Shown in pieces: positions 1 to 64,000 of a DNA stretch of 64,000 nucleotides (the stretch's first letter is position 1; each line of letters starts with the position of its first letter). The position numbers were made by a program, and so were the translations under genes. The stretch is from Macrostomum hystrix. Its lineage: Eukaryota; Animalia; Platyhelminthes. The notes below the pieces were generated by a model. It was not told the DNA's origin and searched no databases. It worked only from the letters and a program-made list of their open reading frames with translations. The stretch spans positions 1,798,001-1,862,000 of the forward strand of contig CATNEN010000032.1 in the NCBI GenBank assembly GCA_950097015.1. Direction: 5' to 3'.

Positions 1-195
1 CTAAATTGTGGTATATCCATGAGAGTAACTGTAATACAATGGATCTAGGCCAGATCTAGGCTGGAAAATGTGGATTGGGATAAATAACCTTTAAAGAGAT
101 AGGGATCTAGAAATAAAAGCTGTGCCATAGAAATATTTTCTTTATTATGGATTTGAATACGAAGTAGAAACAGGAGTTGTGGAATCCCAAGTGAC

Positions 196-2590
196 TCAGG
201 CATCATCTCCAGGACTGCCGGGCTTGTGCTGACGATGTCTGGCTCTTGGTGGCTGCTGCCGCCTGCGATGCATTAGGAGCTGCTGCTGCTGCTCCTTAAT
301 CTGGTGCTCCTCGAAAATTCGCTGATGCTCCCGAAGCAGCTGCTCGTGCAGGCTGACTCGCTCCTCGAAGACCCGCTGCGACTGGGCCTCGGCGCTGTCG
401 ATCTCTCGCTGCACGTGCGCCTCCAAGTCGGCCAGGTGGCGCAGCTTCAACTCCAGGCGCCGCATCTGGGCGTCGGTGAGGACGGCTAGCAGAGCTCGAA
501 CTCGCGACCTCTCTGATTCGGCCAGCCAGCCACTCTTTTCGGCTCCGGCCCGCAGTGCAGCTTCAGCGATGCGGCCGGCGGAAGCTTGCAGCTGTTCAGC
601 GGATGCGGCGGTGGATGCGTCCTTCTTTTTGCCTGGCTCGGCCTATACGTAGGAGTTTTAATCAGAAGCCATGTTGAATGCTTTTGTCCAGTCCCACACG
701 CTCAGGAATCCCAAAATAGGAATTTAGATAACGAGCTAGCTCTTAGACAAACAAATTTTTGGATCTGGGAGCTATTTCCAGTGATTTTGGGATGCCATAC
801 GCATACGATTTATGGGATATGGGATAAATTGTATATCATTTGGAGGATCTGAGTGGCTAAATTGGCAACTTGATCTAAGATTGAGGAGATTAAACTCCCT
901 AAGTTAGGGAGCTGGGAGATATACACACCATTTATTTTAAATCAGGGAGTCAACACATTGTACACGAGGAATTTGGGATCTGCTGGATTTACAGATAATA
1001 TATTATAGATCAGGTGGGACAACACATCCTATTTAATGGATTTGGGATCTGGCTTACTAAAAATCCCTTTTAGGATCTCGGAGACTGCATATAAGACCTC
1101 TGAGGACAAGAATCCCATAAATCGTGATTCGAGGCAGCTGAATGAATGAACTTAAAATTCAAATTATTAAATAGCAACAAGGAAATAGAAAAAACCAGCG
1201 CTGTAAAAATAAACTCACCGTCTTGGCAGCACCGCAGGCATCGCCGCCCAACCGGCCGTATTCGGACAGGGCGGCCAAGGCGGCCGCAGCGCCAACCCTG
1301 GGATCAACAGAGCTAGCTAGAAAGGCCACCGTGCACATGGCCGGATTGGCGGCCTGCGAGAATGGAGCCAGATTGGCATCTCCGCCGGCTAGGGGACCTA
1401 GCGCTTCATCCGCTCCGTCCAAGTAGGGATCAGCGATAGGCAGGCGCAGCATTTGGGCTATGCACTCTTCCTGAGTCCGATTGCTGCCAACTCTGTCGGC
1501 CACTCTTGCCCAGTCTTCGCCAAATACTTCAACTGCTTCTAGTAGGGCCAAGATTTCCTGCTCTGTCCAATTGCTGCCGACTCCGCTTCCACGTTGGCCG
1601 CCACCGCCCAGGCTGCCGAAGCCGCCGCTCCGATTGGCACCGCCAGTTGCCGACTGATCCAGGCGGAGGCCGAAGCTGGAGGCGCCGGATTGTCGCTGGG
1701 ATGATCCGCCGGCAGCGGCCGAAGCATTTTGGCAAAAATTTGCTGGGGCCTTTGGCATTGGGTTGGGAATACAACAAGGTGGTTACTCAAATATGCGTTG
1801 CGCAGGTACACACTCTCTAGGCCCATGTTTTGACCCTTGATTTCACGTAAATTACACGACAATCTCCCAAGCCGTTTCTCTGCTGCTTGGCCCCATGTTT
1901 ATATGACCTTATATGGCTTCGATTCTAAACAATTCACTACTCGAATATGAGCATATTGTGTTTCAAATATAGTACTATTCTTACCGGTCCGAAATCTCTC
2001 AGTCCAGGAGCTAAAGCCGGCGCCATGGACTCCGTTAGACGCAGAGCTGGTCCGGTGGAGGCAGCAGCAGCAGCAGCAGTCAGCAGATGGCATGGCGCAG
2101 CCAGTCCGGGCTCAGTGTGCAGATTAATCAGTCCCCAGTGCTCCAAAAAGGCGTGCAATTTGGCCAACTGTTTAATATCGCCGCGCAGACGACTAGCGCA
2201 ACGTGACACTGTTAGTCTACGCCGGGGACTAGCCCGATATGTATCGATCATGAAGTTCCTATACGCCGTGTACAATGCCGGGCCTCGGCCATTGGCGTTA
2301 GACGAAAAGAATTTAGGAAATGCCAGGCGCTCGATTCGATGCACCGAGCGATAATTGAACCAGGCGGCTCGGCGCGGAATGAGCAGCGCAGTGGAGCTGG
2401 TGGACTCAATCGAGTCTGGAGGCGTTAAGTCTGGCTTCGCCTGAGCACCAATCTGGCGCAGCTCCCAGACGCCTGGCGGCCTAGCCAAGTCCTGATGCGT
2501 GGACACCTCCGTCAGGCGGTGAGGGCATTCCGGACTGGCGCGAGCGCCTGAGGCGTTTGAGGCCTCTGGATCGGCTCTCTTTGAGCGATG
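196..2590 (-). CDS. SMARCC2: SWI/SNF core subunit SMARCC1/2 (BAF155/170, SWI3)-like; exons 2590-1985 (SWIRM), ~1749-1219 (SANT), 642-196 (coiled coil); start codon not located
   Basis: SWIRM: [26 protein letters not shown]...[10 protein letters not shown]...[15 protein letters not shown]: [48 protein letters not shown], followed by [25 protein letters not shown]-terminal [16 protein letters not shown]. All three exons join in phase 0 via GT-AG sites; the acceptor at ~1749 is the least certain. Confidence 0.9.
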
Positions 2591-5500
2591 CTGGAAGATG
2601 AAGGTTGGAAAGACGCAAAGTGCAAGTTTTGTCAATAGAAATGGACAGGTAAAGTCAATTATTAGTTTAAAAAACGTTTTCGCAAAATGGGGGCTAATTG
2701 TCTATCAGAGCTTGTCATTTAAAACAATTTCACAACTATACTATATCCTTGTTTAGACTAGGAAACCATAAGCTAGCTTGCGAAACATTGCAAACTGCTT
2801 GACCGAAAACCGAAAATGTGAATAGATTATGTAGTAAGTGCAAAACAGAAGTTGAAAACGAGGTCCACTTCCTTTTAAGTGCAGTTGGAATATGTATAGC
2901 GCAGCACGTTCGAATTTTGAGAAGGAAATTTCTGGGAAAACTCCCAATTTCATATCCTTAACAGCAGAAGAGAAATCTAACTACATAATGGCTCAAGACA
3001 ATAGGGAAACCATTGAAGCTTTAGCAAAATACATCATAGATATCTCTAAAATAAGGGAACAGCTGCCCTGAGACTACGAGCTCATATTAACATTTAACAA
3101 TATATATTTCATGTTTTGTTTTATTCCTGGCGTCCCTTGTCTTTTTACTGCTCTTATTTTTAATACCTTTGCATTTGCTTTTCCCTTCCCAGCTCGATAG
3201 TTGAATCCTACAAAACTTTGCTTTTGATGTTATGTTTTTCGTTGTCCATTAAAATATTTGTTGTCAAAAATATAATATTTGAATAAAGAAAAAAACTCAT
3301 CACCCATAGATGGTGTGCGCATTTTAATAAAAAAAAAAATAATAATAATAATAATACATAGCCTCAACGTAGCCAATGATAGTTTAGCAACTTTACCAAA
3401 TATTTTAAGTCTTAAATCAGAACCCACATATTATTAAAGCCTCTAAAAGAAATATTTTACAGCTCAAACTAAAGAAACTGATTTGAATTAGACATTAATA
3501 TAATTGCACTAACAAACATAAAAATATAGCAAAAGTTTGAGCCAACAGAGCCAATAATTTAAAGGGCACAAATCTTGTCTCAGCAATGGAAATAAATTGC
3601 AATATTATATTGTTAGTCATATCAGAATAACAATCACTTGATCATTTTTCTAAAACTTAATAGCATATACAAGCAGATTTAGCTACTGATGTTTTATATC
3701 TCAACCATGGAAACCATGAACCATCCCCACTTTAATCTTTCTTGATGTCTCTACTTTTGATCTTTTCTTTTGCTGTATTATTTTATCATATAATTTTTTG
3801 TTATTGTTCTTTTTGTATTGTCTAGATTTCAACATACTTAAGGCTTTTTGGCTTATAGTCAAAAGCTAATAAACATAGTTTAGAACTCTATATAAAACTA
3901 TTAAAACATTTATGATAGATTTTTTTATTTCTTTTTGTTACTTTTTCTATGAAACCCTACAAAGCTAGGGCTAGCTTTGAAAGTCTATTAAACATAATTT
4001 TACAAGTCAGTTACAAGTAAATAGTAGAAAGAAAATTAACTATCGACCAACAAGGATGAACATAATGTTATAATTGTCATTGCTATCATTTTACTAGATT
4101 TTTTATTTTACTTGATCTTATCTTAAAGATCATAGAAAAACAAATAAAATAACAATAAAGATTTTCTTTTTCCTCATAAATGTATCATAATGCTCTGACT
4201 ATGAGAGGAATGTCTGTTCAAGACCTTATAAAATGAAAATAGTATAGCCACTGAAGGGCCTAGTAGATAATTATTTCATTATTTTAATGTTAGGCAACTT
4301 TTCTAGGACAAAGTATATTTCTTTTAGAGCACAACTCTTTAAAAATGTTTCATAATTCTTATTTTACAAACTATCTAAATTAGTATATAATGTTATAATA
4401 GCATTTTCACATAGGCTTCAGTGTAGTAGTATAACACAATTATGGTAGAGTTGCTATAAGTTCTGATACAAAATTTGCTGACTATGTTCACATTTGCTGA
4501 CACAAGTTAATATATTCAATTATATAGATTACTTTTTAACTAAATTCTAAACAAGTTCCAAGTTATTACACAACTTCTATATATATTGATATAACTACTT
4601 GAATTTCTGCATTAAGAGATAAAAAATAGCTAAAACTGATATATGATTTATTTATTCTCCAAGATCCCCATTTAAAAAATTCATTTTCTAAATGCTTATA
4701 AACACTAATGTAATAGCTACCCCAATTACTTATTTTATTCTGTTTTAACCTTTAAAAGTTTAATGTAGCTTGTAGAAATTAGGATTGCCAATTTCTTATT
4801 GTTTCTGTTTTGCACTAAAAAACATACATAAAAAATAGTAATAACAAGTAAAATTATATTTTTTCATTTGTCAGTAATCAGAGTGTGATAACTTTGTGAC
4901 TCAACCTAATTTTTCAAATTTAATATTATGTTGTTTGCTATAAAATTATTACTTTAAGCTTTAAAAATTAGTACTATATTTATTTAATATTGTATATTAC
5001 ACTAAAATATAGCTAATAAAAATCTAAAAAAATTAATTTAATATTTAATTAAAGACAAGTCTTGGGCCAAACATCTAATGCTTAGTGGTATAAGAACATT
5101 TTCATATTCAATTCCACCATGCTTATTCATAAAAACACTTTGTGTTCTAGGATATAATTCTAGTATTAATAATAATATGTGAATCCCAATACACAAAACT
5201 GGATTAAGATTAAAGTACCAAGTAGCCGAAGTAGGGGTATAGATACTTTTTAAGTTGAAAATGTTAGCATTATTAATTAATAATGGCAAATTGACTAAAT
5301 GAATAAATGAGCCATTGGCATTGATTCGATATGTATATTAATAGTAGCTAGCTTTTCAACTATCACTGCTTTCGTTGAAAAAAGTAAATAACTCGACGAT
5401 TTCGCATTTAAATAATTCTTTAAACACCCGGTTTACAAGAAACATGTGAGATACAGAAGATGAGCAGCGAGGGCCAGGCCAACCAATTTGTGAAGACCTT

Positions 5501-6019
5501 TAGAAAAAACTTGTTAATTTAATTTCGTGCGTGCAGCAAGAAATTGGTCAACTTAGCTTTTACAGCAGTAAAGCAAAACTTAGATAATTATTATCGCTTT
5601 TTTACTTTTAAAATATAATTACTCTAAATTTTTTAAAACAAAATCTTACAAAAAAATAAAAAATCAGAAACACAGTATTCCGAAAAACAAAGCCATGTGA
5701 TTTACGATGATTTATTAAACATCCATTCTTCGATCATATGTCATATGTCATATGTCATAATAATTTACTTTTTTACTTATTTTACTTAAGAACTTATAAA
5801 ACATGTACATTACTACGACATCCCTTGATAATTTTATTAAGATTTTGAATCATTTGTCCCACTTCTAATTTTGCGATGTTCTGCACTTTACTGTTGCTTA
5901 TTATCTGTGAAGGACTTCAGCAAAAAGTGCCGTTCATGATGTAATCCTTTTCCGAAAAGAAAAAAATTTTTGTTGTGACTCTCATAGGTTTGCACTGTGA
6001 CTGTAGTCTAACATTCGTA

Positions 6020-6210
6020 CAAGGACCAAAAGGAGTAGAAAGCAGGTTTTCGCGAAAAAAAATACACAACGGTGATTGGAAAGCTGTCACCTTTTAAATC
6101 AGAAAAATGAAAATTTCCTAATATCAGTGGTGTATTTTTTTCGCGAAAACAAGCCTACATTTTTTTCTAAGAAACTTAGTTCCCCGTGCTTCTACTCCTA
6201 GTGTTCCTTG
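6020..6210. repeat. Imperfect foldback / MITE-like inverted repeat
   Basis: GTTTTCGCG(A8)TACAC at 6046-6067 pairs with GTGTA(T7)CGCGAAAAC at 6130-6150. Outer arms CAAGGACCAAAAGGAGTAGAAAGC (6020-6043) and GCTTCTACTCCTAGTGTTCCTTG (6188-6210) pair imperfectly. Confidence 0.6.
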
Positions 6211-6877
6211 CGTTCGTATTACCGAAGCAAAAAGCGTTTTCATCGATTTATCGATGTAATCTCATGGAAGCCCCATGCTAGCTATAGCTGAGTGCTTACT
6301 GGTCAACGCGGCCTGTATGTACCAGTGTGGGCCGGTGTGTCAAAGCTTCAAGCGGCATAATATAAGTTAAATTTTCAAGGAATTGTATGCCTTTGTAAAA
6401 AATACACAACGGAGGCAAATTTAGTTGCCCTTCTAACTTCTAGTGTAGTGGTCCTTGTTGTTTCATTGCACGTGTATTTCAGGATGTTATATTATTAATA
6501 GCTTCTTTGGAAAAAAAGATTTATAATACTGCAACGAAAAACGTTGTTCACCTATATATGGTACCAGGAGTGTTCCAGCGGCACGTAACACATAAAATAA
6601 CTGACAAGAATCACCAAGAAATTGAAATTGGAGTTAAAATCGCAGTATTTGTATTCCAATTCTTCAAAACTCGGTTGCTATATTTAATATAAGAAGTCAC
6701 ATAGGAGCATTAATTTCAAGATATTTTACACAGCATTAAACAGGCTCAATAACATATTGATTCGCATTTGGGTTAGACCAAAAACGCGGAAAAGCATACT
6801 AACAAATTAAGGCAACAATTAAAACTTTTGGGGCTGAAAGTAATAAAAAAACAATTTAAAAAATCGGAGCTTATAAT

Positions 6878-7449
6878 TTACACGGAACCCGCTTTGGCAC
6901 GTGCAGCAACAGGCAGCTCTGCAGCAGCCACTTTATCCTTCAGTTCACTCGGCCAAACGGTAGCCATGGTGATGATTGCCATGGCAATCAGAGCCAGTTG
7001 AGCAGCCGTTAAAATGACAAGTCGAATGCCTTCCTGCGCTGAGGCCGCGCGATGCCGCAAGTTCACAATGAGCACAGCCAGGCAGACAGTGAGCAGTCCA
7101 TTCGCTGCAGCTTGAAGGCCAATCAGAATCCGACCGAACAGGCAGATTATCCGCCCATCAGTTTTTGAGCTTCCAGAGTCCTTGATGGTGGCTTCGCCTT
7201 GACGTTGTTGGCGACTGATAACAATGGACCAGGCCGTGGTGGCCAGACTGACAACGCCTGTAGCCAAGGCGCAGGCAGCGGTTAGAATCGGCTCCGTCGC
7301 CAGTCGCTTGCTGATTGAACCTCTTTCGACAGTGTTTGATTCCGGCTGCACCTGACCAGTTTGGAGTAACAGCATGGCAACAGCCAAGCAACTGCTAGCT
7401 GCGCTCAGCATAGTCAAACCATTCGGTGGCATGTCTGGCAGCACAGTGG
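6878..7449 (-). CDS. Four-transmembrane protein of unknown family (terminal exon; first in-exon ATG at 7432)
   Basis: 188-codon ORF with four hydrophobic segments (LTMLSAASSCLAVAMLLL; ILTAACALATGVVSLATTAWSIVI; ILIGLQAAANGLLTVCLAVLIV; LVILTAAQLALIAMAIITMATVW). It is GC-rich against an AT-rich background. Acceptor ctctctaag at 7450-7451. Confidence 0.65.
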
Positions 7450-9194
7450 CTTAGAGAGAATATCTAGTTTATTAACATACGAGTATCAATGAAAAGTTTC
7501 AGTGCGCGTCAGATATTTATTTGCAATTAAAAGATGAAGGAACGCACGTTGTGTTGCCGCCTGATCTAACCTTAATAAAGCAAACTGATACATTCTACAT
7601 GCCTGTAACACCTTTAATTCGATTCAATTAACGAATCTCAACAGCGTGAACACATTTATGCCCGCACGGCGCTGGCGGTGTGAGCTTTTGTATAGCTGTG
7701 GGGAGGGTTAGAAGAGGGCGAGACAAGGACATGGCTGATTTCCACCCTGGTCCGTCCACGTGGGTTTGTTTCGCCGAGAATTTCCTTAATTGCAAACTCG
7801 GTGCATTCTTCTACAGCACCCTCATCCCGTCTGTACTCGCATTTCGGCACGGATAGCGGAAGTTCGCTTTTGATATCAACAAAAACTATAGACAATTGCA
7901 ATTTGTGGATAATTGCGGACACTGTAAAGTAAAAAAATTAGTGAAAAGCAGTAGAGTGTAGCGCGTCTTGTTGTCAAAATTTGGCTGCAGTTTTTTTGCG
8001 GACTAAAAACAAATTTTATAATTAAGGTAGGAGCGGAGGTTTCAAGACGGAGAAAATGACAAAACAACAAGAATTGGAAGGACTAGAAGGATGACCAGCG
8101 CGTGAAGCGGGTGCTAAAGCTTCAACAGCGACAGTCAATAAGGGAGAGCGAAATTCATAGACAAATTAGGCTGGGCCTCCGAGAGAGCCGAGAGGAACAC
8201 GGCTGCCAAACTGACGGAACCGTTGACGGGTCTTATCAGTATTTTCTTCCTCTCCCTAGCTCTCCCCTGTTCCTCCTCCTGACCCGTAGATGTGCAGATT
8301 AGATTAGAAGCTGCAAATAATCTAGTCTAGCTGCTGTGCAGTTGCCGTTACGAAACCATACTTCAGGTCTTAGCCTGGGGCGTACAGGTATTATGCACTG
8401 CAAGTATTGCAAAATATACTGATGTTTCACCCTCAGCAGCTTTCGTTGCGTTTCTATCGGCAAATATGCATACTGTGGACCATTGTTGCCAATTGAATTA
8501 TACTGGATTATATAATTCGCGCAATTAATATTCAAAGCAGGAATTAATGTGCAGCAGAAAAACCACTCCCACACAATGCCATGTGACCAAGTAGAAATAT
8601 CTGTATAAGGAGCGGAGCAATAGTAAAAAATGTATTTAATATTCTTTTTAAATGACATTTTACATTTACTATATAAGCCATAATTTAGAAATTACTTTCT
8701 TGAAAATTGAAAATCCGAGGATGCTACGTACAGAGAAGACAAAAACTGTCCTGAAGCCAAAGTAACGATAAACAGAATTCGTTACTTCATCTATTTAGTG
8801 TAATTTACAAGTTATAGCAGTTTATTTATACTTTTTTAATACTCTTATGAAATCTTAAATATTTTAATTTCTATTCCTTACTGTATCGAAAGTGTCTATA
8901 AGCGAACAGTGATTTAAATCAACAGAATAGTAGCAGAAGCTAAAAAAACTACAAAAAATTGTGGGACTTGTATTGCGCAGATGGGGCAGGAGGCTAAAAG
9001 TAAATTGAAGTCAGCTAAGGAATTTGCTTTTGAAACTGAAACAGGGCAGCTAAGCCCGTTTATATTCAATGTTTAAACACAAGTGAATGAACTTTAAATT
9101 GCGATCGCAAGATATTTTTTTGCTCGCAAGCGAATAAGCTAAAATTTAATGATTATAAATTTTAAACATAATCTATGGCGTCGTCACCCCTTAC

Positions 9195-9219
9195 CTGTCG
9201 TCTCGAGCCCGGCATTTCC
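9195..9219 (-). other. Candidate 25-nt micro-exon (GNAGLETT+G)
   Basis: Minus strand ctcttttcag|GGAAATGCCGGGCTCGAGACGACAG|gtaagg. Its phase-1 end fits the phase-1 acceptor of the 4-TM exon at 7449. Confidence 0.4.
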
Positions 9220-9296
9220 CTGAAAAGAGTGGAGAAAAGGGGAAGAAAATAGAAGGAGGCAAGGAAAACTGTGAGGGAACAGATGGATCAAAGCGA

Positions 9297-12200
9297 ATGA
9301 GAGAGAACACAAGGAGGGAAGAGAGAGTGAGAGAGAACACAAGGAGGGAAGAGAGAGGGAGAGAGAAGACAAGGAGGGAAGAGAGAGGGAGAGAGAAGAC
9401 AAGGAGGGAAGAGAGAGGGAGAGAGAAGACAAGGAGGGAAGAGAGAGGGAGAGAGAAGACAAGGAGGGAAGAGAGAGTGAGAGAGAAGACAAGGAGGGAA
9501 GAGAGAGGGAGAGAGAAGACAAGGAGGGAAGAGAGAGGGAGAGAGAAGACAAGGAGGGAAGAGAGAGTGAGAGAGAACACAAGGAGGGAAGAGAGAGGGA
9601 GAGAGAAGACAAGGAGGGAAGAGAGAGGGAGAGAGAAGACAAGGAGGGAAGAGAGAGGGAGAGAGAAGACAAGGAGGGAAGAGAGAGGGAGAGAGAAGAC
9701 AAGGAGGGAAGAGAGAGGGAGAGAGAAGACAAGGAGGGAAGAGAGAGGGAGAGAGAAGACAAGGAGGGAAGAGAGAGGGAGAGAGAAGACAAGGAGGGAA
9801 GAGAGAGTGAGAGAGAAGACAAGGAGGGAAGAGAGAGGGAGAGAGAAGACAAGGAGGGAAGAGAGAGTGAGAGAGAAGACAAGGAGGGAAGAGAGAGTGA
9901 GAGAGAAGACAAGGAGAGAAGAGAGAGTGAGAGAGAAGACAAGGAGGGAAGAGAGAGTGAGAGAGAAGACAAGGAGAGAAGAGAGAGTGAGAGAGAAGAC
10001 AAGGAGGGAAGAGAGAGTGAGAGAGAAGACAAGGAGAGAAGAGAGAGTGAGAGAGAAGACTAGGAGGGAAGAGAGAGTGAGAGAGAAGACAAGGAGAGAA
10101 GAGAGAGGGAGAGAGAAGACAAGGAGAGAAGAGAGAGTGAGAGAGAAGACAAGGAGGGAAGAGAGAGTGAGAGAGAAGACAAGGAGAGAAGAGAGAGTGA
10201 GAGAGAAGACTAGGAGGGAAGAGAGAGTGAGAGAGAAGACAAGGAGAGAAGAGAGAGTGAGAGAGAAGACAAGGAGGGAAGAGAGAGTGAGAGAGAAGAC
10301 TAAGGCTTCCTTATCAGAGAAGACTAGGAGGTAAAGGAGAGTGAGAGAGAAGACAAGGAGGGAAGAGAGAGTGAGAGAGAAGACAAGGAGGGAAGAGAGA
10401 GTGAGAGAGAAGACAAGGAGGGAAGAGAGAGGGAGAGAGAAGAGAAGGAGGGAAGAGAGAGTGAGAGAGAAGACAAGGAGGGAAGAGAGAGTGAGAGAGA
10501 AGACAAGGAGGGAAGAGAGAGTGAGAGAGAAGACAAGGAGGGAAGAGAGAGTGAGAGAGAAGACAAGGAGGGAAGAGAGAGAAGACAAGGAGGGAAGAGT
10601 GAGAGAGAAGACAAGGAGGGAAGAGAGAGTGAGAGAGAAGACAAGGAGGGAAGAGAGAGGGAGAGAGAAGACAAGGAGGGAAGAGAGAGTGAGAGAGAAG
10701 ACAAGGAGGGAAGAGAGAGTGAGAGAGAAGACAAGGAGGGAAGAGAGAGTGAGAGAGAAGACAAGGAGGGAAGAGAGAGTGAGAGAGAAGACAAGGAGGG
10801 AAGAGAGAGTGAGAGAGAAGACAAGGAGGGAAGAGAGAGTGAGAGAGAAGACAAGGAGGGAAGAGAGAGTGAGAGAGAAGACAAGGAGGGAAGAGAGAGT
10901 GAGAGAGAAGACAAGGAGGGAAGAGAGAGTGAGAGAGAAGACAAGGAGGGAAGAGAGAGGGAGAGAGAAGACAAGGAGGGAAGAGAGAGGGAGAGAGAAG
11001 ACAAGGAGGGAAGAGAGAGTGAGGGAGAAGACAAGGAGGGAAGAGAGAGGGAGAGAGAAGACAAGGAGGGAAGAGAGAGTGAGAGAGAAGACAAGGAGGG
11101 AAGAGAGAGTGAGAGAGAAGACAAGGAGAGAAGAGAGAGTGAGAGAGAAGACAAGGAGGGAAGAGAGAGTGAGAGAGAAGACAAGGAGAGAAGAGAGAGT
11201 GAGAGAGAAGACAAGGAGGGAAGAGAGAGTGAGAGAGAAGACAAGGAGAGAAGAGAGAGTGAGAGAGAAGACAAGGAGGGAAGAGAGAGTGAGAGAGAAG
11301 ACAAGGAGAGAAGAGAGAGTGAGAGAGAAGACTAGGAGGGAAGAGAGAGTGAGAGAGAAGACAAGGAGAGAAGAGAGAGTGAGAGAGAAGACAAGGAGAG
11401 AAGAGAGAGTGAGAGAGAAGACAAGGAGGGAAGAGAGAGTGAGAGAGAAGACAAGGAGAGAAGAGAGAGTGAGAGAGAAGACTAGGAGGGAAGAGAGAGT
11501 GAGAGAGAAGACAAGGAGAGAAGAGAGAGTGAGAGAGAAGACAAGGAGGGAAGAGAGAGTGAGAGAGAAGACTAAGGCTTCCTTATCAGAGAAGACTAGG
11601 AGGTAAAGGAGAGTGAGAGAGAAGACAAGGAGGGAAGAGAGAGTGAGAGAGAAGACAAGGAGGGAAGAGAGAGAAGACAAGGAGGGAAGAGAGAGTGAGA
11701 GAGAAGACAAGGAGGGAAGAGAGAGGGAGAGAGAAGAGAAGGAGGGAAGAGAGAGTGAGAGAGAAGACAAGGAGGGAAGAGAGAGTGAGAGAGAAGACAA
11801 GGAGGGAAGAGAGAGTGAGAGAGAAGACAAGGAGGGAAGAGAGAGTGAGAGAGAAGACAAGGAGGGAAGAGAGAGAAGACAAGGAGGGAAGAGTGAGAGA
11901 GAAGACAAGGAGGGAAGAGAGAGTGAGAGAGAAGACAAGGAGGGAAGAGAGAGAAGACAAGGAGGGAAGAGAGAGTGAGAGAGAAGACAAGGAGGGAAGA
12001 GAGAGTGAGAGAGAAGACAAGGAGGGAAGAGAGAGTGAGAGAGAAGACAAGGAGGGAAGAGAGAGTGAGAGAGAAGACAAGGAGGGAAGAGAGAGTGAGA
12101 GAGAAGACAAGGAGGGAAGAGAGAGGGAGAGAGAAGACAAGGAGGGAAGAGAGAGGGAGAGAGAAGACAAGGAGGGAAGAGAGAGTGAGAGAGAAGACAA

Positions 12201-12345
12201 GGAGGGAAGAGAGAGAAGACAAGGAGGGAAGAGTGAGAGAGAAGACTAGGAGGGAAGAGAGAGTGAGAGAGAAGACAAGGAGGGAAGAGAGAGAAGACAA
12301 GGAGGGAAGAGTGAGAGAGAAGACAAGGAGGGAAGAGTGAGTGGG
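9297..12345 (+). repeat. ~3-kb polypurine minisatellite, 30-bp unit GAGAGAAGACAAGGAGGGAAGAGAGAGTGA, ~100 copies with higher-order structure
   Basis: Directly visible tandem array. An identical interrupting insert TAAGGCTTCCTTATCAGAGAAGACTAGGAGGTAAAGG occurs at 10301 and 11573. Confidence 0.97.
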
Positions 12346-13405
12346 AAGAGAGGAAGAAGGAACAGAGAGTGGGAAGAGAGGGAAAAAAAGAGGAAAAACA
12401 GAGAGAACAGAGAGAAGAGAGATGGAAGAGAGGGAGAGGGAAGCGACAGGAATCAGATAATTCTGATCCCTGATTGAGTAATCAGCATCCTGATAGGGAA
12501 GACGGGAGAGGGAAGAGGGAAGACGGAGGACTGGGAGGAAAGGATAGAGGGGAGAAATGCAGGAGGGGAGGATTTGTAGCCGAATCAGTCAAGATTTTCG
12601 GAGCAAACAAAACTCGTTGAATTTTTAAGTTGTCGATTCTCAAGCTACGAATAAAATGATATTTTCCTGTCTCTCGCAGTCTCGCCTGCAGAATTATCCT
12701 ATTTATCTTCATTGCAAAACAAAATTTGGAGATGCATGTAGAGACTGGTTGAGAAAAAATTGATGACATGACAGCTACACGCCGCCCTGAGGGGATATTG
12801 TTGCGAATTGGGACAACCTACCCATTCAGCCATTCGTCCGTCCCCTCTGCCTGACTCTGTGTTTGCTATTGCAATCCCCAAATCCCCTTTCTCTGCGCAG
12901 TATATGCGCACACTAACTAGTGTCTATTATATTAATAATATTAGGCGACTCCGTGTGGGGCAAAAAATGAGCACTTTAAAGATTTCCACGACTCGCATAG
13001 AAAATAGCTTCTACCTTCACCCTTCGCTGCTTCCCACCGACAATGCCCAAGGCGGACTAACGAGCAAAAAACATTGGGATGCTAGCTGCCTGATATGGGG
13101 AATATTATGCATCACTTGGAGCCAATTCTGCGGCACAACTCGTTAGCATTCCGTGCAGGGTTATTGTCCCGAAAGAAGTGCGAATTCCTTAGCAAGTGTA
13201 TCGCTAGACATTGAAATGACACCTCCTTATCAGGTTAATCTATTCAGGAGAGAGGATAGAACTAGTAGTCGTTGCTCTGTAGCAGTGTACACTCTCACTG
13301 TGCCTTTAATGGCCTCGCTGCGGATTCGAGCTCAGGGCGCCTGGTCTCGCCAGGAAATCCGTGACGCCATTTTATGCATCTTTTTCTAATTCGAATGATT
13401 TTTTA

Positions 13406-13474
13406 TGGAGTCGGGAATCGAACTCCCGACCTTCAAGGTGTGAGTCCGACCTTCTAACCACTAGGCGATGACCC
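13406..13474 (-). mobile_element. tRNA-derived SINE head (A and B boxes)
   Basis: Minus strand GGGTCATCGCCTAGTGGTTAGAAGGTCGGACTCACACCTTGAAGGTCGGGAGTTCGATTCCCGACTCCA. It closely matches the head at 17657, and the acceptor and T stems do not pair canonically. Confidence 0.7.
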
Positions 13475-14169
13475 AATTTTTACAGCAAATAAAGTAAACA
13501 GTATACTCTTTCACTGTAACTAGGTTTTGATAAAATATGCCTGCATTAATACACAACAACCATTGGATGATATTTCATGAAAGCGTGCAGCAGCTTTGAT
13601 CAGAACAGTCTGTGCATGTGGAATTAGTTTCACATTCAAATCCCACCCGTTGCCTTATAGTTTGACAGGGAGGAGGTCGGTGACTCATACTATGGAAGGC
13701 CGCTGTTCTGGCAAGTCAAAGTGTTGTGACACAGCATCAACATTGCCTAGAGTCAACATTGGGCTGTGCTTGACACTAGCCTGCATCTGACTGCGCCCCC
13801 ACAACCCAACCCAACCTCCCCAGACCCAGAAGCCGTGATTGTAGCTGCTGCCTGCATTGCAGATCCCCTATAAATCATTTCCTGTATTGCTTCTCGATAT
13901 TATATAACTCGTCCTCATATAATGAATATAGCAATTAGATAAGAATCTATGAACAGATATGAGATTTAGATCAACTCTTAAGCCATATACAGAAAAATTT
14001 CTTTACTTTCAGCACTCAGAGCAGCTAATTTCGAATTTTAGAAATTCTAGCCTAGTTAAATTATACTGAGCTTTATAGAGAATTTCATACACTCGTAAAA
14101 ATGGAAGTCTAAAGGAGAAATTTTACCGATGCCAATGATAGAGTTAGCCTGAGCAAAAATTAGACACAT

Positions 14170-14425
14170 AACGGAAGAGAGGGAAGAGTTGGGGGAAGAG
14201 AGGGAAGAGTGGGAGAAGAGAGGGAAGAGTGGGGGAAGAGAGGGAAGAGTGGGAGAAGAGAGGGAAGAGTGGGGAGTGGGAAAAGTAGGGGAAGAGGGGG
14301 GAGAGAGGGAAGAGGGGGAGAGTGGGGGAAGAGGGGGAGAGTGGGGGAAGAGGGGGGAGAGTGGGGGAAGAGGGGGGAGAGAGGGAAGAGGGAGGGAGAG
14401 AGGGAGAGAGAGAGCGGGAGAGAGG
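14170..14425 (+). repeat. Polypurine (GA-rich) low-complexity repeat
   Basis: GAGGGAAGAGTGGGGGAAGA-type units. The end segment GAGAGAGCGGGAGAGAGGAGA.AGGACACTGCCCA is duplicated at ~14800-14838. Confidence 0.9.
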
Positions 14426-14726
14426 AGACAGGACACTGCCCATTGAATTTCAAAAATCTAATGTTGGAATCGATTCCGATATGTATCGAAAAAAATGAAA
14501 TCAGGATTCGAACCCAGGCAACTCCAGAAGCGTTTCGCTCTTATTGGAGCTCATCAGTAGAGTAATCTGATGAGACAAAGTCTGATCCCAAAGTCAGATC
14601 AGACTCACTATATGTCATTCCATGGCTATATTATGTCATGGCTATAGGCGCTTGTTCAAATCCAGCTTTCAATCTTAACATATCGTAATCGATTCGGCTG
14701 CGCCCCGCAACTCAATCCATACTCAC

Positions 14727-14772
14727 TCAACTCCGTGGCACTGACTCGGTCGTACGAGACGCCGGTGCTGGC
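14727..14772 (-). other. Candidate 46-nt small exon (ASTGVSYDRVSATEL)
   Basis: Minus strand ctctctctcag|GCCAGCACC...GGAGTTGA|gtgagt, lying immediately downstream of a CT-rich array. Confidence 0.3.
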
Positions 14773-14774
14773 CT

Positions 14775-15315
14775 GAGAGAGAGGGAGAGAGGGAGAGAGG
14801 GAGAGAGAGAGCGGGAGAGAGGAGAGAGGACACTGCCCAAGAGAGGGAAGAGTGGGGGAAGAGAGGGAAGAGAGGGGGAAGAGAGGGAAGAGTGGGGGAA
14901 GAGGGGGAGAGTGGGGGAAGAGGGGGGACAGAGGGAAGAGGGGGAGAGAGGGGAAGAGGGGGAAGAGTGGGGGAAGAGGGGGGAGAGAGGGAAGAGGGGG
15001 AAGATGAGGAAAATAGGAAAGAGAGGGAAGAAGGGGAAGATGGGGAATATGGGGAAGATAGGGAAGCGGGGGGATAATGGGGAACGAAATGGAAGAGAGG
15101 GAAGAAAAAAGGGAAGCGGGAAGAGAGGGAGGAGAGGAAAGAGAGGGAGGAGAGGAAAGAGAGGGAGGAGAGGAAAGAGAGGGAGGAGAGGAAAGAGAGG
15201 GAGGAGAGGAAAGAGAGGGAGGAGAGGAAAGAGAGGGAGGAGAGGGAAGAGAGGAAAGATTGGGAAGAAAAGGAAAGGGGAAGTGGGAAGAGAGGGAGGA
15301 GAGGGAGGAGAGGAA
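14775..15315 (+). repeat. Polypurine low-complexity repeat including an 18-bp unit (GAGAGGGAGGAGAGGAAA) x~7
   Basis: Directly visible tandem units at 15120-15250. Confidence 0.9.
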
Positions 15316-16140
15316 GGATTTGGTATTGAGTTTACTCCGGCTGTCTCGCAGTTCGGTATCCATCTACAAACTACTCCTGTTTGACCTAAAAGTACACACC
15401 TCATTTTCCCACCAATATCGACATTTAGTCAATTTAGACTAAATTAATTCCTTTGGCGACAAAGCTAGGTCTGTGTTGTCGCTTCAAGGCCTTTCAATTG
15501 ATTAGACAGTTGGCTAATCTAGAGGAAAGATGCGAAGCCTGCGTGCGTATTGTGTCCATGCATAGTCTATAGTTGATTATGCTTTTAGTAAAACTTCATT
15601 TTAGTCTAGCAAAGCAGGCAGGGGCAGAGAGAGGAGAGATGGGTGAGCGGTAAACAGAAGTACATCTGTCTGAGCTGTCTGGCTGGGGTGGCTGGTAAGG
15701 CAGACAGGCGGAGTGGTGGAACGGAGTATGAGAAGCCCCAGACTCGTCTCTAGTCTGCAATTGCATTACGCTTACCAAATCCCAATGCATTGTTAATCCT
15801 ACCCGACAAATTCCTTAGTCTTAGTGTGTTGCTTGTAGAATTGCTGGTGCAACATTGCAGGGCCGGCATTGCGATACGATTATCGATTGATTTTCCGCAC
15901 TCCTTTGCTCAATATTTGTCTCTTCTTTTGATCGATTTTTATTTGGATTAAGAACGTCCACTGCGGCTTTGAATTAGAATGATTGGGAATTGAGTAGAGT
16001 GAGACAAGTGACTGGAGTTTGATCGACTGACCCTGACGGATTGTAAGCAAAGGGAATCGTAGGAAACCCTGGTTGCAAATTTGTTATATTGATCAATAAT
16101 TACAGCCGACAGCACAGCCGAAGCTCTTGTATCTGAAGGC

Positions 16141-16318
16141 TGCGTACAGCTGTTCAGTCCATGGACTGGATGGGTGACACACCCACTATCAGTCACCTAC
16201 AGCAAATGCTAGTAAACCATTAAACAGCTGGGTGAGCTGAGTTAAGTGTCTAGCTAAAGGACAAGAATTGCTCCGGTGGAGTCGAGAATCGAACCCCCGA
16301 CATACAAGTCATGAGTCC
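16141..16318 (-). mobile_element. tRNA-derived SINE (family 1), head interrupted by (TCTG)n
   Basis: Reverse-complement match to 17690-17870: B box GGGTTCGATTCTC, core GTCCTTTAGCTAGACACTTAACTC...ACCCAGCTGTTTAATGG, and 3' palindrome CAGTCCATGGACTG. Confidence 0.8.
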
Positions 16319-16672
<354 letters not shown>

Positions 16673-17365
16673 GTTTGCCTTTACCAAGGTCTTCCTTCCT
16701 CTATCGTGTAAATAGTCCGGTTTTACACTTCATTATCTATGCAAATATTTTCTTTCTCAGAAAACAAACCAAAAACTACATGCTAGCAAAGAGGAGGGAC
16801 AGTTTATCATTTAATATCTGTCAGTTTTTTTCATATCGCCAAAATAGCTCTGTGCTAGCACACTATCCAAACATTCGAACTAAATTCATACAAAAGCAAC
16901 TTTGTTTTGCATTCTTATGTTCTAGACGTCCTCGTGATTTTTCGCATTGGGTAGGTAATCTACGGAAAAGTTACAGCGGTTTTGTCTTCGGAATTCGGAG
17001 CATGCTGCTGGTCAGTAAGGAGACTCAGAGGGTGTTTAGGGTGCTCAAGACCCCACGATAATTTAGGCTAATCAGAGGTAGCGAAATCAATTTAGAAGCA
17101 ATCAGATGTATTCAGCTCAGGCATTCGCAGAACCGGTGTTACGTAACACTTCTCAGTTCACCATTGCAGCGGCTCAATTTGAGGCCCCATTGACTGCGGA
17201 ACTCATTCGATAGAAAAGTTGACAATAAGCAACCCTGTCTTAAGCTCAACCCTATGATAGCTCAGCGAAAAGAGCTCTGGATTTCTGACTATGACGTCGG
17301 GAGTTCGAATTTAAGCACCACGGAAATCCTTCGAATACTTGAGCAAGAAAACTTTCTAAAGCATA

Positions 17366-17600
17366 ATAATAATAATAATAATAATAATAATTGCAGGAGG
17401 GCTGCGGGCAATGGCACATCACTTGGTGACACTAGACACGCAGCCAGCGAGGAGGCAATTCTGCCCATTTCGCTGACTCCTGAGCACACACGCACACAGA
17501 TACTGTACGCAGGCACACGCTCACACAGGTGTGTACATCTGCCCTATAATCGTCAGGCAGTGTAACACTTCACTGTGCCCTGGAGGTTGGCTCTCGAGGG
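17366..17600 (-). mobile_element. SINE family 2, 3' portion with (ATT)n tail
   Basis: Close match (by eye) to 31960-32180 in the opposite orientation; the (AAT)n run at 17366-17390 is the tail. Confidence 0.8.
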
Positions 17601-17656
17601 CGTCAATTGCGTGACAGGCCCCCACAAACGGTGGGTAATCACCAATTATCACCGAA

Positions 17657-17880
17657 GAGGTTGTAGCCTAGTGGTTAGGGCGTCGGACTCACGACTTGAA
17701 GATCAAGGGTTCGATTCCCGACTCCACTGGAACAATTTGTGTCCTTTAGCAAGACACTTAACTCCGCAGTGCTTCAGTTCACCCAGCTGTTAAATGGGTA
17801 CCAGCATTAGCTGGGATAATTGAAGGTGGGTGTGGCGTCCCCCCAGTCCATGGACTGAACAGCTGTACCCAGCTATTTCT
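17657..17880 (+). mobile_element. Near full-length tRNA-derived SINE (family 1)
   Basis: A box TAGCCTAGTGG, B box GGGTTCGATTCC (17707-17718), central TGTGTCCTTTAGCAAGACACTTAACTCC...CACCCAGCTGTTAAATGGGTACC resembling conserved metazoan SINE cores, and 3' CAGTCCATGGACTGAACAGCTG. Confidence 0.85.
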
Positions 17881-19754
17881 ATACGAGAGGCGAGGTTCTT
17901 GTTGTTTTCAGATTGACTTTCAGTGCAGGTGAGCCAGCCTTGCTAAATTTATTCGTCAATTTAGGCTTGCAGTTCAACTGCAGCCACTGCGCAACTAAAA
18001 CTGTATGACCTAGGAGACTGTTGCCAGGTAGAGAACGGCACACTGCAATGCCTACCTCGTGACCATTTTCCCATGCCTAGAACAACAACACAACTCTGCC
18101 CCGCCTTCTCGGAAATAATCTTACATAAAACACATTATATTGGCACACAGGAGCTGGTATAACACTTTGAGAGCCAACGCCCTGCACTGCCGCCTTAGCT
18201 GAAGGCTGTGGGCTTCCAGCGGAAAATAATTCCAAGGGCTAGGAATGGAATGTCGCCCTCTCCTCGCCAGTGCACTTTTTGTACTTATTCTATCCCAATG
18301 CCTCTCTCTCTGTCTTTCTCTAGTGCCCATTTGCACGATTGCCTGCCTGCAAAACTGCCTGCAATCCGGCTGCCAATTTGGTAGCTGTGGCAAGGCGTTG
18401 CAGTGCTGTGCATTGTAATACCGTTTTCATTGCGAACCACTTCTTACAGATCCCAGTACACTGCAGTCAGTTGTACGTGTTCCTGTACACAAACCGCGTC
18501 AGTGATTTCAATGGCTATATTAAACAGTAACCTGCGATTGGTTCAAACAATGAATCATCTAGTCAAATAATCTAGTACTCAAACGAAATTTGCAAATCGA
18601 TAAAAACTGGCATCAGACGCGTGCCAATTTATGATTGGTTTCGGCATCGATAAATGTAGAAAATGAATCAATGTTTATTTATTCAATGTATGCAATCAAC
18701 TCACAGATGAGCAGGCAGAATGAAGAAAAGCAAAAGAAAAAATAAAGGTGACAATGATTTTCTTTCGTAAATCTGCGATTGAATAATTTGATAGATTCGA
18801 TTTAACAAATAATGGGGGCATGAGCTACTCAGGACCACTCAGGATGGAAACATTTTAGCTCTGGTTCGTTGTCAGACAACTTAGCAGCACTAACCAGACC
18901 CAAACTTGTACAGGGTACAATCTCGAGTGAACAGACTAATTCTAATTGTGTAACTTGGTTACACTTCATCGGCGAGAAACCTATTTATAGCGACAAATAA
19001 ATTTAAAAAGATACGTAAAAAATAAAATGTACAATTTTTGAGTTACATGCATGAGGAATCTATAAATGAATGTTAACACGGCGTGAGTTAAAATATTCTT
19101 GTCTTTTGAACACACAAAAATGAAAGCTGGTTTGAAACAATACTGTACTATTAAAGTGATCTCATTATAACAATTCAGATTCGATCCGCGATTGAATCGA
19201 TCGAGCTGCCGTAACCAGCAGCAGCAATTAAGTAGAATTCGGGAGAATCGACCATTAAAATGGGATTTTCAAGGCCCTCTAAAAGTTCTCCAAAGTAGAC
19301 TAGATTAGATTCACTCAAAATAAAAGAACACGCAATCACGAGCGATTTTTCGGCGATCTCTTTAAAAAGTGGATTCCAGAAGCGGGTGCGCTAGCAGATA
19401 TGGATAAAACTGGGTGTGAGAAAACGAAGCACTTCGACGCTTCAGGTCGTCAGTGTACCGGGCTCTCAGTTTGGGTCCGCCGCATTCGGGTCCGCCGCAT
19501 TCGGGTGTGTGCGTGTGCGATCGAGGTTAAGAGACAAACAGGAAGAGGAAGATAGAAGAGACACAGAGCATGCAGCAATGTTCAAGCGTCTAGCATGAAT
19601 TTGTGAGGCCTGTTACGCCATTCGACCCTCACTGCTTTCCAAGGTGTGAAGCTAGGTGACTGAGAAGTTTAGAGCACATAGGAGTGAGAACACACAACGA
19701 CGCGCGGACCTCTAGCGCGGATTGCAATAAACTGCTAGATGGGTCGGGGCTATG

Positions 19755-20470
19755 TCACATGAGGTCACAGCAGGCCCTACCAATTCCTTTTGTCTGCACC
19801 GGCCCAGCCTCGGCTCCATCGGCCAGCTTCTCCTTTGTTGACTTGACCTTAGCGGCGGTCCCTGCGCTGGTTGAACCGTTCGACACCTCCGACTGGCCTC
19901 GCTGACTTCCGGCTGGCGCGGCGGAAACCGCCGAAGCTGAAGTCGTCGCCTTCAGCGGTGCCTCCAGCTCGATCTTCGCCCTTCCCTCCGCGTCTTCCTC
20001 CTCTGTCGCCGTCCCCTCCTCTCCTTCCTCCTCGTCCGGGCCAGAGGAATCAGCCGCATCGTCCGGAATGACGGCTGCCACCGCCATTGATGGCGTCCAC
20101 AGGCCGACTGTGTCCTCCCGAGGCGAAGCTTCCGTTGGTGCGGTTTCAACTGTCGTGGCAGAGTCCGCCAAGATCAGCTTGGGTTCGAGCTCAGAAGATT
20201 CCGGCTGGGATTTCGCCTCATTCTCGCCTCCCAGGTGAACGGAATTGCGCGAGATTCGCGAATTTCTTAGAAGGCTGTCCGCCTGACGGTCAAGATCGCT
20301 GCCAGGCCGGAACGGGTTCTCCCTGTCTGCCCACGGTTCCTCTACGACCTCCGCGTCGCAGCCGTCCTCGTCCGTATCCTGGTTTGTCGGCGAGGGCGCG
20401 ATTCTGACGTGATGGTTGGTGCCGGCAGTGTCTGCATTTTGACGCTTCTTTCGCAAAATCGGCTGGATTG

Positions 20471-20514
<44 letters not shown>

Positions 20515-20576
20515 TTCTCCTCCTCCTCCGGTTTCTGAGGCTGTGTGGAAGGCGGGCTGTCCATTTGGTCTGGCAT
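19755..20576 (-). CDS. 273-aa acidic, disordered protein with polyQ and C-terminal CCDLM (CaaX-like lipidation motif)
   Basis: Long GC-rich ORF with ATG at 20576 and an in-frame stop 4 codons upstream. Motif WADRENPFRPGSDLDRQADSLL; terminal IGRACCDLM*. Confidence 0.75.
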
Positions 20577-22628
20577 CTGCTTCTGTTCTTATCTTTTTAT
20601 TATTGCAAGGCAGAAACGCAGTAGACAGCAAGCCTGTGTTTGTCTGCTATTGTAGCAAAGGCTTCCTCAATCGGTGTTGCCTTCAGTCGGTATCAGCTGG
20701 CCATGCGGAATATTGTCGACAGCGATTAACAATAACAGGGACAGGGAATGGCTTCCAGAATGCTTGATTTGCTTGTCCTGAACTCCCCGAACGCCGAGTC
20801 AGTCTAGCCTAGCGTCGCTTGCCCTTTTTCAGCTGTCCGCACAGCAACTGCAGTGGTTGGGTTGGCTTGGCTTGAGTTGGCGGCCGGCACTTCAAAAGCA
20901 TTCGTGCGGCCTATGAGCCTTTCCAAAGCCTGGCTTCGACTCCGCCGCTGAGTTAATTTTCAGGCTCAACTCAGCTCAAATCAGGAAATGAAGGTCCACT
21001 AGTAGAAGAAGTTCTATTTCTCTTTCAGAGACAAGTAGCTGGGGCCTTAAATCGTTCGCTCTCTCTCCCTTCCTCTCTCTCTTCTGCTCTTTCTGTCTGG
21101 CCGCACGCGGTGTGAGACGCGACTGAGGCAGTCCAAGTCTTACAGGCCCAATCAGCTGCACTGTTTATACTGGGGGGCGGGGTTGGCTAGAGAGCAAGGC
21201 CTTCGATGTCGGCTATTGCGCTGGGCGAAAGCATTCAGTCAGTCGCTGCTGCTGCTGCTTTCGGCTTGAAGGCCGGGGGGGCTGCAGTTCACCTACTTGG
21301 GGACTGGGGAGCGGAGGGGATTTCAACTTTAAGGCAGAGAAACCGGATGGGGTGGGCTCTGATCCCGTGTGGACAGAATCCTCTAGTACTTGGCCTCTCA
21401 TCCCTGTTCCCCTTCTTCCCCTCCAGTCCAGTCCCACCAATGCGAATTTCCAGTCTCGTACGGGGCGCGGCACCCCCCGCCGGCTGTGACAAAAATAGCC
21501 AGTGAAGTCAGCCAGCTGGTTCTCTCTCTCACTCTCTCACGACTCCTGTTTTTTCCTAACCCCAGCCGCACTCTGACAGCCAATCAGATTGCTGCAGCAC
21601 TTCTCTAGCCATCTAGAGTCCTAGACAGTATAGCTACTTTGCCTATTCCCTTTTCATGCCGTCACAGTGCCGATTATAATCCCAGACTACTTCTCCCCCC
21701 AGGCCTGTCTGTCCTCCCATCGTACTCTCTTCTCGAAGCAGACCGACAGGGATATGATATAAGACAGTAAATGAACAATTATTCAACTGGAGCAATATAA
21801 CTTTGATTACGCCTATCGTATGTTTCTAACGAAATTGGCTGTCTGCCAAATTTTGTCTTGAGCTCACGTGCTCATTCTGTGCTCATATTCTCATGTAGGT
21901 TTTGGATTTAAAATGACACATGCAAGATTCTGTCTCTTGTTTGACAGCTCATTTCCCGCTTCGTCTCATTGATCCTTAGTGGGAATTCTATCCCTGCCTC
22001 ATAGTGTCCACGCCAGTCCCGCATCGACATGGCTTCTCGATCCCCTAACTATTCAGTCACGCAAAGCTCTAGATGAATACTTCCACCCGGCCTCATACCG
22101 TACTCAAATTATAGGCATGGACTCATCATATTTGAGCAGTTCTCATTAAATAGATTAGCTTTCTGCGGCACTGTAAAAATCATGCTTAACTTGTCATGCC
22201 ATAAATAGCTATGTTAGTGTAGTTAACATATCAGTTGCTTGTTTAGTAAGACAAACCGTGTTATTTCTACTTAAAGTAGGATATCGTGTTCTCGCTACAC
22301 TTTTCCATACTTCGTTCAACAAAAAGGAGGCCAATAAATGCCAGGAATTCCAGTACAAATTGGTGACCATATTATTGCCAAGTGATTTGATAGCCGACAC
22401 TGCGGAGCAAAACAGTGCAATTGTGGAATTTATCTTTGTATTGAATATTATGTAAAACTCATTAGCGTATTAAGGACAGTGAATTTTAGATTAGTTCTAA
22501 AATTCGTTGCAGGTGATGAAATTAAAAATGGTGAAAAAAAATTGATAGGCAAAAGTCGATAATGAAAAATAGATTGCGATAATGCATTAGGAATGTTGGA
22601 TACTGGACATTGAATTCGTGATAATGGA

Positions 22629-23040
22629 TCATAGATAGGGGATGAAGGATAATGGATAATGGATAATGGATAATGAATAGGGGATAATGGATAGGGGATA
22701 ATTAGTAAGGGATAGTGGATACAGAATTGGGGACAATGGATATTGGATAATGGATAATGGATAATGGATAGGGGATAGGGGATAATGGATAGGGGATAGG
22801 GGATAATGGATAGGGGATAGGGGATAATTAGTAAGGGATAGTGGATACAGAATTGGGGAAAATGGATAATGGATAATGGATAATGGATAATGGATAGGGG
22901 ATAGGGGATAATGGATAGGGGATATGGGATAATTAGTAGGGGATAGTGGATACTGGATTGGGGATAGTGGATAATGGATAGGGGATAATGGGTAGTGATT
23001 AGTATGTATTAGTGGAATCAAACAGTGGATTATTGAAATT
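22629..23040 (+). repeat. 7-bp-based degenerate satellite (GGATAAT/GGATAGG)n
   Basis: Directly visible. Confidence 0.9.
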
Positions 23041-23402
23041 TCATGAGGGATAGTGGATATTCTTAATGTATGACTGTGAGTAGAGTGTGCTCTTAACTGG
23101 CTATAGGCGGTGAAAAAGAGGAGCTAAAAAGTAAAATTCATTTGAAAAAAACTCCAGCCACCCAGCCAATCGCATAGCTTCACCCTAAAAAAGAAGAAGT
23201 ATTCTTAAGAGACTTGCTCATTCGCAGAGTTTCGCTAAAGAAGAGAATTTAGTTTTCTAGAAAAAACCATGCAGTTTGTGACGAGTGAGTTTTCGTGGAT
23301 TTCGCTGTGAACCCAAGAGAGTGAGAGTCACAGAAGCAGCCACAGTGGAAGATGCTGACGCAACGGCGCCAGCAGCGGGCCGGAGCAATCGCCCTGCCAG
23401 CC

Positions 23403-26400
23403 ATGGAGGGCGCCGGACCGGGCGGTCGGCTTCAAAAATTTCTGCGCCGTTTCACGACCGCTCCATCAAGTCTGTTTGGCCAGGTGAGACGAAAATCGGC
23501 TGCAGTGCTGGGCGGACACCTGGCGGACGAGGCCAGTCAGATGGAGTTGACGCTGTACGCCAGGCGGCCGCGGACTGTCAGTCTGGTCAGCCTGGTGCAG
23601 CGGACTCGGTTCAGCAGCCCGGAGCTCAAGGCAATTTATAGGCGATTCAAGACTGAGTGCCCCTATGGTAAGAAGCCGCGGATGAAGATTCTCTGGGTCA
23701 GAATGGCTAGGTGTCGGAAATGCTTCCTCCAGAAAACCTTCTCGTCGTTTCCTTTGACTCTCCTCTTTAATCTCTTGCTCACCAATCAGTTAATCAGTAC
23801 GTTTCACTGCACTTTAATTGCTTCGCTTTCTATCGTCCTCTTAGCCCATAGACTACGCATCCTGCCCGCCCCTTGTTAACTCAATCGTTGTCTATGTTCT
23901 TAATTCCGTGCTCGGTACAGTTCCCCTTTAGCTGCTTCTAGTGCGCACTAAGCCCACTAGATATTCGGACAAAATGCTTTTCACTTTCTAAATACAAGTT
24001 AAATACAAGCAAGGAAATTTTGTCCCAAGCGACAAATTGGTAGCAGAGCGCACTAAAATATCCACACAGCCAAGTCGAAAATGAAGACGCGCAGCACAAC
24101 CTCGACTCGTGGAAAGCTCGGTCACAAATCTCAAAACCGAGTAAGACCAACAACATACGCTAACCCGACTGCCAGCGGCCTCGCCGCACCTGCTAGCGGC
24201 CTCGCCGCATCTGCCAGCGGCCTCGCCGCATCTGCCAGCGGCCTCGCCGCACCTGCTAGCGGCCTCGCCGCACCTGCTAGCGGCCTCGCCGCATCTGCCA
24301 GCGTCCTCGCCGCATCTGCCAGCGGCCTCGCCGCACCTGCTAGCGGCCTCGCCGCATCTGCCAGCGGCCTCGCCGCATCTGCCAGCGGCCTCGCCGCACC
24401 TACCAGCGGCCTCGCCGCACCCACCAGCGGCCTCGCCACACCTACCAGCGGCCTCGCCGCACCTACCAGCGGCCTCGCCGCATCTGCCAGCGGCCTCGCC
24501 ACACCTACCAGCGGCCTCGCCGCACCTACCAGCGGCCTCGCCGCATCTGCCAGCGGCCTCGCCGCACCTACCAGCGGCCTCGCCGCACCTGCTAGCGGCC
24601 TCGCCGCACCTGCTAGCGGCCTCGCCGCACCTACCAGCGGCCTCGCCGCACCTGCTAGCGGCCTCGCCGCACCTACAAGCGGCCTCGCCGCAGCCACCAG
24701 CGGCCTCACCGCACCTACCAGCGGCCTCGCCGCACCTACCAGCGGCCTCGCCGCACCTGCCAGCTCAGTCGGCTCCATTGCATTCGGTGTATCTAACCAA
24801 CAGGACGCTGTACAACAACTTATTGGCGCAATGGCTCAGATGATGCAGCAGAACCAGCTGCTCGTACAACAGCTTCAAATAAACCAGACCACATCCCAGC
24901 CCGCCCCTCCGACGCCTCGACCGGCGTCCCTCTTCGGCGAAACCGTCCTCCGCAATGTCCAACTTCAAGGTTTCGACGGTGAAGACCCAGCTAGTTTCCC
25001 TGCATTTTGGAGTTCCTTCACTTACCGCATCGACAGCAGCAACTACACAGACGTTGATAAATTTGAAGCTCTTCGCGGGCTTCTCGCTGGCGCTGCCCTC
25101 CGGAAACTAGGTGGTCTGGACGCCTGTCAACCGGGGGCCTACAACCAAGCCTGCCAAATTCTCCAAGCTAATTATGGCGACCTGTGGGAGCAGAAGAGCA
25201 CCTGCTTCAGGCGACTTCTCGCGATGCCGCAGCTTTGCAACATCGACCACCAGAGCTTGGAGGAATTTTCAGACACACTTCGCCTCACAGTCGGCCAGCT
25301 AACCCGCCTCGGTGAAACCAGTGCCGCCCTGGATCCCTACGTGCATGCACTCTGGCCAAAGCTTCCACGGGCGCTCCAATCAGATATCCAGGATGTGCGT
25401 TGTAAGGCGTTGCAACCGCTAATTCCAACAATGCAAGAGCTCCAAGGACACCTCGACAACAAGCTTCGAGCCATCCGTGCCTCGCAAGCCAACTACACAT
25501 CAGCTGGTTTCGCCCCCTATGCCGGAGCTAGTCTAATCAACGCTGCCACAAACCGCTCCGTAACTTCATCCACTCCTAGTGCTGGTCACGTACACACTCG
25601 TGCACATGTACCGATCTGCGTCTACTGCGAACGGTCAGGACACTCCAGTCAGACATGCGGCGTAATCTCGAAGCCCGATGATCGGCTCCGCATTATTCGG
25701 AGTAAGGCCCTGTGCCTCAACTGCCTGCGTAGCCATGCCACCTCAAACTGTAGCTCCCGGAACAGATGCCGCGAGTGTCGAGCCCTGCACCACACATCAC
25801 TTCACGGAGCGCGTTTCAATCCGCCACCGCATGTTCTTCACGTCGACTCAACAGCGAAAGCCAACAGCAACCTCGACTCGACGGCCGCATTGCCGACGGC
25901 ATTCGCCAACTTAAAAGCCATGAACAATAACACCTTCAATACCGTCTCCTGCATCTCCTCCACCTGCGACGAGTTGATAAGGCCGTCCATCATGGCCACA
26001 TTCTCTGCCACTGCTGTAAACCCGACTAGCGGCGGCACTACGCGAGTGTCGGTCCTCATCGATGGCGGCTCCAGTTTCACGTACATAAAACTCGAGGTGG
26101 CTCGAAAACTCGGTCTTCGTTTACATCGCCGAATCTCGCTTGACAGCTCTTCATGTCACACCGACTCTCGTCGACGAGTGACCGCAGACATCGTCGAACT
26201 CGAACTCTCTACACCCGATGGCCGCCGTTTACCACTCCGAGTTCTGGCAACCGAGCACATCGCTCCACCAATCCACATACCAGCTGTCCAGCTACCAAGC
26301 GACATTCTGGCCACTCTGCAACACTTGCCCCATGGAATAGCCAATCTCCCACCTTCCCAAGACGGGGAACTTGAGTTAGATTTGCTCATCGGTAACGACT

Positions 26401-29400
26401 ATGCTCAGCGGTTAATAGGCCCGAGCGTTCCTGCAATCCCACTGCGGCAAAGTCTGACCGCGCACCTCACCCCGTTTGGTGCCGTCCTCACAGGCTGCCT
26501 CGAAAATACCGACGACTGTAGACCCAGTGGGCTTCTCAACTCTAGTCAACTCATCGCCAACTCACTGCTGTCACAATCACGTCGCGACAACCTTGAATGT
26601 CTGGCCGACCGAATGACCAGCCTCGAGCTGCTCGGCATCGAAAGAGGGGCCGAACAACCCAATCCACGAGGCGACGTTTTGACGAAAGACCTCTTGGACT
26701 CAGCCACACGTGGATCGGACGGTCGTTACTCGGTCGCATTACCCTTCAAGCCTGGAGCGGAGCAACTCCAATCAAACTTCGGACAAGCTTGGGGTCGCGC
26801 TCAGGCTACACACCGTCGTCTTTCACAGGCGGAACGTCAAGAGTACTATGGAGAGTTCGAAAAGCACAAAGCAGAAGGGATCCTGGAAATCGCCGATGAC
26901 ACTAGTCCAAAAGGAAAGATCATCCATGTCCTGCCGCACTTTCCCGTCATCAAAATGTCATCAAAATTTCATCCACATGGGAAGTGGCCATCCCAGACAA
27001 CACCCACACCCACGGACTCCACGATCCTCCAAGGCATCCCACCAGCCCAGAAAAAGGCCAAGAAGACATGCGCTTTCCTGTCTGCATCGAACAGATGCGT
27101 CCCCCCCGCAGGCATGGACATCAACCGCTTCGGCAAACTCAGTGCCCTTCTCGGAACTCTCGCATATGTTATACGTTTCGTCAAGCGAAGAAACCAAGTT
27201 ACCGCGCCAGATGCCTCGGAACGCCAGGCTGCTCTTCACTTGTGGATCAAATGGGTACAGAGAGAGCGCTACGCTGACGCAATCAATGCCATACAGGAAG
27301 GCAGACCAAAAAGCTGCAAGATAGTCGCACAGCTTGACCTCTTCTTGGATGACGAAGGTCTGATCCGCCACAATTCCCGCATGGCAAACGCAACCTTAGA
27401 CGCAGACGCAATCTACCCAATGCTCCTTCCACCCGATCATCATCTCACTCACCTGCTCATACTCTACATCCACAAACGAGATTACCACAGCAGTGCCATA
27501 TCTGTTCTACGGAGCCTTCACGACCGTTTCTGGATTGTCCGTGGTCTCTCCACTGTCCGCTCGAGCCTCCGCCAGCGTCTTCCATGCCGCTTCACGAAGG
27601 GCCGCACACTCCCTCCCCCACAGCACGGCCAGCTACCACCAGAGCGCCTCAACTCATCAGGCCAGTCGTTCAGCTCTCTGCTCGTCGACCAGCTGGGCCC
27701 CGTCTTGACGACCGATACGAAGACCCACACTAACAACAAACGAGGGGCAATGCTCCTCTGTTGCGCCTCAAGCCGCGCGGTCCACCTCGATTACCTCCAT
27801 GTCTATTCTGCGGACTCAGTTCTCCATGCTTTCGAGCGATTCTGGGCCCGCCGGGGACTCACCGAAGCCAGCATCTTCCTAGACCAGGCAACCGCCTTCC
27901 AAGCGGCCGGCAAAATCATCGACTCTCTGCTAACACCAACGTTCCAGCACAAACTCCTAGCTGACCTCCAGCCATTCGCCACTGCTAGACAACTCCACTT
28001 CAAATTCGCACCGGCACGCGCTCCGTGGCACCAAGGAGCCGTCGAGCGACTGGTAGGGATGGTCAAAGCCAGCCTTCGACCCTCACTTTGGCGCCGGCGG
28101 ATCTCGGACGAAGAGTTCCTCACCCTGCTGACAAAGATCGAGGCTGTCTTGAACTCTCGCCCGCTGACATCCTTCTCGAATGACCCTAACGATACGCGCC
28201 CCCTAACGCCAGCCGATCTCATCGCTCCTAGCGCTCGACTTGACTTGCCTGCAGCGCCTGAGCACCTTGTTCCATCTGCTGGGACCACGACCAGCGACCA
28301 ACTACGAGCTCTCTATCGACGCCACGAGCAAATCATTGACTCTTTCTGGGCTCGATGGAACCGCGACTACCTTCATCAACTCCACTCGATCCACTTACAA
28401 CACCGTAGACGGCACGGCGAGCACTCACACCAGCCCCTCGTTGGACAGCTCTACCTCCTCGCCGACCAGACTCCGCGGTCAAACTGGAAGACGTGCCGCG
28501 TCATCGAAGTCCATCCCGACAGTCATGACATCACCCGTTATGTCACTGTCCGAACGAGCACCGGTCACGAGTCCCGCCGTGCCATCACACATCTCGTCCC
28601 TCTCGAGGCCGACATTATCGATTTCCAGACCGCGGCCAACGCCGGCGGGGCTCTAGTTCCACCCGGCTCTGGCAGCAAGGACGATCCGGTACAAACCAAC
28701 CGCGCTCGACGTGCCATGCGACGCTAACTTCTACGTGACTCTCTTTTCAACATTGCGTAACTTCGCCCCCCCCCACCCTGTCGGAAATGCTTCCTCCAGA
28801 AAACCTTCTCGTCGTTTCCTTTGACTCTCCTCTTTAATCTCTTGCTCACCAATCAGTTAATCAGTACGTTTCACTGCACTTTAATTGCTTCGCTTTCTAT
28901 CGTCCTCTTAGCCCATAGACTACGCATCCTGCCCGCCCCTTGTTAACTCAATCGTTGTCTATGTTCTTAATTCCGTGCTCGGTACAGTTCCCCTTTAGCT
29001 GCTTCTAGTGCGCACTAAGCCCACTAGATATTCGGACAAAATGCTTTTCACTTTCTAAATACAAGTTAAATACAAGCAAGGAAATTTTGTCCCAAGCGAC
29101 ACTAGGTCATACTGAGTCAGACTGGGTCAGACTGGGTCAGACTAGGTCAGACTGAGTCAGACTGGGTCAGTCTAGGTCAGACTGAGTCAGGCTAGGTCAG
29201 ACTGAGTCAGACTAGATCAGACTGGGTCAGGCTAGGTCAGACTGAGTCAGACTAGGTCAGACTGAGTCAGGCTAGGTCAGACTGAGTCAGGCTAGGTCAG
29301 ACTGAGTCAGGCTAGGTCAGACTGAGTCAGGCTAGGTCAGACTGAGTCAGGCTAGGTCAGACTGAGTCAGACTAGATCAGACTGGGTCAGGCTAGGTCAG

Positions 29401-31207
29401 ACTGAGTCAGGCTAGGTCAGACTGAGTCAGGCTAGGTCAGACTGAGTCAGGCTAGGTCAGACTGAGTCAGGCTAGGTCAGACTGAGTCAGACTAGATCAG
29501 ACTGGGTCAGGCTAGGTCAGACTGCATCAGAATTGGTCAGGCTGGGTCAGACTGGGTCAGACTGGGTTAGAATAGGGTCAGTCATTTCCGGAGTTGCTAG
29601 TTTTCTTATTATAATTATTTGTAACTTAATTTATAAACATTCTCGTATGTCCCAAAATCAACGAGTAAAGAGACCATTGCCGATCCATGGCCGGACCACT
29701 TGCACTGTTTAAAAAACATATTGTAGTGTGCGAGTGTGTGCTGTAGCCTAGCAACCCCTTAGACTTGAGCAGTTGGTCTCGCAAAGGAAGCAGGCCGGCA
29801 CAGAGACGGGGAGCAGAATGTGCCGGGGTGGTTGGTTCCAATTTCCTATCTCCTCAGAGGCGGCAAAACCTCCCAATTCGTGCCAGGACTGCCAGTTTGC
29901 CGGCTTTGCTTAAAAAGCAACAGCAGCAGCAGCAGTAGCAGTAGGAAAGGCGGCAATGGGAAGGGCTTCTGCTCAGTTACTCAGCAATGCCTGCATTCTT
30001 CTTAACTATGAAATGCTCTCATTGTGCGCATGAGGCAGAGCGTCTCGACTCTGAGTTGAAGAGCCTATCTTAATTATTTTCCTCCTAGTTTCTTAGCCAC
30101 TCAAAAAGCGAGACCGTACTATTCCCTGAAGAGCAAACAGTTTTTCCTTCTCAAAGACAATTAAAAATAGGAAACAGACAGAGACTCTAAATTGGGAATA
30201 GGATTTTCTTACAAGTAGTTAGAAGAGAGAATTAAAAAGACAAGTTGAGGATTATGTGTCGCTGAAAAATGCAATTAAGAGATCGATTAAAAGAATGATT
30301 GAGTGGGAAAATGTTTTTTTGAACATTTTGGAATGGAAAAGAAGCTTTTTTAAATTTACAGACTTGTGGAGAGGCGCGTTAAATGAAAGAGTGAGGTTGG
30401 TGGAGGAGTGAGGTTGGTGGAGGAGTGAGGTTGGTGGAGGAGTGAGGTTGGTGGAGGAGTGAGGTTGGTGGAGGAGTGAGGTTGGGGGAGGAGTGAGGTT
30501 AGTGGAGGAATGGGGTTGGTGGAGGAGTGAGGTTGGTAGAGGAGTGAGGTTGGTAGAGGAGTGAGGTTGGTAGAGGAGTGAGGTTGGTAGAGGAGGGAGG
30601 TTGGTGGAGGAGTGGGGTTGGTGGAGGAGTGAGGTTGGTGGAGGAGGGAGGTTGGTGGAGGAGTGAGGTTGGTGGAGGAGTGAGGTTGGTGGAGGAAGGT
30701 CTGCTTCTACATGAAACTACCAATCAACTCGGCTAACACCTTGATTCGCCAGGCCTGATGCAAGAGGAGGTCCTAGAGCGAATTCTCGCCCAGATCTTCC
30801 CTCTGGGCAACGCGAACACGTTCGCCCACTTTGTGTTCTGCGGCTTCGATCGGGCCAGAACCGGCTCGGTGAGCTTCGAGCAGTTCGCGCTTTGCCTGAA
30901 CACTCTGCTCAAAGGCAGCCGCGAGGAGCGACTCCAGTGGATCTTCAACATGTACGACATCAACAAGGACGGCGAGATCAACCGGCGCGAAGTCTTCGAA
31001 TTGGTCAGCTCCGTCTACGACCTGCTCGGCCACCGGGTCCGTCCGCCGGTGACTTCGGCCACCGTGGAGGATCGAGCAGAGTCCGTGTTTCGCCGTCTGG
31101 ATGTTGACAAAGATGGAGTGATTAGCTGGGAAGACTTCTGCGCCTATTTTCGAGACAATCCTAGCATTTTGAGCAGCATGGACTCGCTACAGACCATGCT
31201 AGCCTGA
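23403..31207 (+). CDS. KCNIP: Kv channel-interacting protein (KChIP, neuronal calcium sensor family); exons 23403(or 23352)-23667 and 30753-31207
   Basis: Exon 1 ends RFSSPELKAIYRRFKTECPYG|gtaag (NCS CPxG motif). Exon 2 cag|GCCTGATG... gives phase-1 join G-L-M-QEEVLERILAQIFPLG...DINKDGEINRRE...DVDKDGVISWED...SILSSMDSLQTMLA*. Confidence 0.92.
24038..24048 (+). promoter_or_regulatory. Primer-binding site complementary to initiator tRNA-Met
   Basis: TGGTAGCAGAG 3 nt after the 5' LTR is complementary to the animal tRNAiMet 3' end CUCUGCUACCA. Confidence 0.85.
24081..28727 (+). CDS. BEL/Pao Gag-protease-(deleted RT/RH)-integrase polyprotein, 1548 aa
   Basis: Gag with FPAFWSSF-type domain and three Cys/His knuckles (CVYCERSGHSSQTC, CLNCLRSHATSNC, CRECRALHHTSLH). 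Protease LIDGGSSFTYI. Integrase D-D-E (LVDQLGP, FLDQATAF, WHQGAVERLVG). C-terminal NWKTCRV...RRAITHLVPLE. No YxDD or RNase H DAS motif. Confidence 0.93.
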   Translation: MKTRSTTSTRGKLGHKSQNRVRPTTYANPTASGLAAPASGLAASASGLAASASGLAAPASGLAAPASGLAASASVLAASASGLAAPASGLAASASGLAASASGLAAPTSGLAAPTSGLATPTSGLAAPTSGLAASASGLATPTSGLAAPTSGLAASASGLAAPTSGLAAPASGLAAPASGLAAPTSGLAAPASGLAAPTSGLAAATSGLTAPTSGLAAPTSGLAAPASSVGSIAFGVSNQQDAVQQLIGAMAQMMQQNQLLVQQLQINQTTSQPAPPTPRPASLFGETVLRNVQLQGFDGEDPASFPAFWSSFTYRIDSSNYTDVDKFEALRGLLAGAALRKLGGLDACQPGAYNQACQILQANYGDLWEQKSTCFRRLLAMPQLCNIDHQSLEEFSDTLRLTVGQLTRLGETSAALDPYVHALWPKLPRALQSDIQDVRCKALQPLIPTMQELQGHLDNKLRAIRASQANYTSAGFAPYAGASLINAATNRSVTSSTPSAGHVHTRAHVPICVYCERSGHSSQTCGVISKPDDRLRIIRSKALCLNCLRSHATSNCSSRNRCRECRALHHTSLHGARFNPPPHVLHVDSTAKANSNLDSTAALPTAFANLKAMNNNTFNTVSCISSTCDELIRPSIMATFSATAVNPTSGGTTRVSVLIDGGSSFTYIKLEVARKLGLRLHRRISLDSSSCHTDSRRRVTADIVELELSTPDGRRLPLRVLATEHIAPPIHIPAVQLPSDILATLQHLPHGIANLPPSQDGELELDLLIGNDYAQRLIGPSVPAIPLRQSLTAHLTPFGAVLTGCLENTDDCRPSGLLNSSQLIANSLLSQSRRDNLECLADRMTSLELLGIERGAEQPNPRGDVLTKDLLDSATRGSDGRYSVALPFKPGAEQLQSNFGQAWGRAQATHRRLSQAERQEYYGEFEKHKAEGILEIADDTSPKGKIIHVLPHFPVIKMSSKFHPHGKWPSQTTPTPTDSTILQGIPPAQKKAKKTCAFLSASNRCVPPAGMDINRFGKLSALLGTLAYVIRFVKRRNQVTAPDASERQAALHLWIKWVQRERYADAINAIQEGRPKSCKIVAQLDLFLDDEGLIRHNSRMANATLDADAIYPMLLPPDHHLTHLLILYIHKRDYHSSAISVLRSLHDRFWIVRGLSTVRSSLRQRLPCRFTKGRTLPPPQHGQLPPERLNSSGQSFSSLLVDQLGPVLTTDTKTHTNNKRGAMLLCCASSRAVHLDYLHVYSADSVLHAFERFWARRGLTEASIFLDQATAFQAAGKIIDSLLTPTFQHKLLADLQPFATARQLHFKFAPARAPWHQGAVERLVGMVKASLRPSLWRRRISDEEFLTLLTKIEAVLNSRPLTSFSNDPNDTRPLTPADLIAPSARLDLPAAPEHLVPSAGTTTSDQLRALYRRHEQIIDSFWARWNRDYLHQLHSIHLQHRRRHGEHSHQPLVGQLYLLADQTPRSNWKTCRVIEVHPDSHDITRYVTVRTSTGHESRRAITHLVPLEADIIDFQTAANAGGALVPPGSGSKDDPVQTNRARRAMRR
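24171..24764 (+). repeat. Coding 21-bp minisatellite in gag (ASGLAAP/TSGLAAP x~28)
   Basis: Unit GCCAGCGGCCTCGCCGCACCT with variants. Confidence 0.97.
29102..29580 (+). repeat. 10-bp minisatellite (CTAGGTCAGA/CTGAGTCAGG variants)
   Basis: Directly visible; related units also occur left of the 5' LTR (23692-23711). Confidence 0.95.
30391..30696 (+). repeat. 17-bp G-rich minisatellite GTGAGGTTGGTGGAGGA
   Basis: Directly visible; ends ~55 bp before the KChIP exon 2 acceptor. Confidence 0.95.
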
Positions 31208-31841
31208 CTGTTGAGTCCAGCTATCCAAGACGCGGCTAGTTTCATTCGAGTCACCTCTTGGGTCACCTGTCAAGGCACCAATGAAATCAGTCATTTTCTT
31301 GAGTCACGTCAAGCATGTCCTGGAGAGGTGGCGACTGTATTCTTGTTGCAGAGAGTGTGCAAAAAAAGTTGGCCCGTTTTGTAAAATTTCATCCGCCAAC
31401 ACACGCTATATTGGCTGCCTGTTGATGATCTTGATGAGCTGTCTGCTTCACCTAGCTCGTAGTTACCACAGACCACTTTAGAATCGCCTCATCATACTCT
31501 CACATTTATTTAATTGTCCTACTCATCATTTACACATTGTGTCTGAGATCTTTGGTCGTTTTTCGTTTTTTAAAACTAATTAATAATAGTTAATTACGCT
31601 GCCGACAAGCCGACAAGCTTAGAAAGACAAAGGTGACAATCACCCCCAGTATTTTGCGTAAAATCTCAACTGAAGAGTAAAAATGTAATGCAGCTTTCGT
31701 CTAGAAACTTCATTAAAGAAATTCAACTCTGGTTTCAGTGAAAACAATTTTTGTCCGACATCAAAGAAGAGCTTTTGCGCAGTAACATTTGTAACATTTT
31801 GTAACATTTGCAAAAATGTAACGATTTAACAAAAGCTGGAA

Positions 31842-32179
31842 GGGTCGGTGGCACAGCGGCTAATGCATTTGCCTCTAAGTTCAATTCCACGGCGAGGCCA
31901 TATTCATTTGGGGCGCAGCCGCGGAGAGAAGGCTTGGGGGCTTGTCGTACAGGACCAACCTCCAAGGCACAGTAAGAGTGTACACTGCCTGACGATGAGA
32001 AAGTCAGGGCAGATGTACACACCTGTGTGAGCGTGTGCCTGCGTACAGTATCTGTGTGCGTGCGTGCTCAGAAGTCAGCGAAATAGGCAGGATTGCCTCC
32101 TCGCTGGCTGCGTGTCTAGTGTCACCAAAGGATGTGCCATTGCCCGCAGCCCTCCTGGAATATAATTATTATTATTATT
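31842..32179 (+). mobile_element. SINE family 2, with shortened tRNA-like head and (ATT)n tail
   Basis: A box TGGCACAGCGG, B-box-like GTTCAATTCC, body matching 17390-17590 in reverse, tail ATTATTATTATT. Confidence 0.75.
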
Positions 32180-33107
32180 GGGACACTCATCTTCAAATCG
32201 AGTCTATTAAAATAAAAAACAGATCAATTCGGAGTGACTCTTTGTACCCAATCACAGCAAAGGTTTTGTACTTTTTGTTCTTACATTGCTGCTAAACATT
32301 CGATCACTACTTCGGGTCGCTGTGACTGTCTATCAGAAGGTTGCTTTTATTGGATTTTGATGAGATGGCACTAAGAGTGTCGCTACCGCAGCACCCGCCG
32401 AGGCAAACCAATCAATCAAGCCAGCTTGTGTGCTTTTCTGTGAAATTCGACCACGGAACTCCACTCCTATATTTGACCTCGCTCAGATTACACGAAAGGG
32501 AGGCGAGCGGCTTCTTTTGTGAGGCCGCATGAAAAGCTTTAATCCCATCTACCAGCGCCTAAGCGCAAGAAAATCTTGAATCTGAGTAGTCTAAAAGGAC
32601 CAGCCGGGTCTTGGTCGATTTTTCATGGATTCGCGGAACGAGAATCGCCAGGATTAATCAGATGCTACTCGAGATTTTATGAACAGAAAGAACTTTTAAA
32701 ATAACTAGCAAATAACGTAGTTATGGTTATTATGAACTTGTTCTGGGTACTACACTAGTACTTGTAGTATTTGACACAACGCTGAATTCCGCAGTGACTA
32801 CTTGTCAGTAATAAGCCTAGCCGTTTAAACACGCAATATTGCCACAGTCTGATTGTTTTCTATCCATGGAAAGATAAATGATGATAATCACGTTTGAGTT
32901 TTTAGATTCATTGTTCAATTCAGTGCTTTGGGTATGAAAAACTTACCGAATAGAAATGCACAGCAACGACCTAGGACACACAGAAGTCCCTAGTCAACGC
33001 AGAAAAAAGTTTAAATTTCAGTTAAAAAATAATGGCTATGCTACTCATAGTTTAAACGGAATCTAACGGCTATACATACGATAGAAGTACGCCCATAAAT
33101 AGTTTGT

Positions 33108-33460
33108 TTAACACCTGCGTCGATGAAACCTGTCGAACGAGTCAGTCAGCGTCAAGGTCTCGGCGTTGTACAGCGAGACGGTCTCGACCACCGACAGCGC
33201 CGCCCTGGCGATCAGGTTGGGCGTCGGACTGCAGGACCGCGCGAGCCCGCGAGGAGCCCACAGCGACGCCGCAGATCTTCGCGAACGTCAGGTACCAGAC
33301 CACCGAGTACCAGACGAACTGCTGAAGCTGCGGAAGCTCCGTTGTCTGCCCGTCAGCGCCTCGGTAGAAAATTTCGGCCTAGATGTCGACGGTAGTGGGC
33401 AGCAGGGCATGCTTATGCGGCTCAGAACCAGTCGGCATAACACTGAAGGAGCTTCACAAT
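33108..33460 (-). pseudogene. Decayed non-LTR retrotransposon (RTE-like) reverse-transcriptase C-terminal fragment
   Basis: Frameshifted pieces ELPQLQQF / LGGLVPDVREDLRRRCG / SVVETVSLYNAETLTLTDS resemble the RTE-type post-YADD region (F.YLG ... VESVLLY..ETWTLT). Confidence 0.65.
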
Positions 33461-33989
33461 GACAGAGCTGATTGAGAGCTGGTTCAGTTCAGCTCAGACT
33501 GCACGTATCGAATAGGAACAGCTTGCACACACCAAGGAGCCGCTTGTCAGCAGCCTGAATACCTGGCAAATTCACTGCACTGCACAATGAGGTCCGCAAA
33601 TTTAATATAGAAGTATTTCCAGATTCAATTGTAAATTCCGAAATCACGTACTTTCGCAGATATATTAACATTTGAAGTTTTTATTTCGGGCTTGTGTTAT
33701 GTCTACGGTAAATCCTGATAAAGTGTGTCCCTTCCAAACGTATTAGAAATATGTGCTGAACATTAATTTAAGTTGGATCCGGTCGCTGAGTGGACTCGCA
33801 GCGATAATGCAGTCTAGCGCCGCAGAGAGCGTGCAAGTGGACGAATTTCTTGAGAGAAATCGATGCAAAATTTTTATCAAGTGCTCAGAGACCGACAATT
33901 TTATTCCGGCATACGACTCACTCAGGGTAAGGATGAATCAGATGCATTAGCTTTAAGCTCATTATCTATTCAGAGAATTTATTCGCCTC

Positions 33990-34495
33990 TATCCAAGTCA
34001 AATATAAAAAAACAAGCTCAGGTGGTAGGCTCGGCTTTGACCGCTGACAAGGCCGGAAGTCCAGCGAACAACTTCAAGTACTTCCTGCAGTTCGCTGTAC
34101 TTCGCCGCGGCGACTTCGTTCGCTGCCTGGCCCAGCTGTTCGAGTTGAGCCTCCGCAAAGAGCAGAGCGCTTGGCTGCTGCTCTGGACTCTGGGCAACGA
34201 TCGGAGATTCTTGGCTAAGCTTAACGCCGACAAGGCCATTGTTCAGGGCGCGCTGATGCACCACGGATTCTGGCTCACCGCCCTAGAGGACGTCGCTCTG
34301 CTAGGCATAGTCGGAGCACAGGCGATGCCGCGGTGGGACAATCTTCTGCCAACGGTGGAGCCGCTGTTAAGAAAACCCCCCGACCGGCTGGTTACCGTCT
34401 GCCTGGCCTGGAGACCCGTGCTGACCAAAGAGACCCGATCGAAGTCGAGAAATTCTAAAACGGTTTTGACCAAGGTCACTAAGGGAGACATCTGA
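33990..34495 (+). other. GC-rich coding-like island, probably a transposon-derived fragment
   Basis: Open frame on + with no recognisable domain, no clear ATG context or splice sites; lies near a LINE fragment. Confidence 0.3.
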
Positions 34496-35992
34496 GATGG
34501 TCACTTCAGATTTGCACAGACGTAACATCTACAGGCTTGATTTTTGTGACAGGAAAATTGGCAAAAATGCAAGGCCGAGTCTGGGCGACAAACAAACTAG
34601 TACTTATTGAATTATAAATGTATGGCACCTAACACTAGTGAATAAGTTGAAAAGATCAATGAAAGAACTGAAAGTTAAATAAAATTCAACACGTGTAATC
34701 CCATCGAACCCGCTAAACTGTCAACAAGAACCCGTGCGACACTGTCCCATCGAGAGAATAGTAGCGAGAATCTCTTTCACACTCTTAAATCCTTAAATGC
34801 TGTTTTTATGTTGGCTTTGTAAAAATCGTCATTTTTTCAACAAGTGAGCCATGCACGTTAAGTTATTGACTACTTAGTGAGTTATTTACTCCTGTTAATG
34901 AGACACTAAATCGATGAATACGAAGCAGGATTTTGATTTTTTTAGTCAACTGTTTGGGCGAGTTATATTTTCCTCCCTATCGTTGTCATCGCATCGCAAT
35001 AGATTGTAATACAATGAGCCATGCATTTCTACTTTGGTGTTAGTGTTGTTAGTAGTTTGAGGCGGGTCAGTGGGACTGAAGACCCTCGCATGGACAACTT
35101 AAGACAAGCAAGAGAGACAGTATTTGTCTGGCTTTTGTATGTAAGAAAGTTCCACTTTTTGCAGCACGCTGTGTGGACTATGGCACAAGCCGAGAAGCGT
35201 ACTTGGCCCCACCTGAGCAAGGGTGGTTCAGCATTAATAGGTCCTATACTCTGTGTGTGCATCCATTTGTTCTGCTGTCATGCATGGCATTACCATGCGA
35301 CAGTAAACCATAAACGGATAAATGGAAAATACTCATTCATACCCTTGAAAGCGTGGCAGCTTTCGCTTTGAAACTTTGGCCGAACAAGTGATTGCAGTTT
35401 ACAAACAAAGCATTGCAGAAAATTGCGATGTCGAAAAACAGGGATAAAAGCAGCAGCATGTTTCAGATTCGGTCAGGTGTAGAGAAATACCTTTATCTGT
35501 GTGTAAGCGCTAAGTGCAATCAAATTTAGCTAAGCATGGCTCTGTCTCTTTAAAGAAAAATCTTTTTTCTGCATTTAGGCAAAAAATAATTTTAAACACA
35601 AGATACCAAAAGTGCAAATTTCTGAATTCTGATACTTCGCTATATACAAGATATCTTGAGGAGCTAATATGTGATTATGAGGAATTAAAATTGTGCATTT
35701 TCATGTTATGGACAACGCCCTCACACCAAAATGCTCTGATTTGTCTCCAGAGTCTAAATCAGTTCTGATTCTCCACTTCCAGTTGATTGAGTTCCTAAAG
35801 AGAAGCAAAAGTCTACAGCTTCAAAACGACTGAAAAACTGTCCTCTTGGATGGTAATTTGAAGCACAGAAGGCGCTCGTCCCCAGCTAATTACATAAAAG
35901 CAGTCTATAATATTGCGCATATTAGGTGCTAGCAGGAAATCTCGTAGTCTTCTATTTCTTAAGACATTCTTCTTCGCAGCGGGGCAGCCCAG

Positions 35993-37834
35993 CTAGACCG
36001 GGTGCAGCAGGTGCTCCGGTGGCAGGGACGCGAAGAACGGATGATGAAGTGCGGCTCTCAGTGCGATCCTCTCCTCGGGCTCAAACTCCAGCATCCGCTG
36101 CATCAGGTCCAGTAGGTTGCGCGAGTCCGCCGTCTCGTCGCGCAGATGACGCTGCAGTGGCCGACAATTCTCGCGCACGAAGCGGCCTTCGGCGCCGTGC
36201 TGGTCAAAGTCAAGCCGGCCGTGCCGGAACAGACCAGAGCGCGATGCCCGGCTCATGCGGTAGGGCACGTGACCCAAAATTCGCTCCATCATGGCTAGGT
36301 GCTCCCGGTCTTCGTGCGTCTGGAACAGAGTGAAGCCCGTGTACAACTCGAATAGGATGCAGCCGATGGACCAGACGTCGCACGGCTGCGACCAACCGAT
36401 GTCGAGGATGACCTCCGGGGCTCTGTAGTGCCGGGTTGACACCACACTAGAGTGATGCTCATGGTCAAAAGTTGCCGAGCCGAAGTCGATCAGCCGAATG
36501 TCGGTACGATCAAGCATTCTCTCGTCCTTCTTTCTGCGCGGATTGTAGAAGGTGGTGTAGCTGGACTTCACAAGTAAAATGTTCTCTGGCTTCAGGTCAG
36601 TGTGAGTCAGCTGGTTGGCGTGAAGGAAGGCCACCGAGTGGACCAGTTGGTAGCCGATGTGCCTCACGTGCTCAATCGGATAAGGTGCGAAGTCATTCTC
36701 TTTGAGAAAATCAAACACTGATTTGCCGAGCAGATCGAACACTAAGCAGGCGTGACCATAGAACTCAAACCAGCTCAACAGCCGGATGCACAGGTGCTTG
36801 CCATCGGGATCGTTCTCTTCCAGCTTTTTTAAGACATTTATTTCGAGCATAGCTGCTTCGCGATATTTGGCGACGTTCTTCACGATCTTCACCGCAACGC
36901 GGCTCTGACACAAGTCCTGCATGTCGATGCATTCAGTCACCTTGCCGAATGTGCCCTCGCCGAGGGTCCGAGCGATACGGTAGCGATCTTTCAACACGTC
37001 GCCAAACGCGTAGATTAGGTGACCGTCAGAGTCATCTCGGTACGGCGACTTCTCCTTGCAGAGAAGGCCGGCGCCACGGCGAACTCGCCTACGGGGCTCT
37101 GCTGCTTCTGCTGGCTCTGCCGGTGGGGCCGCCACAGATGTTGTCCAGCCGACATCCTCGTCATTTGGCGAGCGACGACGCCAATGCCTTCGTCGCTCCA
37201 GTCTCGCACTAACATCCTCTGTCGCTGCGGTCTGCTCATCCACACCGTTTCGTACCTCGACTGCTGCAGCATCCGAACTTTCTTGAGTTGTCGTCGTTGC
37301 GCCAGTTGCTTGCTCAATCGCAGCTCGTCGCCAAGATGGCGGCGACGATTTCGCCAGCGGCAGCGTCGGTGACCCGAGCTTCGCCGGCGATGAAGACGGC
37401 TTAGGCGATGGCTTATTCTGGGCTGGAAGCCTCGGAGGAGACTGCTCCTTCGGTGGCTGTTCGAGGTGGGCTTGTGTCGAAACTTGTCCGCCAGTACGAA
37501 GCGATGCAAGCTGCTGGCCTAGCTTCTCTAGATCGCTCCGCAGTTGTTCAAGCTGACTTTTACGACAGTGCCGGCTGACTGGCGCAGCTGGCCGTGGTAC
37601 AGCCACTGCGACAGCAGCTGGTGACTGTGGTGGCTCTGGTTCAGGATCCTTGAAGGTGAGCGGAATCGCGACGTCTGTTCGGGCCCCGTGGTAGCCTCTG
37701 ACCTGGCGAGCTCTGCGGCGAGTGTGCGCCTGCTGGGCCGACGATGCTTGCGGCGCTGCGTCCTGCGTCATTTTGGTCCGCACTTGTTTTTCGAACTTTC
37801 CGTCGGAGATCGAAGCTAAGCCTTGTACCAGCAT
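35993..37834 (-). CDS. CLK2: CDC-like dual-specificity (LAMMER) kinase, coding region uninterrupted by introns
   Basis: DDSDGHLIY, LGEGTFGKV, VAVKIVK, HTDLKPENILL, DFGSATF, STRHYRAPEVIL and the signature EHLAMMERILG. In-frame stop upstream of ATG 37834. Confidence 0.96.
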   Translation of the reverse strand: MLVQGLASISDGKFEKQVRTKMTQDAAPQASSAQQAHTRRRARQVRGYHGARTDVAIPLTFKDPEPEPPQSPAAVAVAVPRPAAPVSRHCRKSQLEQLRSDLEKLGQQLASLRTGGQVSTQAHLEQPPKEQSPPRLPAQNKPSPKPSSSPAKLGSPTLPLAKSSPPSWRRAAIEQATGATTTTQESSDAAAVEVRNGVDEQTAATEDVSARLERRRHWRRRSPNDEDVGWTTSVAAPPAEPAEAAEPRRRVRRGAGLLCKEKSPYRDDSDGHLIYAFGDVLKDRYRIARTLGEGTFGKVTECIDMQDLCQSRVAVKIVKNVAKYREAAMLEINVLKKLEENDPDGKHLCIRLLSWFEFYGHACLVFDLLGKSVFDFLKENDFAPYPIEHVRHIGYQLVHSVAFLHANQLTHTDLKPENILLVKSSYTTFYNPRRKKDERMLDRTDIRLIDFGSATFDHEHHSSVVSTRHYRAPEVILDIGWSQPCDVWSIGCILFELYTGFTLFQTHEDREHLAMMERILGHVPYRMSRASRSGLFRHGRLDFDQHGAEGRFVRENCRPLQRHLRDETADSRNLLDLMQRMLEFEPEERIALRAALHHPFFASLPPEHLLHPV

Positions 37835-39761
37835 CAAAGCTTGGTGCGGAACCTCTTGCCTGATCTCTCTCTCTTATCAAGCGCTGGTTGCCCAATGGTA
37901 CGCGTTCCTATCCCTCATCTACGAATGTGCGGCGCGCAAGTCTGCGCTGTGCTGCGGTCTGCCGTGCGTGCAACCGGGAGCGGGAAGCGAACAAAAGACC
38001 CGCTTCGAATCCCTGGCCCAGTAACAGCTTCCAATGGCTTAGTGCATTTCAATGAGTCATTTTGCGGCTCCATCTGGGCGAATGTCGAAACTTCCTTGCC
38101 TATTTCTTCTTCCCCGGAACCTTCCATCCCATACTTGGCCGGTGTGCACCCTCCCACTGGCTTCCATTCCTCTAGAGAGGAATTGGATTCGCGGAAAATG
38201 TCACAGCCGGATGCGAGGTAAGTATGGGAAGTGCAGACAGGCGGCAGCCGCGCCTCTATTCAGATCCGCAAGTGAAACCGTGCGCCAGCGAGCTTTGGTC
38301 CACTTCTGCCATGTTCTGCAAAATCAAGATAGACCGACAGGGGGTTTTAAATTAATATAAAATAAAAGAACACACTTCAGAAAGTTTAGCCAGCTCTGCG
38401 CAGCAGAAGTTTCAATTTCTAGCGATCCGAATTAAATCAGAAAATCGCTTTGAAAACGCTCAATGCGAAAGCACTGAATTGTGACGACTCATCACGCGGA
38501 TGCATCTGATCAGACTTGAAGATCTGACTTCCAATCGGCGGAGATCTACTGAAAGGAAGTGTTTGAAGCGACCAAAACTCTGGGATTTGTGAACAATGCC
38601 TGCAGATCCTGGCTGCATGTGATGGTTGGGGCGGCTGCAACCAGTGATTAAAAAAGCCCCCCCAAACCTGTCATTGTTCTCAGCTCTTCAGCGGAGCAGC
38701 AGCAGCTGTCACCAAGTCACGATTTGGACTGAACTGGAGCCCGACTGCCATAATTTCCGTTGTCTACTATTGTTTTCCTCATTCTCTCCCCACCTCTCCT
38801 GTCTCTCTCATCTCGACTCAATCTTCCTGAAGCTGAAGCTCTCCCTCCTCTCTATGCTGCGTAAATTTTTGTGGGCTTTTGGTTCGTCCTTTCGCTATTT
38901 TTCCGAAAGATGAAGATTAAATGGAAATGGACATGGCTCCAATATCTCGCTCTATCTTTTACCGTCGGCGCCTGAAAAAAGGAGCGCTCGTGCTCAAATT
39001 CGACTCTCAGCGGCTCAATCGTTCTTGTTACATGGCCTGCAGCCCCACCTCGAGCTCTCTCGCACCTTTCCGAGAATGAAACCGCAGAGAAATAATTGAA
39101 GGAAGCCCCGAGTCAAACGCGAAACCTCCGAGAGCAGTTGATTGCTGACAAGAAAAATTCGCAACTAAATTGGGAATCCAGTTAAAAGTAATCAGTATTA
39201 CCTGAAACTATATCAGATGCTACCTTGTGTGCTCGCAGCTTGAAATTCAGAGTAGCTCGTATTACATTTTTACATAGAAATTCTTTTTGTTCTTGTCGAC
39301 CTTGTAGATCTTTGTAGTACTCGGTGACGTCTTTATACATGCACTTTGATACAATAATATCAGAGTTCTGAAAGTAGAGTAGTCGATATTTCAATTAATA
39401 ATAGATTACAGCTAACAAAAAATTGAAGACATTATTAAGACAAAGCCTCGAGTTTCTGCCTTAAAATGTGAGTGAGTAGGACACGCGAAAGTTTTAAAAC
39501 TTGGAAACGCTCGTAGTTCAACTTTTTTGCTAATAAATTTGGAGCATTTAAGTTACATCGTGCCACAGCTGACAGTTCTGAGACTGTGCTGAAAGTTATT
39601 GTTGGAGGAAAATCGCAAACGCTTGATGAGCACAATGACTTCCTAGTCTTGTTGGCTGCATTTTCTCTTTCTACACTCTGTGTTACGTTTCTGCTTGCTT
39701 TTCTGTCTCTCTACTGAGCTTGACATCGACATGGCAACCAGAAAACTGACAGCAATGGCAG

Positions 39762-39795
<34 letters not shown>

Positions 39796-40593
39796 TCTGA
39801 ACAGGTCCCAACTGCTTCTCTCTCTTCCTCTCCTCCTCCCGTGGGGCGGCAAGCGCGCCCGCTGAGGGAGCGGATGCTGGTAAAAAAGGCAGTAAAGTGA
39901 TGATGCGCTCATGCAGCTTTTTGAGAATCTGTCTCAAGCGCATTAGATCTGCAGTCAGTCGGGAACTCAGAGGTGAGCGTGCTTTGAGGGCGGGGGAGGA
40001 AACTGCCTAGATACAGGGGGAGTACGTCATTGTTCTCATTCACCATTGCCTTAGTTCAGATCACGCAGCCAGGTGCTGCAGCGACGGTCGCTACAGCTTC
40101 GCTTGCTCCTGGCTGCCAGCTTTTCAACAGCCGCTTCAAACTGAAGGGAGAATTTTGTTTGTCTTTTTCTCATTGAATCATAGCTAAAAATGATCTATAG
40201 AATGCTTTGATTCAATTTTCACATGGCTTCGGAAGGGAAGTAGAATCTGACACAATGGCTTGTCGTAGCAGCCAGAACAACTTCACCCACCCCACGATTC
40301 ATTCCACCAACTTCCTCTCCAGGGGAGCGGCGGACAGGGCAACTCTCGAATGGGATTTGCCGGCTCAGCCGCTTTCCTGTAAAAACTGCCAAAACTGGGT
40401 GTCCGATCAGCTCATGCAATCCGCCCGCAGTGCGCCTTCCTGCTGGCTGGCTGTCTCGATTTATTTCCTTAAAAATGACTTGCTACGAATTCGATTCCTG
40501 CCGGAAAGAAAAGATGGCGACCGAGTGGTCCAACAGGCCTCTGCTTCACTTTCCCGTCTCCGAACCCTAATACTGCACGGCGCTTCTAAAGGT

Positions 40594-40650
40594 TTTATAC
40601 AGCTGTTCAGTCCATGGACTGGGGACTGCTACACCCACCCAGCTCTCTAA
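40594..40650 (-). mobile_element. SINE family 1 3'-end fragment
   Basis: CAGCTGTTCAGTCCATGGACTGGGG...CACCCACC matches 16148-16185 and 17825-17865. Confidence 0.65.
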
Positions 40651-43600
40651 TGGCAGTACATGTATAACAGCTTGATGAACAGGAGCACTACATACTTTGT
40701 TATTTCGCTGAAGGACAAAATTGTTTCATTTTATGTTTCATTGCAATTTAGTACCCGATGCAATTGAGTATAGGAGCTGGAGGTTGGGGCATAAAATGCT
40801 CGATTTGACTTGCTTAAAATCTCAGATCTTGGATAGAAGAAGACGGTCTTCTTCCAAAATGAACAACTTCTGTATAGAACAAAGCTAATTTCATGAAGTC
40901 AGTCAGCTACATTTCGTGCGACATCTGCTAATGCAACAGACCATGCGTGGCCCCTTGTGTGTGGCCCCTTTGGCCTGTTAGAAATTAGGCCAGAAGGTTG
41001 GCGAATATTGACATCCTTCCCTACCGGCTGCTTGGAGAGCACACACACCTTTGAGATCCGGATTTTCCCGCGCTAAGCAATACAGTCTTCTGGCCAGCTG
41101 GGCCGGCACCTGATCCCTCGAGTCGGAAATCTCCCAAGACCCTGCTCCCCACGCACCCAATTAGACGGTGAGATCTGCACGCAATGGCTTCAGCTCGGCT
41201 CCTGTTCCTTCTGTCTCCGGGGCTCGCAGAGAGAGAAGCAGAGAGACAGGGAAGGGAAAGATAGAAGACCAGCGTCATTAAGGGATGGCAATCCATGATG
41301 ATGAAGATCGGACAGGAGTCTGGTGAGGAAAACGTGTGCAACATCAAATGGGTGCGGCCGCATGGCCTGTCTTTAGTGCCAAGGCTCTTCCCTCCGAGAA
41401 AGAGTGAGACCGGGACAGAATCGAATGCATCGGACGGAAGGTGAAATCCCATTCCCTGTTCTGCTTTCTTATTCCAAGAAAGAAAAGACGCAGAGAACAG
41501 ATTTAAGAAACACAAAAGCCACACCCAGCAATGAATTGAAGACCCAAGAGCCCGTTTACTTGGTGAGGAAAGTTCGGTTCAGTGCCAAACTGCATGCGAA
41601 AATAGAATTTATGCACACATAAGCGCACGAATACATCTTCCATACCTCTCTGACTTCACTGGTCCTACTTTGCTGACTGGTGATTCGAATTTGGGTGGAT
41701 ACGAGCAGCCTGAGCATAATTTGTTCCATTGTGCTCATGCGCTCAGCATTGCCGGGCCACACATGCTGGCTCTGGTTGAGTAAACACGTCTTGGCGCAAG
41801 GCTTTGTTGATGCCCTGTGAGCACACAGCCCTCGTTCTCACCAAGTAGGGTGTCCACTATTCGCTCAGCCTGTCTTTCCTTGTTTTCTCGGTCTCGGTTC
41901 GCTTCTTTGCCTCTCCAATTTTCATTCTATTGCTTCGCAGCAGCTCGGGGCACCAATGATTCTCGTCTGGTGCTAAAGGTTGGCACGATGAGTCCTTTCC
42001 GGTGAGAAGGGCCTTCCACCCCAGCCCACCACCCCAGTGCTGCGTCTGGACCCATTAGACCCACGATGCATGGTGCGCGTGCCAGTGCTCGCTCAAGCTC
42101 GCAACTAGTTCACGTATGACTCAACGGTCAACAAAGCAAGATTTTCAGAACTCATGGAAAACCATTTCTTCCTTCCTTTCTGCCCCGGAGACCAAAAAAT
42201 ATTCTCTGTAAGGCCCACTCTATAGCGCTCCGCCTTCTCTCGCGGGTCCAGTCAGTTCACCCAGAGAGAAGAGGGAGCTATTGTTGCCTGCTGCTGCTGT
42301 TGCTGCTCAGAAAAAGAGCGCCACGCGTGCCAGACCACACGACTGTACCACTTACCAGGGCGGCCACTGGAGGAGGTGAATGCGATGTGAAGCTAACCCA
42401 GCAAAAAAAATTATGAAATTAAACTCACGGTGCAGGAGTTTGCCAAGCAGCTTTAATTCATACTGTGCTAATGCTCGATGGTAACAATATCAGCCAGGAG
42501 CAACATATGCTCTGGCTAAAATTAGCAATTTACCAGTTGAAGCCAATGAGCAGCTTGAGTTCTTGACTGAACTGGCCAACGCTGAAACTGCATAATGGTG
42601 CTCCTAGTTTTTAATGTGTTATCGTTTCATTATAGTTTTAGCAACTTACATCACAATAAGAGTAATGTTATTTAGCATGGAATGGTGTTTTGAATTGACT
42701 TATGTCGGCCCTCCAAATTCGCTGTTTCAATGTAAGCCGAAATCCTTTTCGATTACGCCGGATGGCTGAATTCGTACTTAAAACTGACGAAAAAATAGAT
42801 GGGTATTTTCTGTTCAAATAAAGCTCTATGGCTCGAGACCCAATCACCTATGAATGAGTGGTAGCTCAAATGTGTCAATCAAACGCGTTTGCTACTTGAG
42901 TCTTAACTTTGACCATTAAACAGAGAGATGCTTGTGAGCACCCCATTGAAGACTCCATTTCTCTCCCTTACCCAGAGATCACGGCGGAAACCCCAGAGAC
43001 CCGTTGACTTCTGAATCGGGAAATATAGTATGTAGCATATGCAACTACCTACATGCATACTACACATGTATATTAGGATCCTTAGAATTTGCCAACAGAT
43101 TGGATTTGATTCGACCGGAAGCCTAAAGAGTGCCTGCCTAAAGGCAAGACCTAATATATATATAGAGCTTTCAGCAAGACAAACTGGGCCAAGCTGAAGA
43201 CAGCGGATGTTGGACCAGTGGTTTTGGTTTGGTTACTTTTTTAAGAAGCAAGCGATTCCAGGTCTGGTCCGCACTGCACACAGGAAACCCAGACTGCCTG
43301 TTGAGCCTGTTAAAGTGGAAGGCAGCACAGTTACGCGCTTCGCTTTTACTGCTGCAAAGGACCAGAAGAGGAGTGGAAGATAAGTGTTCAGCTTGTTCTA
43401 TTCCGTTTCAGGCTTTCAGATTTTAGACAACAAACTACACATCCTATGCATGTGAAACCTCATCGCGCAATTTCCCACTTCTTACACGTCCGAGTTTGGT
43501 GAGGGACTATTAGGCTTAGGACAGGGAGGAAGGCAGGTGGCGCAATTGCAAACAGAAACAGGTTCAGGTTTGCAAGGCTCCGAGTGTGTTTGAAGATGCG

Positions 43601-44625
43601 CAGCTATAACCCCAGCTGTTGTTGTTGTTGTTGTTGCCGATCCGTTCCGCTCCTACCAGGCTCCGAATCTGTTCACAGAAAGGAAGTTAAATTAGAAGCA
43701 CCAACCAGACGTTTAGCCGACAGGGTGCGCGACAGAGGCGGAGGAGCCCCTGAGCAAAGCCAGCGACTAGTGTACATTTGATTGCGCCAGGCCCCAAGCC
43801 ACCCCAGGCCGCGTCATTCCACCCGGCCCTCCTCAGACCCTCCCCCCAGGGCACGGTGCTTGGGCTTCAGAGCAGAGAGAGGAAGGAAGGATTGGAGCGC
43901 CACAGCGGAGGATGGGGTGGGGCTCGGGGCGCTGCGAAAGAGCCTGCGCGACCTGGCCATATAATAAGCTCACCAGCGAAAACAAGATGAGAGCGAATTA
44001 AAAAGGGACTTAGTCTACGCCCCTCCTATTCGTTTGTTCGCCTGTAGAATTGATGGCTGTCTGCTGCTGCTGCTGCTGAATTGAGAAAAAGCCAAAGGGT
44101 CCGTGTATTTTCCACTTCTTTTCTGTCTGCTAGTCTGCGCGAGTGCCAGCGAGACTAACTCCAACAAGCCGCAGCAGGCCACAGGATTCTCTGCTCAGAT
44201 TTTGGTGAGTGAATGGTGAGCTGATTCTGCCTAGTTGCCTCGGCGCAATTAAGCGGACCAACCGCAAACGACACTCCCACCCCACTCCTAAGCTCACTGG
44301 CGCTGCCCTGTCACCCACCCACCTGTGCCCGATAAAATCAATAATAGGAAGGAGCTTGTTTCTCGGCACTGCGCGACAGGGCCCCGACCTACAGTTATAA
44401 TATATAGGGCCCAAGTTTTGGATCTTCCAAGATATGGCTCCGATCTGAACCTGGACCTCCCCCTCCCCAGTCCTGTAGGCAAATTCTAGCTGGTGAGCAG
44501 AGAGCTAAGCAGATAGACGCACCAGCCCCTAGGCAAATAGGGACAGGAGAGATAACAGCAATCAACGCCCGGCTCGTGGTATCGGCTTGGAAATTTCAGA
44601 CCAACAACAGCAATCAGCAACCGCC

Positions 44626-47600
44626 ATGAGTCTTAAGCTGGACGATAGTCCGTTTCACCATTGCCGCCTGTGCACCAAGGCCTACTCATCTGAGAAGAGT
44701 CTAAACAAGCACCTGAGAAAGAAGCACCACGCTCACAGCCTAGTTGGCAGAGCCAGTCCGGTGCTGAACCTGGCCGACTCCGCCTCCTCGGACGATCACC
44801 GACTGATGACCGTGTCAAAAGGTGACATCCTGACTCTAGCCGTGCCAGTTGTGCCCTCCGTTAGCAGCCGAGCTTCGCTGGATGACATCATCATTGTCTG
44901 CCCAGAATGCGGCGGCACCATCAAGAGCAAGAAAGGTGTCGCCAAGCACTACATGTGCTTCCACAATGCCGTATACACCGCCTGGAAGTCCGGCTGGTTT
45001 GGTCGCAGTGTTCGCCTAATGGACCTGACCCGGGAGATGATTCGGGAGTTTCACGCCTCAGAAGACGTTTCATGCGGCACCGGCTTGGTAGCAAAGGAGT
45101 CGAAGGACCCGAATGTCGTGGAGGCTGCCACGGATGAGCCAGACGCCGCTGACACCGGCCTAGTTCTGGACTGTAGTGTAGACGAGGCGGAAGACGATTC
45201 TACAAATCTGTCGGGCCGTTCAGGCAGCGAGCTGCTGCGCTTCCCGACAAAGCTGCAGTTGCCGGAGCCGAGTCACAAGGCTCCGCCGAGTGTTGGACTT
45301 GTCGCCCAGCGACCGGTTAAGCGATCCAAGCTGAAGACACAACTGGCAACCACGGCGCCATTCTTCATCACCAAGAATGGCCAGCTAGAGTTTAACAGCA
45401 ACGAGAATCCGCTCGACATCAACTGTCCATTCTGCATCACGCACAAGACCACAATCAAGGGCCTAGCCAAGCACTGCGTCAATCATCACCCAGACGAGTA
45501 TGCCGGCTGGAAGAATGGCAAGTTTGGCAGCGTTCAGCTGCGCTACGTCCGACCAGACGCTGGCATGGTGAACCAGATCCTCGGCGAGTTCCAGCAGCCA
45601 ACTAAGCAGGTGGCTGAAGCGGCTGGCACAAAAGAAAATGAACAAACTGTATACGGCGACGATACTGCAGCTGGAAACTCCGGCTCGGCCAGTTCAACTT
45701 CGCCACCTCTGCAGTCCTCGACATCACCATCTACGGAAGCAGTCGGCAGCGGAAACCGGGGGTTGACAGGAGCCACCATCGGTGCACCCACCTCTGCTGC
45801 CACCACAGTCGCTGTTGCAGCTGCAGCTGCTGCCGCAGCCGCAAACCTTAGTATGTTCGACGACGAAAAGCAGGCTACGCCGTGTCCATTCTGCGGCGAG
45901 CTAATCTTCTCCAAGGGCATGGGCAAGCATTGCATCTACTTCCACCATGATCAGTACCAGGAGTGGAAGGCCGGCAAATTCGGTATTGTGCCGCTGCGAT
46001 TTGTTCCTAGCCAGCTTGGTTTAAGCGGCGATGGCAAGGAGCTATCAGAGCGGGCGCTAAAGCGACGTGAGGCTCGCAAGAAAAACGGAATTAGTATCAC
46101 TTTGCCGCTGACGGAGACTGCCGGTTCGGCCCTTGGCGCGTCCGCAGCGGCAGCGACGTCTCCAGCGGAGGCAGCGACACCCGATGCATCTTCAGTAAAC
46201 GTCACTATGCGCATCAAGCCGAGCATCTTCCGCGGCGAGGTTTACCGTTGTGGCGAGTGCGATCGCGTATTCGAAAAGTCCAGCAGTCTCAGCCAGCATC
46301 TGCGCATCCACAAATACGGCCCTTCGATGTCCAAGCTGGGCTTCCAGCTGCATACTCCAGACGAAGCTGCTAATGATTCAGCTGAGAATATTGACGACGA
46401 GGACGATGATAGTGGTGTGTTCGTCTGCCACTGCTGCGAAGCAGCGTTTGACTCTGCAGACGAGCTGAAGCGACACCTGATTGAGCGACACCGGGACACT
46501 GACGAACCTTTGCCACCGAGCGAGGAAGAGACCGAAGAGATCGACCGCTCCGTGCGCTTTATGTGCCACCTGTGCCACAAGCTGCATCTTACGCGCCGTA
46601 GTCTGATCGGACACATCCGTACTCACCGAGCCGCGGCCAGTCTGTCTGACGATGAGAATACTTCAGCCATAGCCGCGAGAGAGCCAGGCGAGCTGTCACC
46701 GGAAGCGTCACCCTCGTCATCACCATCCTCGATGTCGCAGATGTCCCAGAACCGACCTGACCGGCACTTCTGCAGCGTCTGTCAGTCGTGCTTTCCGTCG
46801 GCACGCAGCCTAGCGCAGCACAATCGTGTACACAAGTTTGGAACTCCCATGAAATCCCAGAACGGATCGGCCGCAGTAATTTGTGACGATGACGCCGAAG
46901 ATGATAACGTCAGCGAGGATTTGTCTCGCGATGGCCGTCTACAGATTTCCGACGCTGCTTCTTTCCTCGATGCAGCCTCAATTAAAGCGTCGTGCCCAAA
47001 GTGCGGTAAGGCCTTTCGCGACAAGTTCTTTCTGCGCGACCACCTCGGCCGCTGCTTCGCCGAGGCGCTGGCCGATGGCGAGCTCGAGATGAGCGACCTG
47101 GCCTCCATGGCTGGTGTGCCATTGGTTGGTTCGAAGTCTGTGAGTCCTTATGGCCGCGCAGCCTGTCTTTTTTACGAATTCTTTAGTCGAATGGCGGGGG
47201 ATTTCATTTTGATTATTCTGAATTTCACTCTCCAGTATTTTTCTAAAAATGTGTTATTTATGAGTAGTATTTTACGTATGTTGCGTGTTTAAACATGTTT
47301 TTTATTCATAGCTACTTTTTAACTAGGCAGATTAGTGAATTGTGTCACCGAAGTCCATTATGGATGTGGGCATTCGATACAAACATAGCGTACAAAATTC
47401 ACTCATGAACTTCTGAATCCTGGCTAAACTCATCAAAACCAGACGAAACCTGAACTGCTCTCAGTCAATCATTGTCTATGGGCTAAAGTTAGGAGTGTAA
47501 TAACGCTAAAATGATGGACAAAACTGGACGATTCTAATTACCGTCCTTCACATTTCACCATTCATCATAACTGGCAGTTATCTGGGAAAACAAAAAAATT

Positions 47601-48270
47601 AATATGAAGAAATCCAAATCCATTAACGCCATGAGACTAGGCGCTGCACCAAAGGTAAATTTACATAGTTTTACAAACTTATAGGCAAAATATCATAATT
47701 CGAATGTAAAAACAGAGTACAACTCGGGAGAATCACTCGGAAAAACCGCACCGAATTCAGGACTCAGCCGAGGAGCAGCAGTCAGCGCCAGTCCTCGCCT
47801 TCAAGTGTCCCGACTGCGACAAGGCGTTCAGCACTCAGGCCAATCTCGCCAAGCACAGCATTGTTCACAGCTCCAATTCTGTTAGCTGCAACCTGTGCCA
47901 CCGAGAGTTTCGCATGCCCTGTCATTTGGCTAGACATTTTTGCGACGAAAAACTGCAGCAACAGCAGCAGCAGCAGCTGATCTCAAGTTTAGAGGTCACA
48001 GCTACCCAGGCTGCTAATAATAGGCATCGCTGCGAACTGTGCAATCAGGTTTTTCAATACGCCGAGAATCTGACAGTGCATCGCCGGTTTTGTCAGCAAC
48101 ACGGCAGAAACTCCGCCGACGCCGAGTCAGACGATGATGCATCGGCTGGCCAGATGCTGCTGCTCGACTGCGAGGACGAGGAGCACGAGTGCTCGATGTG
48201 CAACGAGACTTTCAGTGATCGGGCTTCGTTAGATAGTCACGTGGTTAGCTGCAGTCTAAATCGGTTTAGT

Positions 48271-48301
<31 letters not shown>

Positions 48302-51300
48302 CGTCATCATCTACCGCAAGGTATGATTTATATATTGTTATTTCGATTTCAATTGACAATTTTTACAAAAAGTTCCTAATATTCTCACATTAAAATATTT
48401 TTCATTTGTTTATCTGACGTTTATTGGTTCATAAATAACGACAAATTTCATTGTGTTTAATCTATAACATAACCGGGCTAGTCTGGGCCATAATTTAACT
48501 TTAGTGCATAATCTTCGTATATTACGAACGAAGCATTTTAAAATGTATGAAATAGGATTGTAATCGATTAAATTATTTGGTTTTCCTCAAATATGACGAC
48601 CTTTTGCCGGCTCAGAATGGTATTAAAAAAATATAAGCTACATATTGATCAGCACTCAAGCACTTTCAAAGGTTCCATTTGTTCGATAAATATCTTGTCT
48701 ATGGCTTGAACTGCATGGAGCCCTCTCAAGGAACGCATCGGCTTATACTTTTACCAGTCACTGCTGCGCAAGGCAGAGATTTTCAGTAATCTCTCTCTGA
48801 TGCCTGTATAGTACCGAGTCTGGGCTGCGCTAAGCAAGAAAACTAGTCTATGGTTGAAAGTGAAGAATAACTGAAGGCTCTTCGAGCTCTTCTTTCTAGT
48901 CGAAGATCCGAACAATTTTTTTGGTAGCCACAGTTAGAAAAATTTAGCGACATGGAGGAACAAAAAGAGATTCTTGATTTAGAAGGCGTCAATGATAGTG
49001 AGCGGCTGTTGCGTATTTCCAAGTTCTCTGCTCCAACGCTGCGCAAAGTGAACAGTAATTGGAATAAATTTCTGGTCTGGCTCGAGGGCCGCAAGCGAGT
49101 CCGCTCCGACACTGACCACGATGCATTCTTCAAGGAAATGAATGAATGGAATAAGTCAGACTGGGACTTTACTCTTCAAGGCTTTGTGACTGCGGTGCGG
49201 AAGCCGAGCGGAGACCGCTATCCGCCCGCCACTATCAAGGGCTTCGTTACTTGCATTCAGTTTAGGCTGCAGAAATTTCACAACAAAAGCTGGTCTTTTT
49301 TAACTGACCCGGAGTTCTTTAGGACCCGACAGTGTCTCATCGATGCTATGAGAATCTCCAGCCAGGAAGGCCTTCCCGTTGCTCAAAAGAGAACGCGCAC
49401 AATCGGCTTAGCCGAAGAGGAGAGGCTCTGGCGGGATGGTAAATTTGGCATGTCAGACCCCGAGCAGTTGGTCAGCACTCTAATATATTACCTTGGCCTG
49501 CACTTGTCATTGCGATCATGCCAGGAGCAGCGAAACTTGCTATTCGGCAGGGACTCCCAGCTGCGGCTAGTTTGCGATGACGAAATGCGCGAGAATCTTA
49601 TTTACACTGAGCGAAAAGTGACCAATAGTCCTCAGTCGACGACGGAGCCGCGGACTATTAAGATCTACCCGCATGACAATCGCGACAGGTGCATTGTGGC
49701 CATGTACAAGACCTACGTGTCTCACAGACCGGAGAGCTTCGGACTGAAAGGTCACGAAGCATTTTATCTTTCGCCGCTCAAAACTCCGCCAAGCGCCTTG
49801 TGGTACCGCTGCCAACCCATGGGTGTGCACACCATTGAGTCCGTTGTCAAGAAGCTGCTGGCGTCGGGTTCTGGCGAAGGCCGCGTCTATAGCTTTGAAA
49901 CGTGAGACGTAACACTTACCTTTACGAGTAGACTCAGGAACTGTCTACAGCTCTCGGTATACAGTCTCTCAAGGCCACTGATGGCATAGCAAAATAATTT
50001 TACACTGTGTCAAATTAATTATTAAAAATGTGAGTACACACTACTCAAACATGTTCTAAGTACTAAGCAAGGACTGTTAATATAAAATCCACAGGAAGGG
50101 TCCTGCTGCCCCAACTGATATGCGACCTCTACAACAGCCGGGACAGCCGCAGCATCCGCGGATTTCTGGCCCACCAGAGCGCGAACGTGTCCTTTGTCCG
50201 AACTGCGGCAAGACCTACTGTCGCAAGGATGTTCTGGAGGCTCACCTTAGGACCAGCTGTCGCGGGGTTAAAGCTGCGGCAGCGGCAGCTCAATCAGCTG
50301 ACCAGCCTGCAGCTAAAGTGGCCCGCCTGGATCTCAACCACCATCTGGCCTTCCGTTGCGAACTCTGTCCGTCGCAGTTCTCATCATCCCTTGGCCTTGT
50401 TGTACACCGATCCAAGTGTCACCCGCAATTCTACGGACCGACTCATCGGCGCGCTATGGCTGCTGCGGCGGCGGCTGCTTCTGCTGCCTCCACTTCCGCT
50501 TCTACAGTTGCTCCCTCAGCTGTTGGCACCTTGGCCACAGCCGCAGCACCTTCTCAGACGCCTTCAGCTGATCAGGGCCCACTGCTGTCTCTGCCGCACC
50601 GCTGCTCGCAGTGTCCGCGCGCCTTTCTCACAGTCGGCCGGCTCAAGGAACACCTCAGCAGCGTGCACGCCGATGCTGCACTGGCCGCTGTTGGAAATGG
50701 CATCGCTGTGAATGCTGAGGACACCGACGGAGACAACGATGACGTCATGGGTGGACTTGTTCTAGATGACGCGGTGAAAGATAAGGATGAGTCACCGGCT
50801 GGTGACGCTCAGTGGCTGAATGTTGAAGAAGAAGCACATGTAGTCGGCAATGTCGACTTTGTGGACAGCATGAACAGCGCTGAGGTGAGAATTCCGTTTG
50901 GTGATTCAATTTCTGGGCAGCTAATTTCTGGTATCCGGGACCCTTTGTGCGAAAGCCAGACGTGCCACATCTTCTTATCTACTGTGTTCATTAAATATTT
51001 GATGCAATAACATTTGAGCAACCTTTCTTCCTTCTCCAATTAAACCAGTATCCAGAGGCCGACGTCTACCTGTGCTCAGAATGCGGCGGGTCCTACCAAA
51101 CCTTTGACCTGCTCAATCGTCACTTAATGGAGTTGCACGAGATCGACTCTGTGACACCGGAGCCGCCTTCGGTTGGTGGCTTAAACTCTTGCAATTTTTA
51201 CTTTTCTTGTTTTTTGTTTTACCAATCTAAAAAGGGGTAATTTTAAGACATTTCAGTTACTTATTTTCATATAACAAATTTAACAGGTAAAATTAAGCGA

Positions 51301-51406
51301 CACTGTGCAGCAGTCTCACGAGCCACTTCTTTACCCGTCTACGGCGTCGTCAGTTCTGCCGACCGGAGCCCGGAAGCGAAAATCTGTTCCGATGTCAATG
51401 AATTAA
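44626..51406 (+). CDS. Multi-zinc-finger protein (~17 C2H2/C2HC fingers) with an internal DUF3504 domain, ~1686 aa; exons 44626-47139, 47761-48320, 48948-49901, 50095-50884, 51049-51171, 51287-51406
   Basis: Kozak ccgccATG. All five introns are GT-AG with compatible phases (0,2,2,0,0). Fingers include CGECDRVFEKSSSLSQHLRIH, CPDCDKAFSTQANLAKHSIVH and CSECGGSYQTFDLLNRHLMELH. C-terminal RKRK. The last junction and an alternative acceptor at 47716 are less certain. Confidence 0.85.
48948..49901 (+). CDS. Crypton/tyrosine-recombinase-derived DUF3504 domain exon (ZMYM/QRICH1/KCTD1-type fold)
   Basis: VRKPSGDRYPP, EEERLWRDGKFG..DPEQL, LSLRSCQEQRNL, YTER, DRCIV.MYKTY...RP, FYLSP...WY..QPMGVHTI..VVK follow the Crypton-family pattern in order; the HxxR...H...Y box is missing. 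Confidence 0.88.
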
Positions 51407-52286
51407 GATTTAATGGAATTGCTGGGCCAGACATTTATAGTCTTCGCTTTTTAAACTGCAGCAAAATTGTGTTTCCAGTTTCAATAAGTAAAATTAGTTG
51501 TCGCTCAATTACTAGGCCTTTTAGAAACAGGATTGCCAAATCAGCGAATCTACTATATTTTGTGAACTTTCTACTTAACCCAAAATGTACATCTGTTGCA
51601 AGATGATTGGCTGAGCCGCTACCTATCTTTGTACCCCCTATGTCCGTTCTTAACCTCTGCGAGACACGCACCTCCCCTTGCCCCATGATCTGAATGATGC
51701 TATAAATAGACCAATGGACTGACTGTTTAAATAAAGTATATAATGCTTTCATTCAAGAAATGTGAATAAGTAATTCACTGTGTTGTAAGTCTGTCATGAT
51801 TGTTGCAGCTTATCAATACTTCTATAATAGCATTCTTGTTGCATTGTTCAATCCCATTAATTACTTAAAACTTTATTTAAGAATTGTTTCATAATTCTGT
51901 TTTTTGTTATCCTTAACATGATCGACTTTTGACAGCATACTTTTGGTTGGGCTTAATTAATGAAATTATTTTCATTTTTAACAACAAGCTTTGTTATACT
52001 CTCAGTCTCAACACTAAACCTGTTTTTACTGCTTTTGTTTTATTGTTTTGATGTCACAGTTGTTCTAATTCTAGATTAGTAATTATCTACAAGGGACGAC
52101 CTACCCGCCTGTTTGAGAGCATTTTAATTCTTCGTATCGCTCTAAGCATGACTTTGTTGTTGATGCAAATCAAAAAAAAAATACTGACAGAAATATATAC
52201 GGCGTTGCACGTTATCTAGCATTCGTTAATGTTTTGACTTGTATAAGCATTCGACTTGCTTGCTATTCAAACGCATTCAACGCTCA

Positions 52287-52400
52287 CTGATTGGTCAGAG
52301 ATAAGAGTCGGTGATTCTCTGATTGGTCAGAGACGAGAGATGGTGATTCTCTGATTGGTCAGAGACGAGAGTCGTTGATTCTCTGATTGGTCGGAGATTA
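52287..52400 (+). repeat. Four 32-bp units each carrying an inverted CCAAT box (CTGATTGG)
   Basis: CTGATTGG at 52287, 52319, 52351 and 52383. Confidence 0.9.
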
Positions 52401-52663
52401 GAGTAGGAGCAGTCAGACTTAAGCAAATTCTGTCCATTAGCTCAAAATTGGTGTCGGTTGAATGGAAAAGGAAAATTATTAAAAAAAGAAACAAATAAAT
52501 ACTTGCAGTGCAAGAATATCAGATGTGCCGGCTGCATTTATTTACAAAATAGACAACTTCATTTTACCATACGAGCGTACATGCTACTATTAAGTAGTAA
52601 ACAAAGAAAACTTCAGTAATAAAAGTCAGTGCGCGCTTTTAATCCGGAGTCCACACGCTGCCG

Positions 52664-55439
52664 CTACTGCAACCGGCCCCACTTCAATCGAAGCCAGTTA
52701 GGTGGAGCTCTGGCGTGAACAACAAACTCTCGAGAGAATGGCCCCTGGTTGCGCTGCTGGCCCTGAGGTTAGAAAGAATAAAATAAGTTGTAACTCAGTT
52801 GAGCTACAGCTGCAGATTAGAGATATAGATTAATGTTCTATCTACTCGGATACTACTTTTGAGTAGAATGAGCATAGGTAATCCTGTTTACTTTGGGTAC
52901 GGAGAGGCCATGACATATCCGGCAAGGACTGGCATTCGCAGTGGAAGGTCATGACATCCGGTGACTGGGATGGCAGTGGAAGGTCATGACATCCGGTGAC
53001 TGGCATGGTAGTGGAAGGTCATGACATCCGGTGGCTGGGATGGCAGTCGAAGTTCATGACATCCGGTGACTGGGATGGCAGTGGAAGGTCATGACATCCG
53101 GTGACTGGCATGGTAGTGGAAGGTCATGACATCCGGTGGCTGGGATGGCAGTCGAAGTTCATGACATCCGGTGACTGGGATGGCGGTCGAAGTTCATGAC
53201 ATCCGGTGACTGGGATGGCAGTCGAAGTGGAAGGTCATAACATCCGGTGACTGGGATGGCAGTGGAAGCGGAAGGTCATGACAACCGGTGACTGGGATGG
53301 CAGTCGAAGGTCATGACATCCGGTGACTGGGATGGCAGTCGAAGGTCATGACATCCGGTGACTGGGATGGCAGTCGAAGTGGAAGGTCATAACATCCGGT
53401 GACTGGGATGGCAGTCGAAGTGGAAGGTCATGACAACCGGTGACTGGGATGGAAGCGGAAGGTCATGACATCCGGTGACTGGGATGACAGTCGAAGTGGA
53501 AGGTCATGACATCCGGTGACTGGGATGACAGTCGAAGTGGAAGGTCATGACAACCGGTGACTGGGATGGCAGTGGAAGTGGAAGGTCATGACATCCGGTG
53601 ACTGGGATGGAAGCGGAAGGTCATGACATCCGGTGACTGGGATGACAGTAGAAGTGGAAGGTCATGACATCCGGTGACTGGGATGGCAGTGGAAGTGGAA
53701 GGTCATGACATCCGGTGACTGGGATGACAGTCGAAGTGGAAGGTCATGACATCCGGTGACTGGGATGGCAGTGGAAGTGGAAGGTCATGACATCCGGTGA
53801 CTGAAATGGCGGTGGATGGCCGCTCGTTACACTCACCTTCTTGTCAACCTGAAAGCTTCTCAGCGGCTTCATGACCCACTGAACCCCAGCTTTTCTATCC
53901 ATCTCAGATTTTTTCAGCTTGTCCTGCTGCAGCAACTCCGCGCTGCTCATCGTTGAGTAGCCGCGTGGAACAGATCGACCGAACGCTGAGAAAACCATAG
54001 CGCCAGAGTGATGTTGAGAACCTCTCCGTCGATCTGTTAGCCTATGAGGATTTTAGATCTGAGGTAAGTTTTGTTTCTACAGTTTGAGTTCCTGCTTCGA
54101 TACTAAATCAATATCTCCTGCTTCGATACTAAATCAATATCTCCTGCTTCGATACTAAATCAATAATTTCCTGCTTCGATGCTAAAGCCAGATCTCCTGC
54201 TTCGATACTAAATCCATAAATCCAGCTTCGATACTCAAGTTTGAGTTCATGCTTCGATACTAAATCAATATCTCCTGCTTCGATACTAAATCAATATCTC
54301 CTGCTTCGATACTAAATCAATATCTCCTGCTTCGATGCTAAAGCCAGATCTCCTGCTTCGATGCTAAAGCCAGATCTCCTGCTTCGATACTAAATCCATA
54401 AATCCAGCTTCGATACTCAAGTTTGAGTTCCTGCTTCGATACTAAATCAATATCTCCTGCTTCGATACTAAATCAATATCTCCTGCTTCGATACTAAATC
54501 AATAATTTCCTGCTTCGATGCTAAAGCCAGATCTCCTGCTTCGATACTAAATCCATAAATCCAGCTTCGATACTAAATCAATATCTCCTGCTTCGATTCT
54601 AAATCAATAATTTCCTGCTTCGATACTAAATCCAGATCTCCTGCGTCGATACTACAATTCGTTTCAGCTAGATTTCTTGCTGCGGTTCTTACTGCGATTC
54701 TAGTTAAAAGTGCAAAATAGAATTAGCCTACCGCAGGGACTTGTCCGTCAGCTCCCTCTTTATTCCTCCGCTCTGGTTCGCCCCAGCAGCCGTCCCTGAC
54801 AACTGGACCATCATCATTAGCGGACTCCAAACCGGAGCCATGACTGCCTGGTTGAAGGTCGGACCCCTAGAGTAACTGGAGCTGCGACCCTGGCTAACTG
54901 AGCCATGGTGATCGAACTCGGGACTGTTAAATTGGAATTGAAAGCATTGCACTGCCTCAAGTAATAGAAAAAGATAACGCTTCCTAGCTTTACCCCGAGT
55001 TAAACTTGCCGTAATCCAATATATAAATTCAATTTTCCATAAATCCAATTTTCCATACATCCAATTTTCCATAAATCCAAGTTTCCAGAAATCCAAGTCT
55101 CCTGAAATCCGAGCTTCAAGTTTTAAGAAATCAATTTTTCAGATACTGGATCTTCAAAAATCACAAAATTCAGCGTTAATTCCTGTCTGTACAATCCCAA
55201 AATAGCTGTCCTATGTAGAGTCGACAGCCCACTCACCTCTCCTGAACGAAGCCGTACCGAGTGAACTCACCCGCTGGCACTCCAGCAGGTTCCGATTTCG
55301 CTAATTTTGGTGTCGCAACTGCCGCTTCCTGTGCAAGCTTCAGCTTGGGCAGCCGGTAGCTGCTGGCAGGACTCGAACCCTGGCCGACATGCTCAGGGCC
55401 TGGATACCGAGCTGCCGAGACTGCTTGGCTGCCACGCAT
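52664..55439 (-). CDS. Multi-exon gene of unknown function; best continuous path 55439-55271, 54033-53837, 52762-52664 (~154 aa); optional exon 54923-54732; possible upstream exon ~56625-56541
   Basis: Strong minus-strand donors gtgagt (55270, 55236, 53836) and gtaggc (54731); acceptors at 55441, 54924, 54034 and 52763; AATAAA near 52540. C-terminus ...KAGVQWVMKPLRSFQVDKK|GQQRNQGPFSREFVVHARAPPNWLRLKWGRLQ*. Confidence 0.5.
52940..53810 (+). repeat. 35/41-bp minisatellite (TCATGACATCCGGTGACTGGGATGGCAGTGGAAGG), filling an intron
   Basis: 35-bp period at 52949/52984; later units are lengthened by a GTGGAA insertion. Confidence 0.95.
54085..54655 (+). repeat. 26-bp minisatellite (CCTGCTTCGATACTAAATCAATATCT) with higher-order variant order
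   Basis: Period 26 at 54091/54117; the variant AGTTTGAGTTC recurs near 54081, 54238 and 54420. Confidence 0.95.
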
Positions 55440-55534
55440 TCTGGACAAGCTAGCGAATGAAAAACAGTGCGAAACAGTTTTTTTTATCTGAGGTTCATGC
55501 TCCCTCTGGGTCATAGTTTGTGAGGTCCCATTGT

Positions 55535-56160
55535 GTGGGGTCACAGTCTGTTGGGATCACAGTCTGTTGGAATCACAGTCTGTTGGGATCACAGTCTGTT
55601 GGAATCACAGTCTGTTGGGATCACAGTCTGTTGGGATCACAGTCTGTTGGGATCACAGTCTGTTGGGATCACAGTCTGTTGGGATCACAGTCTGTTGGGA
55701 TCACAGTCTGTTGGGATCACAGTCTGTTGGGATCACAGTCTGTTGGGATCACAGTCTTTTGGGATCACAGTCTGTTGGGATCATAGTCTGTTGGGATCAC
55801 AGTCTTTTGGGATCACAGTCTGTTGGGATCACAGTCTTTTGGGATCACAGTCTGTAGAGATCACAGTCTCAGGGATCACAGTCTGTGTGTGGAGGTCACA
55901 GTCTTATGGGGTCACAGCTGTGTGAGGAGGTCACAGTCTCAGGGATCACAGTCTGTATGTGGAGGTCACAGTCTTATGCGGTCACAGCTGTGTGTGGAGG
56001 TCACAGTCTCAGGGATCACAGTCTGTGTGTGGAGGCCACAGTCTTATGGGGTCACAGCTGTGTGAGGAGGTCACAGTCTTATGGGGTCACCGCTGTGTGA
56101 GGAGGCCACAGTCTTATTGGGTCACAGCTGTGTGTGGAGGTCACAGTCTATGGGAGATCG
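55535..56160 (+). repeat. 16-bp minisatellite GGGATCACAGTCTGTT grading into a derived longer unit
   Basis: Directly visible. Confidence 0.93.
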
Positions 56161-56765
56161 CAGTCTGTAGGGATCCGACTTATCTGAGTGAAAGTAATGT
56201 TCCAAATTCCTCACCCTGCCATCGACCTGTCAGTCAGCATGTGTGCAGTGGCAAATTTGTCCGATCAAAGTCTTTAAAAAGCTATCTATAATTCAGTTAT
56301 TGTGAAGACGTACAGCAGAGCGTTAGTCCTTGCTCACAGGGCTAACCTATGTAGACTAGCGACAGAGACAAACTTGCAGATTTGCAGCTATGCATATTTT
56401 ATGCATGCCATGAGCTACACTGTCCCTCTTGAAAAAGGCTGTTTTGCATTTCATTTGCGTTCTTGACACTGTCTCTCTTTCTATCACCCCGTTTAGAGCT
56501 CTGGTGCCTTACTGACTATCATGGCTAGAGCTTTATTCATACCTTTTCGCAGCTCTGTCCAATTGCTAGAATGGCAGACCCAGCAGCTGAACCTGGATGC
56601 ATCTAACTCTCTCGCCTAAAACCTGAGAGGTAGAATGAACTGAGATCACGATATCAGGAAATAAAGAAGAGAGCGTCAATTTACAATTTGGGCCACCATG
56701 CACAGGATCTAGTGGGGCCACTACTTTGGGATCTTGTGGGCAACTTACTTTGGGGTCACCACTTT

Positions 56766-57385
56766 GGGATCTTGGATCTAGAGATCTTGGGAGCTGCCAA
56801 CTTGGGATCTTGGATCTAGAGATCTTGGGAGCTGCCAACTTGGGATCTTGGATCTAGAGATCTTGGGAGCTGCCAACTTGGGATCTGTGGAGGCAGTAAC
56901 ATGGGATCTGGGGAGACAGCTACGATCTGGGGAGACAGCTACATGGGATCTTGGGAGACAGCTACATGGGATCTGGGGAGACAGCTACATGGGATCTGGG
57001 GAGACAGCTACATGGGATCTGGGGAGACAGCTACATGGGATCTGGGGAGACAGTAACATGGGATCTGGGGAGACAGCTACATGGGATCTGGGGAGACAGC
57101 TACATGGGATCTGGAGAGACAGCTACATGGGATCTGGGGAGACAGCTACATGGGATCTGGGGAGACAGCTACATGGGATCTGGGGAGACACACGGGATCT
57201 GGGTAGACAGCTACATGGGATCTGGGGAGGCAGCTACATGGGATCTGGGGAGACAGCTACATGGGATCTGGGGAGGCAGCTACATGGGATCTGGGGAGAC
57301 AGCTACATGGGATCTGGGGAGGCAGCTACATGGGATCTTGGGAGCTACCACGATAGGATCTGTGCAGCCGCCATGGGATCTGGGA
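56766..57385 (+). repeat. 38-bp unit x3, followed by a 23-bp minisatellite GGGATCTGGGGAGACAGCTACAT
   Basis: 38-bp period at 56766/56804/56842; 23-bp array at ~56900-57380. Confidence 0.93.
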
Positions 57386-58030
57386 GTCGTTTGATGTAGT
57401 CAAAACAGTGAAGGAATTTGGCAGCCGCAAGGGCAACAATGATGTCAGATTGAAAATAAAGAAAATGACAACCTGCTTTTGCTTTAAATGTAAATGCTGT
57501 GAAAACGAACAATACTACACGGCCTCAGCACCCCAGTGGCAAAGCCGAAGTCGGCCCGAACTCGGGTGGGCCGAGTTCGGGCCGACCTCGGGGGGTTGAC
57601 GGCGGTTCTATCTCGGGCCGACAAACACGGGCTAAATGTATGGGATGTACATGAACGAATACATCAACATGTACATGAACTTTATGAAACGATTTTATTA
57701 TCAGTCGATTTACTGATGTTTGATGATAATGCATGCATTTAGCAGGTGAGATTGGGCATGCAGATTGCAGATATAAAGACTGTAAAACTAGAAAGAACAA
57801 AACGTATTGATAGGCAATAAACATGCAGAAACCTAACAGAGAAGCAACTGCATGGAACAGATGAGGATGGCAGTATCGAAATATGGCTGTCAACAACAGT
57901 AAATGCTGCGCGATTCGAGAATAACATTGGTGACATGAGATATATAAGAGAGACTGCAGTCACAAAACCAGTCAGGCCAGTCTATTGAGGATCATTGATG
58001 ACTATGGGGATCAGCCAAACATCCCTCACG

Positions 58031-58816
58031 CTACTGCTGCGGCTGCTCAGTCTCCATGGGAACGTCCTTCAGCTGCGGCTTCTCCGGAGCTGGCGGAGCT
58101 TCAAACGGCGCCTCGATGCAGAGCCGGCCGTCGTGGCTGAGCTTGCTCACCACTTGGTCCATCTTGGTGCCCGGTGGCAGCTGGAAGATCCTTTCCAGAC
58201 GCTTGTGCACCCTCTGCCCCCCAGCCTCCTGTTTGTGCTCCGCCTCCACGAGCACGCAGTCATCCTGCTGACGGACGCGAATCTCGCTCGGCTGGAACTC
58301 ACGCACTGACAGTTCGGCCTTGAACCGCTTGCTACCGTCCTCCGCCTGCACCACCTGGCCGGACCCATCGGACTGCAGGTCGCCTCGAAGCAGATTACGC
58401 AGCTCGTCCCACACCGACTCCCCTTGCTGCTGCTGCTGCAATTGCTGCTGTTGCTCCTTGAAAGGTGCGCGCAGCACCAGCATGCCGTCACGAGTGAAGC
58501 CGCTGTTCAGCTTCTCGGCATCGACCTCCTCTGGTAGCTCCACCGTCCGCTTCACCTCAGTCACGTCCTCACCGTTTTCCATCCGAGCTACCACTCGCAC
58601 CTTTCGCTCCTCGCGCTTCACCGACACGTCCTTCGGTGAGAATCCGCGAAGATCCACGGTGCGGCTCCACTGGCGCGGCCTCCTCGGACCTCTATGCTGC
58701 AGCAGCTGCACCAAAGGATCGTATTCTGGTGTCAGCCAGTCGTCCAACTCGCTTAGGGCTGCCACGAGAGGCAACGAGTGGGTGTAGGCAGTGCTCGGTG
58801 AGATCCACAGTGACAT
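58031..58816 (-). CDS. HSP20: Small heat-shock protein with two alpha-crystallin domains (schistosome p40 / Taenia Tsp36 type), 261 aa, intronless
   Basis: ACD1: VDLRGFSPKDVSVK...RTVELPEEVDAEKLNSGFTRDGMLVLRAP. ACD2: LSVREFQPSEIRV...RIFQLPPGTKMDQVVSKLSHDGRLCIEAP. Confidence 0.93.
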   Translation of the reverse strand: MSLWISPSTAYTHSLPLVAALSELDDWLTPEYDPLVQLLQHRGPRRPRQWSRTVDLRGFSPKDVSVKREERKVRVVARMENGEDVTEVKRTVELPEEVDAEKLNSGFTRDGMLVLRAPFKEQQQQLQQQQQGESVWDELRNLLRGDLQSDGSGQVVQAEDGSKRFKAELSVREFQPSEIRVRQQDDCVLVEAEHKQEAGGQRVHKRLERIFQLPPGTKMDQVVSKLSHDGRLCIEAPFEAPPAPEKPQLKDVPMETEQPQQ

Positions 58817-58932
58817 GGTACTCTCTGACAGGTTTGTATCACAATTTAATATTGGCAATTGCTTATTGTTTAGATAGCTAACTTTCTCTCGCCTGGTTGA
58901 ATCCTGATCCGTCGCTCATTCACCCGTATTGC

Positions 58933-59112
58933 TTTTATAGACAGTCCAGAAGAATATTCTTGAATTTTCTTCCCTATGACTCATGAAAGAAAGTTCTAGA
59001 ATTTATTAGAAATCCTAAAATAATCTAATAAAATGTTTCGATTTCTACTGTTAGTAGACAAAATGGACTCAATCGGATGATTCCGTATTACTTTTCGAGA
59101 ATTTTCCAGATT
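58933..59112 (-). promoter_or_regulatory. HSP20 promoter: TATA box, three heat-shock elements and an AP-1-type site
   Basis: TATAAAA (58939-58933); perfect four-pentamer HSE aGAAtaTTCttGAAttTTCt (58951-58970); aGAAagTTCtaGAAttTATtaGAAa (58988-59012); tTTCgaGAAttTTCcaGATt (59093-59112); TGACTCA (58977-58983). Confidence 0.9.
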
Positions 59113-60318
59113 TCTTCAAGTACAAAAATTCTTTTTATAATAATTTGCTTATTTCCATTTTCAAGAGCAATGAATTTACTCCTTGCAAAATGTGAATTTC
59201 GTAATGAAAAGTAAAAAATGCTTGCTTTCTCTCGCAAGTGAATCTGTTTAGCATATACAAATGTAAGATCCAGCCGGTGAAATATTATATTATCATTGAT
59301 GTTGATAATGACATATTATAGACTCTTATTTGCTTTTTCTCATTAATAAAGCGTCGATATATTTAAAATGTGTCTATAGAAATTGCGCTTAAGAAAACAA
59401 AACAAAGTAGATAGTATTTGTGCTTCTTTCTTTAATAATTGAATAATAAAGAATGAGTTCCAAAGAAACAACAACAAAGATAACAAATCGACAAGTCAAT
59501 GTGTCTAATTAACACGCGTGGAAATAACTGACCAAACGGCAGGGGAGCTTTACCAGAAATGACACCAGGGATTACTATAGAAAAAGACGACACTAAATAA
59601 TAAACTAAACAGTGTTGTGGCCTCGGGATCACTTTGCCGGTGAATCCAGTTGCAACATTTTTTACCTTAGCCGGGTAGGAAATTCAGAGCCTGGATACAA
59701 ATAGACACGGAGACACAAATACGTGATTTCGGAGGGGACAGAGGACTCCGCGCATCAGCATTGGCACACTTTCGATTTCGCAGGATGCACGCTTAGACTG
59801 TAAATAGCTTATGTTTTGCCGCTTGTCCTTGTTAATTTTGGTTATTTAACAGTTAATATAAACTAACAAAAACTGTGAATTATTACAAAAAAGTCTTGAA
59901 TTTGTATTGATGAATCAATTTCTAAAGGATAAACCAGAGACAACAGTGGCCGATCAAAACGAATCACTTTAGGGGATTTTAGTAACGCGCAGTTTTCATA
60001 ATTAAAAACAGAACATCGAAACATTAGGGTAAATTAGAAGCTGGTTTCTTGTTATTGATCAAATATGTCAACTGCAAGCCTATAAGTGAATGAACTGGGC
60101 AGAAGGATAAAAAATCGCTAAGAAAGGGTCTGTTAGGGTCGTAGAGTGAGAAATTTCAATATGGAAACACGAGGGAGCGGGATGGGTACTATAGGGTCTT
60201 AGCTGGAAATGCCTTGACTAACTTCCGCTCCATGCTTTGTTTGCAGCGCTCAATGAATAAATAAATGAGTTGGGCTATTCAGTTACTCCCAGTTAATGCA
60301 CAACCAGCGCATGCTTTT

Positions 60319-62125
60319 TTATAGCTCGTCCTTGGTTTCTTTCTTGTCAGCCTCGTCCTTCTCCTCCTTCTTGTCGGCCTCCTCCTTCTTCTTGGCCTCC
60401 TCCTCAGCCTTCTTCTTGTCCTCCTCCTCTTTGCGCTTCTTCTCCTCCTCTTCGGCCTTCTTTCTGTCCTCCTCGTCCTGTTTGTCCTTCATCTTCTTCT
60501 CTCCCTCGACTGTCTTCTTGAAGGTCTCCTCGGCGTAGGCCTTGGCCTCGGCCGGGTCGTTGCCAACGAAGACATTGTCGAAGATGGAGCCCGATTTCAC
60601 CTGCCACAAATCGAAGCCGATGGCACCAATGTCGGAGTACTTGTACAGCTCGCTATCTGGGGAATAATCCGGGTTGTCAATCTCCGGGTGCACCCATTTG
60701 CCCTTGTAGGCCGGGTTGTCAATCTGCTTTGGCTTCCAGTCGCCCTTGTAATCTGGATTGTCAACCATCGGCGGCTCCCATTCGCCATCCATCTCGTCGT
60801 CCCAATCATCAGGCTTCTTGGCTTTGGGATCCGGGATGGTCTTGGGCTTGTCCCAGTCCTCCGGCTTCGTGTCAGTGGGGTCGTCGATCTTCTCGCGCTC
60901 GTCCCAGTCGTCAGGCTTCTTGGCAGCCGGGTCCTTGATCTTCTTAGCCGGCAGGAAGTCCCAGTCGGCCTCTAGCTCGCCGCCCTCGGCCCGCTCGTTG
61001 TCAATGAGCACCTCGTAGGTATTGTCCGGCTTCACAATCAGTGTGTACAGATGGGTCAGCTCGTCGTCTTTGCAGCGAATCTCCTTCTTGGTGAGTAGAT
61101 TTTTGCCCTTGTAGTTGAAGATGACATGCACCTTCTTGGTACCAGGTCCACAGATGTCTGGACCAAACATGATCTTGTAGGGTGTGTCGCCATGGAAGTT
61201 CTTTTGGTCGACATCGCTGCCAAGGACCTTGACATAGCCGCCGCCACAGTCAATGTTCTGCTCGTGCTTCACCTGGAACTGGATGACCAGTGGCTTTCCA
61301 GCATTGGAGAAAGGCGAGTTGAACTTAGCACTAATACCATAGAACTTGGCATCCTGCGAGGTCTTGATACCCTTGTCCTTCTCAGCATCATTGTAGAACT
61401 TCCCAGCAGTCCATTCCCACTTGCCCTGGTCGCTGCCTTTGTAGGTAGACTCTACCCAGCGATCTTTCCATGATGCTGAAATGCAGATTGCAGAAGAACG
61501 AATGTTAAGTAAGATAAAGCTATTAAAACATTTTATTTCAATTTTTATAATAATTAGCTACATATGAAGTTATTTATAGCTACATGTGATTGCCTGTTAA
61601 CTAATTAAATAATAGGGGGGGCCTATATATATAGGATTTTATATAATTATACTTAGGCATAATAATGAAAATTATTACAAAACTAGCTACCTTGCATGTA
61701 GCCTAGTTCACAATGTTTTAGGCCAGGGAAAAACTATATTAAATATTACTCTATAGCTAGCTAGTTTTGATTTAAACCACTGCATACTCTATAAAAAGGA
61801 GAATTGTATTACATCTGTATTCTATTCATAAATGTAGGCCCTAACTTAAGACTTAGAGGGTTGGCTTACAATTGATTTTAAGCATGTAGTCCAGTTGGGA
61901 AAATAATTAGCTAGCTAAAACATGTTATAAAAAGCTATTAGGAACTTCAAATTACATGCAGAAAAATTGGTCAGGTTGATTCCAGGTTTTGTTGCGAAGT
62001 AAATAATGTAAGTCAAGACTTATGTTCGATTCAAGCGACTTACCATCCAAAAACTCTTCCTTGAAGAAGACTTCACCGCAGGCAAAAGCAAGCAGTGCAA
62101 ATGCCAGAAAGCTCGAAAACCACAT
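60319..62125 (-). CDS. CALR: Calreticulin, 412 aa; exons 62125-62044 and 61475-60319
   Basis: Signal peptide MWFSSFLAFALLAFACG; phase-1 intron; KHEQNIDCGGGYVK; IMFGPDICG; P-domain repeats (KPEDWD, GEWEPPMVDNPDYKG); acidic tail ending KDEL*. Confidence 0.98.
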
Positions 62126-62256
62126 ACTATTGCTTAATATTTTCGCTAACAGTTTAATACGGATAAATGACAACTGTGAAAGGAAACGGGGATTGTAAGA
62201 AAAGACTGCGATGAGCAAGTCGACGAATTTAAAGTAGAAAATTGTAGCGTGTTTTG

Positions 62257-62275
62257 CATGGCGTGCGCTGATTGG
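62257..62275 (-). promoter_or_regulatory. ER-stress response element (ERSE)-like motif
   Basis: CCAAT-CAGCGCACG-CCATG, i.e. CCAAT-N9-CCACG with one mismatch, ~130 bp upstream of the CALR ATG. Confidence 0.6.
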
Positions 62276-63890
62276 CTGTCCATGATTCTGCCATTCTAGA
62301 ATTTGCAATGCAAAAACATTCTCGTAATTTACGCATAAAGCAAAATTTACAAAATACTGAGGATATTGAACTGTGAAGTTTAGTTTCTTTTTCTTCTTTT
62401 AGAGACTAAATTTAATAAAAATACACGAAGATCAGTCATTATTTTGCTTGTTTTTTTCTATATCTTTTTACATTTTGCATTTGGGAAAAGTCCAAGACTA
62501 CTAAAATATGTACGTTAATTTAGACGTCGGTGATAAAATCCTATCGATCTAAGCGTTACCATACTGTCTACCAAAGTCCACAGAAGCGCACAAGCCAATA
62601 AAAAGCAATATTGACTATTGGCATAGCAACGTAGTTATTTTACGTAATTTTTTTAAAGAGCAGTATATCTATCTTTTGAAGTTCATTGGATGTATACATG
62701 TATTTAGGGCACAATTAAGTTAATATATTAATTTTGTAATTATTTGTGCCAAAATACACATGCACATCCTTATTTTGTTAAAAGGAAACAAAATTATTTA
62801 AAGATTTTTTGCTGTTGGCAAATCAATTCCTATTAATATATATTTATTTAAAAGTCATTCACCAGAACCATTCTTAATCGACACAAAGGGCTAACAGACA
62901 AAACTGTTTGACGTTTCTATTTTTCACCAACTGAGAACATTGGTCGTCAAAAATGTAGCTTTAAGCTGGTTATGTCCAACGATATATATCTAAATAATAT
63001 ACGAGTACTCTTTGGTCATGTCGAATGCTAGCATTAAGTTCATTTTTTATAAACTCATTATTGCTTTATCATTATAAAAAATGTGGGATTATTTAGGAAT
63101 TTATTTATAATTTAGGAATACGACACGTAAACCTCTTCTTGCTTGACTAATCTTCAAAAACATTTTGACTCAGACTTTTCGTATCTAAGTGCAACTAAAA
63201 TAAATGGGCCAAAAAGTCAACTTGGAATAATAGCAATTTGTTTTTTTTCTGAAAGTTTTAAGAATGAAAGATCAGTACTTCTTTTGGTACTAAAGCTTTA
63301 GCTGCGCATAAATTTATTTTTAGTACAAGTCTACAGCGCCAGCAGTACATTCTGCGGTGGATCACTGATCGTACCGAATAATAGATACCAAATTGTGGAT
63401 AACGCACGCAAGCGGAGTACAAAGTAATAAGTACCAAAAATATTTTTTCTGACTGCTCCTGGCAACAGACTGTAAATCATCGAATGCCTTCAATCATAGC
63501 ATAATCGGATCCTCACTACACTAGATGTACAGCTTCTCTTAAGGCGAAGAAATAAATTAAACAAGAAAGCGTCATCAACATGGGTATAAATGCCGGATTC
63601 CTTTCAACGATGGTAATAATAACAGCAATAAACAATAATAACGCGTACAGGACACACGCTACCGCGATGTGGCTAGTAGGGCACTTAAAAAAGCGTGGCA
63701 CAGTTGTAGTAAAGAGGTTTCAGATAATAGTTGTCATACTGGATAAAAAAATATGAAATCATCCATTATACAGAGTGGCGGATAGCTGCTAGAGGACATT
63801 TCAGCTGAAGTGCCTTACCTTATCTGGCTCTTCGCTTGCCCACTAACAATCATTATACTATTGCTATCTTTGCAGACTTATCATCGTAAT

Positions 63891-64000
63891 CTCTATCCAT
63901 GTCCTAATCCTTCACTCAGACGCATCTCTATCCCTGTCCTAATCCTTCACTCAGACACATTTCTATCCATGTCCTAATCCTTCACTCAGACGCATCTCTA
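63891..64000 (+). repeat. 35-bp minisatellite running off the window end
   Basis: CTCTATCCATGTCCTAATCCTTCACTCAGACGCAT at 63891, 63926 and 63961. Confidence 0.9.

What the first reader, a model, noticed from the sequence alone, without database searches (positions are those of the whole stretch)
48948..49901. Crypton recombinase domain captured as one symmetric cassette exon inside a ~17-finger zinc-finger protein
Seen: a 954-bp (318-codon) exon flanked by phase-2 introns on both sides (GCAAG|gtatga...tttag|C GAC ATG and GAAAC|gtgaga...cacag|G AAG GGT), so it joins in frame to zinc-finger exons on each side. Skipping it keeps the frame. Failing to use its donor gives ACG TGA, a shorter protein ending in this domain. 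Established: the motifs follow the DUF3504 family, derived from Crypton tyrosine-recombinase transposons and domesticated in ZMYM2/3/4-Woc, QRICH1, KCTD1 and KIAA1958; those hosts carry MYM fingers, Q-rich or BTB regions, not long C2H2 arrays. The exon stops just before the HxxR...H...Y catalytic box, so it should be non-catalytic. Inference: an independent, possibly lineage-specific Crypton domestication that yields a transcription factor with up to three splice-switchable architectures (ZnF only, ZnF-DUF3504-ZnF, ZnF-DUF3504-stop).
Basis: partly seen in the sequence, partly recalled or inferred. Interest (0 to 1): 0.85.

Follow-up and report, generated by a model that had tools for sequence, protein, structure and literature searches.

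The report
Recombinase-derived exon joined to zinc fingers
A flatworm zinc-finger gene has picked up, inside one intron, a disabled copy of a jumping-gene enzyme, and this copy is transcribed and spliced onto the gene's last four zinc fingers; it is a young example of a known way in which animals turn transposon proteins into gene regulators.

Summary
The 317-codon ORF at 48952-49905 is real and is a Crypton-type tyrosine-recombinase remnant: Pfam DUF3504, E 7e-26, with a confident Cre/QRICH1-like fold. It ends before the HxxR...H...Y box and has also lost the hairpin lysine, so it is non-catalytic.

RNA contigs confirm the donor junction 49901>50095, in frame into the last zinc-finger exons. 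They also confirm the skipping junction 48320>50095. They do not show the proposed acceptor at 48948. In three runs the contigs run 19-40 nt further upstream, and that stretch has stops in all three frames. The RNA seen therefore encodes a 660-aa protein that starts at the ORF's own ATG (DUF3504 plus 4 fingers), beside a 1381-aa, 17-finger protein. It does not encode a finger-DUF3504-finger cassette.

The orthologous Macrostomum lignano intron is 99 nt, has the same phase and is empty, so the insertion is lineage-specific. The nearest relative is a standalone 444-aa protein at about 60% identity. ZMYM, QRICH1 and KIAA1958 are only 17-21% identical.

This is closest to KCTD1 isoform b: a new member of a known kind, moderately interesting. 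The scan holds notes on other Crypton-like ORFs elsewhere in this genome, not on this locus. Function is inferred, not shown.

The parts
44626..47139 (+). Host gene, large coding exon (fingers 1-9). The first ATG matches the start of the M. lignano orthologue.
   Evidence: ORF. Donor 47139>47761 in RNA run X4. 63-64% identical to M. lignano A0A1I8H9T4 and its locus L008.
47534..47654 (+). Alternative 5' exon spliced to 47761. It shows that this gene uses internal starts.
   Evidence: Junction 47652/4>47759/61 in runs X1, X2 and X3. The contigs begin at 47534-47582.
47761..48320 (+). Host exon with fingers 10-13. It ends in a CAG repeat and a phase-2 donor.
   Evidence: RNA contigs, Pfam C2H2 hits, finger count.
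48321..50094 (+). Expanded intron of 1774 nt. It is the counterpart of a 99-nt phase-2 intron in M. lignano and is removed whole in the finger-only isoform.
   Evidence: Skip junction as a loose end at 50093 in X3 and X4, whose letters equal 48289-48318. M. lignano intron at L008 13577-13675 with the same AG|G phase.
48908..48951 (+). Transcribed leader of the captured exon. It has stops in all three frames and no ATG. The true 5' end lies between about 48864 and 48908.
   Evidence: Contigs start at 48908 (X3) and 48929 (X2), with zero depth in 48273-48863. Sequence read.
48952..49901 (+). Captured Crypton-type ORF: a SAM-like N-domain plus DUF3504, 317 codons with the ancestral start codon. 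The donor lies at 49901|GT, and the unspliced stop TGA is at 49903-49905.
   Evidence: Pfam PF12012 E 6.9e-26 and weak PF25561. AlphaFold2 pLDDT 89.8. Foldseek hits to QRICH1 9hjt_H and Cre. Sister to P0155 in the tree, 100/100 support.
49902..50094 (+). 193-nt intron between the captured exon and the next host exon.
   Evidence: Junction 49901>50095, GT..AG, in X2 contig 9 of 1737 nt. The depth in bin 49849-50045 is accounted for by its exon part.
50095..50884 (+). Host exon with fingers 14-16. It is shared by both isoforms.
   Evidence: RNA contigs and junction 50882/4>51047/9 in X2-X4. Pfam C2H2 hits.
51049..51171 (+). Host exon with finger 17.
   Evidence: Junctions in X1-X4. Finger at residue 1628 of the full model.
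51287..51406 (+). Last coding exon. The stop TAA is at 51404-51406. The 3' UTR runs to about 51720-51826, with AATAAA at 51730.

Best explanation
An intronless copy of a Crypton-type tyrosine-recombinase-like gene landed in a short, old phase-2 intron. That intron lies between fingers 13 and 14 of a conserved 17-finger C2H2 gene of a Macrostomum-type flatworm. The copy kept its own start codon and the SAM-like plus DUF3504 part of the fold. It lost the last third of the catalytic domain (second Arg, His, Tyr) and the hairpin lysine, so it cannot cut DNA.

A GT that overlaps its last codons now acts as a donor and joins the ORF in frame to the host's last three coding exons. The locus therefore makes two products. 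One is the original 1381-aa, 17-finger protein, in which the whole insertion is spliced out as an intron. The other is a 660-aa protein made of the recombinase remnant followed by the four C-terminal fingers. The second most likely comes from a transcription start just upstream of the captured ORF.

Shown: the identity and truncation of the domain, both junctions, the 5' leader with stops in every frame, and the empty orthologous intron.

Inferred: that the exon has its own promoter, that the 660-aa protein is made, and that the remnant serves as a protein- or DNA-contact module. Such a module could modify or compete with the long isoform at sites read by the shared four fingers.
For: Domain.
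Truncation and loss of the conserved Lys (K224T plus a 4-residue hairpin deletion).
No C-terminal module anywhere in the window.
RNA: 49901>50095 in X2; 48320>50095 in X3 and X4; contigs from 48908/48929 with zero depth in the rest of both introns.
Stops in all frames in 48908-48951 and an open 660-aa frame from ATG 48952 to TAA 51406.
Start codon: the standalone relative P0155 also starts MEE, with the same first 10 bases, and has its own 5' UTR, stop and 3' UTR.
Depths: downstream exons are about equal to upstream exon plus captured exon in each run (8.4+6.1 vs 13.5; 12.9+~6.5 vs 19.1; 17.9+~6.8 vs 26). This fits separate transcripts.
Another internal 5' exon exists at 47534-47654.
The orthologous M. 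lignano intron is 99 nt, has the same phase and is empty. No M. lignano relative carries PF12012.
The ORF is intact and keeps 91-93% of family-conserved positions. Its GC3 of 0.62 is like the host exons, while intron GC is 0.34-0.37.
Against: The 5' end is not mapped. Logan contigs have no direction and drop rare forms, and only one reads call was allowed.

The junction 49901>50095 rests on one contig in one run.

The depth arithmetic could equally reflect 3' bias.

An AG with a good pyrimidine tract at 48899 could be a cis- or trans-splice acceptor rather than a start site.

There is no protein evidence and no second species with the insertion. The captured copy's branch is 3.3 times longer than that of its sister (0.82 vs 0.25), which could mean relaxed constraint. 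dS against the nearest relative is saturated (pS 0.80), so selection on this lineage is untested.
Confidence: 0.6

Rival explanations
1. One reading: a true cassette exon that uses the acceptor at 48948. It would give a 1699-aa protein with the domain between finger 13 and finger 14, at least as a minor isoform.
For: The phases fit on both sides and the joined frame is open. The acceptor sequence resembles the other weak acceptors of this gene. Contigs drop rare variants.
Against: No contig in four runs shows 48320>48948. Three runs show colinear RNA running 19-40 nt past it. Downstream depth exceeds upstream depth by about the depth of the captured exon.
Confidence: 0.15
2. Neutral exonisation. 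A decaying transposon or retrocopy remnant is transcribed and happens to splice into the host gene, but the product has no function.
For: The insertion is absent from the M. lignano orthologue. Its branch is 3.3 times longer than its sister's. It loses some family-conserved residues. Two of three variants seen within the exon are non-synonymous. No orthologous fusion was found in protein searches.
Against: The ORF is 317 codons long without a stop, in an AT-rich intron full of stops. It keeps 91-93% of conserved positions and gives a confident fold. It ends at the same module boundary as ZMYM, QRICH1 and KIAA1958. It is expressed in all four runs at roughly a third to a half of the host level, and its codon GC3 matches the host exons.
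Confidence: 0.2
3. Poison exon. Host transcripts splice 48320>48900, using the AG after the pyrimidine tract. They hit TAG at 48925 and yield a truncated 13-finger protein or are degraded, and the DUF3504 ORF is not translated.
For: A good pyrimidine tract and an AG lie at 48899, 9 nt upstream of the longest contig's start. The frame from that acceptor stops at 48925.
Against: No contig bridges 48320 to 48900 in any run, although the equivalent bridge to 50095 was assembled in two runs. The depth arithmetic argues for separate transcripts.
Confidence: 0.05

Closest known systems
KCTD1 isoform b (vertebrates; Kojima & Jurka 2011, PMC3212892)
   Same: A Crypton ORF confined to a single exon supplies an N-terminal DUF3504 to an alternative transcript of a host transcription-regulator gene. 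A shorter or older isoform lacks it. Here too there is a single exon with its own ATG, an in-frame splice into host exons, and a host isoform without it.
   Different: The KCTD1 insertion lies upstream of the gene, the partner is a BTB domain, and the event is more than 500 My old and conserved. Here the insertion lies inside an internal intron and the partner is four C2H2 fingers. It is absent from M. lignano, and its conservation is unknown.
Crypton-derived YR ORF in an intron of ATF7IP (birds; PMC3212892)
   Same: An intact Crypton-type ORF sits in an intron of a transcription-regulator gene, and splicing into the host was predicted.
   Different: For ATF7IP no fusion mRNA was known and the catalytic residues were kept. 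Here the fusion junction is seen in RNA and the catalytic box is deleted.
ZMYM2/3/4-WOC, QRICH1, KIAA1958 (DUF3504 proteins)
   Same: The fold and the module boundary are the same. These proteins end 16-20 residues after the point where the window exon ends (ZMYM3 within one residue of the end of its alignment), and they too lack the Tyr box. QRICH1 is the best solved-structure match (9hjt_H).
   Different: Identity is only 17-21%. Their partners are MYM fingers, a Q-rich/CARD region or none, and their DUF3504 is C-terminal. They are ancient, and this exon is not an orthologue of any of them.
Standalone ~430-aa DUF3504 ORFs of the 'N-S/T-S-L-R-R' clade (P0155, P0002-P0010, P0175-P0199)
   Same: These are the nearest relatives, at 36-61% identity. 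They have the same N-domain plus DUF3504, are intronless, and the closest one starts MEE.
   Different: They are free-standing and keep the C-terminal module with the second Arg and the Tyr, while the His of HxxR is Ser or Thr. The window copy is cut off before that module and is fused to fingers.

Membership tests
DUF3504 / Crypton-derived tyrosine-recombinase-like domain (PF12012) | Match to the Pfam model above its gathering score | tested here: met
   91.7 bits against a cut-off of 29.7, E 6.9e-26, covering profile positions 3-161 of 162.
DUF3504 / Crypton-derived tyrosine-recombinase-like domain (PF12012) | Two-domain tyrosine-recombinase fold | tested here: met
   AlphaFold2 pLDDT 89.8. 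Foldseek: QRICH1 9hjt_H at 1.2e-10 and Cre at 4e-6. KIAA1958, ZMYM and QRICH1 at 1e-11 to 2e-14.
DUF3504 / Crypton-derived tyrosine-recombinase-like domain (PF12012) | N-terminal SAM-like 'QRICH1 domain' (PF25561) | tested here: inconclusive
   22.8 bits, below the cut-off of 30.8. Two of the four nearest relatives scanned pass it (P0003, P0004), and the model is helical there.
Active Crypton transposon | Complete R-H-R-Y tetrad and hairpin Lys | tested here: not met
   The first Arg is present. The exon ends before HxxR, H and Y, and the conserved Lys is Thr.
Active Crypton transposon | Several near-identical copies, or recognisable element ends | tested here: not met
   There is a single copy in the window, no flanking repeats, and the flanks are unique within the window. 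The rest of the genome could not be searched.
ZMYM/WOC/QRICH1 clade | MYM-type fingers or a Q-rich/CARD partner, and grouping by sequence | tested here: not met
   The host exons give only C2H2 models. Identity to that clade is 17-21% against 36-61% to standalone ORFs. No joint tree could be built because no ZMYM sequences were available as tool objects.
KCTD1b-type capture (alternative 5' exon that carries DUF3504) | Single-exon domain with its own ATG, spliced in frame to host exons, and a host isoform without it | tested here: met
KCTD1b-type capture (alternative 5' exon that carries DUF3504) | Own transcription start | tested here: inconclusive
   Contigs begin at 48908-48929 and the rest of the intron has no coverage. 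The depths are additive. No 5'-end data are available.
KCTD1b-type capture (alternative 5' exon that carries DUF3504) | Conservation under purifying selection | not testable with these tools
   Only M. lignano was available and it lacks the insertion. dS against P0155 is saturated.
   It is absent from the contigs of four runs, and RNA runs colinear through 48948. Contigs can miss rare forms.

The most novel reading that the evidence does not exclude
The captured DUF3504 module works in cis on the four C2H2 fingers it is fused to. That would make it a covalent counterpart of the QRICH1-SEPHS1 'Zincore' complex, which locks zinc-finger factors such as ZFP91 onto DNA. On this reading the two transcription starts yield a 17-finger factor and a 4-finger 'self-locking' competitor for part of the same sites. 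It would also mean that binding finger-DNA complexes is a general, ancestral property of Crypton-derived DUF3504 domains, and so would explain why they are repeatedly recruited by transcription regulators.
Probability: 0.1. Interest if true: 0.7.

Novelty: new member of a known kind. Interest (0 to 1): 0.45.

Why it matters
All well-studied Crypton domestications (ZMYM/WOC, QRICH1, KCTD1b, KIAA1958) are hundreds of millions of years old, so their early steps are lost. Here the steps can still be read:
- an empty short intron in a sister lineage;
- an inserted ORF that keeps its ancestral start codon;
- a free-standing relative at about 60% identity;
- loss of exactly the part that the old domesticated genes also lack;
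- a new donor that ties the remnant to host zinc fingers.

The partner, a C2H2 array, has not been described with DUF3504 in the papers searched. It is notable because human QRICH1 acts in a complex that binds C2H2 factors on DNA. Macrostomum worms are amenable to RNAi and transgenesis, so isoform-specific tests are feasible.

Tried and rejected
1. A free intronic remnant unconnected to the host gene. Rejected because of the GT..AG junction 49901>50095.

2. Intron retention giving a 317-aa product or a fingers-DUF-stop product. The intron 49902-50094 has no depth beyond its exon share.

3. The C-terminal catalytic module hidden downstream or elsewhere. tblastn of four full-length relatives found nothing.

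4. Transposon ends or target duplications around the insertion. None found. The flanks are unique in the window and unlike the UTRs of P0155 or the M. lignano intron.

5. Fusions of C2H2 with DUF3504 among relatives. None were found among the long hits scanned or the precomputed domain lists.

6. Exact look-up of the 317-aa product in public assemblies. Not on record.

7. dN/dS against P0155. dS is saturated. The polymorphisms are too few to use.

8. The bacterial-type promoter scan of the intron is not meaningful for this organism.

Only one read-laying run was allowed, so raw-read junction counts and the 5' end could not be pursued.

Full report
**Observation.** The window holds an ORF at 48952-49905 (+) of 317 codons with its own ATG and a TGA stop. 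The upstream exon ends ...GCA AG|gt at 48320. The proposed acceptor gives AG+C at 48948. The exon ends AC|gtgaga at 49901, and the next exon starts G AAG GGT at 50095. Joining the exons gives open frames of 1699 aa with the exon and 1381 aa without it, with 13 C2H2-like fingers before it and 4 after. Exon GC is 0.51 and GC3 is 0.62. That resembles the host exons (GC3 0.53-0.65) and differs from the flanking intron pieces (GC 0.34-0.37).

**What the domain is.** Pfam gives DUF3504 (PF12012) at 91.7 bits, E 6.9e-26, over residues 152-303 and profile positions 3-161 of 162. There is also a sub-threshold QRICH1-domain hit on residues 58-131. The only solved-structure relative by sequence is QRICH1 (9hjt_H, E 1.6e-6).

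An AlphaFold2 model built on 62 aligned relatives is confident (pLDDT 89.8). Its best PDB matches are QRICH1 in the Zincore-ZFP91-DNA complex (1.2e-10) and then many Cre recombinase chains. In Swiss-Prot models the matches are KIAA1958 (2e-14) and ZMYM2/3/4 and QRICH1 (about 1e-11), all at only 17-21% identity.

**Catalytic residues.** Relatives with an intact recombinase signature (P0125, P0115, P0075, P0063) show LR...K...HSLR...GH...Y. The nearest clade shows N-S/T-S-L-R-R...TG-R/H...Y. The window exon keeps the first Arg, has Thr in place of the nearly invariant hairpin Lys plus a 4-residue deletion there, and stops before the whole HxxR/H/Y module. tblastn with four full-length relatives finds no remnant of that module anywhere in the 64 kb.

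The human domesticated proteins end 16-20 residues after the same point: ZMYM2 is aligned to residue 1359 of 1377, QRICH1 to 758 of 776, and KIAA1958 to 700 of 716. ZMYM3 is aligned to 1369 of 1370, with the window residues running to 312. The flatworm exon has thus been trimmed to the same module.

**RNA.** One reads call was allowed. Runs X2-X4 (organism B) and X1 (organism A) hold contigs 99% or more alike, with zero depth over the introns, so they are RNA.
- The junction 49901>50095 (GT..AG, skips 193) is present in X2. It lies in a 1737-nt contig that runs from inside the DUF3504 exon through the next exons.
- In X3 and X4 the downstream contig carries a 44-letter loose end before 50093. 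Its listed 30 letters match 48289-48318 exactly, which makes it the skip junction 48320>50095.
- The proposed acceptor at 48948 is not seen. Contigs lie colinear with the genome from 48908 (X3), 48929 (X2) and about 48928 (X4), and depth is zero from 48273 to 48863.
- Between 48908 and 48951 every frame has a stop (TAG at 48925, 48935 and 48945) and there is no ATG.

On the RNA seen, the upstream 13 fingers therefore cannot be translated into the domain. The ORF must start at ATG 48952 and runs open through the junction to TAA 51404-51406, giving 660 aa: DUF3504 plus four fingers.

Downstream depth roughly equals upstream depth plus captured-exon depth in each run (13.5 vs 8.4+6.1; 19.1 vs 12.9+~6.5; 26 vs 17.9+~6.8). 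This fits separate transcripts, although 3' bias could mimic it. A second internal 5' exon (47534-47654, spliced to 47761) shows that the gene does use internal starts. No retention of the intron at 49902 is seen.

**Host gene and orthologous site.** The large exon is 64% identical to Macrostomum lignano A0A1I8H9T4 (P0171, 1503 aa). That protein has C2H2 domains only, and it passes from finger 13 to finger 14 with no DUF3504. None of its cluster mates or paralogues carries PF12012.

The M. lignano genomic locus (L008, NIVC01001470.1) is syntenic, with a protein-kinase gene upstream on the opposite strand as in the window. At the homologous codon it has a 99-nt phase-2 intron (...GCT AG|gtaaga...cgcag|G AGC). 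There is no DUF3504 or P0155-like match in the 22 kb. The window's 1774-nt intron is therefore an old short intron that received the ORF in this lineage.

**Relatives.** An exhaustive profile-free search found 2105 relatives. The best representative is 44% identical, and nearly all are free-standing proteins of 300-460 aa. The few long ones are tandem DUF3504 copies without C2H2.

The closest relative is P0155, 444 aa, 57-61% identical depending on method. It comes from an RNA contig that has its own 5' UTR with stops, its own stop codon and a 3' UTR. It starts MEE with the same first ten bases as the window ORF. The window's ATG is therefore most likely the ancestral start.

In a maximum-likelihood tree the window exon and P0155 are sisters (100/100) inside the N-S/T-S-L-R-R clade. 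The window branch is 3.3 times the longer of the two (0.82 vs 0.25). The exon still keeps 91-93% of positions that are at least 80-90% conserved in the family. Against P0155, pN is 0.27 and pS is 0.80, which is saturated. Selection on this lineage is thus not measurable here.

**Mechanism.** The best-supported reading is a KCTD1b-like capture. The inserted ORF serves as an alternative 5' coding exon that is spliced onto the host's last three coding exons, while the host's own transcripts remove the whole insertion as an intron.

The function of the remnant is inferred from its kin: a non-catalytic protein- or DNA-contact module in transcription regulators (PMC3212892). [quoted passage not shown] 2025, as cited in PMC13538652). 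A DUF3504 module tied to C2H2 fingers is therefore a suggestive pairing, but nothing here tests it.

**Comparison and novelty.** Kojima and Jurka (PMC3212892) describe single-exon DUF3504 capture for KCTD1b and KIAA1958, and an intronic Crypton ORF in ATF7IP. The process is known. What is new here is the partner (a C2H2 array; no paper in the library combines the two as a fusion), the position inside an internal intron, the flatworm lineage, and the youth of the event, with both an empty orthologous site and a free-standing relative in hand. I rate it a new member of a known kind, interest 0.45.

**Limits.** There were no raw reads and no other Macrostomum genomes. The organism behind P0155 is unknown. 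The 5' end is unmapped, and the key junction comes from a single contig.

Noticed in passing
window 47534-47654: An alternative 5' exon of the zinc-finger gene is spliced to 47761 in runs X1-X3, while X4 shows 47139>47761. Its two ATGs are out of frame with the fingers, so that transcript would start translation further downstream.
   Followed up: partly
P0155, P0002-P0010, P0175-P0199 (alignment A4): A large clade of intronless ORFs of about 430 aa, many from marine metagenome contigs (for example Tara Oceans). They carry N-S/T-S-L-R-R in place of HxxR and often TGR in place of TGH, yet keep both Arg and the Tyr. Whether these are active non-canonical Cryptons or host genes is open.
   Followed up: partly
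L007:507-3379: Two DUF3504 ORFs lie side by side on one 3.6-kb genome contig (GCA_046766455.1). The first also hits Phage_integrase.
   Followed up: no
window 50712-50746: In runs X2-X4, contigs from some other transcript share only this 35-nt acidic-linker stretch and then run on with unlike sequence for 204-255 letters. They probably come from a paralogue.
   Followed up: no
window 35993-37837 (-) and L008:1719-3494 (-): A protein-kinase gene upstream of the zinc-finger gene is conserved in position and strand in M. lignano (up to 93% identity), which confirms synteny of the locus.
   Followed up: yes
window 60319-61272 (-): An exon-sized ORF with a strong Calreticulin-family match (E 5e-68).
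   Followed up: no
window 24081-28727 (+): A 1548-aa ORF that matches only DUF1759 and DUF5641 in Pfam, with no reverse-transcriptase hit at E<=1e-5.
   Followed up: no
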